A stretch of DNA of 64,000 bases from a virus. Its lineage: Duplodnaviria; Caudoviricetes. Each line of letters starts with the position of its first letter. Within the stretch, counting starts at the first letter, position 1. The position numbers and the translations under genes are program-made. The notes beneath the pieces are model-generated. The model had not been told where the DNA came from, made no database searches, and saw nothing but the letters and a program-made list of their open reading frames with translations. The DNA lies in IMG/VR virus record IMGVR_UViG_3300025154_000087, positions 1,359-65,358 of that record; one strand, 5' to 3'. Below are positions 1 through 64,000 of the stretch, piece after piece.

Positions 1-233
1 TTAGAGATCTCCCCACAGATGACAGCATAACCTAACCCTGGTTCATTGACGAGTTTATCCCTCCATTGATTCAGAAGGTAACTCTTTTTTACTTTTTCAT
101 CCCTATATGGAAGCCACTTAACCGTTGCTGGCTTCTTAACCTTTTTCTTTACTTCGTCGTAAACGCATTTGATCGGAACAATAGACCATCCTCGATCTAG
201 CGCGGACAACGCTAAATTTAGCAGGTTTGCCAT
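1..233 (-). CDS. N-terminus of bifunctional primase/polymerase (Prim-Pol), truncated by window edge
   Basis: Own translation from ATG at 233: MANLLNLALSALDRGWSIVPIKC...KKPATVKW...GYAVICGEIS, matching the GW-x-V-x-P, K-x-P and G-x-x-S start of Prim-Pol domains. Confidence 0.75.
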   Translation of the reverse strand, partial: MANLLNLALSALDRGWSIVPIKCVYDEVKKKVKKPATVKWLPYRDEKVKKSYLLNQWRDKLVNEPGLGYAVICGEIS

Positions 234-242
234 GGCTTGTTC

Positions 243-515
243 CTAAAAAGGGGCGTAGTTTTTCAATAACCGAAATTTTGTTCCATGATGACCATTATTT
301 ATTCTTTCCCCTAAACCAGCATCAATTATTCGTTTCAGATGGTTGTAAGGGTTTGTTATGTTTAGTAATCGACCAATCTCGCTGGAGTTTATAGTAACCC
401 ATGTACCCGGAGGGCAATGAATAACCAGGTGGATATAGAATAGAGTGGTCGTGGCACTACCCAACTCCTTAGCATCATGGAGGATTTCCCCCCATTGCTT
501 TTCTACAATGTCCAT
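243..515 (-). CDS. hypothetical protein, possible winged HTH
   Basis: 90 aa ORF in leftward operon; SSEIGRLLNI...HLKRIIDAGL pattern. Confidence 0.5.
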   Translation of the reverse strand: MDIVEKQWGEILHDAKELGSATTTLFYIHLVIHCPPGTWVTINSSEIGRLLNITNPYNHLKRIIDAGLGERINNGHHGTKFRLLKNYAPF

Positions 516-519
516 TATA

Positions 520-753
520 TTATTCCTCTATTTTTATCAAATCACATGATTCTTTTATAAATTGATCTTGGAAGATCATGTATTGACCTGTAAACAGCAA
601 GGTCATCCAAAAATGATCTCCCAAGATGCCAAGATCTACTCCTGTAATCACTCGGAATGGTATACAGGGCTCCGTTTTATGCCGGAAACAATCCCCGACA
701 ATTATCCCTCGGTCCATTATAGTGTATAACCTCGCAATTTGTCTTCCTGACAA
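520..753 (-). CDS. hypothetical protein
   Basis: Packed ORF in leftward operon; start uncertain. Confidence 0.4.
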   Translation of the reverse strand: MSGRQIARLYTIMDRGIIVGDCFRHKTEPCIPFRVITGVDLGILGDHFWMTLLFTGQYMIFQDQFIKESCDLIKIEE

Positions 754-983
754 GTTGGTTCGAAGAAATGGGTATTATAGTTATCCACAATTAAATGGTG
801 GTCTCGGAATGCTTCATGGAAGGTCATCCATCTTTGTTCGGATTCAATAAAGACTTCATAATTATCCATGAAATCCATATCTTGCTCATCTGGCCAGCAT
901 ACTATAATCTCATTTACTGAATGGATGTTAAATTTAGATGGTTCGGCCAAACGACCATCTTTTATTAACCGGATTTTACTCAT
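717..983 (-). CDS. hypothetical protein
   Basis: 88 aa, ATGA-type overlap with upstream gene. Confidence 0.6.
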   Translation of the reverse strand: MSKIRLIKDGRLAEPSKFNIHSVNEIIVCWPDEQDMDFMDNYEVFIESEQRWMTFHEAFRDHHLIVDNYNTHFFEPTCQEDKLRGYTL

Positions 984-1477
984 AATGTGCTCCAGGCTAC
1001 AGGTTTCAGTGATTTTGGAAGGTAAAGAGGATGGGAAGGATGACCATTCTTTGTCAGTTTTAAGACATGAAGGTTCGGGAATATACCCTTTATTTCTTTT
1101 TCCCGAAAATCATCGATTTGAGTCCCCCAACATCCAACCATCATCGGTAGTTTATCCCTCCATTTTAGGAAAACTAAATCATTAAAGATATCGTTCTTCA
1201 TATCTTTCTGGGGAATTGTCGATATCAAGGGGTAAGCATTAAGCATAACTATCCCTGTATATCCCCAATCTTTTGCAAAACCCATGCACCGCCGAATAGT
1301 GGGATCTTCTACTTTTTCATCGGCTATGGAAGGATTCAGGCCTATGAATCCACAAACAGGATCTCCAATCCCCCATAACCGAATTAATTCATATCGTCGG
1401 GTTAAGTCTTCACTGAATAAAGCATTAGCCCGAATCAGTTTTCCTTTGTAGATATGGACATCCAATCGCTCTTTCAT
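980..1477 (-). CDS. DUF1643 family protein
   Basis: FIGLNPS-x-AD...DPTIRRC-x-x-FA...WG...G-x-P-x-HPLY signature. Confidence 0.85.
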   Translation of the reverse strand: MKERLDVHIYKGKLIRANALFSEDLTRRYELIRLWGIGDPVCGFIGLNPSIADEKVEDPTIRRCMGFAKDWGYTGIVMLNAYPLISTIPQKDMKNDIFNDLVFLKWRDKLPMMVGCWGTQIDDFREKEIKGIFPNLHVLKLTKNGHPSHPLYLPKSLKPVAWSTL

Positions 1478-1619
1478 TCTTCATCCTCATCCTCTGAGAA
1501 ATAAACCCCTAACACAAAGGGCCAAATAAAAAAGGTTAGGAAGAACTTCTTAAGGGTCAACTTATCTACTACTAACCCCATAGTGAAGAGAAACCCAATC
1601 AACCATATAATTATAGCAG

Positions 1620-1820
1620 TCATATCAGTTCCTTTTCCATTGCCAGCCATTCAGGCAGAATGATTATGATGATTTCCCCTACTTCCCAATTCAAAACCTC
1701 ATTCTCATCGTTTCGAAGTTGAGACTTAGGTATCCAGATGTTTTTTCCTTCCTCCCCATCATTTATCAGGATCGCCCGATGAGTCTGATGGATCAATTCC
1801 ACTGTTATTTCGACATCCAT
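1620..1820 (-). CDS. small conserved phage protein
   Basis: AILI...WIPKSQ...LPEWLA pattern. Confidence 0.7.
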   Translation of the reverse strand: MDVEITVELIHQTHRAILINDGEEGKNIWIPKSQLRNDENEVLNWEVGEIIIIILPEWLAMEKELI

Positions 1821-1824
1821 ATTA

Positions 1825-2016
1825 TTACCACCCTTGCTCTGTGATATCTTTGATATGGGGAGGATCCTTTGGACTTGCCGGAAATTGGTTTATTCGATTC
1901 TTTACCGAAGATAACAAGCGATCCAAAGAGAAATCCCTGGGATTTGCCCCCCATGTTTCTATGAACAACTCATAGATCTCAATCCATTGTTCCCGAGAAA
2001 GTTTTTTATTTGCCAT
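1825..2016 (-). CDS. hypothetical protein
   Basis: 63 aa ORF overlapping the end of the thymidylate synthase gene. Confidence 0.55.
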   Translation of the reverse strand: MANKKLSREQWIEIYELFIETWGANPRDFSLDRLLSSVKNRINQFPASPKDPPHIKDITEQGW

Positions 2017-2740
2017 GGATTAACAGGTACCTTTCCTTGTTTTCCAGAGTTTTTTCGCTTGTCTCAATCTTATCAACACATAAGGTATTGACCAGCGGGA
2101 AGTATTGCTCGTAGATGTGCAAACCATCAGAAAAGGCAATGATGGAACCATCATCAAGGACAAGTCCCTTTTCCGATAACATACATAGCACATATTCCTT
2201 CAGCAATTGAAGACCACCCAAATTTTCGGGGAGCCCCGTGTAAAGGTCCCAAGACCGGAAATAAACCCCCATGTTAAGATTTTGGGCCACTCTTTTAAAT
2301 GAGATGGCCCGTAAACAAGGAGGATCCTTAAGGAAGGTGGTCAAAGGGGAACCAATGCAAATAGTGGCCTGGTTGGTATACCCTTGGGACCGGACAAGTA
2401 AATCAATGATGTAAGATAATTGCATATGGATGAATTCTCCATATGTATATACCTCATTCTCTTTCTTTTCACTCCCCATTATATAATTAACGAAATAGTT
2501 ATTGATCTTTTCCTCGTCCGTAGGGGAAGGAAGGGGGTAGGGACAAATTGGGGCTAATGGTCTAAGCCCCGGAAGGCGCATTTCAATCTTGACGGAATCC
2601 AGTTGCCGGCGGATTTGTCCAGTATAACTACCTTCTTCAGTTATGTAGTCATAGCCGTTTTTGGCGCATAACCACATGGATTCTCTCCAGGCATCTTCGA
2701 TTGTGGTGGTCTTGATTGTATTGCAGTTGGGATAAATCAT
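2006..2740 (-). CDS. thyA: thymidylate synthase, short archaeal-like type, dUMP-specific (TS1)
   Basis: PPCL catalytic Cys, RSWDLYTGLPEN with Asn at the E. coli N177 position, GLHIYE; RBS AAGGAG before ATG 2740. Confidence 0.85.
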   Translation of the reverse strand: MIYPNCNTIKTTTIEDAWRESMWLCAKNGYDYITEEGSYTGQIRRQLDSVKIEMRLPGLRPLAPICPYPLPSPTDEEKINNYFVNYIMGSEKKENEVYTYGEFIHMQLSYIIDLLVRSQGYTNQATICIGSPLTTFLKDPPCLRAISFKRVAQNLNMGVYFRSWDLYTGLPENLGGLQLLKEYVLCMLSEKGLVLDDGSIIAFSDGLHIYEQYFPLVNTLCVDKIETSEKTLENKERYLLIHGK

Positions 2741-2794
2741 TGTTTTTGTTCTCCTTTTGATTAAGATGAATGAGGTCGTACTGTATAATGGTTT

Positions 2795-2823
2795 ATTATA
2801 CATAATATTTATATCTATGTAAA
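2795..2823 (-). promoter_or_regulatory. leftward sigma70-type promoter
   Basis: TTTACA-N17-TATAAT on minus strand. Confidence 0.75.
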
Positions 2824-2832
2824 TAATTTTTG

Positions 2833-2861
2833 TTTACAAAACAAAATAAATATTATATAGT
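2833..2861 (+). promoter_or_regulatory. rightward sigma70-type promoter
   Basis: TTTACA-N17-TATAGT. Confidence 0.75.
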
Positions 2862-2941
2862 AAAATAAAGTATATGTGCATGGGAGAACTCCAAACCCTA
2901 ACAATAAGGAGGTAAAAATATCAAAGCAAAGGAGAATCAAA

Positions 2942-3133
2942 ATGTCAGAGGGATATTTAACCACGGCACAGGTAGCAAAATTGCATGGAGTCACCAGAGG
3001 GTGTGTTGTTCAGTGGATCAAACAAGATACTGATCCACTGCCGGCGGAGAAATTCAATCAAGTCTGGATGATTAAAGAAATTGATGCCCGGATGTTCCAG
3101 CGACGACCAATCACCGGGAGACCAAGGAGATAA
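2942..3133 (+). CDS. excisionase/MerR-like HTH DNA-binding protein
   Basis: YLTTAQVAKLHGVTRGCVVQWIK...LPAEK...WMI; RBS AGGAG. Confidence 0.75.
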   Translation: MSEGYLTTAQVAKLHGVTRGCVVQWIKQDTDPLPAEKFNQVWMIKEIDARMFQRRPITGRPRR

Positions 3134-3135
3134 CA

Positions 3136-3585
3136 ATGGCCGAGATAATTTTCACTGTCAATCGGATTAATTCCATGATCCCTGCTCAACAATCGGGAGA
3201 TACAGTATTACATGTAACGGCTACCATTAGTGAATGGGGATTAAAAGGGCTTTTCCAGCAGATTCTTCGGCATATCACTGGAGATACTTTCTTCAAGTGG
3301 TTAAAAGAAATTGATCCCCAAGAACAAGTCACTGATGGAGCAGCCAGAATCGGAAAGGAACGAAACCGGCAAATAACAGAAGAGCATTGGGACAGCAGAC
3401 ATGATTCCCATCATGACCATGAACAGCTAATTGTATTAGCAGCGGCTTATCTTTTAAGGGATGCAAACCTGGTTCCGGATGGTTGGGGCACTTGGTATAA
3501 ACCATCTTCGAAGAACCGAATCCGAGAATTGGAAAAAGCAGGTGCTTTAGTGGCGGCGGAGATCGATCATTTATTAGCAAAGTAG
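3136..3585 (+). CDS. phage protein with possible all-alpha NTP pyrophosphohydrolase-like C-terminus
   Basis: ERNRQ...HD...AAAYL...RELEKAGALVAAEID motif common in phages. Confidence 0.55.
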   Translation: MAEIIFTVNRINSMIPAQQSGDTVLHVTATISEWGLKGLFQQILRHITGDTFFKWLKEIDPQEQVTDGAARIGKERNRQITEEHWDSRHDSHHDHEQLIVLAAAYLLRDANLVPDGWGTWYKPSSKNRIRELEKAGALVAAEIDHLLAK

Positions 3586-3598
3586 AAGGAAGGGAACC

Positions 3599-3982
3599 AT
3601 GTATAACCGAACCTGGACCATTGAGAGGGATATTTCCGGGAGGGAAGGGGAACCTCCAGAGATCGTTTGTTTATGTGGATCAACTCGGTTTAAGTTGGAA
3701 TTCGAAAAGCAAAACCGACTGTTAACTTGTCAGGGTTATATCGTCCTGTTACCAGGGTGTTTTGTCCATCTCGAGGGGATCGACCAAGATAGCCCTTTGA
3801 AGAAAAAGTTGGATGAATACTATCTGTGGAAAATAGATCTGGCCGATTGGATCCTGATCATCAATCCAGGTTTTTATATAGGGGAGGGAACAAAGCGAGA
3901 AATCATCTACGCACGAGATAGAGGAAAAAGGATAGAGTTTTTAGTAACAGAAAATATCAATAAATTTTTAGGGTATAATTAA
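3599..3982 (+). CDS. nucleoside 2-deoxyribosyltransferase-like protein
   Basis: VCLCGS-x-RF...KIDLAD-x-I-x-I-x-N...YIGEGTKREI-x-YA. Confidence 0.65.
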   Translation: MYNRTWTIERDISGREGEPPEIVCLCGSTRFKLEFEKQNRLLTCQGYIVLLPGCFVHLEGIDQDSPLKKKLDEYYLWKIDLADWILIINPGFYIGEGTKREIIYARDRGKRIEFLVTENINKFLGYN

Positions 3983-3983
3983 T

Positions 3984-4343
3984 ATGATGAGCGGGGATGA
4001 AATTACAATCAGCGGCCAGGTGAAGTGGAGAAATGGAACCGGACCCTATGATAAAGACGGTTACTATTTCAATCGGAGTTGTGAAGGGTTCGGGTCAGCT
4101 ATCCCTTTATGGGGAGTAACCCCAAATGACCTTCGAATTTTAGCGGATCACCTTGAAATGGTACGGCCGGAAAGCAAAGGGAAAAGCAACCCCAACCTCA
4201 TCGAAAGATTAGCAGAGGCCGTTGTCAATCTATACTCCATGATCGATCCCGATATTGTGGCAATGAACCTTTCCCCCAGGGATTTGAAGAAACTGGAGGC
4301 CGTGGAAAAGGAGGCTTCAAATATTTTGGAAAAAATGGAATAA
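3984..4343 (+). CDS. hypothetical protein
   Basis: 119 aa packed ORF. Confidence 0.55.
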   Translation: MMSGDEITISGQVKWRNGTGPYDKDGYYFNRSCEGFGSAIPLWGVTPNDLRILADHLEMVRPESKGKSNPNLIERLAEAVVNLYSMIDPDIVAMNLSPRDLKKLEAVEKEASNILEKME

Positions 4344-4347
4344 AAGG

Positions 4348-4427
4348 TTTACAAAAGTATTGTTATACAGTATAGTACTTATGAAAGAGAAGGAATAGGT
4401 TCTTCTCCAAACCACAAAATAGGAGAT
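4348..4427 (+). promoter_or_regulatory. repeated promoter plus conserved structured leader (copy 1)
   Basis: TTTACA-N17-TATAGT then GAGAAGGAATAGGTTCTTCTCCAAACCACAAAATAGGAGAT. Confidence 0.75.
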
Positions 4428-4431
4428 TATC

Positions 4432-4947
4432 ATGGACCCAGTAGAAAGATGTGTTCGCCCCTTAATGGAAGATGCCATAAGACGAGCAGAGGAAGAAGCC
4501 AAAGTTTTAGTCTCCCGAGTACAGGATCAACTCAAAGCCGCCGGGTATGATTTAAATGTATGTGCTCCTTATCCAGAAACTAAGGGCTGGAATCAAACCA
4601 AAGCTACCCAATACCAACTATTTCGCAAACTTACCCAGAGTCGAAAAAGTTCAATTCGACGGGGGGAACCTAACTTTGCAGACATGTCCTCGAAAAAAGT
4701 TCATCAGTTTATCGAGGATGCTAAAGAAAGAACCGGATTCCAATATCTTGCTTTCATGGAGAAACTCCGACAGAAAATTGGTCCCGTTGATGAGGCCGAA
4801 ATAGAAGGTAGTCATGTCTGGGGTTATTCAATATTGATGGTTAAAAAGGGAGAGGTCATCGAACATTGGAAAACCCATATGATAGTAAATGTTTCCAAAT
4901 TTGGGGAACCCTTCAACCAATGGCCGACTCGAAAGGTTAGAAAATAG
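4432..4947 (+). CDS. hypothetical early protein
   Basis: 171 aa, strong RBS; C-terminal NVSK-x-G-x-x-FNQWPTRK motif seen in phage proteins. Confidence 0.7.
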   Translation: MDPVERCVRPLMEDAIRRAEEEAKVLVSRVQDQLKAAGYDLNVCAPYPETKGWNQTKATQYQLFRKLTQSRKSSIRRGEPNFADMSSKKVHQFIEDAKERTGFQYLAFMEKLRQKIGPVDEAEIEGSHVWGYSILMVKKGEVIEHWKTHMIVNVSKFGEPFNQWPTRKVRK

Positions 4948-4957
4948 GAGGTATCCC

Positions 4958-5161
4958 ATGGGGACTCGATTCGATACGATGAGGGAAATGGCCCTTATGA
5001 AACATCGATTGACTTATCAGATTAATCGGAACCTTTTCCTATTGAAAGTCATCGATGAAGGGAAACTCTTTCAATTGGATAAGACATCCCATAACATCTA
5101 TGAACTCGATATAAAGCAGGTGGATGCTTTGGAGAGAGCAAGTGTATATATTCAAGAATGA
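4958..5161 (+). CDS. hypothetical protein
   Basis: RBS AGGAGG before ATG 4958. Confidence 0.55.
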   Translation: MGTRFDTMREMALMKHRLTYQINRNLFLLKVIDEGKLFQLDKTSHNIYELDIKQVDALERASVYIQE

Positions 5162-6761
5162 ACCTTGGGTGCATCAGCGAAAAGCATTAGAGGTATCTTG
5201 GAATAAAACCTATTTCGCTTTGCTGATGGACTATGGAACAGGGAAAACCAAAGTAATCATTGATAATGCTGGAATCCTATTCGAGCAGAAAGGGGCTATC
5301 GATGCTTTATTCATCATAGCCCCGAATAATGTTCATAAGCAATGGGTATTAGAGCAAATCCCTGAACATTTACCCGAACGAATCCCCCGGATTTGCCGGG
5401 TATGGACGGGAGAGGACACAATCAAATTTAAAAAATCTCTAGAGGATTTTTGGTCGGATCGTAACAAGAATAAATTAAAGATCTTTTCCATCAATGTCGA
5501 GGCCTTCCAAAGTAGCATCAGAGCCCAAACCTTTTCTAAGAATTTCCTGAAGGCTTTCCGGTCCATGTTAGTAATAGATGAGTCCACCCGGATAAAAACC
5601 CCTGGTACAAAAAGAACAACATTCATTATCAATAATTTATCTAAAATTGCTCCTTACAGAAGAACACTTACAGGAAATGAAATCACCCGGAGCCCATTTG
5701 ATATATATTCCCCCTATTTGTTTTTGTCTGATTCTTTTTGGGATCCTATTCCTAATTATCATATTTTTACCCATAAATATGCTGAATGGAAGAAGAATTT
5801 TACCTTTAGAAAAAATATAAAAGTAAAAGATTTCCATTGCCCAGAATGTAGAAAATACTTAGAGACCATTAATATCAAAAGAATGGAAGGGTTTGTATTT
5901 GCTGTTTGTTCTCTATGTAACCAGGTGTTAAAAATTGGGGGTCTCCCTTCAAAGGTCCGGAAATTAGTAGAAAGTGGGGGTAAATTTGAATACCCGACAC
6001 TCCTTAAATATAGAAATTTGGATGAACTCCGCCAAAAGATTTCTTCTCATTCCTTCCAAGTACGAAAAGAAGATTGCATGGATCTTCCCCCAAAGGTATA
6101 TTCCCCCATTTATACAGAGATGAATGAGGAACAAAAGAGAATATACAAGGAATTGAAGGATAACCTCTTCACCGTTTATCAAGAAAGCGAACTGACCGTC
6201 CCTAATAAAATTGCTTTGACTACAAGATTTCAGCAAATTGTAGGGGGGTTCTTCCCTGAAACCAATAAGCAAATCGGAGAGAACAACCCCAAAATTGATC
6301 GATTGATCTATGATTTAGAAGATATTGATACACCAGATCCAATAATTATTTGGGCTCGTTTTGTTATTGAGATACAAGAAATAGCTAAAAGGCTGAAGCA
6401 GGAATACCCTGGTAAACGGATTGTAACCTTTTATGGAGAAACGAAAAAACAGGATCGAGCCCAAATAATTGAAGATTTCAAAAATGGCCAGGTGGATTTC
6501 TTTGTCGCTAATACCATGGTCGCTGGAACTGGATTAAATCTGCAAAGGGCTTATCTTCAGTATTATTATTCTAATAGTTTCATGGCTGAGGATCGATGGC
6601 AATCGGAAGACCGATCACATAGAGGAGGGCAAACCCATACTTGTCTATATAAAGATATTTGGATAAAAGGGACGGTGGATGATACCGTAATGAAGGCCAA
6701 TAGCACAAAAAAGAATTTGGCTGAATTCTTTAAAGATCATTCAATAAAGGAATTGGTATGA
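5124..6761 (+). CDS. SNF2-family (SF2) helicase with internal Zn ribbon
   Basis: DYGTGKT Walker A, IDEST, LTG, AGTGLNLQ, QSEDRSHR-x-GQ. Confidence 0.9.
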   Translation: MLWREQVYIFKNEPWVHQRKALEVSWNKTYFALLMDYGTGKTKVIIDNAGILFEQKGAIDALFIIAPNNVHKQWVLEQIPEHLPERIPRICRVWTGEDTIKFKKSLEDFWSDRNKNKLKIFSINVEAFQSSIRAQTFSKNFLKAFRSMLVIDESTRIKTPGTKRTTFIINNLSKIAPYRRTLTGNEITRSPFDIYSPYLFLSDSFWDPIPNYHIFTHKYAEWKKNFTFRKNIKVKDFHCPECRKYLETINIKRMEGFVFAVCSLCNQVLKIGGLPSKVRKLVESGGKFEYPTLLKYRNLDELRQKISSHSFQVRKEDCMDLPPKVYSPIYTEMNEEQKRIYKELKDNLFTVYQESELTVPNKIALTTRFQQIVGGFFPETNKQIGENNPKIDRLIYDLEDIDTPDPIIIWARFVIEIQEIAKRLKQEYPGKRIVTFYGETKKQDRAQIIEDFKNGQVDFFVANTMVAGTGLNLQRAYLQYYYSNSFMAEDRWQSEDRSHRGGQTHTCLYKDIWIKGTVDDTVMKANSTKKNLAEFFKDHSIKELV

Positions 6762-7312
6762 CGATTAACATAATGATTGACATCGAAACAATGGGGACCT
6801 CGGAGAATGCTCCTATAGTATCATTAGGAGCAGTTCAATTCGATTCTGATGGAATATATCCTAGTGGGTATTATGGGGTATGGACTCTTAAGAGTTCGAT
6901 GAGTTATGGGTTTGTTCCAGAGGCATCAACTATTATGTGGTGGATGGATAGATCAATCACGGCTCGGATGGGATTAATAAAAGCAACGGGGACCATAAAG
7001 GAGGAGCTTCTTCATTTCCATCAATGGTTATCGAATAAAATAGGGGAAGACGGAAAGAAAGAGTTAAGAATATGGTGTAATGGAGCAAATTTTGATGGGG
7101 TATTACTCCGTCATACCATCAAGAAAGTTATTGGGGAACCCTTATGGCATCATGGACAGGAAAGATGCTACCGGACAATCCGGAAATTATTCCGAGATGA
7201 TTGGGAATCGATAGCAACTGCTAATTATAACCATATAGCGATTGACGATGCTATTACTCAAGCCTTAGAACTGATCCCCATTCTCAATAAATACCATTTA
7301 TGGGAGAATTGA
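6758..7312 (+). CDS. DEDDh 3'-5' exonuclease
   Basis: IDIETMG, W-x-NGANFD, H-x-AIDDA. Confidence 0.85.
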   Translation: MTINIMIDIETMGTSENAPIVSLGAVQFDSDGIYPSGYYGVWTLKSSMSYGFVPEASTIMWWMDRSITARMGLIKATGTIKEELLHFHQWLSNKIGEDGKKELRIWCNGANFDGVLLRHTIKKVIGEPLWHHGQERCYRTIRKLFRDDWESIATANYNHIAIDDAITQALELIPILNKYHLWEN

Positions 7313-7314
7313 AA

Positions 7315-7587
7315 ATGATCCAATCAAACTTCCAAATTCTAACTTTTAATCCGTGCTTTATCGCTTTGGTCGATTTAAATTTAGGAGGTAGATCCGTAAC
7401 CAATGACGCTGAGAGCATAATCAAGTGGTTATCCGATCGGGGGATGACTCAGGACCATCGAGTTTTCTATCGGGACTCCGAGGGAGATTGGGATGAGATG
7501 AAACATTTTGATGGAGAATTTATAGGATTTTCTCCTATCGAGCAAAGTATGAAGTTATCCTTGATAAATTTAATGAACCATAAATAA
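7315..7587 (+). CDS. hypothetical protein
   Basis: SVTNDAE...YRDSEG-x-WDE motif ORF. Confidence 0.6.
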   Translation: MIQSNFQILTFNPCFIALVDLNLGGRSVTNDAESIIKWLSDRGMTQDHRVFYRDSEGDWDEMKHFDGEFIGFSPIEQSMKLSLINLMNHK

Positions 7588-7591
7588 AAGG

Positions 7592-7620
7592 TTTACAAAA
7601 TAAAATTTTTCCATTAAAAT
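7592..7620 (+). promoter_or_regulatory. sigma70-type promoter
   Basis: TTTACA-N17-TAAAAT. Confidence 0.6.
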
Positions 7621-7642
7621 AATAAAATAAAGGAGCATTTTC

Positions 7643-8239
7643 ATGGATGACATTTTTAAGGAAATTGAAGAGGCCGGGGATAAAGTAAAGAAGGAACAAA
7701 CCATCGACTTAGGGATGATCTCTCGGTTAGTGGAATCCCAGGTTATGCTGGAAAGAAAAGCCAATGACTGGAATGTAAATAAGATAATCAGCTTTTCCCG
7801 GACGAATGAATACTCCATTGAGGATCTGGAAGAAGCCTTGAAACTTCGGAAAAAGGACCTTTTTAATATCCGTCAAGTACAAATCCCGGAAGTTATGAAA
7901 GAGTTTGGGTTGGATTCTATCAAGACGACCACTGGAACCACGATCAAGATCAAGGGGGATATCTCGGTATCCATCAAGGATGAGACCAACTTTTTCAAGT
8001 ATCTCCGTGAAAATGAGGCGGGGGACTTGATCAAGGAAGTAATCATTGTATCAGTAACAAGCGAAGAAAGAAAGGAGGTGATTGATACACTCGATCAAAC
8101 AGAATGTGTCTATGAAACGAAAGAAGGAATCCATGCCCAAACCCTGAAGAAGTATATTAAAGGGTTAAGGGAAAAGGGGGTAAAAGTCCCGGAAAATCTT
8201 GTGAGTATCTACGAGTATCAATTTTCAAAAATTTCTTAA
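7643..8239 (+). CDS. conserved phage replication-module protein
   Basis: IPEVM-x-E-x-G...G-x-x-I...GDLIK...IH-x-QTLK pattern typically found next to SSB-like genes. Confidence 0.65.
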   Translation: MDDIFKEIEEAGDKVKKEQTIDLGMISRLVESQVMLERKANDWNVNKIISFSRTNEYSIEDLEEALKLRKKDLFNIRQVQIPEVMKEFGLDSIKTTTGTTIKIKGDISVSIKDETNFFKYLRENEAGDLIKEVIIVSVTSEERKEVIDTLDQTECVYETKEGIHAQTLKKYIKGLREKGVKVPENLVSIYEYQFSKIS

Positions 8240-8253
8240 GGAGCATATTACTC

Positions 8254-9081
8254 ATGGCTGAAAAAAAAGCAGTAACAAAAAAGGAAGAGGCTGCCCTTCC
8301 TATCCCGATGGCGGACCTGGAATTGTTATCAGGTCAGGGTTTTGAAAATGCAGACAAAGACTCTTATGCGGTCCCGTTCCTTCGGATCCTGCAACCAACA
8401 TCTCCCCAAATTGAAGAAGGCGGTCCCGCCTATATTGAAGGGGCGAAAGCCGGATTGTTTTTGAATACGGTCAGTAATACCCTTTTAGGGAGAGTCCTCG
8501 ATATCATCCCCCTGCATTATGGCCGGGATTTCGTGGAATGGCTGCCTAACCGGAAAGGGTTTGTTCGGTCCCATGGTAATAATCCAGCTATTTTGGAAAG
8601 AATTGCCACGATCGACGATAAGAATATTTCCTATCTCGACAATGGGAATATCATTCAGGACACGAGAAATCACTATGTTCTGTTGGGGGATCATCTTGAA
8701 CTCGGTCCCATCATCTTGTCCTTGGTATCAACGGGAATACGGCATAGCAGAAAATGGATGTCTCGGATGGGAGCCCTTCGTATCCCCGGCAGCGATAAAC
8801 AAGCCCCCATGTTTGCCAGTGTTTGGACTATCGAGTCCACTCGGAACTCCAATGATGACGGCACCTGGTATCAACTCGGGGACAAGACCACCACCAGCAT
8901 TGAATTTGCCCGCTGGGTCAACAAGAAAGAACTTGATATAGCCATGGCGGCCCGAGACTTGGTTACAAGTGGAACAGCCAAGGCTGATTATGAATCCACT
9001 GTCGATACTTCGACCACTCCGGATAACTCTGAAAAAGGACCACCTCCCGGAATGGAAGAAAACGGGGATGTCCCCTTTTAA
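8254..9081 (+). CDS. putative single-stranded DNA-binding protein
   Basis: PFLRILQ-x-x-SP, VEW, G-x-WY motifs and acidic tail ending DVPF. Confidence 0.65.
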   Translation: MAEKKAVTKKEEAALPIPMADLELLSGQGFENADKDSYAVPFLRILQPTSPQIEEGGPAYIEGAKAGLFLNTVSNTLLGRVLDIIPLHYGRDFVEWLPNRKGFVRSHGNNPAILERIATIDDKNISYLDNGNIIQDTRNHYVLLGDHLELGPIILSLVSTGIRHSRKWMSRMGALRIPGSDKQAPMFASVWTIESTRNSNDDGTWYQLGDKTTTSIEFARWVNKKELDIAMAARDLVTSGTAKADYESTVDTSTTPDNSEKGPPPGMEENGDVPF

Positions 9082-9114
9082 GTGAAATGATCTGAGTTTA
9101 TTTTATAGTAGGGG

Positions 9115-9152
9115 AATCCTCCTGATTATTTTATTGATCAGGAGGATTTTTT
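9115..9152 (+). terminator. intrinsic terminator
   Basis: AATCCTCCTGATTA/TGATCAGGAGGATT stem followed by T-run. Confidence 0.75.
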
Positions 9153-9153
9153 A

Positions 9154-9233
9154 TTTACAAAAGTATTAACTTGCTGTATAGCACTTATATGGAAGAAGGA
9201 ATAGGTTCTTCTCCGAACCACAAAAAGGGAGAT
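9154..9233 (+). promoter_or_regulatory. repeated promoter plus conserved structured leader (copy 2)
   Basis: TTTACA-N17-TATAGC then GGAAGAAGGAATAGGTTCTTCTCCGAACCACAAAAAGGGAGAT. Confidence 0.75.
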
Positions 9234-9239
9234 CCAATA

Positions 9240-9442
9240 ATGTCGATAGAAAAATCGAACAAACCATTAAACAGTGGGAATCATATGTTGCAAACAGTCG
9301 ATTTGCAAATAAGCAATATTGAAATGATTGTATAAAGGATATTGCTGTCCTGAAAAAGAAATTAAACAAACTTTACAAGCTGCATACGAAAACAAGACTG
9401 GAAGATGAAAAAATAATGAGCTGGCTGGATTCAAAATTCTAA
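9240..9442 (+). pseudogene. possible disrupted small gene
   Basis: ATG 9240 gives only 31 aa; the frame starting at 9242 reads 66 codons to TAA 9442 with one internal TGA at 9320. Confidence 0.3.
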
Positions 9443-9481
9443 CCCCAACCGAGTCCGGCGAAATCCCGGCAGGAGAATAAA

Positions 9482-9691
9482 ATGGCAATCTATCAAGACC
9501 AAGTAAGTAAAAGATTAACCGATTTTATTGAGAAACATTTAACCTTTGAAGACAATGGAGATCCTGAAAACGGTCCGTCACTTGACTCTTACTACAATGG
9601 TCCAGAATGGGCGGTGGATTTATACGGTTGTGCAACTGATTGGGCTGAATATCAGTTCATGGTATCTTATTCAAACTACTTTTCGGAATAG
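9482..9691 (+). CDS. hypothetical protein
   Basis: RBS AGGAG, 69 aa. Confidence 0.6.
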   Translation: MAIYQDQVSKRLTDFIEKHLTFEDNGDPENGPSLDSYYNGPEWAVDLYGCATDWAEYQFMVSYSNYFSE

Positions 9692-9702
9692 AATTAACCC
9701 CT

Positions 9703-9960
9703 ATGGATATCCCCCAAGTATATGTGGTAGAGGAACCCATTAAGGTAAAAGCTAAAAAAGGGCCGGATCAATGGAGGATCCGGCTCAGCAATGGGGTTGT
9801 CTGCAACCTCAGAGCTGTAGCCTTTATGATAGGCAAAACTCCAAATTCTATAAAGAATTTAGCAAAACGAAATGGATGGACACATCCTCGATTGTTGACT
9901 CCTGAAAATTTGAATAAGGATAAGATTAAGAAGGTTACAACCCGGAAAAGAAAAAGTTAA
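9703..9960 (+). CDS. basic protein, possible HTH
   Basis: NLRAVAFMIGKTPNSIKNLAKRNGW. Confidence 0.55.
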   Translation: MDIPQVYVVEEPIKVKAKKGPDQWRIRLSNGVVCNLRAVAFMIGKTPNSIKNLAKRNGWTHPRLLTPENLNKDKIKKVTTRKRKS

Positions 9961-9969
9961 AATAACTGG

Positions 9970-9998
9970 TTTACAAAAGTATTAACTTGCTGTATAGT
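9970..9998 (+). promoter_or_regulatory. repeated promoter
   Basis: TTTACAAAAGTATTAACTTGCTGTATAGT, identical to the 21379 copy. Confidence 0.8.
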
Positions 9999-10102
9999 AC
10001 TTATGTAAGGGAAGGGAATTAATCCCTGAACCAAGGCTGGAGGAAACCTTCCAGCCCCCAGTTGAGTGATTAAACAAACCCTAAACCAAGTGGAGGCCAG
10101 CC

Positions 10103-10306
10103 ATGTTAGAACTTACATCTGAACAAAGAGCCAGGGTTAATCGGTGTCGTGTTTATCTGGATAATGAAATGCAGAAGGGAACCATCAACCATTGTCTCCG
10201 GTTATTCAATCAAGGGATGGTCTCGGAGGCTGTTGAGATCTTGGCCGATTTCCAAGAGGTCAGTGAAAGTCAAGCTTATATGTTCTTGTTGAACAAGCAG
10301 GGATGA
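10103..10306 (+). CDS. hypothetical protein
   Basis: RBS GGAGG, 67 aa. Confidence 0.6.
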   Translation: MLELTSEQRARVNRCRVYLDNEMQKGTINHCLRLFNQGMVSEAVEILADFQEVSESQAYMFLLNKQG

Positions 10307-10477
10307 TATGGAAAAGAAAAAGGATGTTATAAAGGAGTTTTTGAACTACTTTCAATTACTCCGGGAAAGTATCGATTGGAGAGTAGATATTCAGAGGGAA
10401 TGGAGGATATTTCTTTACTATAATATCCAGAGACATACCATCCCCAGGGAATCAATAAATTGGGTACTGGAGGCAAA

Positions 10478-11023
10478 ATGAATCTGACAAAAGAATGGTT
10501 CCGGGAACATGGGGCTTGTTCTCCTGGGTATAATTGGGTACTCCATCGGAAAAACGAGGATGCCCTTGAGACCATGCAGGCCTTGTTATCGATTTCTCGG
10601 ATTGATTGGGCTGATTGGGTTTTAGCCCGGTTATTGGAAAAGGAAGACCAAGTCCGGGTAACTCTGTTTATATTAGAGGAAATACTCCCTACTTTTATAA
10701 AGAGAAACCCAAACGCCGAGCATGGTCTTTTATTTGATTCTCAAGACCATATTAAGAAGTTCTTGGATCCTGAAGAAAATACTCGGGAAAATCGGTTTAT
10801 CTCTCGTACTATGGCTATGGATCTTACTTGCGATCATTTCCGAGGGGATCCTGACGATCTCTATGATTTTATGGTATATGCTTTAGGGGTCACTTATGCC
10901 GATACCATTGATCTTCGGCATAGTTGTACTTCTTATTTGATGGATAAAGCTTTTTCTATGGGAGGAAAAGAATTTCACCGAAAAATGTTTGAGTATAGTA
11001 TAAAATTAGCTGATTTGGATTAA
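10478..11023 (+). CDS. hypothetical protein
   Basis: MNLTKEW...GAC-x-x-GY-x-W N-terminus common in phage proteins; RBS GGAGG. Confidence 0.65.
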   Translation: MNLTKEWFREHGACSPGYNWVLHRKNEDALETMQALLSISRIDWADWVLARLLEKEDQVRVTLFILEEILPTFIKRNPNAEHGLLFDSQDHIKKFLDPEENTRENRFISRTMAMDLTCDHFRGDPDDLYDFMVYALGVTYADTIDLRHSCTSYLMDKAFSMGGKEFHRKMFEYSIKLADLD

Positions 11024-11199
11024 AGGAGGGACCATGAAGGAAATCGTTTGTAAAGAATACCCTAATGCCCAGGCATCCGTCATCTGTATTAATATCTGGA
11101 CTGTTCGTATAAAACCCCATGGCCGAGTCCTGGGTATGGGGAGTACAGAAGAAAAGGCCTGGATTGATGCAGTTAAAACAATGAAAAAGGAGAAAAGAA

Positions 11200-11424
11200 A
11201 TGGATAGAATCTATATTACTTTTGGACAAGCCCATGTCCATCGAGTGAATAATATAATTTTCGACCATAACTGCGTCGCTGTCATCCCTTGTATTAATGA
11301 GGGGCATGGTCGGAAAAAAGCCTTTGAGTATTTCGGGGATAAGTGGGCTTTTTCCTATGATGAAAAAGCGATAACCGAACATTTCATGAGTTATTTTCCT
11401 CGGGGTTTGATCGAATTATCTTAA
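11200..11424 (+). CDS. hypothetical protein
   Basis: YITFGQ-x-H...FG-x-KWAF-x-Y motif; RBS AGGAG. Confidence 0.65.
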   Translation: MDRIYITFGQAHVHRVNNIIFDHNCVAVIPCINEGHGRKKAFEYFGDKWAFSYDEKAITEHFMSYFPRGLIELS

Positions 11425-11439
11425 TAACAGGAGGTTTCT

Positions 11440-12426
11440 ATGAATAAAAAGAGAATACGGACCCATTTACAGCGGGTATTCGATAACTGGGTACAATCCA
11501 TAAAAAATCCAGAAGTTGCCCAAATGGTCAGGAATAATACCATTATCACAGGGGGAGCCATTGCTTCTCTTTTGAAATCGGAGCCCCCCAAAGATTATGA
11601 TATCTATTTCCGAAACAAGGAAACAACTTTGAGGGTCGCTCAGTATTACGTAGATTGGGTCAATGGAGACCCTGATACTCAAGATCGGGGGCATAAAGCT
11701 TTTGTCCTGGATGGGGACCGAGACATTGATGAACAAATCCGGGAAGTAGGACAATCTCCCTGGAACTCTGTCATGCTATCGACAACTCTCCCTGGTCAAG
11801 TGAAAGTGATTATTCGCTCCGATGGAGTAGCAGGAACACTGCCCGTGCCTGAAGATCAATTCGATACAATGGAGGATATCCCGGAAGAAATACTGGATCC
11901 TCCCTCAATGGAAGGGGAACCCGAAAAAGAAAAATATCGACCAATCTTCCTAACATCAAATGCTATTACACTCAGCGATCGAATCCAGCTAATCATTCGT
12001 TTCTATGGGGAGCCGGAGGAACTCCACAAAACCTATGATTTTATCCATTGCTGTAATTATTGGTGTTCTTGGGAGCCAGGGGTTGTTTCCCTGAACCCCG
12101 AATCCTTGGAATCCCTGATGAACAAGGAATTAATCTACCGGGGGAGCTTATACCCGATATGCTCGCTTTTCCGCATGAGGAAATTCCTTTCCCGTGGTTG
12201 GAAGATCAATGCGGGACAGATCCTGAAAATATCCTTTCAAATATCAGATCTTGACCTGACCAGCATTGAGGTTCTAAATGACCAGTTGATAGGGGTAGAT
12301 ACATTGTACTTTGCCCATTTCATCGATCAATTGGTCAAAGCAAAAGAAAACTTCGAAAAGGAGGGTAAAGAGTTCAAAATCACAACCGGCTATTTGGAAA
12401 CAATTATAGATAGGATTTTCGGGTAA
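11440..12426 (+). CDS. Pol-beta superfamily nucleotidyltransferase-like protein
   Basis: ITGGAIASLL...PKDYDIYF, NAITLS, YDFIHC, R-x-x-KF-x-x-RGW. Confidence 0.7.
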   Translation: MNKKRIRTHLQRVFDNWVQSIKNPEVAQMVRNNTIITGGAIASLLKSEPPKDYDIYFRNKETTLRVAQYYVDWVNGDPDTQDRGHKAFVLDGDRDIDEQIREVGQSPWNSVMLSTTLPGQVKVIIRSDGVAGTLPVPEDQFDTMEDIPEEILDPPSMEGEPEKEKYRPIFLTSNAITLSDRIQLIIRFYGEPEELHKTYDFIHCCNYWCSWEPGVVSLNPESLESLMNKELIYRGSLYPICSLFRMRKFLSRGWKINAGQILKISFQISDLDLTSIEVLNDQLIGVDTLYFAHFIDQLVKAKENFEKEGKEFKITTGYLETIIDRIFG

Positions 12427-12441
12427 AGCAAAAAATAATTG

Positions 12442-12470
12442 TTTACAAAACAGTCTTTAAGTATTATTAT
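12442..12470 (+). promoter_or_regulatory. sigma70-type promoter heading the modification operon
   Basis: TTTACA-N17-TATTAT. Confidence 0.6.
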
Positions 12471-12522
12471 ACTTGAATAGTCAACCAGTCATTCAATAAC
12501 CAAAAACCTAAGGAGAAGCATT

Positions 12523-13182
12523 ATGTCAGACTTTGAAAAATTCTACGTGAACGAGGACTTCACCCTGGCCTTGGAGGTGGATGTAATCAATGCCGATGGA
12601 TCTTTGATCCCTGGAGTATCCTGCATTGAGTCGTTCGAGGATTTGATGAAGCTGGAAAAGGACAAGATCCTCAAAATTCATGCGTCGATCATGGGGCAGA
12701 ATTCCCCGGCCGATGAGAAAAAAAGCTCGAAGAAATTGGTGAATGAAATCATTGCCGAGTTGACCAAGGACAACCCGAAAACTCCGGAGTCAGCACCGCC
12801 GCCGAAAGCCACGAAAGCCACGAAAGAGCCTAAACCTCCGAAACCCCCGAAAGAGCCTAAACCACCGAAGGAGCCCAAGGAGAAGAAACCCTCCAAAATG
12901 GATCGGATCAAAGAAATCGTGAAGGAACGGGGATCAATCTCCCGTAAAGAGTTGGCCGGTCTCATCGGCTCCGATGAAGTGAATACCCATACAATGATTT
13001 CCATTCTGAAGAATCCGGCGCGGACCAAAGAGCCGACTGCCTTTGTATATGATCGAGCGACTTCCACCTACTATTGGCCTGGTGTTCCGGTCCCGGAACC
13101 TCCGCCAGCACCTGCGGCACCGCCGGCTGAAGATGAACACAAATTGGAAGATCAACTTCCGCCGTCCGCTATGATGGAATAA
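12523..13182 (+). CDS. DNA-binding protein with P/K/E-rich linker and C-terminal winged HTH
   Basis: KEPKPPKPPKEPK repeats; ISRKELAGLIGSDE HTH; paralogue of 21466..21894. Confidence 0.65.
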   Translation: MSDFEKFYVNEDFTLALEVDVINADGSLIPGVSCIESFEDLMKLEKDKILKIHASIMGQNSPADEKKSSKKLVNEIIAELTKDNPKTPESAPPPKATKATKEPKPPKPPKEPKPPKEPKEKKPSKMDRIKEIVKERGSISRKELAGLIGSDEVNTHTMISILKNPARTKEPTAFVYDRATSTYYWPGVPVPEPPPAPAAPPAEDEHKLEDQLPPSAMME

Positions 13183-13196
13183 GCCGCCGGCCCGCC

Positions 13197-13715
13197 ATGA
13201 CTTTCCGTATAATAGTCGAAGGTCCTGATGGCTCTGGGAAAACTCAACTGATAAGCTGGTTAGCTTTACGGCTGGGTTTTCCCATTTATCCTACACAAGG
13301 ACCCCCTAAAAATCCATCCGAGATAGTTCATCGAGTTATCTCTTCCCTCCAGTTATACGGGTATATTTTTGACCGTTTTCCCCTAATATCTCAAATGGTT
13401 TATGGACCAATTTTGAGAGACGAATATATTTTTGACAATCTATGGCTTAATCGTTTTGACGATAGAGACATTATAATTTATTGCAGGCCTCCCATTGGGA
13501 CCATACTACAAAATAATCTTAAAGTAAAACCCCATAAGAATCAAGAACATATACAGAAAGTAAATGAAAATCGATTAAAAATAATTAATAGCTATGATGA
13601 TATCATGGGTAAAGTGTCCATCCACCATAGATATTTTTATCTGTATAACTATTTAGAAAGAACTCCGGAGGACTTATGTGCGGAATTAACTTGTGTTTTG
13701 GGGAAAGCAATATAA
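13197..13715 (+). CDS. deoxynucleoside monophosphate kinase (TMP kinase-like)
   Basis: IVEGPDGSGKT P-loop, IFDRF-x-x-x-S-x-x-VYG. Confidence 0.85.
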   Translation: MTFRIIVEGPDGSGKTQLISWLALRLGFPIYPTQGPPKNPSEIVHRVISSLQLYGYIFDRFPLISQMVYGPILRDEYIFDNLWLNRFDDRDIIIYCRPPIGTILQNNLKVKPHKNQEHIQKVNENRLKIINSYDDIMGKVSIHHRYFYLYNYLERTPEDLCAELTCVLGKAI

Positions 13716-15043
13716 AGTTGATGAATAAACTCTTAGCCCACCGTGGGATAAGAGAGACCCATGTTGAATTAGAAAAAGGAATTTTTCTTGGGCATGTCCG
13801 CTTACCCATTCAAGGGTTAGGTGAATGTTTCGACCATCCCTATACTTTTGGTCCAATTACTGGAGCTTTTGTCGGGGAAATATTTAATTATAACAGTATA
13901 GATTCGAGGGCAAAGTCAGACCTCCCCGTATTGATTCATTCTTACTTTGAAGAAGGAGATGAGGCTTTTAAAAGATTCGATGGTTTTTGGGCCGTTATAC
14001 TATACAACAAGATTCAGAGAGAATTTAGGGTAATGGTGGATTTCCTGGCCAAGAAACCCTTATATATGAGATTGGATACACTGGGGATATCATCTGAGAT
14101 AAAAGCATTGATTCCCTTGGGGGATGTCTCCCTTAATAAGACTTATATTTCTGCTGTTCATAAATGGGGATATTGTCCTGACTACACGACAATCTTTAAT
14201 GAAATCGTCAAGATACCTCCGGGGGGTTGCGTAGTAATCGACCATAAAGGCCAAATAAAAGGCACATACATTTATGATAAATTAGAACCAAAACTCCTAT
14301 TGATATCGAATGAACTTACATTAGCTGTCAAAAATCGAACAGTTTCCGATGTCCCCATATCATTGCTTATGAGTGGTGGACTCGATAGCACCATTATCTA
14401 TTATTTACTCCGGGAGTTCCAGGAGAACATAAAGATTTTTCATATTGCAAATGATGAGGCTCAGTACTTGGATTATATCGATTTTCGCCCAGGGGATCAA
14501 GTAACTTCTTTAGAGATCCCCACCGAAATAACAAATACAACAACCTTACAGGACATCCTTTATTATAATGATGGTCCCGTTGATCTTGGGTCCATGATCC
14601 CACAATTTCTTCTTGCGAAAGAAATCAGAAAACATGGTATAAGTGTTTGCTTATCCGGAGATGGAGCTGATGAATTATTCGGAGGATACAAAAGAGCTAT
14701 GCAGTATGATTCCCAATATTCAGATATATTTCATGAATTGGTTTTCTATCATCTCCCCCGGTTGGATAAAATGATGATGTCATCCATGGTCGAATTACGT
14801 TCCCCCTTTTTAGCGAGGAGCGTGATTGAAGCAGCTATGGCTTTACCTTATTTTACTCGTATGGGGAAAAATGGGTTAAAAGCCATATTCCAAGGAATCA
14901 TCCCGAAAGAAATTTTGGATCGAGAAAAGAAACCTCTGAGATTTAAGGAGAATCAACGAGTAAGACTTATTCATTTATATACAAATACCTTTGATATAAT
15001 GATTAAAAATTCATCAATGGAGAGAAACCATGAATGTAAATGA
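13676..15043 (+). CDS. asparagine synthetase B-like amidotransferase
   Basis: N-terminal MCGI Ntn Cys, HRG, GEIFNY, SGGLDS PP-loop, SGDGADELFGGY, RLDKM...ELRSPFL. Confidence 0.9.
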   Translation: MCGINLCFGESNIKLMNKLLAHRGIRETHVELEKGIFLGHVRLPIQGLGECFDHPYTFGPITGAFVGEIFNYNSIDSRAKSDLPVLIHSYFEEGDEAFKRFDGFWAVILYNKIQREFRVMVDFLAKKPLYMRLDTLGISSEIKALIPLGDVSLNKTYISAVHKWGYCPDYTTIFNEIVKIPPGGCVVIDHKGQIKGTYIYDKLEPKLLLISNELTLAVKNRTVSDVPISLLMSGGLDSTIIYYLLREFQENIKIFHIANDEAQYLDYIDFRPGDQVTSLEIPTEITNTTTLQDILYYNDGPVDLGSMIPQFLLAKEIRKHGISVCLSGDGADELFGGYKRAMQYDSQYSDIFHELVFYHLPRLDKMMMSSMVELRSPFLARSVIEAAMALPYFTRMGKNGLKAIFQGIIPKEILDREKKPLRFKENQRVRLIHLYTNTFDIMIKNSSMERNHECK

Positions 15044-15692
15044 TGTTGTAATAAGCGGAGTTATTAAAGGGGATATGCTGGAATCCATTTTTGAGCATCA
15101 ACGAGCCCTTATGGAAAAGTATCACCATATAGAAGAAAACCAGGGTGTAGGGTATGGGATCCTGGCTGGAAGGGTCTTTAATCTCAATGAGATTAGATCT
15201 CAGTGTCTGTTGAAAGATTTTGCCTGGAGAGTGACAGAAGAAGTAATGGAGGCAACAGATTCCTTTAAGGATGGGGATGAAAATGATACTCATTATCTGG
15301 AAGAATTAGCAGACGCTTTGCACTTCATGACGGAACTTTGTATTGTTGCTGGGATCACTCCTGATATGATCACGCAGGACCCATTACTCCAGGGATATAC
15401 GGGGGATAAACTGAAAGGGTTATTCTTGATCGCATATACAGAAGGATCCAGAGTGGAAGTCGCCTATTCCATCATTCAGCATCTGGGAAATGCTATGAAC
15501 TGTCTGAAGCAAAAACCCTGGAAACAAACCCACATTCTGACGGATACAAAACGATTTAAGCAATATATCATTCTTGCTTATAAAGCGATCATTCAGCTAT
15601 GGTATCGAAACGATTCTTCCGCGGAGAGTATGTATAACTATTATCTCCGTAAAAACCAAGTAAATCAATTTAGACAAAGGAGTAAGTACTAA
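15030..15692 (+). CDS. dimeric dUTPase/dCTPase (T4 gp56-like, all-alpha)
   Basis: EEVMEA, EELADALHF, KPWK, K-x-x-VN-x-FRQ. Confidence 0.8.
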   Translation: MNVNDVVISGVIKGDMLESIFEHQRALMEKYHHIEENQGVGYGILAGRVFNLNEIRSQCLLKDFAWRVTEEVMEATDSFKDGDENDTHYLEELADALHFMTELCIVAGITPDMITQDPLLQGYTGDKLKGLFLIAYTEGSRVEVAYSIIQHLGNAMNCLKQKPWKQTHILTDTKRFKQYIILAYKAIIQLWYRNDSSAESMYNYYLRKNQVNQFRQRSKY

Positions 15693-16879
15693 TGAAAGCG
15701 ATTGGTATCACTTGCGGTATTGGGTCCATGCTTGTCGGAGCCAAAAAGGCCGGGTTTGATGTTGTGGGAAACATTGAATGGCGACGATATTACCATGTCA
15801 AAGATGGGAATGGGAAAAACACTTTTTTAGAGAACTTCCCAGGAGCCATTTTTGCAAAGACCCTTGATGATCTTTCCCCCGAACAACGGGAGATCATGAC
15901 TAATGCTGATATAGCATTCGGACATCCGGAATGTGGGAACTATTCTAATTTAACGGCGACGGCTCCCTCAAGTAAATCATTATCAGAATTTAATTCAGAT
16001 CCGGGGGATATTCCCATCTTTGCCGGAATCGTTGCCGCACTGAAACCCCGTTTTTTCGTTCAGGACAATCTTCCTAAATCCCTTCTTGGTTTCAGTATCC
16101 AGCAATGGGTTGATGCTTTACCCGATTATGATCTTTTCCCGGAGTGGGTTTCTAACTGGGGTTATGGAAACATCCAAAAATACAGGAATCGATTCTTCAT
16201 GATTGGAGCTCTTAAATCGGAAAGATTTTCCTTCGTTCCGGGGGAGCATCAGCAATCCATAACTTTGAGGAAAATCTTGCAGAATCTTCCCTCCATTAAC
16301 CAAGATCCCCATACGCTTGTCGGGACCACCTACCGGGGGAAAGGAAACTATTCAGAAAAAGCAATGAACTGGGCTCAATACCAGGAATACATGCAAAATC
16401 AACCGGACGGATGGACCATCGGGTACTATGCAGAGGATGGGACCTGGAAAAAACATGTTGGCTGCCGGAAAGGATTTAAGGATGATTATTGCCCTGTCAT
16501 AACTGGGGGAGTCCCCATTGCTAACCCCTTTACCTGTTTGCCTTTTACTCTCCGGGAACGTTGCCGAATCCAGGGGTTGCCTGATGACTTCATCATCTAT
16601 GGGCTGAGGAAGTTTGAAGATGGCACCTTCAGCCATGTTTTAAACGGGAATGTTAACCGACAAGTAGGAAAATGTATGCCTGTCCAATTCTGTGAATATG
16701 TAGCAAAACAGATCATAACTCATATAACCTCTGATTTTGGTTTTATGGGAAAGCCAACCCGGATACTACAAGAAAACCCCCTGGTGACAGAGGCCAAACT
16801 TTGGTACTGCGAGAATATTGGCTATACCAATCAACGAGAAGCTTGCCAAAATTGCTGGAAGAAGGGAAAATGTCAATAG
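15692..16879 (+). CDS. divergent C5-cytosine methyltransferase homologue
   Basis: Motif I TCGIGS, IV GHPECG, VI QDNL, VIII Q-x-x-RNR, IX TLRER-x-RIQG-x-PDDF, X QVGKCMP. Confidence 0.8.
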   Translation: MKAIGITCGIGSMLVGAKKAGFDVVGNIEWRRYYHVKDGNGKNTFLENFPGAIFAKTLDDLSPEQREIMTNADIAFGHPECGNYSNLTATAPSSKSLSEFNSDPGDIPIFAGIVAALKPRFFVQDNLPKSLLGFSIQQWVDALPDYDLFPEWVSNWGYGNIQKYRNRFFMIGALKSERFSFVPGEHQQSITLRKILQNLPSINQDPHTLVGTTYRGKGNYSEKAMNWAQYQEYMQNQPDGWTIGYYAEDGTWKKHVGCRKGFKDDYCPVITGGVPIANPFTCLPFTLRERCRIQGLPDDFIIYGLRKFEDGTFSHVLNGNVNRQVGKCMPVQFCEYVAKQIITHITSDFGFMGKPTRILQENPLVTEAKLWYCENIGYTNQREACQNCWKKGKCQ

Positions 16880-16892
16880 CGTAATCTTTTTA

Positions 16893-16921
16893 TTTACAAA
16901 AGAATTATTTTGATATATACT
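16893..16921 (+). promoter_or_regulatory. sigma70-type promoter
   Basis: TTTACA-N17-TATACT. Confidence 0.65.
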
Positions 16922-16969
16922 TAAACATGGGGTATTTATTAAAATAATTCTTTGGTCGGGAGGTTCGAT

Positions 16970-17245
16970 ATGGCAACGAAAGTCGAAAAACTAAGACAGG
17001 AGTTTTGTGAAAAGATCGAGGCTATGGGGATCAAAAAAGATACCTATGGTCGTTATAGATTCGAAGGGAAAAATGCCCTGGATGATCCGGCTATTTTCCG
17101 AATAAAACTCCAGAAGATTTCTTGGAGGTTCGAAGTAAAGGGGAAACTTACAGGTCAATGGGTCAAACTGATGGCCGGCTATTATACTGATGGACTCCCC
17201 TTGAAATTACAGGGGTCCATCCAAAGAAAGTTGAATCAATTTTAA
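16970..17245 (+). CDS. hypothetical protein
   Basis: RBS GGGAGG before ATG 16970. Confidence 0.6.
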   Translation: MATKVEKLRQEFCEKIEAMGIKKDTYGRYRFEGKNALDDPAIFRIKLQKISWRFEVKGKLTGQWVKLMAGYYTDGLPLKLQGSIQRKLNQF

Positions 17246-17274
17246 TAAAAGTTAAAAATACAGGAGGATTATTA

Positions 17275-18000
17275 ATGAGAATTTTCACCGACCCCATGGA
17301 AATGATAAAGGAAGTTGAGCGAGATCTCTTTGAAATGGGGACAATCTACCAGTCCGATACATGTCAGGACAAGATTGTAACCTTCGACCCCAACTATCAA
17401 ACGAAGGAATTATTCGGTTATGCCTATATGCTGACTGATTTTCCTGAAGATAGGTTGGAGGAGATGGTTACATATACCGGATATCTCGAGGGTAAGAATA
17501 ATTGGGTAGATGCCGAAGTAAATGAAAGACTTTTCGATTCCTTCGATATTAGTGCCCCACCTAATCCGGGGGATTCCTGGAGACAAAACTCTGATTTATG
17601 GGGACCTTTTCTTCGGAATGGGTGTTTCTCTTATTCTTACGCTGAAAGATGGAGAGCCCAATTGCCCTATATAATTCGGGAACTCCAAACCAAACCCAAT
17701 ACTCGGCAGACAGTTATGACTATGTATGACCGGCACGAAGACATGATGAACTGGGGAGGAAGAGACCGCGTGCCTTGTTCTATTTCCTATCAATTTGGTA
17801 TACGGGAGGATAGACTGATCGTTATCTATTCTCAGCGGTCCTGTGATTTCATCAAGTTTTTTGCTGCCGATGTCTACTTTACCATTCGATTGCTCCAATA
17901 TGTTGCTTCAGCAATTGGAAGGGAACCGGGGCAGTTCATCCACTTCCTGGGGTCACTCCATGCTTTCCAGGGGGATCTCCTTAAAAGAGGCATCTTCTAA
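17275..18000 (+). CDS. thymidylate synthase homologue, dCMP hydroxymethyl/methyltransferase type (TS2)
   Basis: TRQ, RVPCS, QRSCDFIKFFAAD with Asp at the N177 position, GSLH. Confidence 0.8.
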   Translation: MRIFTDPMEMIKEVERDLFEMGTIYQSDTCQDKIVTFDPNYQTKELFGYAYMLTDFPEDRLEEMVTYTGYLEGKNNWVDAEVNERLFDSFDISAPPNPGDSWRQNSDLWGPFLRNGCFSYSYAERWRAQLPYIIRELQTKPNTRQTVMTMYDRHEDMMNWGGRDRVPCSISYQFGIREDRLIVIYSQRSCDFIKFFAADVYFTIRLLQYVASAIGREPGQFIHFLGSLHAFQGDLLKRGIF

Positions 18001-18449
18001 TGAGTCGTCCAACTCAGAATGAATATTTCATGAGTTTGGCCCGTTTGGCTGGGTCTCGGTCTAATTGTCTATCCCGGCAGGTTGGGTGTATTTTAGTAAA
18101 TGATCAACATCAAGTATTATCCACCGGGTACAATGGTGTCCCTCGAGGATTTCCCCATTGTACTGAGGGGGGATGTCCCCGAATGGGGGCAAAGAGCGGG
18201 GAAGATCTTCACAAATGTTTGGCTGTCCATGCCGAACAAAACGCTCTTATATTTTGTCCGGATCCTCACAAAATATATGCAGCCTATATAACAGTTAGCC
18301 CGTGTCTAACTTGTATGGTCATGTTGCTAAATACTCAATGTAATCTTATCGTCTTTGACGAGATCTATGATAAAGAATCAATCAAACTCTGGGAAAAAAC
18401 CGGGCGCCGTTGGATATGTACCAACTCCGATGTTTCCCGTAAACTCTGA
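18000..18449 (+). CDS. dCMP deaminase
   Basis: RS-x-C-x-x-RQVG, STGYNG, HAEQNA, PC-x-x-C. Confidence 0.9.
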   Translation: MSRPTQNEYFMSLARLAGSRSNCLSRQVGCILVNDQHQVLSTGYNGVPRGFPHCTEGGCPRMGAKSGEDLHKCLAVHAEQNALIFCPDPHKIYAAYITVSPCLTCMVMLLNTQCNLIVFDEIYDKESIKLWEKTGRRWICTNSDVSRKL

Positions 18450-20373
18450 TTGGACCTTACCTAAAGAACTACCTAATCTATCATCAGCTAAGATGATATC
18501 CCTGGATACCGAAACAAGAGATCCTGATTTGAAAGAAAAGGGACCAGGGGTTAGAAGAGGTGGTTCCATGGTGGGAATCTCGGTTGCAGTTCCAGAGGGG
18601 AATTCCTGGTATTTCCCCTTTGGACATGCAACAGGGGAACAATTCGAGAAAGAGACCATTATGCAATGGGCGAAGGATAATCTATGCAGAGCGAATCAAC
18701 CAAAAGTTGGGGCGAATCTGCTTTATGATTTGGATTATCTTTATCATCAAGGGGTAAAAGTAACTGGTCCTTTTTATGATATCCAAAATGCTGAACCCTT
18801 GATCGATGAAAATCGTCTAACCTACTCCCTGGATTCTTTAGCTAAGGACTATTTAGGATTGGTGAAGGATGAACGGCTTCTCCGAATGGCCTGTAATGAT
18901 TTCAAATTGAAGGGTTCCCCTCAATCCCACATTTGGCGATTGGATCCTAAGTATGTTGGACGGTATGCTGAGGTGGATGTTGAGTTATGTATCCCAATCT
19001 TCGAGAAACAGTTAAAGGAGATAAAGAATCAATCCCTTGAATATATTTTTGATTTAGAAACGCGTTTAGTACCGATGCTTCTGCATATGCGTCAACAGGG
19101 AGTTCCTATTGATGTTCCCCGATTGATGAAATTACATGAAAATTTAAGCGAGAATTTAATAAAAGCAAAAGATGAATTAGAGAAAATTGCAGGGAATCCT
19201 GTTGACTTTTGGGCGGCTGAGTCCATAGCGAAAATCTTCGATAAAATGGGGGAATCCTACCCTTTAACCCCATCAACACGAAAACCCTCCTTTGTTAAAG
19301 GATGGTTAGAAAAACATGGTTCAAGCATAGCACAAAAAATAGTTAAGTGTCGAGAACTTGATAAATTAATCGGAACTTTCTTAGAAGGATCCCTCCTTGA
19401 TATGTTAGTGGGGGATCGAATTCATTGCCAATTCAATCAACTAAGAGGAGATGAATTCGGGACCGTAACAGGACGATTCTCTTCTTCTAATCCAAATCTA
19501 CAATTTGTCCCAACAAGAACAGATTTAGGAAAACTGATCCGAATGTGTTTTATCCCCGATGATGGTTATATATGGGTCAAAGATGACCATAGTCAAATTG
19601 AGATCCGAGTATTAGTCCATTATGCTATGGGGAGAGGATCAAAGGAAATAGTTGTTCAATTCAATAGGAACCCCCGAACTGATTATCATCAATGGTGTGC
19701 GGATGAAGCGCATATTGAAAGACGACCAGCGAAGACTATAAACTTTGGGGTAATCTATGGAATGGGGGCTGATAAATTATCTCGGGAGTTAGGAATCACT
19801 GTTCAGGAAGCCAGGGACTTTATTGCAATGTACTTTGAAAAACTTCCTTTCCTGAAAGAAACCGTAAAGAAAGCAACAGAGGTCGCTAATGATCGAGGAT
19901 ATGTAAGAACTTTGATGGGGAGAAGAAGACGATTTCCCCTATTCGAACCAAGAGATGAACGGTTAGGAAATATAATAAAATCAAGCACAAATAAAGCAAA
20001 ACTTGCTAAACAAGTCAATGATTATATAGACCAAAATGGGGGAAATTATTACAGGGGAGTCTCCCGTGCCGGTTGTTATAAAGCTTTCAATGCCGTTGAT
20101 CAAGGATCCAGTGCCGACATCATGAAAAAAGGCATGGTTGATATTTGGGAATCCGGAGTATGTGATACTGTCAAGATGTACTTGACAGTCCATGATGAAT
20201 TGGACTATGGAATACCAAAAACGAAGATAGGAATGGAAGCTGCTGAGGAAATTGCCCGCTTAATGGAGAATACTTGTCAATTGAAAATACCATTGCTTGT
20301 CGATAAAAAAGCGGGGAAAAATTGGGGAGAGGTTAAAGCATGGGATCGGAAGGAAGTTTGTGGAACACTGTAA
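18355..20373 (+). CDS. family A DNA polymerase with 3'-5' exonuclease; start uncertain
   Basis: LDTET exo I, TGRFSSSNPNLQ, DHSQIEIR motif A, AKTINFG-x-x-YG motif B, VHDE motif C. Confidence 0.95.
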   Translation: MTRSMIKNQSNSGKKPGAVGYVPTPMFPVNSDWTLPKELPNLSSAKMISLDTETRDPDLKEKGPGVRRGGSMVGISVAVPEGNSWYFPFGHATGEQFEKETIMQWAKDNLCRANQPKVGANLLYDLDYLYHQGVKVTGPFYDIQNAEPLIDENRLTYSLDSLAKDYLGLVKDERLLRMACNDFKLKGSPQSHIWRLDPKYVGRYAEVDVELCIPIFEKQLKEIKNQSLEYIFDLETRLVPMLLHMRQQGVPIDVPRLMKLHENLSENLIKAKDELEKIAGNPVDFWAAESIAKIFDKMGESYPLTPSTRKPSFVKGWLEKHGSSIAQKIVKCRELDKLIGTFLEGSLLDMLVGDRIHCQFNQLRGDEFGTVTGRFSSSNPNLQFVPTRTDLGKLIRMCFIPDDGYIWVKDDHSQIEIRVLVHYAMGRGSKEIVVQFNRNPRTDYHQWCADEAHIERRPAKTINFGVIYGMGADKLSRELGITVQEARDFIAMYFEKLPFLKETVKKATEVANDRGYVRTLMGRRRRFPLFEPRDERLGNIIKSSTNKAKLAKQVNDYIDQNGGNYYRGVSRAGCYKAFNAVDQGSSADIMKKGMVDIWESGVCDTVKMYLTVHDELDYGIPKTKIGMEAAEEIARLMENTCQLKIPLLVDKKAGKNWGEVKAWDRKEVCGTL

Positions 20374-20771
20374 GGAATAACATGAAAGAATACTGGGAAG
20401 CAGACAGGGTAGAAAACCCCGTTTCCCCTGGTACTCCTGATGTCTATTTCACTTTAACATGCAATGGTCGAATGGGATGGATTGAGTTAAAACATCTCCA
20501 TGAATGGCCGAAAAGGCCTGATACTATTGTGAAGATCGATCATTATACCCCCCAGCAAAAATCTTTCATTCGTCGCCATGGGGAACGGGGAGCTTTAGTC
20601 TGCTTATTGATCCAAATTAAAAAAGACTACTTTTTGTTTGGATGGAAGAATGCTTTGAATGTAGGAGAGATCCCCAAAGAAGAGTACTTTAATCAATGTA
20701 TTCGTCATTGGGCAAATCGTATGGATTATCCAGAATTCACCCGAATCCTTGCAGGAGTATATCCCCTATGA
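20340..20771 (+). CDS. VRR-NUC/Holliday junction resolvase-like nuclease
   Basis: RVEN...GTPDV...WIELK PD-(D/E)XK motif, Q-x-x-F. Confidence 0.8.
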   Translation: MGSEGSLWNTVRNNMKEYWEADRVENPVSPGTPDVYFTLTCNGRMGWIELKHLHEWPKRPDTIVKIDHYTPQQKSFIRRHGERGALVCLLIQIKKDYFLFGWKNALNVGEIPKEEYFNQCIRHWANRMDYPEFTRILAGVYPL

Positions 20772-21274
20772 ATCATCAAGAACTTGTAAAAATTGCAGAG
20801 GCTTGGTTATACCGACAAAGATTTGGAGTGGTCTTGTCAGAATTAAAAGTTAAAGGTTGCTCTGAGATTCCCGATTGTATTGGGTATAAATTAATGGGGA
20901 ACCATACTATTTTAATTGAATGTAAAGTAAAAAGGAAAGATCTTTTTAGGGACCGGCAAAAGATATTCCGAAAAGACCCGTCCAAAGGAGTAGGAGATTT
21001 CCGTTATTACTTATGTCCCCCAGGGGTTATCACGATTAAGGATCTAGGAGCGGGAAACTGGGGTCTTCTTTATGGTTATTCTTCCGGGATGGTCCGAATA
21101 ATACGAAAAGCAAAAGCCTTTCCCCATGTAAATATCGAGGTCGAACGGGCTTTGCTTTATACAGCATTACGGCGATTATGCTTAAGGGGGAGATTATCCG
21201 AAATCTATGATAATTCTCAAGTAACCTGTATTAATGGGGTCAATTGTAAATCAAAGTTTGTCTATTCAAAATGA
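20768..21274 (+). CDS. MmcB-like PD-(D/E)XK nuclease-fold protein
   Basis: EIPDCIG...IECK...D...K-x-FR...G-x-GDFRYYLCP. Confidence 0.65.
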   Translation: MNHQELVKIAEAWLYRQRFGVVLSELKVKGCSEIPDCIGYKLMGNHTILIECKVKRKDLFRDRQKIFRKDPSKGVGDFRYYLCPPGVITIKDLGAGNWGLLYGYSSGMVRIIRKAKAFPHVNIEVERALLYTALRRLCLRGRLSEIYDNSQVTCINGVNCKSKFVYSK

Positions 21275-21378
21275 AAGAACGGACCTGGGCTGGAATAGTA
21301 ATATTGATTATCACTCCTGTTTTTATGGTAATGGTTTCCTTCATAGAGATATTTTTTAAATAAATGAACGGAAAGGTA

Positions 21379-21460
21379 TTTACAAAAGTATTAACTTGCT
21401 GTATAGTACTTATGTAAAGGAAGGAAACAGGTTCCTTCTCCGAACCACAAAAAGGGAGAT
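21379..21460 (+). promoter_or_regulatory. repeated promoter plus conserved structured leader (copy 3)
   Basis: TTTACA-N17-TATAGT then GGAAGGAAACAGGTTCCTTCTCCGAACCACAAAAAGGGAGAT. Confidence 0.75.
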
Positions 21461-21465
21461 TGGTC

Positions 21466-21894
21466 ATGAAAACGAGAAATGATCTGAACAATATGTCAAT
21501 GGTGGAAGTGGTCAATTACTATAATTCTTTGGTCGATAATTATAAAACGAAGACCGAGTTCAAAACGGCCGGCCCAAAAACCTTTAATTCAAAGTCTAAG
21601 GCCATAGAGCGAGTCATGACGATTCAGGCCGAAATCGAGTCTGTCAATATACCGGTGGAACTTGAAAAGCCCGTACAAGTCAAAGAACGGGGTCATAAAA
21701 TGGCGACCATCCGTCAGATCTTAATGGATAATGATGAGGTTGATCGAGCAGATTTAGCCCATCGAATCGGATCGGATGAGAAGAACACCCATATTATGGT
21801 AACGATCCTTTGTAATGCCAAGAGAACGAAGGATTGGCTGGTTGTTACCTATGACCGGAAGAACAAAGTTTATCGACGGATAACGGGGAAGTAA
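21466..21894 (+). CDS. winged-HTH protein, paralogue of 12523..13182
   Basis: Shared KM-x-x-I...R-x-x-LA-x-x-IGSDE-x-NTH-x-M-x-x-IL-x-N-x-x-RTK...YDR. Confidence 0.7.
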   Translation: MKTRNDLNNMSMVEVVNYYNSLVDNYKTKTEFKTAGPKTFNSKSKAIERVMTIQAEIESVNIPVELEKPVQVKERGHKMATIRQILMDNDEVDRADLAHRIGSDEKNTHIMVTILCNAKRTKDWLVVTYDRKNKVYRRITGK

Positions 21895-21898
21895 AAGG

Positions 21899-21937
21899 GT
21901 AAGGGGGACAGTCCCGAAGCTGTCCCTCTTACATTTT
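21899..21937 (+). terminator. intrinsic terminator
   Basis: GTAAGGGGGACAG/CTGTCCCTCTTAC stem then ATTTT. Confidence 0.6.
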
Positions 21938-21951
21938 AACAGGAGAGTAAA

Positions 21952-23752
21952 ATGGCGGTTATTGGTTCTGATACTTTTTTTAAGGAAGTAGTTAAGCGAT
22001 TTATCCCCAATCTACCTAATAATATTACGAAGATGGTTATCCAAATGAAGGTTGGGGATATTGTTAGAATTGAAATAGGGATGTTTCCCGATGAATTTTA
22101 TCCATTAAAAGAGACGATTACCCAATATAATCTTACTGAAATTTGTAGAAAAATTGAGTCTCCCCATAAAGATATAGATCAAACTCCGTTTTATTCTTCA
22201 CTGATCAAGATCCAAAGATCCCTTGAAGAAACACGGGAAATGGTAAAATACCTTGAAGGGTTATCAAATGAAAATAACGATTCTTTCTGATCGAAAAGAA
22301 ATTTGGAATGATGGGCATTACCACTTCTTCCCTGGTCGAATAATAAAGGATCATATGCCCTTATGGGTAAGGAGCGATTGGCGAAGAAGTGAATCATGGG
22401 TCGCCGGTTGGGAAGCAGCTAAGCGGGAATACAAGGAAAGGACCATGGAGAAACCCTTAATTCCTATTAATGAAAAGAGACCCCTTCCCGTTTGGCAACA
22501 AGTTCAAGTAATTTTCTGGTCTGCCTTAAAAAAGAGGGAGAAGGTACTTCCAACTCATCCTAAATTATTTAAAGAGATGGATAGTTGGTATCAAGTGTTA
22601 ACTACTTTAAAGGAGATGAATCAACAATGACCCCCGAAATGTTAAAGGCCTTGGAAGATTGCATTGAAAAGCGATGGAATCTAGTTGCTGCCGGATGTTG
22701 TATAGTGGATCTTCCCAAATGCCCCTTATGTGAGACAGCAGGAGAAATGTGTCAGGGATGCCCAATAAATATAGCAACATCGGGTAACTCCTGTTTGGGA
22801 ACTCCCTTCTGGAAATGGGCTAATGCTTACTATCGCTCCCCGGAATACTGGGATGCAACTGAACAAGAAATCGAATTCCTTCTCTCATTGCTTCCGGAGG
22901 ACCATCGATTAAGAAAGGGATGAAATACGTTTATATCATTTTATGGGTGACTTCCCTGTCTTGGTTTGCTTATTGGTATTTCACGGGGATGCCCCAATAC
23001 TAAAAGGAGGATGAAATGTGCTTTGGAATAGAAATTAATGATGAGTATTGGAAAGATTTTATTTATCCCATAAAACTTACTCAATCTATAGAGGACAAAA
23101 TGATTCCTGAAAATAATGATAGACCAACAGAGTTAGAACTTAATAAAGAGGAATGGACTGCTATTAAAGAAATTAACGATATAAAAGGACCATCAAAAAA
23201 GAATCCAAATTGTCAAGGAACCGTCTTCCGCGCCCAGGTTCATCATTATGCTATGAAAAGGGGATATGGGTTCCAGGTACGACTCCATAGAGTAAAGAGC
23301 TTATCCTGTTGGGGCTGTCGTTTTTGTAAATGGGAAGATGACTTAATGCTTCCTATTGAGAACATTGAAAAAGCTGAGCATGGAAAACTCTATACTATTA
23401 ATTGTATAGTGGATTCCATCGGGAAAACCGGGACCGTAGATAAATGGCATGGTCGATTAGCCGGCCCATGGGATGAAAGAACGTTTAGGAATTAAGGGGA
23501 CTTCTAAAATTCTCATCAAAGGAGAATGAAATGATTCCGAAAGAGTTTACAAGGGAGGGGAAATGCTTATTCTGTGAATTTCACATAATCTTAGACAAAA
23601 ACTATGTTCAGTGTTTTGGACCATCGGATTTATCCGTGGTTTTAAATCCAACTATTCCAGCTGCGGGGGATTATCCAAATAAGTTTCTCCCCGATACTGT
23701 AATTGGGATCTGTAATGGATGGACTTTAAAGAACTATGGGGGAAAACTATGA
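21952..23752 (+). other. run of small hypothetical CDSs (21952..22290, 22268..22630, 22627..22923, 23016..23495, 23531..23752)
   Basis: Tightly packed ORFs with AGGAG-type RBS; several contain CxxC pairs. Confidence 0.6.
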
Positions 23753-23892
23753 AGATGGTAGTGATTACTTTGATAGTAATGGTAATTGCCTTTAGTGGAT
23801 TCGTTGCTGGAGGAAAGTATCTTCAGAATCAAGCTCGAGAGATCATGGAAAGTTCCCCGATAATGAGGGTACTTTAAGTAATTAATCATATG

Positions 23893-24034
23893 AGGAGAGT
23901 GGCGTAATTGGTATACGGCTGTAGATTGGCGGAAGCACCCTGAAGTCGCCTTTGTGGTCGAAAACACCCTGCTCAGTAATGAGCTAAAGCGATTCAAGCT
24001 CTTGGGTTTGTAGGTTCGAATCCTACCTCTCATC
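23893..24034 (+). ncRNA. tRNA-like RNA with large structured internal insert
   Basis: Acceptor AGGAGAG/CTCTCAT (6 of 7 pairs), D-arm-like TGGCGTAATTGGTA, perfect T-arm GTAGG-TTCGAAT-CCTAC, about 90 nt between D and T arms. Confidence 0.6.
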
Positions 24035-24064
24035 GCTATTCAAATTTTTTTAGAGGAGAGTAAA

Positions 24065-24337
24065 ATGAATAAAACTGTATATTTTGGTTTCGATAAAGGG
24101 ATAAAGTTGTTTTCTCAATTTCTTTCTCATTTGTTCGAGCCAAGAAAGAAAAACTACTCTTTTAGCAAAGCGTATAAGAAAAGCAAAAACCATCCCCATC
24201 AATCAAGACGGGAATGTGAACGAAGGAAGAGACAACTGTCAGAGGGAAAAATCCAAAACCATATCTGTACTACTTGGTATTGGCATCTGAGACCATCATG
24301 GAAAATTCATTGCTGGAGGAAAGTATCTTCCGAATAA
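24065..24337 (+). CDS. basic small protein, copy 1 (C-terminally extended)
   Basis: RBS GAGGAG; PHQSRRECERR motif. Confidence 0.65.
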   Translation: MNKTVYFGFDKGIKLFSQFLSHLFEPRKKNYSFSKAYKKSKNHPHQSRRECERRKRQLSEGKIQNHICTTWYWHLRPSWKIHCWRKVSSE

Positions 24338-24412
24338 AGTTCGAGAGATCATGGAAAGTTCCCCGATAATGAGGGTACTTTAAGTAATTAGCCAAACAAA
24401 AAGGAGAATAAA

Positions 24413-24631
24413 ATGACACAAGTGGTCTATTTTGGTTCCGGTCGAGGAATGAAGTTGTTTTCTCAATTCCTTTCCCATCTGTTTGAACCGAGAAAGAAAA
24501 GCTATTCTTTTAGCAAAGCATACAAGAAAAGCAAAAACCATCCCCATCAATCGAGACGGGAATGTGAACGGAGGAAGAGACAACTGTCAGAAGGAAAGAT
24601 CCAGAACCATATCTGTACCACCTGGTATTAA
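24413..24631 (+). CDS. basic small protein, copy 2
   Basis: RBS AAGGAG; differs from copy 1 mostly at synonymous sites. Confidence 0.7.
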   Translation: MTQVVYFGSGRGMKLFSQFLSHLFEPRKKSYSFSKAYKKSKNHPHQSRRECERRKRQLSEGKIQNHICTTWY

Positions 24632-24632
24632 T

Positions 24633-25019
24633 ATGGATATTTTTACAGCAGTTGGAATGAATTCTAAGGCTTGCGGTTATGACAAAGTAGAGGTAAAAGG
24701 AATGGAAATAATAGTAATCAAGCCACTATTCTGTAGTGACTGTCAGCATCGCAATAGTTGGGGGTATTGCGATGCTCCATGGAAGGCTCTAAAGGGCCAG
24801 GTGTTTGACTTCATCCGGGGCGCCGAATTCACTTGTGCTCAGGATTGTCGGTTGATGAGGTCTCTTGATTGCTATTGTGGATGGAAGGCCTACTGGTTCA
24901 AGGCTAAACCGAATATTAAGTATAGTTGTGCCTTGACTGATCAACAGGTTTGCCCTGTAAAGGATCGTTTCCCTTCTAACTGCATAGGTTGTCCAAATTT
25001 AATAAAAGAGGAGGAATAA
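24633..25019 (+). CDS. Cys-rich hypothetical protein
   Basis: ATG directly after the previous stop; multiple CxxC. Confidence 0.55.
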   Translation: MDIFTAVGMNSKACGYDKVEVKGMEIIVIKPLFCSDCQHRNSWGYCDAPWKALKGQVFDFIRGAEFTCAQDCRLMRSLDCYCGWKAYWFKAKPNIKYSCALTDQQVCPVKDRFPSNCIGCPNLIKEEE

Positions 25020-25427
25020 ATGGAAGCACTTGCTGAAAGTCTATATTGGTTAGCATTAAATGCTTACCATGAGGCAAGGGGGGAATCCACAGCGGGACAA
25101 ATGGCTGTTTGCCATGTGGTTATGAATCGTGTACTAACAAGGGGGAAACCCATAAGGGATATTATTCTAGCTCCCAATCAATTTTCCTGGACAATTGGCG
25201 TTAACCCTGAAATGATTCCCTTTCATGATATGGCATCTTTCCGAAGGTGCCTAATCGCTGCGGCGACCTGTCTCAAGGAAAGATCTTTCGGCCATTGCCT
25301 CCAAGGTGCTGATCATTATTTTAACCCAAATGTTGTTCTTCCTTCATGGGCTAAAAATATGACCTTCGTCAAAACAATTGGGAATCATTCCTTTTATCGG
25401 GATGACCAACAAATGAGGTTTAAATAG
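25020..25427 (+). CDS. SleB/CwlJ-type cell wall hydrolase (probable endolysin)
   Basis: LA-x-N-x-YHEARGES...VMNRV...QFSW...ADHYFNP...P-x-WA...IGNH-x-FY. Confidence 0.9.
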   Translation: MEALAESLYWLALNAYHEARGESTAGQMAVCHVVMNRVLTRGKPIRDIILAPNQFSWTIGVNPEMIPFHDMASFRRCLIAAATCLKERSFGHCLQGADHYFNPNVVLPSWAKNMTFVKTIGNHSFYRDDQQMRFK

Positions 25428-25506
25428 ATGACTCTTGAGGTTTTACTTGGTATAGCAATTGTATTTGCTATACTTGCGGCTTATTATGGTTCAAAAGGAG
25501 AATAAG

Positions 25507-27008
25507 ATGGGAGAAGGGACTGACGCTGCTCGGAGCATATCACCTATTCATGCTGCTGTTATGGACAATCTAAAGGATCAACTATTGCTGGTTTTCCTCC
25601 GTAGATTAGGAGGAAAAATATCGATCCCATTGGAAGAAATAGATAATACAGACAGTTTGATTATGACCCTCCGAGTCGATAAGGATAGTGTATTCCATTT
25701 CGAACTTAAACAAAAGGATTAATCAAATGCCGGCTATTTATCATTTTACCAAAGAAAAAGTTATTACTAAAATAGAAAAGGAGAGTTATACCCAATTAAC
25801 TTGTCGTAATTGTCGAAATAAGGAGGAATTCGAAGGAACCATTGACAAGGATTGTCTAAATAATGGTTGGAGTGCTTTAACATTAAGTAGTCAACAGAAC
25901 CATATATCTTGCTATCAGTGGTTGTTATGTCCATCCTGTACTAATAAAGTCCGTATTGCGGCCGGATTATAAAGTTATCAAACGAGAGGAGTAATCAAAT
26001 GGCAATGATAGCGATTGAAGTTCCTGATGGTTTACGGTGCAAGGACTGCCTCTACAAAGGACCAGGTTGGGGGAAGTTCAAAGACTGGGAATGGTGCTCT
26101 GTTATGAAGAATAAACTTCCTGATAGCGGAGCAAAGTTAGATGGTTGTCTGAGGTCAGAGGTCATACTTATAAAGCAGGAGAAGGAAGATGGAGATTTGC
26201 CCCAGGTGCCGTGATAGCGTTTTTATGCTACAACCGGCCAGGTGTTCCGAGCATCCTGAGAAGATGAAAGGACATCCTATTGATAGATACCATTGTCCCG
26301 ATTGTGGTGTCGAATTGGTTAATGGGACTCCTCATCCGAATCTTTGTTATCGATGCATCGACAAAAACCACCCTGGCCTGGACATGGAGCGGAAAATGCA
26401 ATCGGGAGAATTCAGCTAAAGGAGAAAGTATGCTTGTTTCTGCAACTATGTACTTCAAGTTGAATAATCATGATGGTAAGGACTATTGTTTCACTTGTGC
26501 CGTGAAAGAAATTCAGAAAAATCCCCATTCAAAAATGATTAGTTCTTTGGAAACGGGTTCTGAAGTAAATTGTGATATTTGCAAAGAACTTATTCCGGAA
26601 ATCGAAATAAGGATTTGATCATGGTACAAGAATTCGATTATTGTGAACAATGCGGAGGGAGAAAATCCATTTATACAGAGATTTATCGGGGGAAAGATCT
26701 TTGTAAAAAATGTAGGAAACAGGCAGAGAAAGCAGGGGTACCTATAACCATTACCGAAAGGGATATCATCTATACTGAACTACTAAGGAAAGCGAAACTA
26801 GGAGGATATAATGGCTTGTATTGAAATAGCCGGAATTCCGGATGGGGATTATTGCAAGGATTGTCGATTTAAAGAATCAGATGATTCTATGGGGGGAAAA
26901 TATGATTATTGTTTTGCCTTTGAGAAGCATTTAACTTCCCATGTCCGAAAACTCAATGAATGTGTTATATCTACTGTGGATCCTTCGAAGGCTCCTCGTT
27001 TTTGGTAG
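25507..27008 (+). other. run of small, mostly Cys-rich hypothetical CDSs (25507..25722, 25727..25972, 25999..26214, 26189..26419, about 26430..26618, 26621..26824, 26811..27008)
   Basis: Packed ORFs with RBS and CxxC...CxxC zinc-ribbon patterns. Confidence 0.6.
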
Positions 27009-27156
27009 TCCGTTTAAGTATTGTCTGTAAGCATTGGTTACAGTACCCATGAGAAATAGGAATGAAAGGGCAGGTCGGGAGAAATACCTGATGCTGCCCT
27101 TCATTATTTATATACCTCTTACAGACACAGCATTGTCGAAGTAATGGTTTCATTAT

Positions 27157-27504
27157 TTATTTTTTATTCTTAAGTTCTTCAATTTCCCTAGCCGTTTGTT
27201 TCTGGCTAAGTTCAAAGGTCGAGACCATTACGGCTACGGAGGTCTTGATATCAGAAACACTATCCCTTATGACAGAGACCTGGTTCTCAATCTTCTTCTC
27301 TTGCTCTTTTTGCTTTTCAAACAGTTCCGACCGGGTTGTCATTGTAATACCAAATAGAATAGTAAGCATTACTACTAAGAGAAACCCGACTCCTTTTGTT
27401 ATGTTCATCCAAGAGAAAAGGCTGGGAAGTTTCTCTAAGACTTTGATTCGTTCAATAATGACGTTATGTTCTTCACAAGCTTCATGATCCCTTTTCAGAG
27501 TCAT
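27157..27504 (-). CDS. single-TM coiled-coil protein (holin/spanin-like)
   Basis: Hydrophobic GVGFLLVVMLTILFGI then coiled coil; at end of late arm. Confidence 0.5.
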   Translation of the reverse strand: MTLKRDHEACEEHNVIIERIKVLEKLPSLFSWMNITKGVGFLLVVMLTILFGITMTTRSELFEKQKEQEKKIENQVSVIRDSVSDIKTSVAVMVSTFELSQKQTAREIEELKNKK

Positions 27505-27797
27505 TTTGATATCTCCTTAGTTTCGGTAGCTTTCCCCAATTTATGAGCAAGTCCGATTCCTTGAATACCGGAGGAAATTGCATAGAATCCTCCACCAAAT
27601 AACCCAAGAATGGTCTCGATATCCATGTCAGGAAGTTCCGATTCCGGGTACATATAGCTGATGGTCCCGGTTATCCCCGTTAAAATGGAGACGACCCCTC
27701 CAATAATTTTTCCTGCAGCTCCCGAATAGGATTTGTAACCATCCATTTTTGCTGCAAGATATTTCAACCCAAAGGAAACCAATAATTTATCGATCAT
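27501..27797 (-). CDS. putative holin
   Basis: MDGYKSY start, two hydrophobic helices, GL-x-HK and basic tail. Confidence 0.55.
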   Translation of the reverse strand: MIDKLLVSFGLKYLAAKMDGYKSYSGAAGKIIGGVVSILTGITGTISYMYPESELPDMDIETILGLFGGGFYAISSGIQGIGLAHKLGKATETKEISK

Positions 27798-27801
27798 ACT
27801 T

Positions 27802-28032
27802 TCACCCCCTTAACCGATTAATATAGGATTGGTATCGAATAGCACTATTTGCCGGAGGGTTATCGGCTCTATTCTGTAGTTTCTTAATCCCCTCAGTTAT
27901 TCGCCATTCATCAACAGCATTTATTCCTGTATGGTCGATATGAAGTTCTCGGCAAATTGATTGTATCATTGATTCCAATTGTTGGGCATGTCCCCTTAAC
28001 AACTCCAATTCCGAGTTATTACTACACATCAA
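27802..28032 (-). CDS. hypothetical protein
   Basis: 76 aa packed ORF. Confidence 0.5.
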   Translation of the reverse strand: MMCSNNSELELLRGHAQQLESMIQSICRELHIDHTGINAVDEWRITEGIKKLQNRADNPPANSAIRYQSYINRLRG

Positions 28033-28541
28033 CTTTCCTCCGCTTTATGGTAAATCTTTTTATGTTCAAGGAATTGAATGGTGTTCAGTAGAATACTTTT
28101 TGTTTCATCAGAAAATCCATACCGTTTCTGATTTATTTCGAGGCTTTGGTGATAATCCCCGTCGTCATGCCGTAAAGAAGCGGCGTACCAATCACAAGCC
28201 ATTTCCATTAGATCGATTAGATCCATCCTTTCAAATACTGAATTCTTTACTGGAGAAGCATTCTCTGGACCCATAAGATAATATTCGGGGTGATGTTTAT
28301 TAGTCCGATAATGATGGTCGACGGCGGCTTGCATGGACATCAGATGGCCCTTATACTCCTCTGAACCAAAAGTTGACTTCCGGAGCAGTGGTGTAAACTT
28401 CTCGAACATCTCTACTTCAGGATCTTCAAGTTTCGATTGATCATGTTGTTGTTGACGGTGGATCAACTCACAAATTATTCCACCTATGAAATTCCGAACG
28501 GTCTCGATATGCCGCAACGTTTTAGTTCTCGATCCTTCCAT
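28029..28541 (-). CDS. HD-like phosphohydrolase (DUF5662-like)
   Basis: HI-x-x-V...HD-x-SK...HHY-x-x-N-x-HHPEY...EM-x-CDW. Confidence 0.75.
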   Translation of the reverse strand: MEGSRTKTLRHIETVRNFIGGIICELIHRQQQHDQSKLEDPEVEMFEKFTPLLRKSTFGSEEYKGHLMSMQAAVDHHYRTNKHHPEYYLMGPENASPVKNSVFERMDLIDLMEMACDWYAASLRHDDGDYHQSLEINQKRYGFSDETKSILLNTIQFLEHKKIYHKAEES

Positions 28542-28575
28542 AATGATCTCCTTAGATCAATCGTAAACGTTGAAG

Positions 28576-28613
28576 TAAAATTTTCCACCACCGAGAGATA
28601 GTGGAAAATTTTA
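28576..28613. terminator. hairpin, possible bidirectional terminator
   Basis: TAAAATTTTCCAC/GTGGAAAATTTTA inverted repeat. Confidence 0.5.
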
Positions 28614-28649
28614 TAGTTACAGACACAATGATGGGGCGTTTTATCTTCA

Positions 28650-29390
28650 TTAGTTATTGGTTACGGGGTTGAAACTATTAGTATAGTCGGTTTTTGGAAG
28701 ATCCGAGTTCCCCAAGATCCCCCCGATTTGATTCTCCCCGGTAATATCACCCAGAGTCGATTCCTTGAAAGCATCCTGGACAGAGATCGAACTTCCTTCA
28801 CCGGAAGCAGATAATGTATATCCGCCAGCGGCTTTCCCTAATGCACTGAACAAACTATCAGACACATCCGTAACAGCCCAGGCGCCGACAAGGAATTTTC
28901 CTAAGTCTACCCCATCATGGAACATACTTTTATACATCTCGGTATCAGCAATTTCAACATCGCTGGAGTTCGTGGATGAAGCGCAGGGGTTATATGGTTT
29001 TTTAGTTATGGCCAGGGAAACAACGTTATTTATTGTCTCTGCTTGTTTCAGTACAGCCAATACCAGGGGGTTATCCTTTGCTGCCTCCGCTGTGGCAATA
29101 TCAACCTTTGATCTTTCTTGTTGACAAACCTGGACAGATTTTTCCTTTTCAACATCAGTAATTTGGGTAGAATCTCCCGTTGTTGTCTCCGAGGTGATAG
29201 TGGCGCCATCGGGACCGAAAGTAAAGGTACGGGAACCAGGAGCGCGGACCGAGCAACCTGACGAAATCAAAACAAGACCAAGTAAACCGATTAAGAGAAC
29301 TGTGGTAATCAATCCCCCAATGATTGTATTCCGTCTCTCCTTTATTTGCCGTTCCCTCTGCTCATGTCTCCAAGTTTGATAGTATCCCAT
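28650..29390 (-). CDS. putative lipoprotein
   Basis: Basic N-region, long hydrophobic stretch, lipobox-like ISSGC. Confidence 0.6.
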   Translation of the reverse strand: MGYYQTWRHEQRERQIKERRNTIIGGLITTVLLIGLLGLVLISSGCSVRAPGSRTFTFGPDGATITSETTTGDSTQITDVEKEKSVQVCQQERSKVDIATAEAAKDNPLVLAVLKQAETINNVVSLAITKKPYNPCASSTNSSDVEIADTEMYKSMFHDGVDLGKFLVGAWAVTDVSDSLFSALGKAAGGYTLSASGEGSSISVQDAFKESTLGDITGENQIGGILGNSDLPKTDYTNSFNPVTNN

Positions 29391-29419
29391 TTTAGGACCT
29401 CCTTAATTCGGGTTGTGCC

Positions 29420-29779
29420 TTATGGCATTACCAGCCAAGTCAAATTGACATCGGGTGGGTAGATTATACAGTTAGATGGTTCGACAAACCAAATCTCTTT
29501 CTTCTCTGACAGGAAAGTACAGATATCATGAAGGCCAATAGATGCCCAACCAAAAGCCCATCCCTTTCCGGAAAAATGAGCAGTCAACAATAAAGCACGA
29601 TTATCGCAATCATTGCTTTCAGGAACATAGGGTTGAACGGCGAAATTATCCATCCAGTCTCGAACTTCACGAACAGTCGGTAGGATATAGGACTTATCAG
29701 GTAAACGAATTTTGACGAATGGACAATTGGTCTCTTGTTGATACTTAGCCGATATTTCTTCACGATAAACCCTTATCAT
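29420..29779 (-). CDS. papain/transglutaminase-like Cys protease domain protein
   Basis: Y...DCDN-x-A, H, and FVEP give a C-H-E triad pattern. Confidence 0.6.
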   Translation of the reverse strand: MIRVYREEISAKYQQETNCPFVKIRLPDKSYILPTVREVRDWMDNFAVQPYVPESNDCDNRALLLTAHFSGKGWAFGWASIGLHDICTFLSEKKEIWFVEPSNCIIYPPDVNLTWLVMP

Positions 29780-29961
29780 ATTTCACCTACCATAATAAAA
29801 AGGATTTTTTCTGGACAATCAAAAAGGATGTATTGACTGGTTCTACTTATTACTATACATGTTTTCTCTGTTTCGATTAGAACATCCTTTTGAAACTGAG
29901 TCCTAATTGGATTGTTAAAGATTACTAATATTATGGAGATTAGAAACAATTTCAGGTACAT
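29776..29961 (-). CDS. small membrane-anchored protein
   Basis: Hydrophobic N-terminus, 61 aa. Confidence 0.4.
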   Translation of the reverse strand: MYLKLFLISIILVIFNNPIRTQFQKDVLIETEKTCIVISRTSQYILFDCPEKILFIMVGEI

Positions 29962-30164
29962 ATGAATACTATGACTTGACCCCCTGTTGCTGGAGGAGCT
30001 ACTATATCGACAACCCCAACCTCAACATAGCATTGAGTTACCCGAGCAGTCTGATCATTCGGGATCGCTCCAACCTCAACATAGCATTGAGTTACCCGAG
30101 CAGTCTGATCATTCGGGATCGCTCCAACCTCAACATATTCTTGTGTAACTCTCGCTACTGTCAT
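29952..30164 (-). CDS. small tail-associated repeat protein
   Basis: Three ARVTQ-x-YVEVG units. Confidence 0.65.
   Translation of the reverse strand: MTVARVTQEYVEVGAIPNDQTARVTQCYVEVGAIPNDQTARVTQCYVEVGVVDIVAPPATGGQVIVFICT
30016..30137. repeat. exact 54 bp tandem repeat, about 2.3 copies
   Basis: Units start at 30016, 30070 and 30124. Confidence 0.95.
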
Positions 30165-31141
30165 GACTCCACCTTATAACCCCATAGCATAGCATTAAAA
30201 ATCGTTGGGGTCCATGCAGAAGTATCCGGTGCCGTACTCAAAACCGCTGCTTGAGCTGAATCGTAGGACTCGGGGTAAACTGTAGACAATATATGAGTAG
30301 CTTGATCATACTCAGTTGAATCCTGTTTAGCAATACAGGTCAACTCCCTTGCTCCAGCATCATCTTTTTTCGCCACTGTAACCAGAGTTACGCATTTTAC
30401 ATCCAACCCACTGGTAGCAATATCGGCAAAACCAAAAAGATCCTTATGGCCTACTGTACTGGATTCATTATAGGTTGAATCCCCATCCTGAGCTGTATCA
30501 TCTACATTCTGGTAGTTACTCCCAGCACTTGGAGTAAATTGAACCGAGTTATCTGAAGTTGGAGAACATAAAATTGAATACATCTCTCCAACGAAATCAT
30601 CAGCTATAAACAGATTATCGTATTTGACCGTATTATTTCCACTACCATATAGTATGCTAGTTATATTATCGGAACTAATTGCCAATCCGGTTAAAGTACC
30701 AACTGTCACTCCATCCACTTTTATTTGGACTGATCCTGCTGAAGCATGATTTACTATCTTAACTTCTACATGGTGTAATCCATCGTCAATAACTTGACCG
30801 GAGCCAATAGTACCCAATAAGGCAGCATCTTTATAGACAGTTATCCCATCTGCTGGGGTATTAAAGATACGAATGTAAGAGACATCAATGGTAAATCGTA
30901 CCAAATGAAGATTTGCATTTGTACTATAAGTACTAGGGTAAAAATTCCTAATGTGAAACCCAGTACATTTTGTAAGGGCTCCCGTACAGTTTTTAGAAAA
31001 ACTACTGGAACAGGATAAAGATTTACCATTATTAAAACCCCCAGTAGCAGAATAACTAGCATCCCCACTGGTTACAAAAGTCTTTACATCAGCAGTGACC
31101 CCACAACCTTCGAAACCCGTAAAAAATTCAACTGTTGCCAT
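30161..31141 (-). CDS. tail/receptor-binding protein, lectin-like beta sandwich
   Basis: F-x-x-GFE start, HHVEVKI...G-x-V-x-IKVDG, YDNLFIAD; follows tail genes. Confidence 0.6.
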   Translation of the reverse strand: MATVEFFTGFEGCGVTADVKTFVTSGDASYSATGGFNNGKSLSCSSSFSKNCTGALTKCTGFHIRNFYPSTYSTNANLHLVRFTIDVSYIRIFNTPADGITVYKDAALLGTIGSGQVIDDGLHHVEVKIVNHASAGSVQIKVDGVTVGTLTGLAISSDNITSILYGSGNNTVKYDNLFIADDFVGEMYSILCSPTSDNSVQFTPSAGSNYQNVDDTAQDGDSTYNESSTVGHKDLFGFADIATSGLDVKCVTLVTVAKKDDAGARELTCIAKQDSTEYDQATHILSTVYPESYDSAQAAVLSTAPDTSAWTPTIFNAMLWGYKVES

Positions 31142-31145
31142 ATCA

Positions 31146-31931
31146 TCACCTTGTCCCTAAAAATCCAATTCCAATTCCAGCAAGAGTAACGTCTTTTGTT
31201 GCCTGGTTCTCCACAATCAAAAATTGCCCTGCTGTAAAAGATTTTGCGGTCCCCCCAGAGGTGGCAAAAGTTCCGGTCGTACTCCCGAGGGCGAAGGTAA
31301 TAGTCCCAATTTCAGTAACCCCATTTTTGACAGTTAAAATCGTTTCAGCCGTTGCTGCATCAATTGAACCGGCATAACTCCCAGAAAAGTTAGCTGCAAA
31401 ATCGGTCGCAAGAACCAGGGGGACTCTCATTATAACCGCAGCATCATCGGGGATACCCGGATAGAATAATCCTGGAAGCATGTACTGGGTAACTGTATCC
31501 AGCGTTAATTCGGGGAGATGGGCTGGAAAGAAAGCATCCTGAACGGTATTATGTACTCCTAGAACTAAGATGGTATTGGCTTTAAAGTTTGATGCTGCTC
31601 CTGTGCTGATTGCCGCTTGCGAAACTGTCAAGACAGAATTATTCGTTTCATTCAAGGTTACATAAATGAATTGACCTGCTGTGATAACAATGTTCCCGGC
31701 CGCAATGGTATTTAAGATGCTGTAACCATCTTCCCGAACGAAGAAGATTCTAATAACATCGGACCACGTTAGAGTATTGGTACTGGAATCAAAAGTAAGT
31801 GTACCGTCACAAGAGACAATTGGGCTCCGGGCATAAGTTATTGCAAGATCCAAATCATCTAACCGACCTTCCATTTCGGTCGGATTAAATTTTGATCCTG
31901 TAACCCAGGCGGAATGATAATTACTACCCAT
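31146..31931 (-). CDS. tail structural protein
   Basis: Beta-rich, Thr/Gly-rich; position in tail module. Confidence 0.6.
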   Translation of the reverse strand: MGSNYHSAWVTGSKFNPTEMEGRLDDLDLAITYARSPIVSCDGTLTFDSSTNTLTWSDVIRIFFVREDGYSILNTIAAGNIVITAGQFIYVTLNETNNSVLTVSQAAISTGAASNFKANTILVLGVHNTVQDAFFPAHLPELTLDTVTQYMLPGLFYPGIPDDAAVIMRVPLVLATDFAANFSGSYAGSIDAATAETILTVKNGVTEIGTITFALGSTTGTFATSGGTAKSFTAGQFLIVENQATKDVTLAGIGIGFLGTR

Positions 31932-32122
31932 TATTTACCCCCAGTAGGAATAAATCCTTTGAGCAAATTGGTTGCCAGGTTGGTCAACTCATTTACTTGT
32001 TGGTTCTGAGGACCGGAGGATCTCATCTTATCAAAGTAATTATTCAACTTTTCAAAGTTACTATTTAATGCCCGTAACTCATCCCGCATTTCCTTCAATA
32101 CTGCAACCATTTCCTCGTTCAT
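31931..32122 (-). CDS. small coiled-coil protein
   Basis: 63 aa with coupled start and stop. Confidence 0.55.
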   Translation of the reverse strand: MNEEMVAVLKEMRDELRALNSNFEKLNNYFDKMRSSGPQNQQVNELTNLATNLLKGFIPTGGK

Positions 32123-33219
32123 ATTATAGGATCTCCCGCCTCATCATAGAGGACAATATAGCTTATCATGCTGATTAGCGAATTACTGGAAAGAACAAAG
32201 TTCAAGAATACGGGACCTTCTTCAATATTTGCACTGGATTCGGCATATCCCTCCTCTCTTGTATAAGTTAAGGACGCTGTACCATCTAATGGGTTGACAC
32301 TAACCAATCCTGTAGAAAGAGACCCACTCCCACTTGTGATTGAGCAAGAAATATACAAAGCTGAACCAATAATTGGGTTTCCGTATTGATCCCTTACAGT
32401 CAGATTGATTGCCGTAGTTTCCTCAGCCCAGTATAGATTACCATCGATTGAAGTAACTTCAATTAGAGCAACGTACGGATCGAGGAATTCACGGCCGATC
32501 AGCGTTTGTACGATTTCTGTTGTTCCTGGAGGTACCAAGACCGTATCCAGTTCGATATGGCCTGAAGGGGTTGCTGGTGCTTCTGGAGCACTGATCGCAT
32601 TATCCCCAGTAAGTACATCGATTACTTTATCCGCTCCAATAACTAACTTATCCATTCTCCATAAAGTGGAGTGTGCCGCATTAATATCAAAAACTCCGGC
32701 TGTTTCTCCCATGGGAACACCGCTGGACATATCAGCAACAGAACCAGCGTCCATTTCCATATAGTTCATGGTATAGAAAACACCATCGATTCGATAGGTT
32801 CCTCTCTTAACCCAAACTTGCATACCTGGGGTCTCCAATGCATAGACGAGACCTTCAGTCAAAATGGTATCAACCCCCGGAGGTATATCAGGTAAAGCAG
32901 GATTACTAATCCCTGTAACGCTATTGATTGTTGGAGTTGGAACAAATAGACCATCCCCTACAATTTCATATGAATTCCTATTTCCTCCTCGATGCTGGAT
33001 CCTAACGGCCGTTCGAGGTTTCATCCACATGGGCTTCTGTTGCCAGTTCTCCGGATACTTACATTCAATTAGATTATTGGACCCAAGAACTTTTACCCGG
33101 GCAATCTTTTGTTCTGGGATAATATCCCAGAGAATCCCGTCTCGAGTTTCCTTTTTTTCGGCGGCGGCTCTTCGTGCCTGGACTCGAATAATTTTCTTTT
33201 TAAGAGAATGAATTGTCAT
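32119..33219 (-). CDS. tail tip/spike-associated protein
   Basis: OB-fold-like N-terminus and Ig-like C-terminus; follows the hub gene. Confidence 0.55.
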   Translation of the reverse strand: MTIHSLKKKIIRVQARRAAAEKKETRDGILWDIIPEQKIARVKVLGSNNLIECKYPENWQQKPMWMKPRTAVRIQHRGGNRNSYEIVGDGLFVPTPTINSVTGISNPALPDIPPGVDTILTEGLVYALETPGMQVWVKRGTYRIDGVFYTMNYMEMDAGSVADMSSGVPMGETAGVFDINAAHSTLWRMDKLVIGADKVIDVLTGDNAISAPEAPATPSGHIELDTVLVPPGTTEIVQTLIGREFLDPYVALIEVTSIDGNLYWAEETTAINLTVRDQYGNPIIGSALYISCSITSGSGSLSTGLVSVNPLDGTASLTYTREEGYAESSANIEEGPVFLNFVLSSNSLISMISYIVLYDEAGDPII

Positions 33220-36200
33220 CCTACCACCCAACCTTCAATTTCATCCTTAAAGTAACCATTATCTATTCCGGATGACGCTTTATATCTTCGAGTCAAATCA
33301 GCAATAAAGATTCTTTTCGTTAATCCTGTATGGGGATGAGTAACAGTAATTACATCCCCAACCTCATCTTGTAAATGAGCAATTTTTTCTAGGATAACTC
33401 TGGATCTTTGAGCCCTTGCAACTTCTAATTCAAAGTCAGCTACATCCTGACAATGCCCCGTAGTATAACAAACAAAACCCTCAATTTTTTGCTCAGTTAT
33501 CTGATGAGATTCCTGTTGTAACTCAACATCGTTTGCAGAAGCAATATACTCCCGTTTCAAGTACCCAACAGGCTGAGCATGGACAGCATATTGGAAATTA
33601 CCAATTGACCCCAAGACCATCGTTGCTGCATACAATCCGATACTTTCAATGATTCGACCGAATGGTTTAGTCATAGGGATGCCCCACCAATCACCAATAA
33701 AAACACCGATCATATAGATAATTATTGCAGCAGCCAGAACTGGGATTAAATTAGCACATTTTACTTCGATAACACAAGATTTTGCATCAGGATCCTCATC
33801 GATCAATCTTTCCGTTATACCTCCAGTCAATTTAAACAGGATAGATGTCGATGTTTCAATAATTTCTAAACGGGGGTATTGACATCTTCTCGATTTATCC
33901 TCTGAATAGTAAATAGTAAAATCTTTCTTGAATCCATACCAACCGACAGTTCCATTTAAACTCCCAACCCTTTCCTCTTCGTAAAGCGTTTGAAAATCAT
34001 ATTGAGATTGTCCCGTAACTGTATAGCGGTTTGTTAAATCAGAGTAGGAGTCATCAAGTTCGAACCTAATTGTCTGCGCAGGGTAATGATTATTGACAGA
34101 AGATGCATCAAAATTAAATGGCCGAAAAACAACTTGACCTTGCATATCAATGATACAAAAATGCTGGAATCGATGGCTAATATCATCGATAATATCCTGC
34201 AAATAAGCATTAATCCATTGAGCATCGAACTCAAAGCTCAAGGGCATCCCTGGAACGGTTATATCCTCTGCGGCAAGTTCAGTTTCTTCCGTCAAAATAT
34301 CAACCAACCCTTCCTCGGGACTTCTTAAAGTCAAATTTGCAGAAGCAACTTGATTTATTGCCCAGAGAGAACGAATATCTTCTGCTGTAATCTCCATTAT
34401 TGGATAAACGTCTCTTTCATAAGAAACCCGTTGACCTGTGATTGTAAACAATCCCTGATAAGCCCAATAATTGACATCATCCACGGTTTCTCCATATTGA
34501 AGTTGAATCTGTTTCCCCTTTTCAACGAATGGGCGGAGAAGAGAGTTATCATTATGGGGATCAAAAAGATGTCCATGAGAAACAGTAAATTTTAATTTAT
34601 TGGGATCACCCTCAGCATTAAAATGTGTGGTTATCTCCCCAACAATATAATCATCAAGTGTTATAAACGCCTCCTGACGATCCCAATAAATTGTATCATA
34701 GGAGCCAGAGACGTTCGTCCATGTGAAATATAATAAGCCATCAGATCGCTTAATTACACAAGGGTTTTGGTTAAAGTTTCCAATGGCCAGGAGTTCAGCA
34801 GCTTCAAATCCCCATTCCGATACTCCAAAAGTGCCAATCATGTATTTTACTTTCTGAATTGATCCACTACGGGGGACATAATAAAGAGCATTATTATCGC
34901 CATAGAAAAAAACATCTAAAGTCGGACTATAAGCAACAGCCCTAATACTGGAGTCCGGAGGCATTTCGTCCAGAATCTCATTATCAACCCTGGTCCATGT
35001 TTTTGCTACATAATTAAAAATATTCACTCCATGAGTTGTTCGAATCATTATTTCATAAGTTGCTTCATTGACAACCATATCCCACATGGTATTACCCGGA
35101 GCTGTTTCCCAAGGAGGATAGTGATATTCGGTATGACCGTCCGCAGTGTCTAATTCACAAAGACCCCACTTGTTAGCTTCATCAAATAAAGTGGAATCAT
35201 ATGAAGTAACTCCATAGACAATCCCATCAATATAAACTGCTTCAGAAAATCCAAGATAAGGAAAATTGATATATGATGGGCGATTATAGGAAATAACTCC
35301 TCCTGTGGATAAACTCATCGTACAGAATTGAACAGATAGAAGAGGATGAACGCCGGACCAACTGCTTGATATAATAGCGACATCATCGTCAGGGTAAAAT
35401 TTAACTCTGGGATAAATGATTTTTATTGAATCTTCCTCTTCCCCCTGCCCACCATAAGCACCAACAATCGTAAAAAGGAAAGGAGCAACAGCATCCGTTA
35501 AATCTAAATAACCAATCAATACTTGATGAGAAGAATAGATATGGGTATTATGAAAAGCAATATATAACTTATCATCAATTATTGCTGTATTACGAACGGC
35601 CCATCCTCCCCATCCATTATGAAACTCTGTACCATAAATATCATGGGTCACATTCTGCGCAGCGGAAGAACCGAATTCAACGGAATAATCTTCAAAATAA
35701 TAACCCGTAATAGTATCTGTAGAAAATTTAGCAACGCAAGCAATTAATCGGCCATCCACAAAAGAACAGGCATAATCAACGGCATTTAAACAAGCATCAG
35801 GAGGGACAAGCAAAGCTCCAGAAAAAAAGATTGGAGGTACAGGTGGAGTAGTTACATCATTAAACATTTTATCGATCGTCCAGGTAGCCAGATCAATCTG
35901 AACGAAAGCACTTAAAATATTCAATGACCCTGTAGCCGTTATATAGAGTTTTCCCCCAGCATCATCGACAAATATATTACTTGGAGTAAACAATCTATTA
36001 CCATCCCAACCAAAAACAGTATTATCCATTTGAAGGTAGATATTATCTTCCTCGGCAACAAGGAAGATACTTCCATCATTTCTTTGAATCAAATCGGGAA
36101 ACACATAATCTTTATAAATGTCTTGGTTTGCTGTTATAGGAAGCATATCCGCCCAAATAGATAAGTCAGCCGAAGTTGAATATCCAAGGTTGTAAATTAT

Positions 36201-36905
36201 AGAATCATCATCTACCAAGGAAGCATAGGAGAAAACCAAAATATAAGTAGTATCAGCAAGCCGATAAAGTTTTGGATGCTTTATCGGGACCGAATCATCG
36301 AAATATAGAGAACCATTTACAATTGACAGGACCGTAGGAGCGGACCATGTAATAAAATCGGAGGATGTAATCAGATTAAAAGAATAAACAGCCCCAACTA
36401 ATTTAAGATATATGGCTGCGTACCCTGTATCTGTTTTTGCAACTGTCACCCCTAATAATCCCGTAACTGCTATTTGAGTTGATCCTAATTTTACTCCCGC
36501 GGGAGAAACCCTATACATCATTAAGGCATCAGTCCCGTATTGAGTAGCAAGAAGTATATTACTTGTGATACTCTGGACAACCCCATCAATATACTCATAA
36601 GAATAAGTACCATTGGAATCAACTACAACATAATTTCCAAAAGTAGTTACTCCTGTATCTGTCACAAGATAACGAAGGTCATCCCCTCCCGTTTGATCAT
36701 CAACACTTACATAAAATGCTGCAAGCCGACCATCATTTAAAAAGGTTGCAAAAGAATATGCTTGAGTATCCAATTCTGTATTTGCGAAAGGTTTCCCAAC
36801 CAGGGGGAAATCCACTCCCAATCGGCCGGAACTCATCGTCATTATGGGTCGTCGACTAACAGCAGTCTGAGCAGAAAGTAATGGGGCAGAAAGCGACAAG
36901 GCCAT
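33216..36905 (-). CDS. large tail tip/baseplate hub protein with beta-propeller-like region
   Basis: About 1230 aa after the distal tail gene; C-terminal G-x-F-x-I...D-x-R, EVGDVITV hub-like motifs. Confidence 0.7.
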   Translation of the reverse strand: MALSLSAPLLSAQTAVSRRPIMTMSSGRLGVDFPLVGKPFANTELDTQAYSFATFLNDGRLAAFYVSVDDQTGGDDLRYLVTDTGVTTFGNYVVVDSNGTYSYEYIDGVVQSITSNILLATQYGTDALMMYRVSPAGVKLGSTQIAVTGLLGVTVAKTDTGYAAIYLKLVGAVYSFNLITSSDFITWSAPTVLSIVNGSLYFDDSVPIKHPKLYRLADTTYILVFSYASLVDDDSIIYNLGYSTSADLSIWADMLPITANQDIYKDYVFPDLIQRNDGSIFLVAEEDNIYLQMDNTVFGWDGNRLFTPSNIFVDDAGGKLYITATGSLNILSAFVQIDLATWTIDKMFNDVTTPPVPPIFFSGALLVPPDACLNAVDYACSFVDGRLIACVAKFSTDTITGYYFEDYSVEFGSSAAQNVTHDIYGTEFHNGWGGWAVRNTAIIDDKLYIAFHNTHIYSSHQVLIGYLDLTDAVAPFLFTIVGAYGGQGEEEDSIKIIYPRVKFYPDDDVAIISSSWSGVHPLLSVQFCTMSLSTGGVISYNRPSYINFPYLGFSEAVYIDGIVYGVTSYDSTLFDEANKWGLCELDTADGHTEYHYPPWETAPGNTMWDMVVNEATYEIMIRTTHGVNIFNYVAKTWTRVDNEILDEMPPDSSIRAVAYSPTLDVFFYGDNNALYYVPRSGSIQKVKYMIGTFGVSEWGFEAAELLAIGNFNQNPCVIKRSDGLLYFTWTNVSGSYDTIYWDRQEAFITLDDYIVGEITTHFNAEGDPNKLKFTVSHGHLFDPHNDNSLLRPFVEKGKQIQLQYGETVDDVNYWAYQGLFTITGQRVSYERDVYPIMEITAEDIRSLWAINQVASANLTLRSPEEGLVDILTEETELAAEDITVPGMPLSFEFDAQWINAYLQDIIDDISHRFQHFCIIDMQGQVVFRPFNFDASSVNNHYPAQTIRFELDDSYSDLTNRYTVTGQSQYDFQTLYEEERVGSLNGTVGWYGFKKDFTIYYSEDKSRRCQYPRLEIIETSTSILFKLTGGITERLIDEDPDAKSCVIEVKCANLIPVLAAAIIIYMIGVFIGDWWGIPMTKPFGRIIESIGLYAATMVLGSIGNFQYAVHAQPVGYLKREYIASANDVELQQESHQITEQKIEGFVCYTTGHCQDVADFELEVARAQRSRVILEKIAHLQDEVGDVITVTHPHTGLTKRIFIADLTRRYKASSGIDNGYFKDEIEGWVVG

Positions 36906-36906
36906 T

Positions 36907-37275
36907 TTAGGCTCCTTCACTTAAAAATAAAAGATCCATTTCGACATCGACCCTATGTTCTCCATTTGTTGTTAGAACCATTTTACCGGATAACCTCCGG
37001 ACTTCAACAGTGAAGGATTGACTACTTCCATCTTGGGGGTCGAAAGAGATAGGAACATCATTTACCAACTGAGCTTCATGTACTTCGTACTGATCAGTGG
37101 TCATACCCAACCATCGAAGTGTTATTTCCTTTCCAATCATAGAACTACCCCAGGAAAAGAAAGCGATAGAGGTATAAGTCTTAACAACAGCAGTATGCCG
37201 TACTGGAGTCATTAAATCAGAAACTTCGGAAGGATTATCGGTGAATGTATATCCACCCAAGGTCATTTTAGCCAT
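36907..37275 (-). CDS. distal tail protein-like
   Basis: Immediately downstream of tape measure; LG-x-Y-x-F-x-x-NP start. Confidence 0.6.
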   Translation of the reverse strand: MAKMTLGGYTFTDNPSEVSDLMTPVRHTAVVKTYTSIAFFSWGSSMIGKEITLRWLGMTTDQYEVHEAQLVNDVPISFDPQDGSSQSFTVEVRRLSGKMVLTTNGEHRVDVEMDLLFLSEGA

Positions 37276-40200
37276 TATGAGTGCTCCTTAAGAGTTTCCA
37301 CAACAACCCGCTCTATTTTACGTTTCAAATCTGCTGATAACTGACGGGAAACCTCCTGGTTTCCCTGAATATTAATTGGGACATTTACAGAAATATCACC
37401 TTTTGATTGTCTTCGCTCCGAACGGGCATCTGGTTCCAATCGACTGAAAGTTTCGAATAACCGTCTATTCTCAATTTTAGATTTCCCTTGATCAGAATTA
37501 GTATCCGGTTCTAATCGATTTATAGCTCTGAAGGGTAGTTGATTCTCGATTCCGGGTTGAACTTCCTTCTTATTATTTTCTAAATTATTTAAAGCCTCGA
37601 GTAATTTTTGTTTATCTTCTTCATTCGACCAAGGGCGACGATATCTAATTAATAAGTTAATTAAGTCCTTTTGTTGACTACCATCTAAAAGGATCCTTTC
37701 CCTTTTAGAATTCTCAAAAGATTGTTGTTGATCATCAACCTTGGATTTCCCCCAGTCAGATTGTTTCGGAGCTTCAAAGGATTGTTGATTACCTTCTTTA
37801 CTTGGATCGAATAACCGACGAAATTGATTAAACTGCTCAACTAAAGTATCTTGTTGTTGTTTAGTTAAAACCATCTCATCTCTTTTCAAAATGGTTTTAA
37901 ATTCCCCCATTTGTAACCCTTCATGAAGCCGGGGAACACCTAAATGAGAACCTGGAGGTAACTCTCTTTGGAATGTCGGTTTATCCGTTCCTACTAATCC
38001 GCCCGAATGACGACCTCCCCAGTTCATGCTGGATGTGTTCGCTAATCCAGCTCCCGAGGAAGATGTCGAAGCTGTAGAGGTCGAAGCTGTAGAGGTCGAA
38101 CCACTACCGCTAACTGCTCCAAATATCCCGAGGATCCCCCCGATGATACCACTGGTTATACTTCCGCTTCCACTCCCCATGTTCCCGACAACCATTTTCG
38201 CAAGAGTACTAGCAATTTCTTGGTTGATAGCTCGGAGGAATGATCGGGCATAATCACCTAAGGTTTTTAATTTCCCTTCAAGAAGATCAAAAAAGAAATC
38301 AGTGAAGGATGATTGCATAGCCTGGGCAGTTTCTTTCGCTACATCCTGCATTATTTGAGATTGATCACGCCAACTTGCCGTAGCATCTTCCCAACCTTTG
38401 GTAAAAGCTCCGAGTGGGGTTTGTAAATCCTCCAAAGCTTCCTTTTGTTCTTTTAATAAATCGATTTGTTCTTTTAGATCCCCATTCAGTTCTGCTCTTT
38501 TAATTTCAATATCCAGGAGTTGGATTTGGATCTCTCTCGATTTTTGGAATTCATTATTTATATCAGCAATTCCTTGTTGAGCTTGCCCTTTTTTTGTAAG
38601 TTCATCTAACTCTAAATTACGTATTTCTATCGCTGATTGTTTCCTTAAATTGTCAAGTGCTTCTTGTGCTCCGGATACTTTATTAATAGCGGCCTCGATC
38701 AATCGTCTACGCTCAATGGATTCTTCATCCATTTGAGCCTGAAGTTTCGCGGCCTCAATTGGTTTTCCCTGCATTTGTAATAGTTGGATTTCTATTTGTT
38801 TATAACTATTTTTAACCTCCTTATTCCCTTGAATAGTTTCAACTAACCCTTGATTCCTTGCTTTAGCCAAATCATTTTCAGCTTCGATCACTCCCCGTTT
38901 TGCTTCCTCGATTCGTTGCATTGCCTGGAATTCAGCTTGAGCATCTTTATCAGCCCGAGGTTGTCCTTCTTTTCCAACGGATGGAGTCAATTTACCAAGA
39001 GCTGCTTCCGCTGTAGCTAGTTCTCTCTGTTTTGCCTCTAAATTGGTTTGAAGGGCTGATTCTGTTAATTCCTGTTTCTTTTCTAAGTAAGTTGAATAAT
39101 CGGAAAGCCCTAAATCATAATTACTCTGATTTGCTTCTTGCTCTAAAGCATTTGAAGCAAGAATGGTCGCCATCTTTCTTTCTTCAGCGGCGTTCAGGTA
39201 AGCAATTTGAGCATTAAGAACAGCGTTCCAGTTCTCAGCACGGCCTTTTGCGTCTTCATCTTTGGGTCTTTCTTCAGGAACAGGTTTAATAATTTTTGCC
39301 CGTTCCTCCGCGGCTTTTAATGCTTCTTCTAATCGTTTATTCCCTGGTGCTTCTTCCAGGGCTTCCTGTATTTCTTTAATTTCTTTTTTGATCTTATCGA
39401 ATCTTTGTGATTTTCCTAACAGCCCTCCATCATACCACTTCTTTCCTTCACTCAGTTCTTTTTGTAACTGGGCGATTCTTCTCATCCCTTTTTCTTCTTC
39501 ACTTAATACTTCTAAAGTAATTTTTCCTGTTTTGGGATCATAAAATTGTTTTCTCCCAGTTATCATTGCATTAAGTGACTGGACAAAAGCATTATATGAT
39601 TTAGGAAGACTTCCCAAATTCATATTATAAGTTTCAAGTTCCTTATTCAGAATTACCAAAGCGCCCGCAGCCATAACATATGGATTTGCACTTACAGCAG
39701 CATTAAGTAATAACTGAGCACCTTTTGCAGCAAGTAAGAATCCTGTTAATTCAACGATAGAACCACCATATTCAGCAACGAACTTTACAGCAATATTTAT
39801 GTTTTCTCCCCATTCCTTTAAAGTTTTATCATCTAATTGAGCCTGAAATTCTTTTAATTTAGCAGTTGCTACGTCAACGGCAGTCCCAAAAGCAGGTTGA
39901 AAAAGTCTCCCAAGTGCAACCTCAAAATCAGGGATTAATCTTCCTGTTAAGGTATTGAACTTTTTCATTGGAGAATCCATTGCATCAGAATAGATTCCTA
40001 AAAATTTTGGAGTTTGCGCTAAAACAGCATTTGTCCTTGCCTGTACTTTCTCCTGTTGGGTAAGCAGCTTGACATTTACCCCTAATTGATCAGCAAGTTT
40101 TTTATAAGAGGCTTGAAAATCAACATTAATTCCAATCGTTTTTAGTACCTCGGTTTCGCCTGATTGAATACCATGAATCATTCTTTCAAATGCTTCTGAA

Positions 40201-40595
40201 GAATTGATATCTGCAATAATTGCGGCACCTTGAGCAATCGTAGCCAATTCTGTACTTTTCGTCAAATCAATTTGAGCCAATGCCATTCTTGACATTGTTT
40301 CCCGAGCAGCAGTCATGGAAATGCCGGTTTTCCGCAAAGCCATTTCATACTTTTCCATCTGACTCGTAGAAAAACCGGCATTATTACCAACACGATTCAT
40401 TACTATGCCCATAGTGTCAAACCGGGCAGTGGCAAACGTAACTGTTTTTACAAAATTAGCAGCTTGCTGAACCGAATATATACTAGCGAATAGAGTAGCG
40501 GCACGTCCAGCAAACGACTTGATATCACTCTCGGCTTTATGAAGTTGTGAAGTATCAGCCTGAATCCTGGTATACATTGAACCTAAATCAATCAT
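37275..40595 (-). CDS. tail tape measure protein
   Basis: 1106 aa helical; DLG-x-x-Y-x-x-I-x-AD start; H-x-GG-x-VG...E-x-VL C-terminal motif. Confidence 0.9.
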   Translation of the reverse strand: MIDLGSMYTRIQADTSQLHKAESDIKSFAGRAATLFASIYSVQQAANFVKTVTFATARFDTMGIVMNRVGNNAGFSTSQMEKYEMALRKTGISMTAARETMSRMALAQIDLTKSTELATIAQGAAIIADINSSEAFERMIHGIQSGETEVLKTIGINVDFQASYKKLADQLGVNVKLLTQQEKVQARTNAVLAQTPKFLGIYSDAMDSPMKKFNTLTGRLIPDFEVALGRLFQPAFGTAVDVATAKLKEFQAQLDDKTLKEWGENINIAVKFVAEYGGSIVELTGFLLAAKGAQLLLNAAVSANPYVMAAGALVILNKELETYNMNLGSLPKSYNAFVQSLNAMITGRKQFYDPKTGKITLEVLSEEEKGMRRIAQLQKELSEGKKWYDGGLLGKSQRFDKIKKEIKEIQEALEEAPGNKRLEEALKAAEERAKIIKPVPEERPKDEDAKGRAENWNAVLNAQIAYLNAAEERKMATILASNALEQEANQSNYDLGLSDYSTYLEKKQELTESALQTNLEAKQRELATAEAALGKLTPSVGKEGQPRADKDAQAEFQAMQRIEEAKRGVIEAENDLAKARNQGLVETIQGNKEVKNSYKQIEIQLLQMQGKPIEAAKLQAQMDEESIERRRLIEAAINKVSGAQEALDNLRKQSAIEIRNLELDELTKKGQAQQGIADINNEFQKSREIQIQLLDIEIKRAELNGDLKEQIDLLKEQKEALEDLQTPLGAFTKGWEDATASWRDQSQIMQDVAKETAQAMQSSFTDFFFDLLEGKLKTLGDYARSFLRAINQEIASTLAKMVVGNMGSGSGSITSGIIGGILGIFGAVSGSGSTSTASTSTASTSSSGAGLANTSSMNWGGRHSGGLVGTDKPTFQRELPPGSHLGVPRLHEGLQMGEFKTILKRDEMVLTKQQQDTLVEQFNQFRRLFDPSKEGNQQSFEAPKQSDWGKSKVDDQQQSFENSKRERILLDGSQQKDLINLLIRYRRPWSNEEDKQKLLEALNNLENNKKEVQPGIENQLPFRAINRLEPDTNSDQGKSKIENRRLFETFSRLEPDARSERRQSKGDISVNVPINIQGNQEVSRQLSADLKRKIERVVVETLKEHS

Positions 40596-41029
40596 TTTCG
40601 TTCTCTCCGTGCTTTTGCTTTCCGTTCGGCCCGTTCTGCAATCTTCTTTTTCTTTTCTTCGATACGCTTGCTATTATAAGCAATTCCCAACAAAGCCGTC
40701 TTTAATTCCTCAGTACTTTGTTTTTTCTTTATCTCTACTTTTTTTGGTTCTTCCACAGGATTCGGAATGAAGTCTGAAGGTTCCCATAACTTTCTCTTCC
40801 CATCATCCCCTTTTATCATTAAATCGGAGAAATTAGCGATTGTCATGCACAACCAATTTGCTAAATTTCTTTCATGACCAGCCCCGAATGGTTCCAACTT
40901 CTCATAAGACATCCACTCAGAGAATTGACTAGAAGTGAGATGTTGGAACAAATAATCCGGATGAGCGTATCCTAACTCTTTACAAAGTCGGAAAGCGAAC
41001 CGACGTTCAGGGCTGTTTCTAAGTTTTTT
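40592..41029 (-). CDS. tail assembly chaperone, frameshifted T part
   Basis: -1 frame open from the slippery site: KKLRNSPERRFAFRLCKELG...SEW...EPFG. Confidence 0.8.
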   Translation of the reverse strand, partial: KKLRNSPERRFAFRLCKELGYAHPDYLFQHLTSSQFSEWMSYEKLEPFGAGHERNLANWLCMTIANFSDLMIKGDDGKRKLWEPSDFIPNPVEEPKKVEIKKKQSTEELKTALLGIAYNSKRIEEKKKKIAERAERKAKARRERK

Positions 41030-41379
41030 ATTTGTTCATCCTCTTTTTTCTTGGATAAACCGGAAAGATCCCCACCGATATCAGAGATTCTTTCAATTGC
41101 CAGGGAGGACTTGGAGAGCAGGTCCGGGATATCAATCTCCGAGAATAGGGGTTTCCCTGTTTCCGGATCAACGACCGTTGCGATTAAGACTCTGACCCTC
41201 ATTCCCCCGACATTCCCTTTTTCAACGAGCCACTTATCGTACTCGGCGCGGGCTTCTCCGGTCATTTCCTGGACACAAACGGCTCCTCCCCATTCAGGGA
41301 CATCAACCATCTGTCTTTTCAGCTCGGTAACTCGGAGGATATCTTTTTTTGTCAGTACTTTCATTGGTTGGGTTTCCAT
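40972..41379 (-). CDS. tail assembly chaperone G
   Basis: VDVPEWGG-x-V-x-V-x-EMT; between tail tube and tape measure. Confidence 0.85.
   Translation of the reverse strand: METQPMKVLTKKDILRVTELKRQMVDVPEWGGAVCVQEMTGEARAEYDKWLVEKGNVGGMRVRVLIATVVDPETGKPLFSEIDIPDLLSKSSLAIERISDIGGDLSGLSKKKEDEQIKNLETALNVGSLSDFVKS
41023..41029 (-). other. programmed -1 frameshift site A AAA AAC
   Basis: X XXY YYZ heptamer in the G frame; -1 frame joins the downstream ORF. Confidence 0.8.
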
Positions 41380-41426
41380 TTGTTTTCTCCACTAATTGGT
41401 TTTATGTACTGCTGGTTAGATAAAGA

Positions 41427-41849
41427 TTAAGAGGTAATCGTCACGGGACCACTGATTTTAATCGTTGCCGGCGCCGTGATTTTATTATCCAGGGGGATAC
41501 CAAGTCCCAAGTTGACAACAAGCCCTGAGAACTCAAGGGTCGTATTCCCGGTATCGGGGAGAACAATCTGGTAGTCGACTTTGGTATCGATCTCGAAGTC
41601 ATCATTCATATCAAGGTATCCATCCCGAGTATAGTTCATTTCGAGAACCACCTGACCACCATCCCGGAAAGCAGCGATAAATTCCCGGTATCCACCGGTA
41701 CTTCCAAGATGAGTAACGTCAATTACGGCCCGACTTTTATCTGGGCCCTGAACGCTGTTGATTTCTGCAATTGCATTAAATGTCGGGCTGCTTTCCATGT
41801 CCGACCGCTTGAAAATTGTCCCTACACCACTGATTGCATCTGATGCCAT
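41427..41849 (-). CDS. major tail tube protein
   Basis: IDVTHL-x-S-x-GGYREFI...DGG...IKISG. Confidence 0.9.
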   Translation of the reverse strand: MASDAISGVGTIFKRSDMESSPTFNAIAEINSVQGPDKSRAVIDVTHLGSTGGYREFIAAFRDGGQVVLEMNYTRDGYLDMNDDFEIDTKVDYQIVLPDTGNTTLEFSGLVVNLGLGIPLDNKITAPATIKISGPVTITS

Positions 41850-41878
41850 TTCGAACTCTCCTCTTTATTAGGATTTTA

Positions 41879-42283
41879 TCATGTGCGCATTGCGCTTAGC
41901 GTACAACTGAATATTGGTCTACCCTTTGCATCATCCCCGACATGGGCTATGTCACCCGTTTTCCTAACTTGGATATAGCGGGTACTGTTAATAGTTTCGT
42001 TTGTTAATTCATGGAACAGATTACAGATGGTTTCAATTTCCAAATAGGCTGAATTATATCCTCCAGCAATACCCCTCGTCAGAACTTGAATGGAGGGTCG
42101 TCTAATATCATTGGGATCAGGGGTCATTCCGGGCGATTCAAATAGACAAGTACAAATACCAGAGGAAGAATCAGGAAGAATCCCAACGAATAAGTTAGTC
42201 CCCAAAGTAAAATCTATCTCGGCGGAGGATAATTCTGAATAAGCCAATAAATAATCTTTAAAGTCAATTGATGCTGGATTCAT
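41879..42283 (-). CDS. tail terminator
   Basis: LFVG-x-x-PD...P-x-IQVL-x-RG...G-x-D-x-x-GR. Confidence 0.75.
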   Translation of the reverse strand: MNPASIDFKDYLLAYSELSSAEIDFTLGTNLFVGILPDSSSGICTCLFESPGMTPDPNDIRRPSIQVLTRGIAGGYNSAYLEIETICNLFHELTNETINSTRYIQVRKTGDIAHVGDDAKGRPIFSCTLSAMRT

Positions 42284-42795
42284 TTTATTTTTGCCCACTT
42301 AATCAATATTTGGAGTATCCTGCTTTTGTTCTTCATCAAAGATTTCAAAAGGAACTTATTTCCTCCACCTTGCCAGAATGTTCCTCTTTTCTTATTCCCT
42401 TTTCTTGCTGGGCGAGGTTCCCCCGCATGAATCATAGGCATTTCATGAACCCAAAAGGCATACCGGGCTGTATACCCCACAATTGCATTATACTGATTTT
42501 TCCCCGTATTTACAATACCTTTTGCTTCTGAAATTCCTTTAGAATGATCAGATTGAGCTTGACCGGCTTCTGGTCCCTTAAAACTTGGGCTTTGATTGTC
42601 AGCAGGATTATCGGTTATCATAATGAAAGCACTTGATCGAAGATTCCCATAATCGACAGGAGTTCCCCGAACCGAATCAGCTTTCACAACCAAAGCGGCC
42701 TCTGTTAATCCCTCTTTTGTATGAAGTTCAATATCAGCGATAGTTTTATTTAATCGTTTCAGAACTTCATTTAATCCTTCTAGTTGGGGGCTCAT
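42280..42795 (-). CDS. HK97 gp10-like neck protein
   Basis: TPVD-x-GNLR-x-S, VGY-x-A-x-YA-x-x-VHE, KFL. Confidence 0.85.
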   Translation of the reverse strand: MSPQLEGLNEVLKRLNKTIADIELHTKEGLTEAALVVKADSVRGTPVDYGNLRSSAFIMITDNPADNQSPSFKGPEAGQAQSDHSKGISEAKGIVNTGKNQYNAIVGYTARYAFWVHEMPMIHAGEPRPARKGNKKRGTFWQGGGNKFLLKSLMKNKSRILQILIKWAKIK

Positions 42796-43151
42796 ACCAA
42801 ATAGACCTTTCTCAAGAATTGAGTAGCGGATATAGTAGGGATCTTCTCGAATAATTTGATTGTTAAAGCATTGACAGTGCTGGGGAGGTTATCACTTTCC
42901 AAGTCGATCAAGGATCCTAAAAACATCCGACCATTAATATCAAAGTCCGATTCGGCTAAAACAAAAGAATTTGAAAGAAGTTCCTCCACTCCATTTTGAG
43001 TATTGGATTCGGAAGAAAAGAATCTTTCCTGTTTATCAGTCCATCTTACTTTGACTTCTTCCGGATCATCGTAAGTATACCCGCCTAATCCATCAGGAAC
43101 AGGATTTGCCCAATAAACGGCTGTTTGATTTAGGAATTTTTGAAGATTCAT
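42792..43151 (-). CDS. head closure protein
   Basis: Q-x-AVYW...DG-x-GG...P-x-E-x-x-VRW. Confidence 0.75.
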   Translation of the reverse strand: MNLQKFLNQTAVYWANPVPDGLGGYTYDDPEEVKVRWTDKQERFFSSESNTQNGVEELLSNSFVLAESDFDINGRMFLGSLIDLESDNLPSTVNALTIKLFEKIPTISATQFLRKVYLV

Positions 43152-43525
43152 TAGTCATGCCATCCAATAACTGAGAAGGAACCTGATCGAATTACCCCAT
43201 TTTTCGCCAATACCCCCAGCGTTCCGCTGGTGTCGAGCAATATGGCCGTCTGTCCATAAGATGTTCCATTCAATCCCATCCCCCACTGACCTTGATATGA
43301 TTCGGAGAGGACATCAACTCCTACTGACTTCGTTCGAGGATCCCGCAAGGAAAGGATATGGGCTGAAACATACTTCTCAATCTCTTTTAAAGTTGCATCA
43401 GATAGACCTTTCCCTGTAAGATACCCAGTTACAAGTAAATTCGCTGTTGTAATGAAGACATCTATTTCTGTTAAAGAAGTCTCAATAATCTCAAGAACTT
43501 CATCGCTTGTAACTCGATTTGCCAT
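43151..43525 (-). CDS. head-tail adaptor
   Basis: IE-x-Y-x-x-AH...L-x-x-T-x-YGQ-x-A-x-x-LD-x-SG-x-L. Confidence 0.8.
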   Translation of the reverse strand: MANRVTSDEVLEIIETSLTEIDVFITTANLLVTGYLTGKGLSDATLKEIEKYVSAHILSLRDPRTKSVGVDVLSESYQGQWGMGLNGTSYGQTAILLDTSGTLGVLAKNGVIRSGSFSVIGWHD

Positions 43526-43536
43526 TTCGAAACCTC

Positions 43537-44208
43537 TTATAATTTAGCGTAAAGGGCAGGATCAATGAAGGAACGACACAATTTCTCCTCCCATGGTAAT
43601 CCTAAAAACCCCATCATTTCCTTAGCAGTTGAGAAATCCCCTTTGACGATTTCAGAAGGCCAGAATTCAAAAATGCTTAATTCAGCCATATGCATCTCAG
43701 CGAATCTCTTTTTATGCTCCTGTACCCAATTCAGCCAACCCTGTTCATCTCGGAAGGCTCGCATAAAACGGGTCTTTAAACAACTCCTAGCGATGTCCTT
43801 ATCTTCCCGTCGAACAATGATCCATTTAGCAGCAGGAAAGGCCTTGTGCCATAAATACCAAACAAGGCAGCATTTCGCTCCTTTGTAGAACCAAGGACCA
43901 TCTTTATATCCTTGTCTGATCATGGATTCCGTGATTAACTTCCGCCAGGTCTCAATCTGTTTCGGGGAGACCTCAAAAATCTGCCGATTGTTGGGTAAAG
44001 GGTTTTGTCCCAAGGGATCAACCCCAATCTTCTTCAAATAGGGTTTTACGATCTCCTGTCTAATCTCCCTATTTTCGAACATCCCTTTCTCATTGAACTG
44101 ATTGGGACCGAACATATCTCCGCCAAATGCTCCACAGATATTAATCATTCCCGCAGTCATTGAAGTTCCTGAACGAGCCGCACCAGTAATAATAATCGGA
44201 TCAAACAT
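43537..44208 (-). CDS. sulfotransferase family protein
   Basis: IITG-x-x-RSGTS PAPS-binding loop, N-x-KG-x-FE, FP-x-AKWI-x-V-x-R...S. Confidence 0.75.
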   Translation of the reverse strand: MFDPIIITGAARSGTSMTAGMINICGAFGGDMFGPNQFNEKGMFENREIRQEIVKPYLKKIGVDPLGQNPLPNNRQIFEVSPKQIETWRKLITESMIRQGYKDGPWFYKGAKCCLVWYLWHKAFPAAKWIIVRREDKDIARSCLKTRFMRAFRDEQGWLNWVQEHKKRFAEMHMAELSIFEFWPSEIVKGDFSTAKEMMGFLGLPWEEKLCRSFIDPALYAKL

Positions 44209-44209
44209 T

Positions 44210-45772
44210 TTATTCTCCTATCCAGAATTTTTTCACCCATGTATCTTTTACTTCATGAGGGCGAGGGTTGCCATGAAATCGAACAATCGAGGAACCAGGT
44301 GGTAATCCTGACTTACAGTCCCTTTTATATGATAAAACAGCTCCAGGAATAACATCCTCCCAGAACTGGACTTTTCTATTTCCTAAGATTTTCCTGAAAT
44401 ATAACCGTTCGGATCCTTTCGTTTCAGACTCGATACTGCTTCGATTCTTCAATAAAGGATCCCATAATAGTCTTTCCACTTCAGAAGTTGAATTAAATCC
44501 TATGATGCTTCCACCGATACAACTGGGTTTATATACGGCCTGACAAGTAATAAGGGCTTTTCTGTTTTTGAAAGTTGCTTTAATTAATGGGTCTAAGTTT
44601 CCGGTGATTACGGTATCTAAATCGAAACAGATAGAATAACCTTCCAGTTCTGCCTCTTTTGAGTACATGAACATTTTTTTCAGATTCCATTTCAGATCAA
44701 CCGGAACCCTTAAAGCCCTTGTCTCAATATTTTCTATTTGGAGGCTTTCTTTATCCGTGAACAAAATGATTTTATATCTTTGATTTGGGGATACATTATT
44801 CGAAATAGCTTTCGCCAATCTTTTAATATAAGTAACTCCAAGTTTTTCGTTATCATTAGGCCATTCTCCCCACCAATACAGAATAAAATTAATGGACCTC
44901 TCTACTGCAATTTTGGGAATTTTAACTGTTTCTTTTTTGGTATTTATTCCCAACCTTTTTAACTGTCTATTTGCTGCTACTCTTTCTCTTCTGAGTAAAT
45001 CCTCTTCTGTATGCCTTCGATATCGATCAACCCCCGTACCCGCGAGGGAGTAATGGTCAGCGATCCACGGGAACTCCCGCAAGATCCCAATACTATCAGG
45101 GAGAAATTTTCCATTAAAGAACAAGATACAAGCATTTTCAGGGACTTTATCATGGATGGATATATCAGGGATAAAATTATAAATCCCCTCAGTTTGTCCA
45201 ATAGTCTTTCCATCCTGGATCATCTTTGCAATCTGTTTTTGATCCGTTCCCCCTAAGTACTGATTATGCCTATTAACGGTAAAGGATCCGGGCCGAAAGT
45301 GCTCATAAACTTCGGGATGGCTTCCGGCTTTCAGCATGAACATACTCCCACAATAAGGGGTAACTCGCTTACTAATCCGAGACCTTTCAGGAGCCCAAAT
45401 CAGGAAGTTTTCCTGTCGGGTTAAGAGATGGTCAATATTACCAATGATTACACAATCCAGATCAATCGACCAAAATCTTTCTCCAAATAAAGCAAAGTCT
45501 TTTTTAAAACAGACAAGTCGGACAAAACAACCACCTTTACTTCGAAACTCCTCCCATAAGGGGATAATCTCGACCTCAGGAATTATCCCTGCCGGATCAT
45601 CAGTAACGCAGATAAACCGGAAAGGAACCGTAACATTCTTAAGAATCATTTCATATAAAGCATTGACATGCTTCGAACTATATTTCTGATTCTTCTTTGT
45701 CGTTGGGACTCCGTCTATAGGATCCCATTTCCAACAGACAATGCTTATCATTTGGTATTCCGGAGTATACAA
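44210..45772 (-). CDS. tandem two-domain GT-A glycosyltransferase
   Basis: Two repeats: F-x-C-x-TD...DLD-x-VI-x-GN...DQ...F-x-G and LFTD...DLDTVITGN...FHG-x-PRP. Confidence 0.8.
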   Translation of the reverse strand: MYTPEYQMISIVCWKWDPIDGVPTTKKNQKYSSKHVNALYEMILKNVTVPFRFICVTDDPAGIIPEVEIIPLWEEFRSKGGCFVRLVCFKKDFALFGERFWSIDLDCVIIGNIDHLLTRQENFLIWAPERSRISKRVTPYCGSMFMLKAGSHPEVYEHFRPGSFTVNRHNQYLGGTDQKQIAKMIQDGKTIGQTEGIYNFIPDISIHDKVPENACILFFNGKFLPDSIGILREFPWIADHYSLAGTGVDRYRRHTEEDLLRRERVAANRQLKRLGINTKKETVKIPKIAVERSINFILYWWGEWPNDNEKLGVTYIKRLAKAISNNVSPNQRYKIILFTDKESLQIENIETRALRVPVDLKWNLKKMFMYSKEAELEGYSICFDLDTVITGNLDPLIKATFKNRKALITCQAVYKPSCIGGSIIGFNSTSEVERLLWDPLLKNRSSIESETKGSERLYFRKILGNRKVQFWEDVIPGAVLSYKRDCKSGLPPGSSIVRFHGNPRPHEVKDTWVKKFWIGE

Positions 45773-46353
45773 TTAAACCATTTAGTATCTGACCATTGCT
45801 TCTTCAACTCGAAGCCGTGGGAAATGAGTTCATCAATTATATCCTGAGAAGTGTCCCAAAACATTGAATCATAAGCTCTAGAGGCCATTCGGTCTTCGAT
45901 GCTTCCGACTACAGTACAAAGGGCCATTTTCTTCATTACCATGAAATAAAATATCCCACTTGGTTTCAAAACACTTTTTAATTCCTGACATAAAGCAGGA
46001 AGGTCATAGCAATGGTCGAGAGAATTGCAAAAAGCATTATCAAAAGTACTGACTCCTAAAAGCAATTTATGCCAATCTCCCTTAACAACCAAATCGCCAA
46101 CCGGATGAAGATCAACTCCTAATGAGTTTTTAAACCCTAATTTTCTTGCGGCTACTACTTCACAGCCCGTTCTTGCACCTAAGCACAATATACTTCCTTT
46201 ATTCAAATCGGATTTTACTTTGGAAAAGATCGATTCAAATTTAGAAATTCGTTGGGGATTTTTCTCTTTTATTTTGTCCAAACTAAAAGAGATTTTCCCC
46301 CCTTGTTTCTCAATATAAGCTTGATAATCCTTGAACTTTTTGTACTGGATCAT
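45748..46353 (-). CDS. class I SAM-dependent methyltransferase
   Basis: LCLGARTG-x-EV, GVDL, GD-x-H, N-x-LDH, VLKP-x-G. Confidence 0.85.
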   Translation of the reverse strand: MIQYKKFKDYQAYIEKQGGKISFSLDKIKEKNPQRISKFESIFSKVKSDLNKGSILCLGARTGCEVVAARKLGFKNSLGVDLHPVGDLVVKGDWHKLLLGVSTFDNAFCNSLDHCYDLPALCQELKSVLKPSGIFYFMVMKKMALCTVVGSIEDRMASRAYDSMFWDTSQDIIDELISHGFELKKQWSDTKWFNCILRNTK

Positions 46354-46657
46354 TTTTCTCTTCCTTTATCCTCATTTTATATTTAACGATCCCTAAATGC
46401 ATCCTCTTCCCACTCTTATAAATAGCATCCAATTGCTTCAGGATCTCATCTTTAGTTTCTTGATCCATTACCGGGTGATTGTTTATAAAATTAGCAAGGA
46501 TGATATTTTGGACACAGATTTTATTGATTAAATTCGGTTCAAGGAACTTGGGAAGAACAGGCAAAAGCTTTCCGTCTTCATCAAAGATACTTGTCTTATA
46601 GGGATCGAGTACAGGGTTAATATCCTTCACGCCAACCACCACCCTTTCCAGAAGCAT
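46310..46657 (-). CDS. hypothetical protein, paralogue of next ORF
   Basis: IC...LAN...GKRM...Y shared motif. Confidence 0.6.
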   Translation of the reverse strand: MLLERVVVGVKDINPVLDPYKTSIFDEDGKLLPVLPKFLEPNLINKICVQNIILANFINNHPVMDQETKDEILKQLDAIYKSGKRMHLGIVKYKMRIKEEKNDPVQKVQGLSSLY

Positions 46658-46904
46658 TATGATATTCTACGAGTTTCATTCCCATCCGTTTACCCATATC
46701 GTAAACGATATCAATCTTTTCGAGCAAACGTCTTCTAATCTCTGGATTATCAGTAATTAATTCATCAACCAAATTGGCCAGAACAATATGCTCTCCACAG
46801 ATAGTCGGGGTATGACCTTCTTCAAGATATGTAGCTTTAATTCTAGCTACAGAACCATTATCCGGATTATAAAGCGAGTATTTCTTATGAGGATTCTTTT
46901 TCAT
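46617..46904 (-). CDS. hypothetical protein
   Basis: TIC...LAN...YDMGKRM-x-x-KL-x-EY. Confidence 0.65.
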   Translation of the reverse strand: MKKNPHKKYSLYNPDNGSVARIKATYLEEGHTPTICGEHIVLANLVDELITDNPEIRRRLLEKIDIVYDMGKRMGMKLVEYHNASGKGGGWREGY

Positions 46905-48229
46905 AACATAATCCTTATCGAATCGAATTTAAAACTGATATGGGCCGAGGGTTGAAGTTGCTTCACTAAATCAGTAACTTCCTCCACTGATGGGTAGGCT
47001 TTTTCTGTACCAAAATAGCGGAGATCATCAATAGCAATTACATGATGAAGTTTTGTTGGAAGGATACTCTTGATTTCCTCCAAAATAGGGGTATGTTTTC
47101 TTCCATCATGGGCATCCAACCAAAACAAAGTTGGGTCTTTTATTTCCTTCATTATCTCTGGGAGGACTTTCGCGCTATCTCCCTGGTAAAGTTTGATATG
47201 CTTATGGTTTCGAAGTTTTGTCTTTACTTTTTGGTAAGCACTTTCCACTAATTCGACCGAGTACATTTTATCAAAATGAGTGGATAAAGCCTCCAAGGCT
47301 GCCCCTCCCCTGGTCCCTGTTTCAACAAAGGTTCTCAATCCATGTTGTTTTGCAAGTTGGGCCAGGTGTCGATCCTTCAATTCGTGACTGGGGGCTGTCG
47401 ATCTTCCCCATTGCCGCCAGCCGAGTAAATCGGTCCAACCTAAATTTATATTCTTTGATCCCCGCCATCTCCCTAAAAGTGCTACATCAGTAGCAAAACT
47501 CAAGGCAGCAGCCCACCAACTTAGTGTCCCATGTTGAAAAAGAATCTTGTCGAATTTCCTCATATAATCAAAGTCAGATTGAACAGAATTTCCTACCCGA
47601 ACAACTGGGTTATAAGTCATCAATCCATCATAAAGGGTATTGAAGTAACTGGCTGCCGTTTCAGAATCAATCCGACTTTCAGGTTTTACCCCTCGATGGA
47701 ATACCATGCTATCGACATCCCCGGCAAAGATTGGTCTCCAAACAGGCATATCAGTGACAATATGTAATCTTCTAAAATCGAAAGAATCAATGGTTTCTCT
47801 GAATTCCTGTATGCTTACGAAATTCTCTTCTTTGTAAGTAGACGACATAATGAGACGATCCCCAAGACGCAGATGAAACACAAGATCCAAAGTATTGTCG
47901 CGAGGGACATCAGAAAACCATGAACGGATTTCTCCCAATATGGGAGTATATAAAGTGAAATCCTCCGGATAAATCTTGAGATCATAATTTACCATCCTTT
48001 TTTCTTTTAATATTTGATGATAATTAACAGGATTCTTCGAACTACCATTAATCTCAATAACCGGGTACTCCGAATTGAACTTGATAGATTTTCCCTTGAT
48101 TCCCAAGACCGGTAAATCGGGATGACTTAGAACTCCCCCAATGGAGTTCGATAATAGCCGAGCGTAGACATATTGGAATATATTATTTCCGGCACCATTA
48201 CTAAATCGAACTTTAACGACGGGTTTCAT
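46901..48229 (-). CDS. GT11 (alpha-1,2-fucosyltransferase-like) fused to a SAM methyltransferase
   Basis: G-x-GN-x-x-FQY, H-x-R-x-GD, T-x-SWWAA; C-terminal FVETGT, GDS, FWLDAH, IDD-x-R. Confidence 0.8.
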   Translation of the reverse strand: MKPVVKVRFSNGAGNNIFQYVYARLLSNSIGGVLSHPDLPVLGIKGKSIKFNSEYPVIEINGSSKNPVNYHQILKEKRMVNYDLKIYPEDFTLYTPILGEIRSWFSDVPRDNTLDLVFHLRLGDRLIMSSTYKEENFVSIQEFRETIDSFDFRRLHIVTDMPVWRPIFAGDVDSMVFHRGVKPESRIDSETAASYFNTLYDGLMTYNPVVRVGNSVQSDFDYMRKFDKILFQHGTLSWWAAALSFATDVALLGRWRGSKNINLGWTDLLGWRQWGRSTAPSHELKDRHLAQLAKQHGLRTFVETGTRGGAALEALSTHFDKMYSVELVESAYQKVKTKLRNHKHIKLYQGDSAKVLPEIMKEIKDPTLFWLDAHDGRKHTPILEEIKSILPTKLHHVIAIDDLRYFGTEKAYPSVEEVTDLVKQLQPSAHISFKFDSIRIML

Positions 48230-48951
48230 TATTTAATCTCCCTATAAGGAAAAGAAAAGAGTTTAATTTCGTGCTCCCTTCCCTCTTCTTTCTTTTTGTC
48301 TTCAATCCGTTTAAGTGCTAATGGATCACGTCCTTTACCTTTCCGAATCATTCCAGTGGTACTGGCATCTGCTATCACTTCCCTGGGATATCGTACTAAA
48401 GGGATTGATAATCTTTTATTTCCTTCAGCGACCTTAAATGCTCTTGCTCTATATCGGCCGGATGTCCCATAATTCCCGGAAAGTTCTTCATCATAACCCC
48501 CGATCTTCCAGTATAGATTCTTAGTCATCATGAAAGAATCATTATGGGGTTTATAGGGAATATTGAAAGGAGCATCGACACGCTCAAATAAGTAAACAAA
48601 TTTTTCATTCAAATTATTTTTAGAAATTGTCCGAATCAATCTTTCCATGTCACCAACTGTAATAAGATGGTCCATGTCTGTTAATAATAACCATTTTCTT
48701 TTTGAATATTTTGCTCCAATATTTCGACAGGCAAGCCAATTCCAATTTACTTTTTCTAAAATTTCGAATCGATTTAATTTTATTCCCTTGGGTTTTTCTT
48801 GAATATTTCTAAGGGGAAAGTTAACAGAACAATCATCGGTAACATAGATTGTTAATTGTTGCTTAACTTTCTCTGAATATCGAGACCACTCCTCCACTTG
48901 TCGTCGATACATTTCCGGGTTCTCGTAATAGGCATAAATAAGAGATAACAT
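48229..48951 (-). CDS. GT2-like glycosyltransferase
   Basis: VTDDCS, RNIG, LTDMD (DxD), IGGYDE. Confidence 0.8.
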   Translation of the reverse strand: MLSLIYAYYENPEMYRRQVEEWSRYSEKVKQQLTIYVTDDCSVNFPLRNIQEKPKGIKLNRFEILEKVNWNWLACRNIGAKYSKRKWLLLTDMDHLITVGDMERLIRTISKNNLNEKFVYLFERVDAPFNIPYKPHNDSFMMTKNLYWKIGGYDEELSGNYGTSGRYRARAFKVAEGNKRLSIPLVRYPREVIADASTTGMIRKGKGRDPLALKRIEDKKKEEGREHEIKLFSFPYREIK

Positions 48952-49026
48952 ATAATCCCTAAGCCGATAAGATCTGAACAAATATCCAACATAACCCTAA
49001 AGTAATAGAGAACCCTACAAAATCGA

Positions 49027-49686
49027 TCAAAGCGTTTCGCATACTTCCTCCAGAGTCATTCTTTCAAATAGATTTAAAGCACCAGCAGGGGTTGTATTTA
49101 TTATCCGTAACCTCAACCTCTTGGCATCCTTTGCAATCCTTGGCCAGCACTCCATGAACCTTCGATAAGGATCATAAAGTTTTCCGGTAGTCTTACTTAT
49201 TTTGACCCCGTAGTCATTATGCCAGTGGTCTTGGTAGTCTTTTCTATCATTTGGGATCTGCATATCAAATCCAAGAAGAACAATTGTTGATGCACCCAAC
49301 CAATAAGCCAAATTTATAGCAGAAGCCCCCGAGTTATGGTTCCATCGAACATGATTCCTGCTCTTTGATTCAATCCCATCGATTCTTTCCCTTGATCGCC
49401 CTACGTAATTGATTCGATTTTTATGGATCCTATCTTCTGGGGTAGAACAAGTAACGATTAACCCTTTATAATACTTAATCTCTTTGCCGGCTCGATCGTT
49501 ATACCAGGATTTATCCCCAAACCAACAAATATCAACCCATGATCCCAGTTTATAGGCCTGATTTACTCCGATTACTCTTCTATTATGGATTAAAGTTAAA
49601 TCCTGTTGTAGTAAACTTGGCCCTCCCCCAATGATAAAGATGGTAGAATTAGGCCAAATCTTAGGGATAGTCCATAAATCCCGCAT
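49027..49686 (-). CDS. Maf/DUF115-like (sialyltransferase-related fold) protein
   Basis: IIGGGPSL, IGVN, NSG-x-x-AINLA-x-x-LGA-x-x-I-x-LLGFDM. Confidence 0.75.
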   Translation of the reverse strand: MRDLWTIPKIWPNSTIFIIGGGPSLLQQDLTLIHNRRVIGVNQAYKLGSWVDICWFGDKSWYNDRAGKEIKYYKGLIVTCSTPEDRIHKNRINYVGRSRERIDGIESKSRNHVRWNHNSGASAINLAYWLGASTIVLLGFDMQIPNDRKDYQDHWHNDYGVKISKTTGKLYDPYRRFMECWPRIAKDAKRLRLRIINTTPAGALNLFERMTLEEVCETL

Positions 49687-49688
49687 AG

Positions 49689-50231
49689 TTACCTTTTGTT
49701 CAATCGGAAAAGCGTTATGGCCTCCCGCAAATCCTCAGAGGTATCATATTCCGGCCGGACAATAATTTTCTCCTCTTCCATCAGAGAGACCAATTCATCC
49801 CACTCCAAATTCAGTAGTTCTTTGGGGATATCTAAAAGGGATTCCCGAACGGTCTTGGTTTCTTCCGCCATTTCGATAATCTCTTCTGATGGCGGAACAT
49901 AGGAAATTTGGTTAAAGAATTCCAAAGCCTCTTTTTTCCGTAAGGGCTTGTCATTAAAGGGTTTGTCCATGTTATCGGGATTTACTATATTATAAAAACC
50001 CCCGCCTTTAGGTGTGATAATAAAAGGGACCGTAGAAAGTTCCTTCTGGGAAGATTCCCCAACTTCTTTTAAGCTTTGCCCCAACAGCATGTAGTCTTTT
50101 GCTTGCTTCCCTAAGGATCGTTCAGAACATTCGACCACTTGACCGGGAGCAGCCGAAAAACGGACCCCATTAAAAGTAAAGACATGCCGGCCCGTACTGG
50201 GTTTCTTCTTCCATTTCCGTGTAATATCCAT
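49689..50231 (-). CDS. hypothetical protein following major capsid gene
   Basis: GGG-x-YNIV...N-x-K-x-L-x-K-x-EA motif; RBS AGAGG. Confidence 0.65.
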   Translation of the reverse strand: MDITRKWKKKPSTGRHVFTFNGVRFSAAPGQVVECSERSLGKQAKDYMLLGQSLKEVGESSQKELSTVPFIITPKGGGFYNIVNPDNMDKPFNDKPLRKKEALEFFNQISYVPPSEEIIEMAEETKTVRESLLDIPKELLNLEWDELVSLMEEEKIIVRPEYDTSEDLREAITLFRLNKR

Positions 50232-50249
50232 TCTCGAAACCTCTTGGTT

Positions 50250-50284
50250 AAAAAGAACGGCAGAGATCGCACCTGCCGTTCTTT
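50250..50284 (-). terminator. intrinsic terminator after major capsid gene
   Basis: AAAGAACGGCAG/CTGCCGTTCTTT stem with T-run on minus strand. Confidence 0.7.
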
Positions 50285-50309
50285 GTATTACTTAATTGCC
50301 GGCAGGTGC

Positions 50310-51404
50310 TTAGGACAGTACCGTTACTCCGCAATGGCCGTTCTGATCCGCCCGAATCTGCGGAACCATGATCGTCATTACCTTATAATTGGTCGTAAAA
50401 CCGCCGCCTTCTTGCCATTCCACCGTGGTAATTGCCATACCCTCAACCATACGAACAGTCTCGGAGTTCATTTCGACCAGGACAACCGTATTTGCCGGGA
50501 GCTTATCGGCGACTTTGATTTCTTCAATCCCTGAAATACCTTCTCCGGTGGTCGGATTGTACTTGATCCGGGCGCGGACAGTTTTATCAGAGGCTGCTTT
50601 GAAATCATCATCCAGAACGGTCTCATATGCAGTCGGCACATAGAGAACCCATGGGCCATGATGCATTGCATCGATGGAGGCTTGTTTCATTGACTTCACA
50701 TCATCAACGATCTGTTCCCCAGTCTTGCTGGCATTATCCCAGGCCAATGAAAGAGTGACATCATTGTTATTGGGATGGTCGATATAGCCGTAGATGGTCC
50801 CCCCACCATAGGTATAGCTGGAAGCTCCGTTAAAGAGCATATCCTCAATCTTCTCAGCAACAACGCGAGAGGCCATGGCCGCGGCCGTGGTGTCAAGATT
50901 GGAACCGCCATTACGGGAAGCGGTCAATGTCCGAATGTTGAAAGAGAAATCCTTATGGGCGATGGGCAAGGGCAAATATTTCAGGTCAAACTCCGGGCGA
51001 TCCTTCCGAGTCCGGGTGATAGCGTCCATCGTCAATTCGGCCGCAGTAAACTCATTCAGGTCCTCATACTCAAGAACGGTGGTCCCGAGACCATTACCCA
51101 GGCGAAATACCAGGTTCCGGGCATACAGGTCTTTAACACCGATAAGACGCTGTTGAGCCGCGAACAGGATAGCGGTATCCAGCTGCTTCCACTCATCTTT
51201 TCGGAGAGTTGCAGCATTGGCAATCGGGATAGCAGTCGGAACTCCATTCACATTCATGGTAATGTAAGAGCGTCCATTGGTCCCGATCCAGGGTTTCAAT
51301 ACATTAATATTCATCCCGCTGGCCAGCAGCTTCTGAGCGACCGGTCCTTGGGCAGCACCATTCTGGATAAAATCCAAGGTAACTTGGTCCATTCCTTTCT
51401 TCAT
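50310..51404 (-). CDS. major capsid protein, HK97 fold (Linocin/encapsulin-like)
   Basis: TLR-x-DEW-x-x-LD, PLPI-x-HKDF, V-x-EK-x-E, P-x-IR-x-D; follows protease and decoration genes. Confidence 0.85.
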   Translation of the reverse strand: MKKGMDQVTLDFIQNGAAQGPVAQKLLASGMNINVLKPWIGTNGRSYITMNVNGVPTAIPIANAATLRKDEWKQLDTAILFAAQQRLIGVKDLYARNLVFRLGNGLGTTVLEYEDLNEFTAAELTMDAITRTRKDRPEFDLKYLPLPIAHKDFSFNIRTLTASRNGGSNLDTTAAAMASRVVAEKIEDMLFNGASSYTYGGGTIYGYIDHPNNNDVTLSLAWDNASKTGEQIVDDVKSMKQASIDAMHHGPWVLYVPTAYETVLDDDFKAASDKTVRARIKYNPTTGEGISGIEEIKVADKLPANTVVLVEMNSETVRMVEGMAITTVEWQEGGGFTTNYKVMTIMVPQIRADQNGHCGVTVLS

Positions 51405-51450
51405 TTTTTCCTCCTAACTATTTTATTTTTAGATCAAAAATCAGTTTTGC

Positions 51451-51936
51451 TTATGCAATTTCAACGGCTATCCGCGAACTTGCCGGATCAGCACCAGAAG
51501 AATCGCTCAGGTCAATCGCTTCCATGGCCCAACCGATAATGCACTCGGTATAGATGGTAGTGGTATCGGCGGACTCATTATCATCGATATCAGCAACATG
51601 CTTGCGCAAGGTACCATCGCCGGCGGACTCCAAAGGATCCCCAATCACGATAGTTTGACCATCAGCGATTGTCGCCAATACCTCTTCCCCGCGAGCCATG
51701 ACATTGTATTGTACGATGGATGCTGCGGCATAGTCGTCGCTAATGGTCTTGCCCTGGAGATCATCCTCGACTGCAAACATTCTTTGAGCATTACCGGCGG
51801 CGGTGGCATGTTTTCTGACTTTCCCAGTGCTCATTTTTTCGATGAGATGACCAGGGGTTATTGTAGCATTTGCAATCGCTTCTTTCCGGATTCCCAATCC
51901 AGAGAGAACAATTGTTTTCGGGGTCGTTGAAGCCAT
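51451..51936 (-). CDS. capsid decoration/cement protein
   Basis: A-x-x-x-ITPG-x-L, GD-x-L-x-SAGDG-x-L; directly upstream of MCP. Confidence 0.75.
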   Translation of the reverse strand: MASTTPKTIVLSGLGIRKEAIANATITPGHLIEKMSTGKVRKHATAAGNAQRMFAVEDDLQGKTISDDYAAASIVQYNVMARGEEVLATIADGQTIVIGDPLESAGDGTLRKHVADIDDNESADTTTIYTECIIGWAMEAIDLSDSSGADPASSRIAVEIA

Positions 51937-51985
51937 TTTTCTTCTCCTTGTTCTTTATATTATTTTTATAGACCGAAAAATCAGA

Positions 51986-53566
51986 TTACTTTTTCTGACC
52001 CAAACTTTCCGAAAGGGTCATGGGGACATAAGGCTCTTCCCCATCGTCCTTGTTGACAATCTTTGTCGACGCGGGATTGAGCCCGGAATAATCGACGCCG
52101 GTAGCGACAGGAAGCAAGGAAACGATGGATTCCAACATAGAGAGATCCATATCCTTGAACTGATCGTCGTTGAATTTATTTCGCTCGTTGGCTTTGATTT
52201 GTCCGATCATCTCGCCGCGTTTCCGGTCGAGTTCCCTCATCCCAGCATTAAGAACCGAGCGAATGGGGGCGGGAGCATCGGCAAGGAATTGATTGAGGAT
52301 TTCGGCCGGGGTTTTCGGGATGTCCGCCGTCACAGTTACAGTTCCGACAGCCGGAATAGCAGTATTGGTCTTCATGGTTTCGGTTTCTTCGGGGGCGCCC
52401 ATGTTGGCGACAAGTTTTTCCTGTTGCTGGGAAGTCAGGGAAAGCAACCACTCCCGGTCGGCTTCCACAAATGCTGTGTTTTCATTGGAGATAAGGGCGT
52501 TTACCATCATCTCCCCACACTTTTTCTTCATCGCAGGGGTTGTTGCATCTTTGCACTTCATTTCATCGGTCGGCATGTTGGTATTCTCCTCTTTGTTTGT
52601 TTGAACTGCCTTTTGTTTATAGGTGATTTCTTCCACTACTTCGATTGGTTCCCCTTGCAGAACAATATTATCGGATGTATCGAAACCATACCCCTGTTTC
52701 AATAACATTGATGTTCGGGGTTGTCCTTGAGGCCGATCATCCTGAGAGTAAATAAAATAGTCAGAATAAACGGCCCTAAGATAATTTAGTCGGGTCATGT
52801 AATCATTCTTGATATCCCGAATATCCAGCCCATCGACATAACGGCGGATTTTCTCGAGTTTAACCCCCATTTCTTGTTCATTATAAATATAAACAAGATT
52901 CGGTTTTTGTTCAACTCCTTTATTGACCCGTACTCCGCAACCATCATCCCAACTACAAGCTCCTTTTTGATTGGGGAGAAGAGCCAGGTGGTCCGGTATG
53001 ATTTCTAATACTTTGGCTGCATATTCTTCATTGTTCCAAGATCCAGCCACATTATCCTGGAGAGCTAACAATCCGGTGGAGACATCAAGTTGTCCCCCGT
53101 TATCGAGGAAAGTAAGCAGTTGGGGGTTAAAGGAATTGGCCCGAGCGACATTCAACCACAAATCAGCTTTAAGCTTACCCCCTTCAAATCGAACATTGCG
53201 GACGGTCCCAATCTCCCATTGAGCCCGGATAGCCCCGTCACTATTGCATAAGATGTATTCCCCAACTTGATTAACGGGATGACCAATAGTAACAGGCATG
53301 TTGTTCCATGCCATTGTACTTGCATTGATTACAGAGGAGGAGTAATAAACCGGCTCAGAACCAGCCCCATGATGAACCCCCTCGACCAACAAGACACAAG
53401 GGTATATTCGATAGTCAATATTACCCTGCCGTCTGGGCTGGGAAACAAGATTGAGTTGCTCCCCTACGCTCAATATTAACATCATCTTCGACTCTTCCCC
53501 ACTATTAAGGAATGTTTTATAAGATGGGTCACTTTCTAATTTTGAAATATCGATCAGTCCTTTCAT
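51986..53566 (-). CDS. prohead protease/scaffold (DUF2213-like)
   Basis: PVT-x-GHP, VSTG, PDHLALLP-x-x-x-GACS-x-x-DGCG. Confidence 0.85.
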   Translation of the reverse strand: MKGLIDISKLESDPSYKTFLNSGEESKMMLILSVGEQLNLVSQPRRQGNIDYRIYPCVLLVEGVHHGAGSEPVYYSSSVINASTMAWNNMPVTIGHPVNQVGEYILCNSDGAIRAQWEIGTVRNVRFEGGKLKADLWLNVARANSFNPQLLTFLDNGGQLDVSTGLLALQDNVAGSWNNEEYAAKVLEIIPDHLALLPNQKGACSWDDGCGVRVNKGVEQKPNLVYIYNEQEMGVKLEKIRRYVDGLDIRDIKNDYMTRLNYLRAVYSDYFIYSQDDRPQGQPRTSMLLKQGYGFDTSDNIVLQGEPIEVVEEITYKQKAVQTNKEENTNMPTDEMKCKDATTPAMKKKCGEMMVNALISNENTAFVEADREWLLSLTSQQQEKLVANMGAPEETETMKTNTAIPAVGTVTVTADIPKTPAEILNQFLADAPAPIRSVLNAGMRELDRKRGEMIGQIKANERNKFNDDQFKDMDLSMLESIVSLLPVATGVDYSGLNPASTKIVNKDDGEEPYVPMTLSESLGQKK

Positions 53567-53581
53567 TGTCTTTCCTCAATT

Positions 53582-53758
53582 TTATTTTACATCAATTTCT
53601 CTTACCAACTTGATGTCTTCTAATTCCTGCAACTTTTTCTTATTTTTACTTATCCGGGCGGCCCTGATAGGATCATCCACAGCTGCATTGCAATCAGAGT
53701 TAAATTGTAATTCCCCATTTACTATTTCTACAGGGGGGATTTCTACTTGGATCATCAT
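53582..53758 (-). CDS. small protein downstream of ART
   Basis: ATG directly after the ART stop; 58 aa. Confidence 0.45.
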   Translation of the reverse strand: MMIQVEIPPVEIVNGELQFNSDCNAAVDDPIRAARISKNKKKLQELEDIKLVREIDVK

Positions 53759-53759
53759 T

Positions 53760-54446
53760 TTATTTCTCCCATCCTTCATCGAAAAATTTGCCTTCCATAG
53801 CAATATCTTCGATCTTTACTCTTTCAACTCCGCCTAGAATAATAAACTCTTTCTCCCTTACATGGGATAGAGTAACCCCCGACATTAAATCTTTATGGAC
53901 AATAACATGAGAACGAGGAACTTTTTTCCGAATAACCACCCCGTCAACATCTCCTAAAGCGAATTCCTGAGCAATTCCCAAATCAGAACTATATCCGGAC
54001 AACCCCCGATCTTTAAAAGGAATAGATTTTGGTTTTGATTCTCTTAAAATCCCGGTCCATTGTCTTCCTGTCCTTCCATCGGTCCCCCGGTATACAGTTA
54101 CAGATTCAATATTATTGAACTCCATATAAGCTTGATTGAAAGCTCTTAAACGGATATATTCTCCCTCTTTGATGAAGTGTTTATACTCTTTATAGTAACT
54201 AATATTATTAAACCCGGAACGAATAGAAAAATCATTCCAAGAAAGGGTCTTTTCCATATCTGTAGCAACGGCCCGAAGAAACATAGGGTGATCAAAGTTA
54301 GTATCATCTTGCCATTGATGAAGAGCATTAAACCCATTCGGGAAGTAAGTTTGAAATTTCTTTTGAAGTATCTCAGTAAACTTGGGAGAATAAGATCCTT
54401 CTACCCCAGAAGAACCTGTTTTTAGAATATCCTCTTGTTTTTTCAT
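53760..54446 (-). CDS. ADP-ribosyltransferase-like domain (R-S-E clade)
   Basis: VYRG, SGYSS...A-x-x-F, EKEFI; in frame with upstream MuF. Confidence 0.7.
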   Translation of the reverse strand: MKKQEDILKTGSSGVEGSYSPKFTEILQKKFQTYFPNGFNALHQWQDDTNFDHPMFLRAVATDMEKTLSWNDFSIRSGFNNISYYKEYKHFIKEGEYIRLRAFNQAYMEFNNIESVTVYRGTDGRTGRQWTGILRESKPKSIPFKDRGLSGYSSDLGIAQEFALGDVDGVVIRKKVPRSHVIVHKDLMSGVTLSHVREKEFIILGGVERVKIEDIAMEGKFFDEGWEK

Positions 54447-54458
54447 AAAATCCAGGAA

Positions 54459-55502
54459 TCAAGCCTTCTGTTGGATATAATAGTCCTTCCATGTTGGGTC
54501 TTTAATCATATTAACCACTGGATCTACAATAACAGGTTCTTCTTTATCCTTTGGAATATGGGGCAATGCAACACATCTGCATTGAGGATGAACAGGAATC
54601 AAATTTTCAGCTTCATCCACTGAGAATATTTTCTTATCCAAGGGGGAACACCTCTTACATACTCGGTCATCCCCAGCGGTCAAATACTCCACCTGGATCT
54701 TTATACCCATAACCCCGGCTGCTCGGTATTCCCCAATATTTGCGGAATGATGAGCTCTTATGGTTTCAGTCCTAGCCAATACCTCGGCCCTTCGTTGGCT
54801 GTCAATTTTTCTTCCGAGACTATCAGTAATCTCTAAACTTTCCCCTCGACCGGTAATTGTCTTATCCAACAATTTAGCCAACTCAATAGGATGTTTGCCG
54901 GCAGCCATCCCCATAGCCAATACGTCAGATACAGCCGATTCCATTTCTCCGGTAATGGACTTAAGCGAAGAATACGCTCTGGTATAAATCAATCCAACTC
55001 GATCAGCATGGACCATTGAATTAAAAGCAACTTGGATAGGATTTCCCCCCAAGGAACCATCATCAATTTCAACTCCCTGTTTCTTTAATTCTTGCCGGGA
55101 TCTTTTTATCCCTTGTTGATAAGCAGAATCAATATAGGTTTTCATCCAACTGTCTCGAGCTTCAGTCGGAGAAGATACCAGGGAATCCCTTACAATCTGT
55201 ATTCCAGACTTTGCATTGCTGAGAATGTACTCGTTATTCTTCCCGTGTAACCAATTAACAAAGGCCTCAATCTTTTGGTCAGATCGAGGGAAATTGAACT
55301 GCTTAGCAGACAACCCTGCAGCATTGAACATTAGCCGATTGGTTTCAGTAAGGGCCAATACATCCAAATCGATGAGTGCTTCCTTTATATCCTTCATCAG
55401 TTGAGCAAACTTCGACCTCATAGCCGCAACAAACCGTTGACGGGTCGTTATGGTCCGTGTAGGATCGACTGCATTGATAAATAGAAAAATTGGACCACCC
55501 AC
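54459..55502 (-). CDS. MuF / SPP1 gp7-like head morphogenesis protein
   Basis: DPTRT, LARTE, D-x-RVC-x-x-C, IPVHPQCRC. Confidence 0.9.
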   Translation of the reverse strand: MGGPIFLFINAVDPTRTITTRQRFVAAMRSKFAQLMKDIKEALIDLDVLALTETNRLMFNAAGLSAKQFNFPRSDQKIEAFVNWLHGKNNEYILSNAKSGIQIVRDSLVSSPTEARDSWMKTYIDSAYQQGIKRSRQELKKQGVEIDDGSLGGNPIQVAFNSMVHADRVGLIYTRAYSSLKSITGEMESAVSDVLAMGMAAGKHPIELAKLLDKTITGRGESLEITDSLGRKIDSQRRAEVLARTETIRAHHSANIGEYRAAGVMGIKIQVEYLTAGDDRVCKRCSPLDKKIFSVDEAENLIPVHPQCRCVALPHIPKDKEEPVIVDPVVNMIKDPTWKDYYIQQKA

Positions 55503-55844
55503 TTATTCCACCTGACCTTTAGTAATTGTTACAGGGAGAAACCAAGTATAATCAGCACTACCACCGTCTGGGGTATGTTGTATCTCCAGATAGGCATTGC
55601 CTTGATAAGTTATATCAACCGTGCTCAATCCTGAAGTCAAAATAGCAACGATCCCGGAGCCCCAATTTGCCCCTTCTTCATCCGGATCCTGATCAACTAC
55701 ATCGGTATACCGGGTCTTATGATTAAGGGATACCAAGGCCGATTTCACAGCATCAGCAGAATCGATAGAAACGGCAGATCCATTAATTAATAATCTAACC
55801 GTTATCAAGGAATTGTCACCTGTTATTATTTCGGGGCGGCTCAT
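55503..55844 (-). CDS. virion structural protein (Ig-like)
   Basis: I-x-x-GD start, beta-rich, in head module. Confidence 0.5.
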   Translation of the reverse strand: MSRPEIITGDNSLITVRLLINGSAVSIDSADAVKSALVSLNHKTRYTDVVDQDPDEEGANWGSGIVAILTSGLSTVDITYQGNAYLEIQHTPDGGSADYTWFLPVTITKGQVE

Positions 55845-55847
55845 TTT

Positions 55848-58049
55848 TTATATATTCCATTTAGGAGTTTTTATGGTCTTGTCAGAAATGAAAGATAACT
55901 GCCGGTCAATTCGATGAAGATTATAATAAATATTTACCATAAAATTGAGAACCTGTCGATTCAAAGAATGGGTAGGGCTATGTAAATCCACAGAAAAATC
56001 AAAGGAAGTATTAAGAAATTGATCGGTAAAAGTAAAAGAATCTGTCGTGGATACCAAACGGGAAGCAAGAACATTTAACTCATCAATCAAAGAGATCGTA
56101 TCGATCAAGTTAACTAAATGAGGAACATCAACAATTAAACTATCAGAAAAAGAAAAAGAATCAATTATCTCGGAACCATTCCCGATTACTGCTACTAAAT
56201 CTTCCACCAAAGAAAAAGAATCGATCAAATTGACTAAACTGGAATGGATAGCGCTTAATTCTTCGGCCAGCAATAAAGTATCGTTTGCTGATAGAACTTT
56301 ATTTGCTAATACTCCTAAGTCTTCTGTCAAAAGCAGAGAGTTATTCAAATTAGTTGTTTGCCCAGAATCCGGGATTGATACATCTTCCGTCAAGGATAAA
56401 CTATCCAGAATGGAAACAAACTTGGTAAGGTGAAGATCCAAATTTTCAACAAGGGTCAAAACATCGGGGACCGTAACAAGCTTTCCGGCCAATGATACCA
56501 GGGATTCCCCGAAAGACAAACCATCAACAGGGGATGAAGAAGCAGATAGAAGCGATAATAACTGTTCCGATAAAGATAGGGTTTCCTGTTGAATAAGAGA
56601 TAGATCGATTATTTCGGAATCATTAAACCCCATGGAGTTTGATATATCCAAGGATAAATGAGCTCTTGGAGTAACTTGGTCGGTAAGAAGGAAATCATCT
56701 GAAGGAGTAGAAACTAAATGACGATTAACAAGGACCCCATCAGTAAAAGTAATGGCATCCGTGACATCCAAGAGCCGAGTAACAATCAGATCGAGGGAAT
56801 CAATAAAAGAAAAGGAATCCGTACTCTCCAAGATCTTGTGAGACAAACTGCTTAACTGATCCACCCAAGACAAACCCTCGATTATTGTCTGGATCTTATG
56901 GGCAATAGAGCTAAGAGAATCAGACAAAGAAAAACTATCGATGGTTTCTTGGATCTTATGGGCAATAGGATTAAGAGTATCAGACAAAGAAAAACTATCG
57001 GTGGTTTCTTGGTTTTTATGAGCTATGGGGGCAATTGAATCGGACCAAGACAAACTATCAATGGTTTCTTGGTTTTTATGAGCGATTGGATTTACAGTTT
57101 CTGACCAAGAATAATTATCAGTCATCCCCTGAAGCTTATGGGCAATGGAGTTGATAGACTCCGACCAGGACAAACTATCTATTATGGTCGCTGTCTTCCT
57201 AATTACAGAGACGATTTCATCCGTTAAAGTTAAGGTGTCAGAAATGATGGATTTTTTAGCTAAAATCGTTACAAGGCTTTCAGAAAGGGAAAGCGTATTT
57301 GAAACCGGTAGAAATCGCCCTATATTGTTTTGATAGGAGCTGGTTATGGTAAGAGAATCACTAACTGATACCGATTGAGAGGGGAAATTTAAAGCAATAA
57401 CAGGGGCTGATTGGGTGTAACTATTAAAATCAGCGTCAGCCGCATTGGTATTTACAATCTTTAAGGAAATGGTATCAGATATGACCAATGAACCTTTAAT
57501 AATCTGGAATGAATATAAGACCTCCATCCCATTATTATTTAAGTCAGCAGTATTGCCCCCAGCAATACCATCTACTTCATCGAATCCCTCATTGGTTGTA
57601 TCAAAAGTAAAAGATGTTATTCGCTGGGTAGTGCTTGACCCATCTGTTATATTGGCGGTCGCTTTCGACTGAACAACAGCCGAAGAAGCAGTAACAGCAA
57701 CCCAAGACCCCGAATTAACCTTGTAGTATAAATGAGCTTTGGTATTGGAAGAGGTATTCCCTGACGTTTCAGCAAGTCCCTGTCGGAAAAAATAAGTAAC
57801 CCCTGTTGTCAAAGTAGGATTTTGATTGGAGTTCCCTATTTTAACAGAACCGGTTTGTGTTCCATCATTGTAAAAAGCCCAATCGCTTGCTTGTAGAGTT
57901 GGTGGAGTAGTGGCAAGGGCTAAAGGTCCCTCGTACCAATACCCTTCAGCGGACGTTTCCACATATCGCCGCTTTTGAGGATCCCAGATTGATTCACTCC
58001 GGGTATTAATCCAAGTTCTCTGCTGCACGATCCAACTTAACCCTTTCAA
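55848..58049 (-). CDS. Ser/Thr/Asp-rich repeat virion protein
   Basis: Long array of D-S-(L/F)-S-(L/W/F)-x-(D/E) units at about 20 aa period. Confidence 0.7.
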   Translation of the reverse strand: MKGLSWIVQQRTWINTRSESIWDPQKRRYVETSAEGYWYEGPLALATTPPTLQASDWAFYNDGTQTGSVKIGNSNQNPTLTTGVTYFFRQGLAETSGNTSSNTKAHLYYKVNSGSWVAVTASSAVVQSKATANITDGSSTTQRITSFTFDTTNEGFDEVDGIAGGNTADLNNNGMEVLYSFQIIKGSLVISDTISLKIVNTNAADADFNSYTQSAPVIALNFPSQSVSVSDSLTITSSYQNNIGRFLPVSNTLSLSESLVTILAKKSIISDTLTLTDEIVSVIRKTATIIDSLSWSESINSIAHKLQGMTDNYSWSETVNPIAHKNQETIDSLSWSDSIAPIAHKNQETTDSFSLSDTLNPIAHKIQETIDSFSLSDSLSSIAHKIQTIIEGLSWVDQLSSLSHKILESTDSFSFIDSLDLIVTRLLDVTDAITFTDGVLVNRHLVSTPSDDFLLTDQVTPRAHLSLDISNSMGFNDSEIIDLSLIQQETLSLSEQLLSLLSASSSPVDGLSFGESLVSLAGKLVTVPDVLTLVENLDLHLTKFVSILDSLSLTEDVSIPDSGQTTNLNNSLLLTEDLGVLANKVLSANDTLLLAEELSAIHSSLVNLIDSFSLVEDLVAVIGNGSEIIDSFSFSDSLIVDVPHLVNLIDTISLIDELNVLASRLVSTTDSFTFTDQFLNTSFDFSVDLHSPTHSLNRQVLNFMVNIYYNLHRIDRQLSFISDKTIKTPKWNI
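56881..57180. repeat. degenerate 60 bp coding tandem repeat
   Basis: Five consecutive 60 nt units align (TTATG...GAC-x-AAGA-x-AAACTATC). Confidence 0.85.
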
Positions 58050-58320
58050 AAACTTCGGAAAATGTCTTATTACTTACGATCTGACCAACACAAAACCCCT
58101 TTATTTCCCCTAAACGATGGACAAGGGAATCAATGATATCATTTTCATGAGCCGGAACCCAATACCCGTCTTTTACCATCATATAATAAGGAGCACTGTA
58201 TATGATGACATAACGATTATCCCACTCCTTTTGAAGGATAGCAATCACTCCAAAGCCAGGTGCTTCAGATGGGAGGCTAGAATAGGTACTCCCATCTGCG
58301 TAGTAAATCCGATAACCCAT
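58006..58320 (-). CDS. hypothetical protein
   Basis: RIYYADGST start; packed in head module. Confidence 0.65.
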   Translation of the reverse strand: MGYRIYYADGSTYSSLPSEAPGFGVIAILQKEWDNRYVIIYSAPYYMMVKDGYWVPAHENDIIDSLVHRLGEIKGFCVGQIVSNKTFSEVFERVKLDRAAENLD

Positions 58321-58829
58321 TACGCATTGACCGTGTAGGTGATATCCAGGGTTTCCCCTTGGGCCAGAGTCTTCGTGATATCATTATCGGAAAAAAGAAC
58401 ACCATCTCCCGTTGCGGTATCACCTTTGTCGTCAATCGTTGCTGCGGCAGATGGACTTCCAACAAGACCAATACCAGTAGCAGTAATACCGCCAGTGGAT
58501 GCCGTAATTGTTGCGGGAGTACCATTTGTTATTGATTGAGAACCAGCAGCACCTTCATCCCAGGCTTGCCGATTTGCTTCATCGTAGTTCGATGATTCAG
58601 TTCTGTTCGGAGTAGCATAGGTATTCCCCGCAGCAGCAGAACCAGATGTATAAATCCTGAAGTACCAGGCAGCAGGAGCAGTATCACCACCCAAAGCATA
58701 GTTCAAAGCAGCGTTTTTTCCTTCATTGGTAATGAGATTTGGTACCTCTTCCACACTCAGGACTTTTCCATTGATATCTTTATGTACCAAAGTATATACA
58801 CCAGCCCAACCTAACTTATTTGTTTTCAT
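58320..58829 (-). CDS. virion structural protein
   Basis: NLITNEGK...R-x-x-W...G-x-TL-x-ITY pattern of fibre-base proteins. Confidence 0.65.
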   Translation of the reverse strand: MKTNKLGWAGVYTLVHKDINGKVLSVEEVPNLITNEGKNAALNYALGGDTAPAAWYFRIYTSGSAAAGNTYATPNRTESSNYDEANRQAWDEGAAGSQSITNGTPATITASTGGITATGIGLVGSPSAAATIDDKGDTATGDGVLFSDNDITKTLAQGETLDITYTVNA

Positions 58830-58841
58830 TGCTTGTACCCT

Positions 58842-60236
58842 TTATAAATTTTCTGTTTCATCATCCCCAGAACCATCAGGTTCAGTAGGAATAATATCTT
58901 TGGAGGCCTCAAGAATACGTTCAACTTTATCCGGGGGTAACTCCATAATTTCTTCCAAGAATGCTTTAAAAGAAAGGATCAATTGAGTATCAGGGGAAGC
59001 CGTGTATTTTGCAATAGCTTCTGACCGAATCCGACCGATCTCAGACTTATCCTTGTCTGAAGGAGCAGACAAATCAGGCCACTCGACCACATAACCATCT
59101 TCAGGTAATTGCAAAACCCCAACTTCCCCTAATTTATCGATCAAAGGACGAATGATAGTTGGTTCATTAAAATGGGTCCGTCTATGATCCATTTTCTTAT
59201 CCCAGACTTTTGCATCCTGGTCCGAACTCAATTCTCCTCTCTCACTTCCTTCTAAGATCCTTTTTGGAATACCGCTTGCAATAGAGATCATGGTCATCTG
59301 CACATCAACATGACTCTTTGGATCAGAAACAGTCGGGGCTAAATTCTTAACATCCATCCCCGAGAGCTTCATATACCTCTCCATCTTATGGACGTAGTTT
59401 TCGATTTCTGTCTGGAAAGCAGCAACGGTAGGAGAAGTAGGGTCGATGTCTTCATCCATAATGAAAGCAAGCCCCGGGAAAGCACCTTGCCAAAACATTT
59501 CGGCAGAACCACCAACTATAAGTTCCAAGTTAAGCAGTCGATGAAAAACTTTTTCCAAACGGGGAAGACCATATATATTAGACTCGACCAAATTATCAGC
59601 AATATGAATAATCCGAGAATAATGAACAAGGGTTTCAACATAGGAACTAGTACCCGGAGCAGTTTCAATACGAAGTCCATAAATAAGTGGTTGTCCGAAT
59701 CGAGGACTTTTTTGATCAGTATCAAAGGTTTTGATAGCGGCATTATCTTCAGAATATGGTTGGAGATATAAGAGATTGGAAGCACTTACAATAGGCTCAT
59801 TCAAGTTTGCAGAATCATCGAAGCCTAAAAGAAGAACACCATACCTTCCAATTCCGGAGACCAAATCTGCCCGAGCCAAGATACTGTTGATATGAAGTTT
59901 TTTCTCTAAGTCATCCCAGGCATATCGAAAAGTATCTTCCGGATCATCCCATGCATGAATGATCGGGGATTCCGACCAAGAATCATCAACGGGCTTACTT
60001 AATATCCGGTTAGCAACATCATGCCGGCGAAATTTATAGTAATAATCAGCATAAGTGATAGCATCTAATCTAGGATAACCAAGGGCCGTTGAAACATCCC
60101 GAGCCCCGTCAAAAGTAGTGGTCCCCCCATAAGTGGAACGGGAAGTCAAAATAGTATTAAGCAACATCCGTTGTAAAGTACTGACATCCGTTGTCTTTTT
60201 TTGGGAAACATTATATTTTTTCGATCTTCGTCGCAT
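58842..60236 (-). CDS. portal protein (DUF1073-like)
   Basis: VH-x-SR-x-IH, G-x-P-x-LE, GGSAE-x-FW, IP-x-RIL-x-GSE-x-GEL-x-S-x-QD. Confidence 0.9.
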   Translation of the reverse strand: MRRRSKKYNVSQKKTTDVSTLQRMLLNTILTSRSTYGGTTTFDGARDVSTALGYPRLDAITYADYYYKFRRHDVANRILSKPVDDSWSESPIIHAWDDPEDTFRYAWDDLEKKLHINSILARADLVSGIGRYGVLLLGFDDSANLNEPIVSASNLLYLQPYSEDNAAIKTFDTDQKSPRFGQPLIYGLRIETAPGTSSYVETLVHYSRIIHIADNLVESNIYGLPRLEKVFHRLLNLELIVGGSAEMFWQGAFPGLAFIMDEDIDPTSPTVAAFQTEIENYVHKMERYMKLSGMDVKNLAPTVSDPKSHVDVQMTMISIASGIPKRILEGSERGELSSDQDAKVWDKKMDHRRTHFNEPTIIRPLIDKLGEVGVLQLPEDGYVVEWPDLSAPSDKDKSEIGRIRSEAIAKYTASPDTQLILSFKAFLEEIMELPPDKVERILEASKDIIPTEPDGSGDDETENL

Positions 60237-60240
60237 GGGA

Positions 60241-61884
60241 TCACCACGTTAAAACTTTCTTATGAGAATCTGCGGGAAACATTGCCATGACACAAGCATC
60301 AGCAAGGTTCGGGGAACGAGTACCGGGGGGTTTTTTATTGATCACAATCTTTCCCGTACCGTCAGGGGCATAGGTAGGTTGACTTAACTCATTGACAAGT
60401 TGATCCAAAAAAGGTAAATCAGACGGAATACTTATTAATTCATTATAATCGAAAATTTCACCTTTGTTAATCATTTTATATGTTTTTTCAAATCTATTTC
60501 TAATTGACCACCAACCTTGAGCTTTTAGATTCTTGAAGAAGTCTTTATTTATGGGGGATTCTTTATCCCCTTCAATAATATGCTTCTCTGGATATAAAAC
60601 TCCTTTAGAAGCGTTCCACTTCTGAATATGTAGATTTTTTGGTAAAAGATCGGCCTCTAATAATCGATTAGTTTCAGACTTGACCCCAGCACCAACCCCA
60701 ATACAATCGTACTGGAAACTCTTTATCTTCAATAACTTACAATGAACAATTGATCTTCTCGTTGCTTCTCCTGTATCCCCTACATACCACTGATCAGCAA
60801 AAGTCACAACCGACCCCTTTCTTGCAATAAAAGAATGGGCATCCCCACCTTCGTCGAAAGGATCCAGGGCCGCGTATTCTTTCCCTTCAGCTTCAAACCC
60901 CAACCTTTTATGAGCATCAATAGCTGCTTTAACCCAATGACCCTGAATCAAAGTTCCAGCGACAGCCGAGGAGTAGTCCCGGTCAACTTCCTGGCGGAAT
61001 AGTGTTACTAGACCTTCCCTTTCAGCTTTTTGCAATCGAGAATCATACCATTCTTGAGTTTTCAGTGGATGGTCTCGCCAATCCAGGATAAAAACCCTCG
61101 TTACCCCTTTAGGAATTTCCGTATCCCCAGGAGTCCAAACATAACCGCTCATCCGCCGACGATAAAAGATGTTATTGGGACCATTAACAGAAGAAAAGTC
61201 AATCTGAATATTGGTATTATCACCCAAGGCTGCTTCTATCCTTTCCGGTTGTTCATAGTGAGCAGACTCATCCTTAAAATAAATTAATTTTCTACCACCA
61301 CGACCAATATCTTTACCGACTTCCCCCGTGATTGTAGAACCAGTCTCAGGGTTAACCACCTTCATGTAGTTACAATGCTTATCGTAATTAAACCCCAATG
61401 GAAGAAGAAAAGTTGGGATATAACGAAGGATAATTCGGATCTTTTCAAAGATAGAATCAGGATTGCCTAATTGATCAACAAAAATTTCTTTACGGGAACC
61501 CCAACCAATAGCAGCACCAGGGTGGAATAGAAACAACCAAACAGAAAAGGCACAGCAAACCCAAGTAGCCCCCATATCCCGAGATTTCTCAACTAATCCG
61601 CAGACAACATCATTAAGACAACCAACAAGGAACTCAACTAAATCAACTTGTCGAGGAAATAGAATGAAGGGGAGAGTAGTAGGTAAAAGATTAGAAGTTG
61701 TATTACGAGGGTCATAGGTAATACACCAATCCAGGATGAATTCAACAGGTCGATCTTTATAATAGACCTTGGCTCCTTTTTGAAGAACAGGATCCGCCAA
61801 TAAGGCTTTAAATCGACGGATCCTTTCATTGAAAATAGCCGTATAGGGATTATATGGCCAGATATCATCTGTGATTAAATCCAT
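60241..61884 (-). CDS. terL: terminase large subunit
   Basis: EKSRDMGATW, GRGGR, FKDE Walker B, ALD, YD-x-IGVG, SPNLADA. Confidence 0.95.
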   Translation of the reverse strand: MDLITDDIWPYNPYTAIFNERIRRFKALLADPVLQKGAKVYYKDRPVEFILDWCITYDPRNTTSNLLPTTLPFILFPRQVDLVEFLVGCLNDVVCGLVEKSRDMGATWVCCAFSVWLFLFHPGAAIGWGSRKEIFVDQLGNPDSIFEKIRIILRYIPTFLLPLGFNYDKHCNYMKVVNPETGSTITGEVGKDIGRGGRKLIYFKDESAHYEQPERIEAALGDNTNIQIDFSSVNGPNNIFYRRRMSGYVWTPGDTEIPKGVTRVFILDWRDHPLKTQEWYDSRLQKAEREGLVTLFRQEVDRDYSSAVAGTLIQGHWVKAAIDAHKRLGFEAEGKEYAALDPFDEGGDAHSFIARKGSVVTFADQWYVGDTGEATRRSIVHCKLLKIKSFQYDCIGVGAGVKSETNRLLEADLLPKNLHIQKWNASKGVLYPEKHIIEGDKESPINKDFFKNLKAQGWWSIRNRFEKTYKMINKGEIFDYNELISIPSDLPFLDQLVNELSQPTYAPDGTGKIVINKKPPGTRSPNLADACVMAMFPADSHKKVLTW

Positions 61885-62121
61885 TTATTCCACAATTTCT
61901 GAGGGCCAAACGGAACCCCCTTCCAGAACTTTCTGTTGGGCTAGAAGTTCCTTCATCTCATATAAAGCCCCGAGTTTTTCGGTAAGATCAATAATGGCAT
62001 CATTGCAGGCAACCATGGAGGGGTCCAACTTTTGCACACAGAGAAAATTACGAAGAACTCCACACTCTAAGTGCTTCTTATCCAACATCCTGATTAACTT
62101 CTTAGAAAACTCTTGTTCCAT
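61885..62121 (-). CDS. hypothetical protein
   Basis: 78 aa between terS and terL. Confidence 0.55.
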   Translation of the reverse strand: MEQEFSKKLIRMLDKKHLECGVLRNFLCVQKLDPSMVACNDAIIDLTEKLGALYEMKELLAQQKVLEGGSVWPSEIVE

Positions 62122-62122
62122 G

Positions 62123-62779
62123 TTATTCTCCTACGGACCGAATTAATTCTGAATAACGTTGAGCCGCTTCTTTGGGGTCCATGTCATTATCCAGAGTAGC
62201 ATGTACTCCAGCGAAAATAACCTTCTCCGGAGCGTTCATATTTTTCATTCTTTCCAATCGACCAAGGGCAGCCGACTTATCCCATAGTTTAAGTTTGCAT
62301 CTTTTATTACCATTCTCTAAGTAAGTAATTTCGATACTGCTGATTGCAGCAGTCATCGACCGAGGAAGTTCTTTCAATTTGGCTGGATCGATCCCTCCTT
62401 CTTCATCCAGGTAATCAACAATATCTGAAAAGGCAATTGACTGTTCTTCTTGCCAAATGCGGTCGGCACTTTGGGCAAAACGTTCTACCAGGATTCGGTC
62501 CCATTTGCGGAGGAATGGCAAGATTTTTTTATGCTGAGCCAATCGACCCCCAGAGACTGAAGCACCAGCGTTTGTCAATGGAATCGGAGAAGCAAACTTA
62601 GCACAATCTCCCCAAGTCCAACCTCTTAAATCTCGGAGCCCATAACCAATGATAAATTTCTGCTGTTTCACAGTGAGAGCCAGGAATTCGGGGTCATCCC
62701 GGAAGGGAGAACTGTCCCATAGTTCCTTGATAACTCCCGGTGTGTTTTGTTCCATTATTTCGGCAAATGACATTCCCAT
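62123..62779 (-). CDS. terS: terminase small subunit
   Basis: LT-x-KQQKF, IAFSDI-x-DY, KL-x-DK-x-x-AL-x-x-L; upstream of terL. Confidence 0.8.
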   Translation of the reverse strand: MGMSFAEIMEQNTPGVIKELWDSSPFRDDPEFLALTVKQQKFIIGYGLRDLRGWTWGDCAKFASPIPLTNAGASVSGGRLAQHKKILPFLRKWDRILVERFAQSADRIWQEEQSIAFSDIVDYLDEEGGIDPAKLKELPRSMTAAISSIEITYLENGNKRCKLKLWDKSAALGRLERMKNMNAPEKVIFAGVHATLDNDMDPKEAAQRYSELIRSVGE

Positions 62780-62787
62780 CTCTACAA

Positions 62788-62852
62788 CCTCATAATTTTA
62801 CTGAGAAATAATTCCTCATAATTTTACTGAGAAATAATTCCTCATAATTTTA
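62788..62852. repeat. exact 26 bp tandem repeat, 2.5 copies
   Basis: CCTCATAATTTTACTGAGAAATAATT at 62788 and 62814, partial at 62840. Confidence 0.95.
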
Positions 62853-62859
62853 TATCCAT

Positions 62860-62888
62860 ATAATAATATTTATTTACTGTTTTGTAAC
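62860..62888 (-). promoter_or_regulatory. promoter for packaging/structural arm
   Basis: GTTACA-N17-TATTAT on minus strand, same family as the TTTACA promoters. Confidence 0.5.
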
Positions 62889-62899
62889 TCTCTTTTTTA

Positions 62900-63245
62900 C
62901 CAGGTTGTCCAACCCATACCACAACCCGGGACATTGGGACAGAGTCGGGACAGCATTTGGACAGTTCTTTTTTTAATAATATCATATATTTATTTAACTG
63001 TCCCAACTGTCCCGACTTGAAAATGGGTTGTAATCAAATGACCATTTTACGGCTAAATAATTTACTCATCGAAAAGTATTATACGGCTAGCCGTACCGTA
63101 CCAAAAACTACCAAAAGAAATACCCTGGCGGGACAGGCAGGACAGTCGGGACAGACCTCGATAGATTATTGATATCATTGAAAAAACCCTGTCCTTATAC
63201 CACATCTTAGACTCAGTTTGGGGGCGGGCCAGTCGGGACACGACC
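62900..63245. repeat. non-coding region with GGGACA/TGTCCC iteron-like motifs
   Basis: About ten GGACA-type motifs in both orientations flanking AT-rich tracts. Confidence 0.7.
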
Positions 63246-63247
63246 AT

Positions 63248-64000
63248 TTAGAAGGGTTCTTTTAGATGAATTTCGTAATCGTCCAATAAGTCAATCTCAC
63301 GATCGGAATCGGACAGTCGATCAATAATGTCGGGATCTTCCCATTCAACATCATACTCTTCAGAGAAATATTCCCGGCAAGCCTCAAGAGATGGTACTTT
63401 TATGGCATATATCCTCTCTCGAGCCCCATCAATCAGAGGACCAAATCTTTTTCTTATTTTTTCATGAAGTAAATATTTCCCCAAATCCCGACTGAAATCT
63501 ATATATGAATCCTTATAGTTATACCTTTGTCGATTACAAAAAGACTCGAAATATTCATATAATTTATCTTTAAGAACATATGTCTTCCAGCCCTTATGTA
63601 TTGGGTGTAAAGTACCTCTGACCAAAAGGTTATGGACAAATCTTTTTATAGGAGAATTTTCCCGAGTATACTGATCGAAACCGGCCGCTGTTTTAGGGGA
63701 TTGAATCAAGTCTTCCATAGTCCATGGAAGGTGCAAAAGATCATAGAGCATTGCCTGATAACCCCCATTATCCATTTGCTCTTGTATCCGCTTGAAATGT
63801 TTGATATCATTGATATAAGTATCATCTACATCGAACACCACGAACCGGCGATCATGATCTTGAATAGGAACAACCCATTTCTCATTCGAATTCATCCATA
63901 TATTTAAGTGGTTAGCAATGGTTATAATTTCAATCCCTTTCTTTTCGATCGATAAAGTATGAGAGGTTATTCGGTCCTTTAATTTCCCCACTTGACTTCG
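63248..64000 (-). CDS. C-terminus of primase-associated SF3/D5-like helicase, truncated by window edge
   Basis: LK-x-x-IT...IE-x-KG...N-x-x-x-x-SN...DRRF motifs. Confidence 0.85.
   Translation of the reverse strand, partial: RSQVGKLKDRITSHTLSIEKKGIEIITIANHLNIWMNSNEKWVVPIQDHDRRFVVFDVDDTYINDIKHFKRIQEQMDNGGYQAMLYDLLHLPWTMEDLIQSPKTAAGFDQYTRENSPIKRFVHNLLVRGTLHPIHKGWKTYVLKDKLYEYFESFCNRQRYNYKDSYIDFSRDLGKYLLHEKIRKRFGPLIDGARERIYAIKVPSLEACREYFSEEYDVEWEDPDIIDRLSDSDREIDLLDDYEIHLKEPF

Follow-up and report, generated by a model that had tools for sequence, protein, structure and literature searches.

The window, a 64,000-nucleotide stretch of DNA from an uncultured groundwater phage, carries at 13197-18449 six co-oriented candidate pathway genes, all on the + strand of the ORF list and mostly overlapping (Table 1). 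The kinase and AsnB-like genes overlap by 40 nt and the AsnB-like and pyrophosphatase genes by 14 nt, and the pyrophosphatase/MT-like and TS/deaminase junctions have TAATG in common. A preliminary description of overlapping or abutting genes for nucleotide enzymes and a methyltransferase homologue, directly upstream of the DNA polymerase, agrees with these ORFs and junctions. Polymerase homologues align from about residue 25 of the ORF that opens at TTG 18355. The 97-aa ORF has no counterpart in the related loci. Promoter-like sites of the type TTTACA-17-TATAxT also occur at 9970, 16893 and 21379 (consensus match only).

Table 1 Features of the locus and its surroundings (window coordinates)
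Feature	Position	Strand	Basis or remark
TS1, second TS homologue, Asn at specificity site	2006..2803	-	Sequence comparison
Promoter-like site TTTACA-17-TATTAT, before the ORF219-kinase-AsnB-pyrophosphatase-MT run	12442..12470	+	Consensus match only
Kinase, thymidylate-kinase-like P-loop dNMP kinase	13197..13715	+	phrog_761 'thymidylate kinase'
AsnB-like amidotransferase	13676..15043	+	Pfam Asn_synthase + GATase_6/7
All-alpha NTP pyrophosphatase, dUTPase_2 type	15030..15692	+	Pfam; phrog_12184
C5-MTase-fold enzyme (MT-like)	15692..16879	+	Pfam DNA_methylase, motif alignments, structure model
Promoter-like site before o97-TS-deaminase-PolA	16893..16921	+	Consensus match only
97-aa ORF (o97) without assigned function	16952..17245	+	phrog_22564, 4.8e-6
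TS homologue with Asp199 (TS2)	17275..18000	+	Thymidylat_synt; alignments to Enterococcus TS and T4 gp42
dCMP deaminase, HAE ... PCxxC zinc site	18000..18449	+	dCMP_cyt_deam_1; phrog_174
PolA, family A DNA polymerase, next gene 3'	18430..20373	+	ORF opens TTG 18355; ATG 18430

Four of the genes resemble the T4 apparatus for replacing dC. TS2 (Pfam Thymidylat_synt, 5.2e-13) has both the catalytic Cys and an Asp, Asp199, at the site of E. coli Asn177 and T4 gp42 Asp179, as placed by PDB alignment to Enterococcus TS; hhalign matches it to gp42 at 97.4% with Asp aligned to Asp. This Asp is found in 42/42 aligned TS homologues, and 26/26 sequences keep the folate-binding Asp (RSxD). TS2 is accordingly annotated as a putative dCMP C5 one-carbon transferase. 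Asp177 TS has been described in cytosine-modified phage contigs in an enrichment study (PMC8670742). TS1 has no counterpart in the five other complete relatives, i.e. an Asn-type TS is missing from 5/6 complete genomes. The kinase (phrog_761, 6.9e-17) contains a P-loop GPDGSGKT and a DRF motif, which we take to be TMK marks, and may phosphorylate modified dCMP. Its tblastn matches, annotated as thymidylate/guanylate kinase, fall in 142 phage records, with no M6- or ViI-type phage among the matches listed; homologues occur in 25 of the 49 loci centred on the MT-like gene (48 IMG/VR loci plus the window). The pyrophosphatase (dUTPase_2, 1.2e-8; phrog_12184, 7.2e-31) has no significant similarity to T4 gp56 (BLASTP E 0.057), and in the same 49 loci the corresponding enzyme is all-alpha dUTPase_2-like in 22 and of the PRA-PH/MazG type in 19. 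The deaminase (dCMP_cyt_deam_1, 1.4e-17; phrog_174, 3.6e-38) adjoins TS or AsnB in most loci. The T4 logic recognized earlier (kinase, NTP pyrophosphatase, Asp-type TS and dCMP deaminase) therefore holds and is conserved in relatives. The earlier label 'dCTPase' needs correcting in one point: the enzyme is an all-alpha NTP pyrophosphatase, and dCTP as its substrate is a prediction.

The AsnB-like protein matches Pfam Asn_synthase (1.1e-42) plus GATase_6/7, with 1CT9 as the best PDB match (7.4e-47), and displays an N-terminal Met-Cys-Gly, the PP-loop SGGLDS and GDGADELFGGY. The Cys2 nucleophile is present in 91/91 relatives and the SGGxDS PP-loop in 92/92. At the oxyanion site (E. coli Asn74) the window protein has Val, as do 70/93 sequences, and the Arg49-equivalent is Arg in only 56/93; the glutaminase site thus appears partly degenerate. 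Scores fall below the cut-offs of both TIGR01536 (214.4 bits; equivalog cut-off 267.1) and NF006949 (150.7 bits; cut-off 499). At least 564 relatives are found in IMG/VR, and the Atlas clusters are virus-dominated, which places the protein in an apparently virus-only clade. The sub-equivalog score, the widespread loss of the oxyanion Asn and the viral clusters together indicate, at the sequence level, that this protein is not an ordinary asparagine synthetase.

The MT-like protein belongs to Pfam DNA_methylase (PF00145, 3e-16) and scores 26.8 bits against TIGR00675, below the cut-off of 100.65. Its catalytic Cys81 is preceded by Glu80 in the motif GHPECG, and the canonical PPCQ, ENV and GN are represented by HPECG, DNL (motif VI) and GK. 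In alignment with M.HaeIII, Lys327 replaces the motif-X Asn, and this Lys is present in 49/49 family members covering that column. The C-terminus contains Cys-x11-Cys-x2-Cys-x5-Cys. A structure model (pLDDT 86, pTM 0.88) gave 3g7u as the top Foldseek match, with probability 1.00 for 3g7u, HaeIII and HhaI, and 8yf3 at rank 12. The family comprises 124 cluster representatives at E 1e-30, and the altered catalytic motifs in every member bear out an earlier suspicion that this homologue is non-canonical.

Within the 49 MT-centred loci, AsnB was found in 44 (the 5 misses are all at contig ends), TS in 43 and the deaminase in 40, while gene order varies between lineages. AsnB, MT-like and TS(Asp) occur together in 6/6 complete genomes examined, with GC contents of 40-64.5%. 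The linkage of AsnB, TS and deaminase to the MT-like gene is far beyond chance, and the module is widespread in IMG/VR; the neighbourhood of AsnB, Asp-type TS and GK-type MTase singled out in the preliminary description is thus a recurrent one. The 80 AsnB-centred loci have TS in 62, the deaminase in 60 and the MT-like gene in only 19. Of the 61 without MT-like, 22 are flanked on either side by 5 kb or more, and at one (L103) the MT slot is taken by an N6/N4 methylase; such methylases are also found fused to the MT-like gene. Eleven of the 80, all of them fragments of large phages, show no TS in the sequence available. Conversely, eight MT-like proteins occur with TS and without AsnB. Three such loci (L199, L202 and L210) have the order kinase-pyrophosphatase-MT-TS-deaminase, which leaves no space for AsnB, and show orthology to the window (49-51% for TS, 38% for the pyrophosphatase and 38% for MT). 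As AsnB loci mostly contain TS and few contain MT-like, TS(Asp) is the hub, with AsnB and MT-like each an optional addition to its core. The six genes do not form one obligate pathway, contrary to what had been implied earlier.

The residue preceding the catalytic Cys of the MT-like protein covaries with AsnB. Glu or Asp occupies this position in 48 of 60 distinct MT-like proteins, 44 of them with AsnB and the other 4 at contig ends; Lys (7) or Tyr (1) is found in eight, with AsnB in 0/8. In usable contexts the association is therefore 44/44 for Glu/Asp with AsnB and 8/8 for Lys/Tyr without it. The AsnB-less proteins arise at three separate places inside acid-type clades, and the covariation rests on these three transitions in one quick ML tree. 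An acid facing the C5 substituent only when AsnB is present agrees with AsnB making that group more positive. One earlier option, conversion of 5-hydroxymethyl to 5-aminomethyl followed by further modification, would fit this charge pattern.

The reading that we favour, with a probability of roughly 0.55, is a T4-style replacement of dC in which AsnB adds nitrogen to the C5 substituent and the MT-like enzyme acts on that base in DNA; cytosine in the phage DNA would then probably be replaced by a nitrogen-bearing modified cytosine. All substrates, the step order and the product are inferred here from gene families, active-site residues, conservation and covariation observed in assembled contigs of metagenomes. 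The pyrophosphatase would convert dCTP to dCMP, and as a dCMP-directed enzyme TS2 would add a folate-derived one-carbon unit to C5, the simplest product being 5-hydroxymethyl-dCMP. The thymidylate-kinase-like kinase would phosphorylate the modified dCMP so that the phage PolA could build it into DNA, and the deaminase would supply dUMP for thymidylate synthesis. AsnB would use ATP and probably glutamine to place nitrogen on the C5 substituent, hydroxymethyl to aminomethyl being our preferred guess. In DNA, the MT-like enzyme would methylate or exchange an exocyclic N or O of the C5-substituted cytosine and would not carboxymethylate plain cytosine with carboxy-SAM. The proposed mechanism gives no role to the basic residue (Lys/Arg) that never varies at motif X, exactly where CmoX binds carboxy-SAM. 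The partly degenerate glutaminase site of AsnB and the eleven AsnB loci of large phages without TS also count against it.

A more specific version, which we regard as doubtful, has AsnB aminate the 5-hydroxymethyl group, either on a cytosine nucleotide or on 5hmC in DNA, through alcohol adenylation, with the MT fold repurposed for N-methylation or exchange; 5-aminomethyl- and 5-(methylamino)methyl-cytosine are examples of the base that would result. The known targets of adenylation by AsnB-family and PP-loop enzymes are carboxylates or lactam oxygens and do not include alcohols, so the hydroxymethyl to aminomethyl step, which the favoured reading also prefers, is without precedent. If it does occur, alcohol adenylation would be new chemistry for the AsnB superfamily, the base would be a DNA counterpart of tRNA nm5U/mnm5U, and the Glu/Asp-versus-Lys/Tyr switch would be the MT-like enzyme's read-out of the substituent present.

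The T4 conversion of dC to hmdC (gp56, gp42, gp1 and Cd, then glucosyltransferases) shares with this module an Asp-type TS, an NTP pyrophosphatase, a dNMP-kinase-like protein and a dCMP deaminase next to the polymerase, as well as optional tailoring enzymes built on the TS product. In contrast to T4, the window kinase resembles thymidylate kinase rather than gp1, no relationship between the pyrophosphatase and gp56 is detectable, and tailoring relies on an AsnB-like amidotransferase together with a C5-MTase-fold protein in place of glycosyltransferases. C5-MTases acting on 5hmC are reported by the Klimasauskas laboratory to exchange the hydroxyl for thiols or selenols and to remove formaldehyde. 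Those reactions likewise handle a C5-substituted cytosine via a Cys-C6 adduct; ordinary methylases perform them in vitro as side reactions, however, whereas in the present case an entire natural family would be specialized for such chemistry. The 5-hydroxymethylcytosine carbamoyltransferase modules that MetaGPA found in uncultured phages also combine an Asp177 TS and a tailoring enzyme, but the tailoring enzyme and the chemistry are different; the main text of that paper lacks 'amidotransferase' and 'PF00733', and uses 'asparagine' only for TS Asn177 and in a cited title (PMC8670742). Thymidine hypermodification, the subject of PMC8989533 and PMC11472151, reportedly uses a 5-hmdU DNA kinase and substituting enzymes to give 5-NmdU and others. 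There too a 5-hydroxymethylpyrimidine is activated and its oxygen exchanged for nitrogen, but the pathway acts on uracil, relies on activation by a DNA kinase and is not known to involve an AsnB-like or C5-MTase-like enzyme.

Within the literature searched, no cultured phage or publication covers the module, in line with the earlier remark that the gene set is not a characterized pathway, and its two tailoring enzymes are unexplained by any published pathway. Only a handful of cytosine hypermodifications are known from phages, namely glycosylated or carbamoylated hmC, TET-derived forms, and 5cxmC together with the glycine amide made from it. If confirmed, the module would contribute a new DNA base, a type of reaction new to AsnB-fold enzymes and a natural C5-MTase-fold enzyme working on substituted cytosines, with a bearing on the evasion of restriction and CRISPR and on enzymatic tools for labelling DNA.

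Among published systems the nearest is CmoA/CmoX/CmoY of Synechococcus phage S-B43, which makes 5cxmC and the corresponding glycine amide (Yang et al., Nat Commun 2025, PMC12783734; PDB 8YF3), and it provides the precedent for another option raised earlier, 5-carboxymethyl to 5-carbamoylmethyl. The likeness is limited to the pairing of a C5-MTase-fold enzyme with an asparagine-synthetase-family ATP-dependent enzyme and to a basic residue at the R350 site of SpCmoX, to which Lys327 aligns (HhaI N304; hhalign 95%). Without a phage CmoA, the MT-like enzyme could draw on host carboxy-SAM to form 5-carboxymethylcytosine in DNA, which AsnB would convert with Gln-derived ammonia to 5-carbamoylmethylcytosine, the other enzymes serving only nucleotide supply. 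We consider this unlikely. It would account for Lys327, as R350 binds the carboxylate of carboxy-SAM and an engineered M.MpeI N374K accepts this cofactor (PMC12783734); the ligase-then-methylase order is also that of S-B43. A large CmoX-linked ligase cluster has a glutaminase domain, and E. coli CmoA is able to supply CmoX (PMC12783734). Against this, the TIGR00740 profile found CmoA in 0/16 records (0/1 and 0/15), and tblastn or jackhmmer with SpCmoA found it in 0/6 complete genomes and in 0/49 MT-centred, 0/80 AsnB-centred and, in another set, 0/74 loci, compared with 4257 CmoA for 5615 CmoX contigs in the published survey (PMC12783734). Three MAGs holding relatives likewise contain no CmoA above cut-off. 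The basic residue is Lys and not Arg, and HPEC, with an acidic residue for the second Pro, stands in place of the SPPC by which the authors define CmoX (PMC12783734). SpCmoX is no nearer to the MT-like protein than HaeIII or DNMT1, and the window AsnB, which has a glutaminase domain, is only marginally similar to SpCmoY (E 0.031). Both window enzymes are tied to an Asp-type TS, while 'thymidylate' has 0 occurrences in the main text of PMC12783734. AsnB and MT-like also each occur without the other, and C5 replacement at the pool level would leave no free C5 to carboxymethylate. The carboxymethyl option is thus disfavoured.

Two further explanations dispense with a hydroxymethyl target or with a joint pathway. 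TS2 could be a dCMP methylase (XP12-type), or its products could be deaminated to dTMP or hmdUMP, leaving 5mC or unmodified cytosine in DNA and a non-hydroxymethyl target for AsnB and MT-like. TS N177D mutants do methylate dCMP (cited in PMC8670742), the deaminase is a close neighbour of TS or AsnB, and capture of hydroxymethyl, methyl or an amine by TS looks the same at the sequence level. Yet 5mC has no oxygen for AsnB-type activation, the charge covariation implies a polar group changed by AsnB, and most of the complete genomes have no Asn-type TS; we find this explanation improbable. Less credible still is the view that ordinary genes for nucleotide supply, an asparagine synthetase with an auxiliary role and an ordinary 5mC methylase directed against restriction were brought together only by the clustering of early replication genes. 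Such genes are frequent in phage replication modules, N6/N4 methylases share the MT slot or are fused to MT-like, and the kinase and TS families occur in cultured phages without AsnB or MT-like. The linkage nonetheless outlasts rearrangement across the whole GC range, AsnB lies below the equivalog cut-off in virus-dominated clusters, and MT-like is found only beside TS(Asp), with its catalytic motifs altered throughout. Its pocket residue also tracks AsnB, and the AsnB-plus and AsnB-minus sister modules, with a single switching residue, offer a ready-made experimental comparison.

The gene families of the module at 13197-18449, the Asp of its thymidylate synthase (TS) homologue and the altered motifs of its C5-methyltransferase-like protein (MT-like) were all confirmed as the preliminary description had given them. 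PolA comes directly after the dCMP deaminase, all genes of the module lie on the + strand, and four junctions have overlapping or abutting starts and stops. We class the module as a candidate for TS-homologue-based phage pyrimidine hypermodification; its earlier interpretation as a cytosine hypermodification pathway is thus far supported in part. Interest in the system is high because it is widespread, directly testable and not in print in the literature searched.

Features of the module and its surroundings in the window
Feature	Position	Strand	Length	Remarks
TS1, Asn-type TS homologue	2006-2803	-		nearest archaeal-type TS models, 72.8 vs cut-off 174.55 bits
Promoter-like sites, one recurring type (TTTACA-17-TATAxT)	9970, 12442, 16893, 21379	+		ahead of early gene blocks
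ORF219	12523-13182			Pro/Lys-rich; just upstream of the kinase
P-loop kinase		+	172 aa	phrog_761 'thymidylate kinase', 6.9e-17
AsnB-like amidotransferase (AsnB)	13676-15043	+	455 aa	Asn_synthase 1.1e-42 plus GATase_6/7
AsnB start missing from public gene call	13676-13720	+	15 codons	public call P0001, 440 aa
dUTPase_2-type NTP pyrophosphatase		+	220 aa
MT-like, C5-MTase-like protein	15692-16879	+	395 aa	PF00145, 3e-16
Four-Cys motif of MT-like	16805-16879	+		residues 373-394
ORF, no function assigned		+	97 aa
TS2, TS homologue	17275-18000	+	241 aa
dCMP deaminase		+	149 aa
ORF144	21460-21894

TS2 has Asp at the site of E. coli TS Asn177, both in the PDB alignment and in an hhalign comparison to T4 gp42 (97.4%, Asp to Asp). 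Its best PDB matches (9IQU, 9IQC and 9IR2) are likewise Asp-type; a literature search on these three entries found no relevant paper, and a match to '9ir2' was rejected as an unrelated 2005 paper. The second TS homologue, TS1, is missing from the five other complete relatives. AsnB begins Met-Cys-Gly and retains its PP-loop; the residue matching the oxyanion Asn74 of the E. coli enzyme is Val, and the protein scores below the NCBIfam asparagine synthase cut-off. The shortened public gene call loses the Met-Cys-Gly nucleophile, which is kept in 43 of 43 relatives having an N-terminus.

AlphaFold models MT-like with the fold of an ordinary DNA C5-MTase (pLDDT 86), for which Foldseek returned 3g7u as the top match and 8YF3, the carboxymethylcytosine enzyme CmoX, at rank 12. 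The catalytic Cys is kept, with GHPECG replacing the canonical GGPPCQ and DNL in place of ENV. Lys327 aligns with the motif-X Asn of M.HaeIII and with Arg350 of SpCmoX; the conserved Lys or Arg at this position is hard to account for if the reaction involves no anionic cofactor or leaving group. At the C-terminus, a conserved Cys-x11-Cys-x2-Cys-x5-Cys resembles motifs that bind iron-sulfur clusters or zinc in DNA repair enzymes.

In IMG/VR, a profile scan for the MT-like family picked out 48 loci, 49 with the window. A PF00303 family search over 16 records had proved too insensitive (TS in 6/16) and was replaced by purpose-built profile searches. AsnB accompanies MT-like in 44 of the 49 loci, the 5 misses all falling at contig ends, and TS in 43. 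A dCMP deaminase is present in 40/49, a kinase in 25/49, and a pyrophosphatase of the dUTPase_2 or PRA-PH/MazG type in 22/49 and 19/49, respectively, in an order that differs from lineage to lineage. Asp occupies the Asn177 site in 42/42 TS homologues, and the motif-X Lys is found in 49/49 MT-like proteins. Some relatives combine MT-like and an N6/N4 DNA methylase domain in one fused protein (L010:7968-10274 and L016:7788-10379 among the IMG/VR loci; representatives P0122-P0128), with lengths among representatives reaching 700-1200 aa. In L017 / L100 (record G015), the MT-like gene is interrupted exactly between Glu and the catalytic Cys (SHPE|C...) by an intein that carries a homing-endonuclease domain (Intein_splicing, DUF559/MTES_1575).

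Scanning with the AsnB family matched at least 596 stretches, 564 of them confirmed relatives. Among the best 80 of these 564, TS is present in 62 loci and the deaminase in 60, but MT-like in only 19, which makes the Asp-type TS the hub. This agrees with a published enrichment study (PMC8670742), in which an Asp177 TS marks cytosine-modified phage contigs. The AsnB loci lacking MT-like are of three kinds: close PolA-type relatives, one of which (L103) has an N6/N4 methylase in the MT slot; a large PolB/UvsX/DnaB/ThyX phage group with the order TS-AsnB-deaminase; and 11 jumbo-phage fragments. TS was not found in the sequence of these 11 fragments, records so incomplete that a blank search shows nothing on absence. 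In 23 AsnB loci of the PolB/UvsX phages (the L112-L180 group), DUF1599, named 'Nucleotide modification associated domain 1' in Pfam, lies directly upstream of TS-AsnB-deaminase, and the group shares a further conserved protein of 310 aa that carries no annotation.

When the MT-like profile was run against 1.84 billion representatives, 124 proteins matched at E 1e-30 or better, and variants came to light at motif X as well as at the residue preceding the catalytic Cys, among them Arg-type relatives and forms with Ser, Ala or Pro before the Cys. A scan with a profile of Arg-type relatives uncovered modules (L199, L202 and L210) that run kinase-pyrophosphatase-MT-TS-deaminase-PolA with no room for AsnB and are orthologous to the module of the window (TS 49-51%, MT 38%). 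When two R-type relatives (P0142, P0219) were each used alone as query, one search led only to an already known locus and the other to nothing. For 60 distinct MT-like proteins, the pre-Cys residue was then compared with the presence of AsnB. Glu or Asp precedes the Cys in 48, and AsnB is present in 44 of these, the other 4 lying at contig ends; AsnB accompanies none of the 7 proteins with Lys, nor the single one with Tyr. Fisher's exact test, uncorrected for relatedness, gives p = 1.3e-9. In a quick maximum-likelihood tree of 58 rows, the AsnB-less forms branch from within acid-type clades at three distinct places, all well supported, two of them Lys-type and one Tyr-type, and the association between AsnB and the pre-Cys residue therefore arose at least three times. 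The AsnB-less sister modules and the switching pre-Cys residue are new in this analysis.

From these patterns we infer that the pocket of MT-like faces the group made by AsnB. The strict pairing of an acid before the Cys with AsnB is consistent with a shift of that group towards positive charge by AsnB, which might turn hydroxyl into amine or carboxylate into amide. The latter, earlier proposed as 5-carboxymethyl to 5-carbamoylmethyl, has a published precedent. In Synechococcus phage S-B43, according to Yang et al. 2025 (PMC12783734), CmoA makes carboxy-SAM, the C5-MTase homologue CmoX forms 5-carboxymethylcytosine with Arg350 binding the carboxylate of the cofactor, and the asparagine-synthetase homologue CmoY ligates glycine to the product; the authors also mention that CmoX-linked ligases carrying a glutaminase domain form a large cluster, which they left untested. 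S-B43 and the window share the gene order, ligase then methylase, but their sequence similarity is remote (E 4e-4 only for the MT-like family profile against 8YF3, and 0.031 for AsnB against CmoY). Against carboxymethyl chemistry, CmoA was not found in the window's own genome, in 15 related records (5 of them complete), in 6 complete genomes (tblastn with SpCmoA) or in 49, 80 and 74 loci (jackhmmer), and three MAGs with relatives held no CmoA above the cut-off. Conversion of hydroxymethyl to aminomethyl by AsnB would be the more economical guess, because the only conserved source of a substituent is the folate-dependent TS homologue. We know of no precedent for alcohol adenylation by an AsnB-fold enzyme.

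The window covers 64,000 of the 65,358 bases of its IMG/VR record (CheckV completeness 100%) and has a GC content of ~40%. Metagenome runs from groundwater and soil include contigs with the same DNA (15 rows, 6 studies), with no RNA run listed among these matches. A nucleotide search against phage records gave no match to the window, and in protein searches of cultured phages the best identities were 27.6% for AsnB and 24-30% for MT-like; no cultured model for the module exists. With respect to the host, a search found no tRNA genes, and PolA is closest to that of a Pseudanabaena phage (41%), with proteobacterial phages nearly as close. Related complete phages range from 50 to 64.5% GC, and hosts are therefore diverse. 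ORF219 and ORF144 have paralogous C-termini (~55 residues in ORF219, 43% identity), with weak copies in genome record G007. In a 2.78-Mb bacterial chromosome contig of an alphaproteobacterial MAG (L050), a frameshifted MT-like remnant (residues 1-201) occurs with neither AsnB nor TS; a prophage may once have left it there, which would hint at a host lineage.
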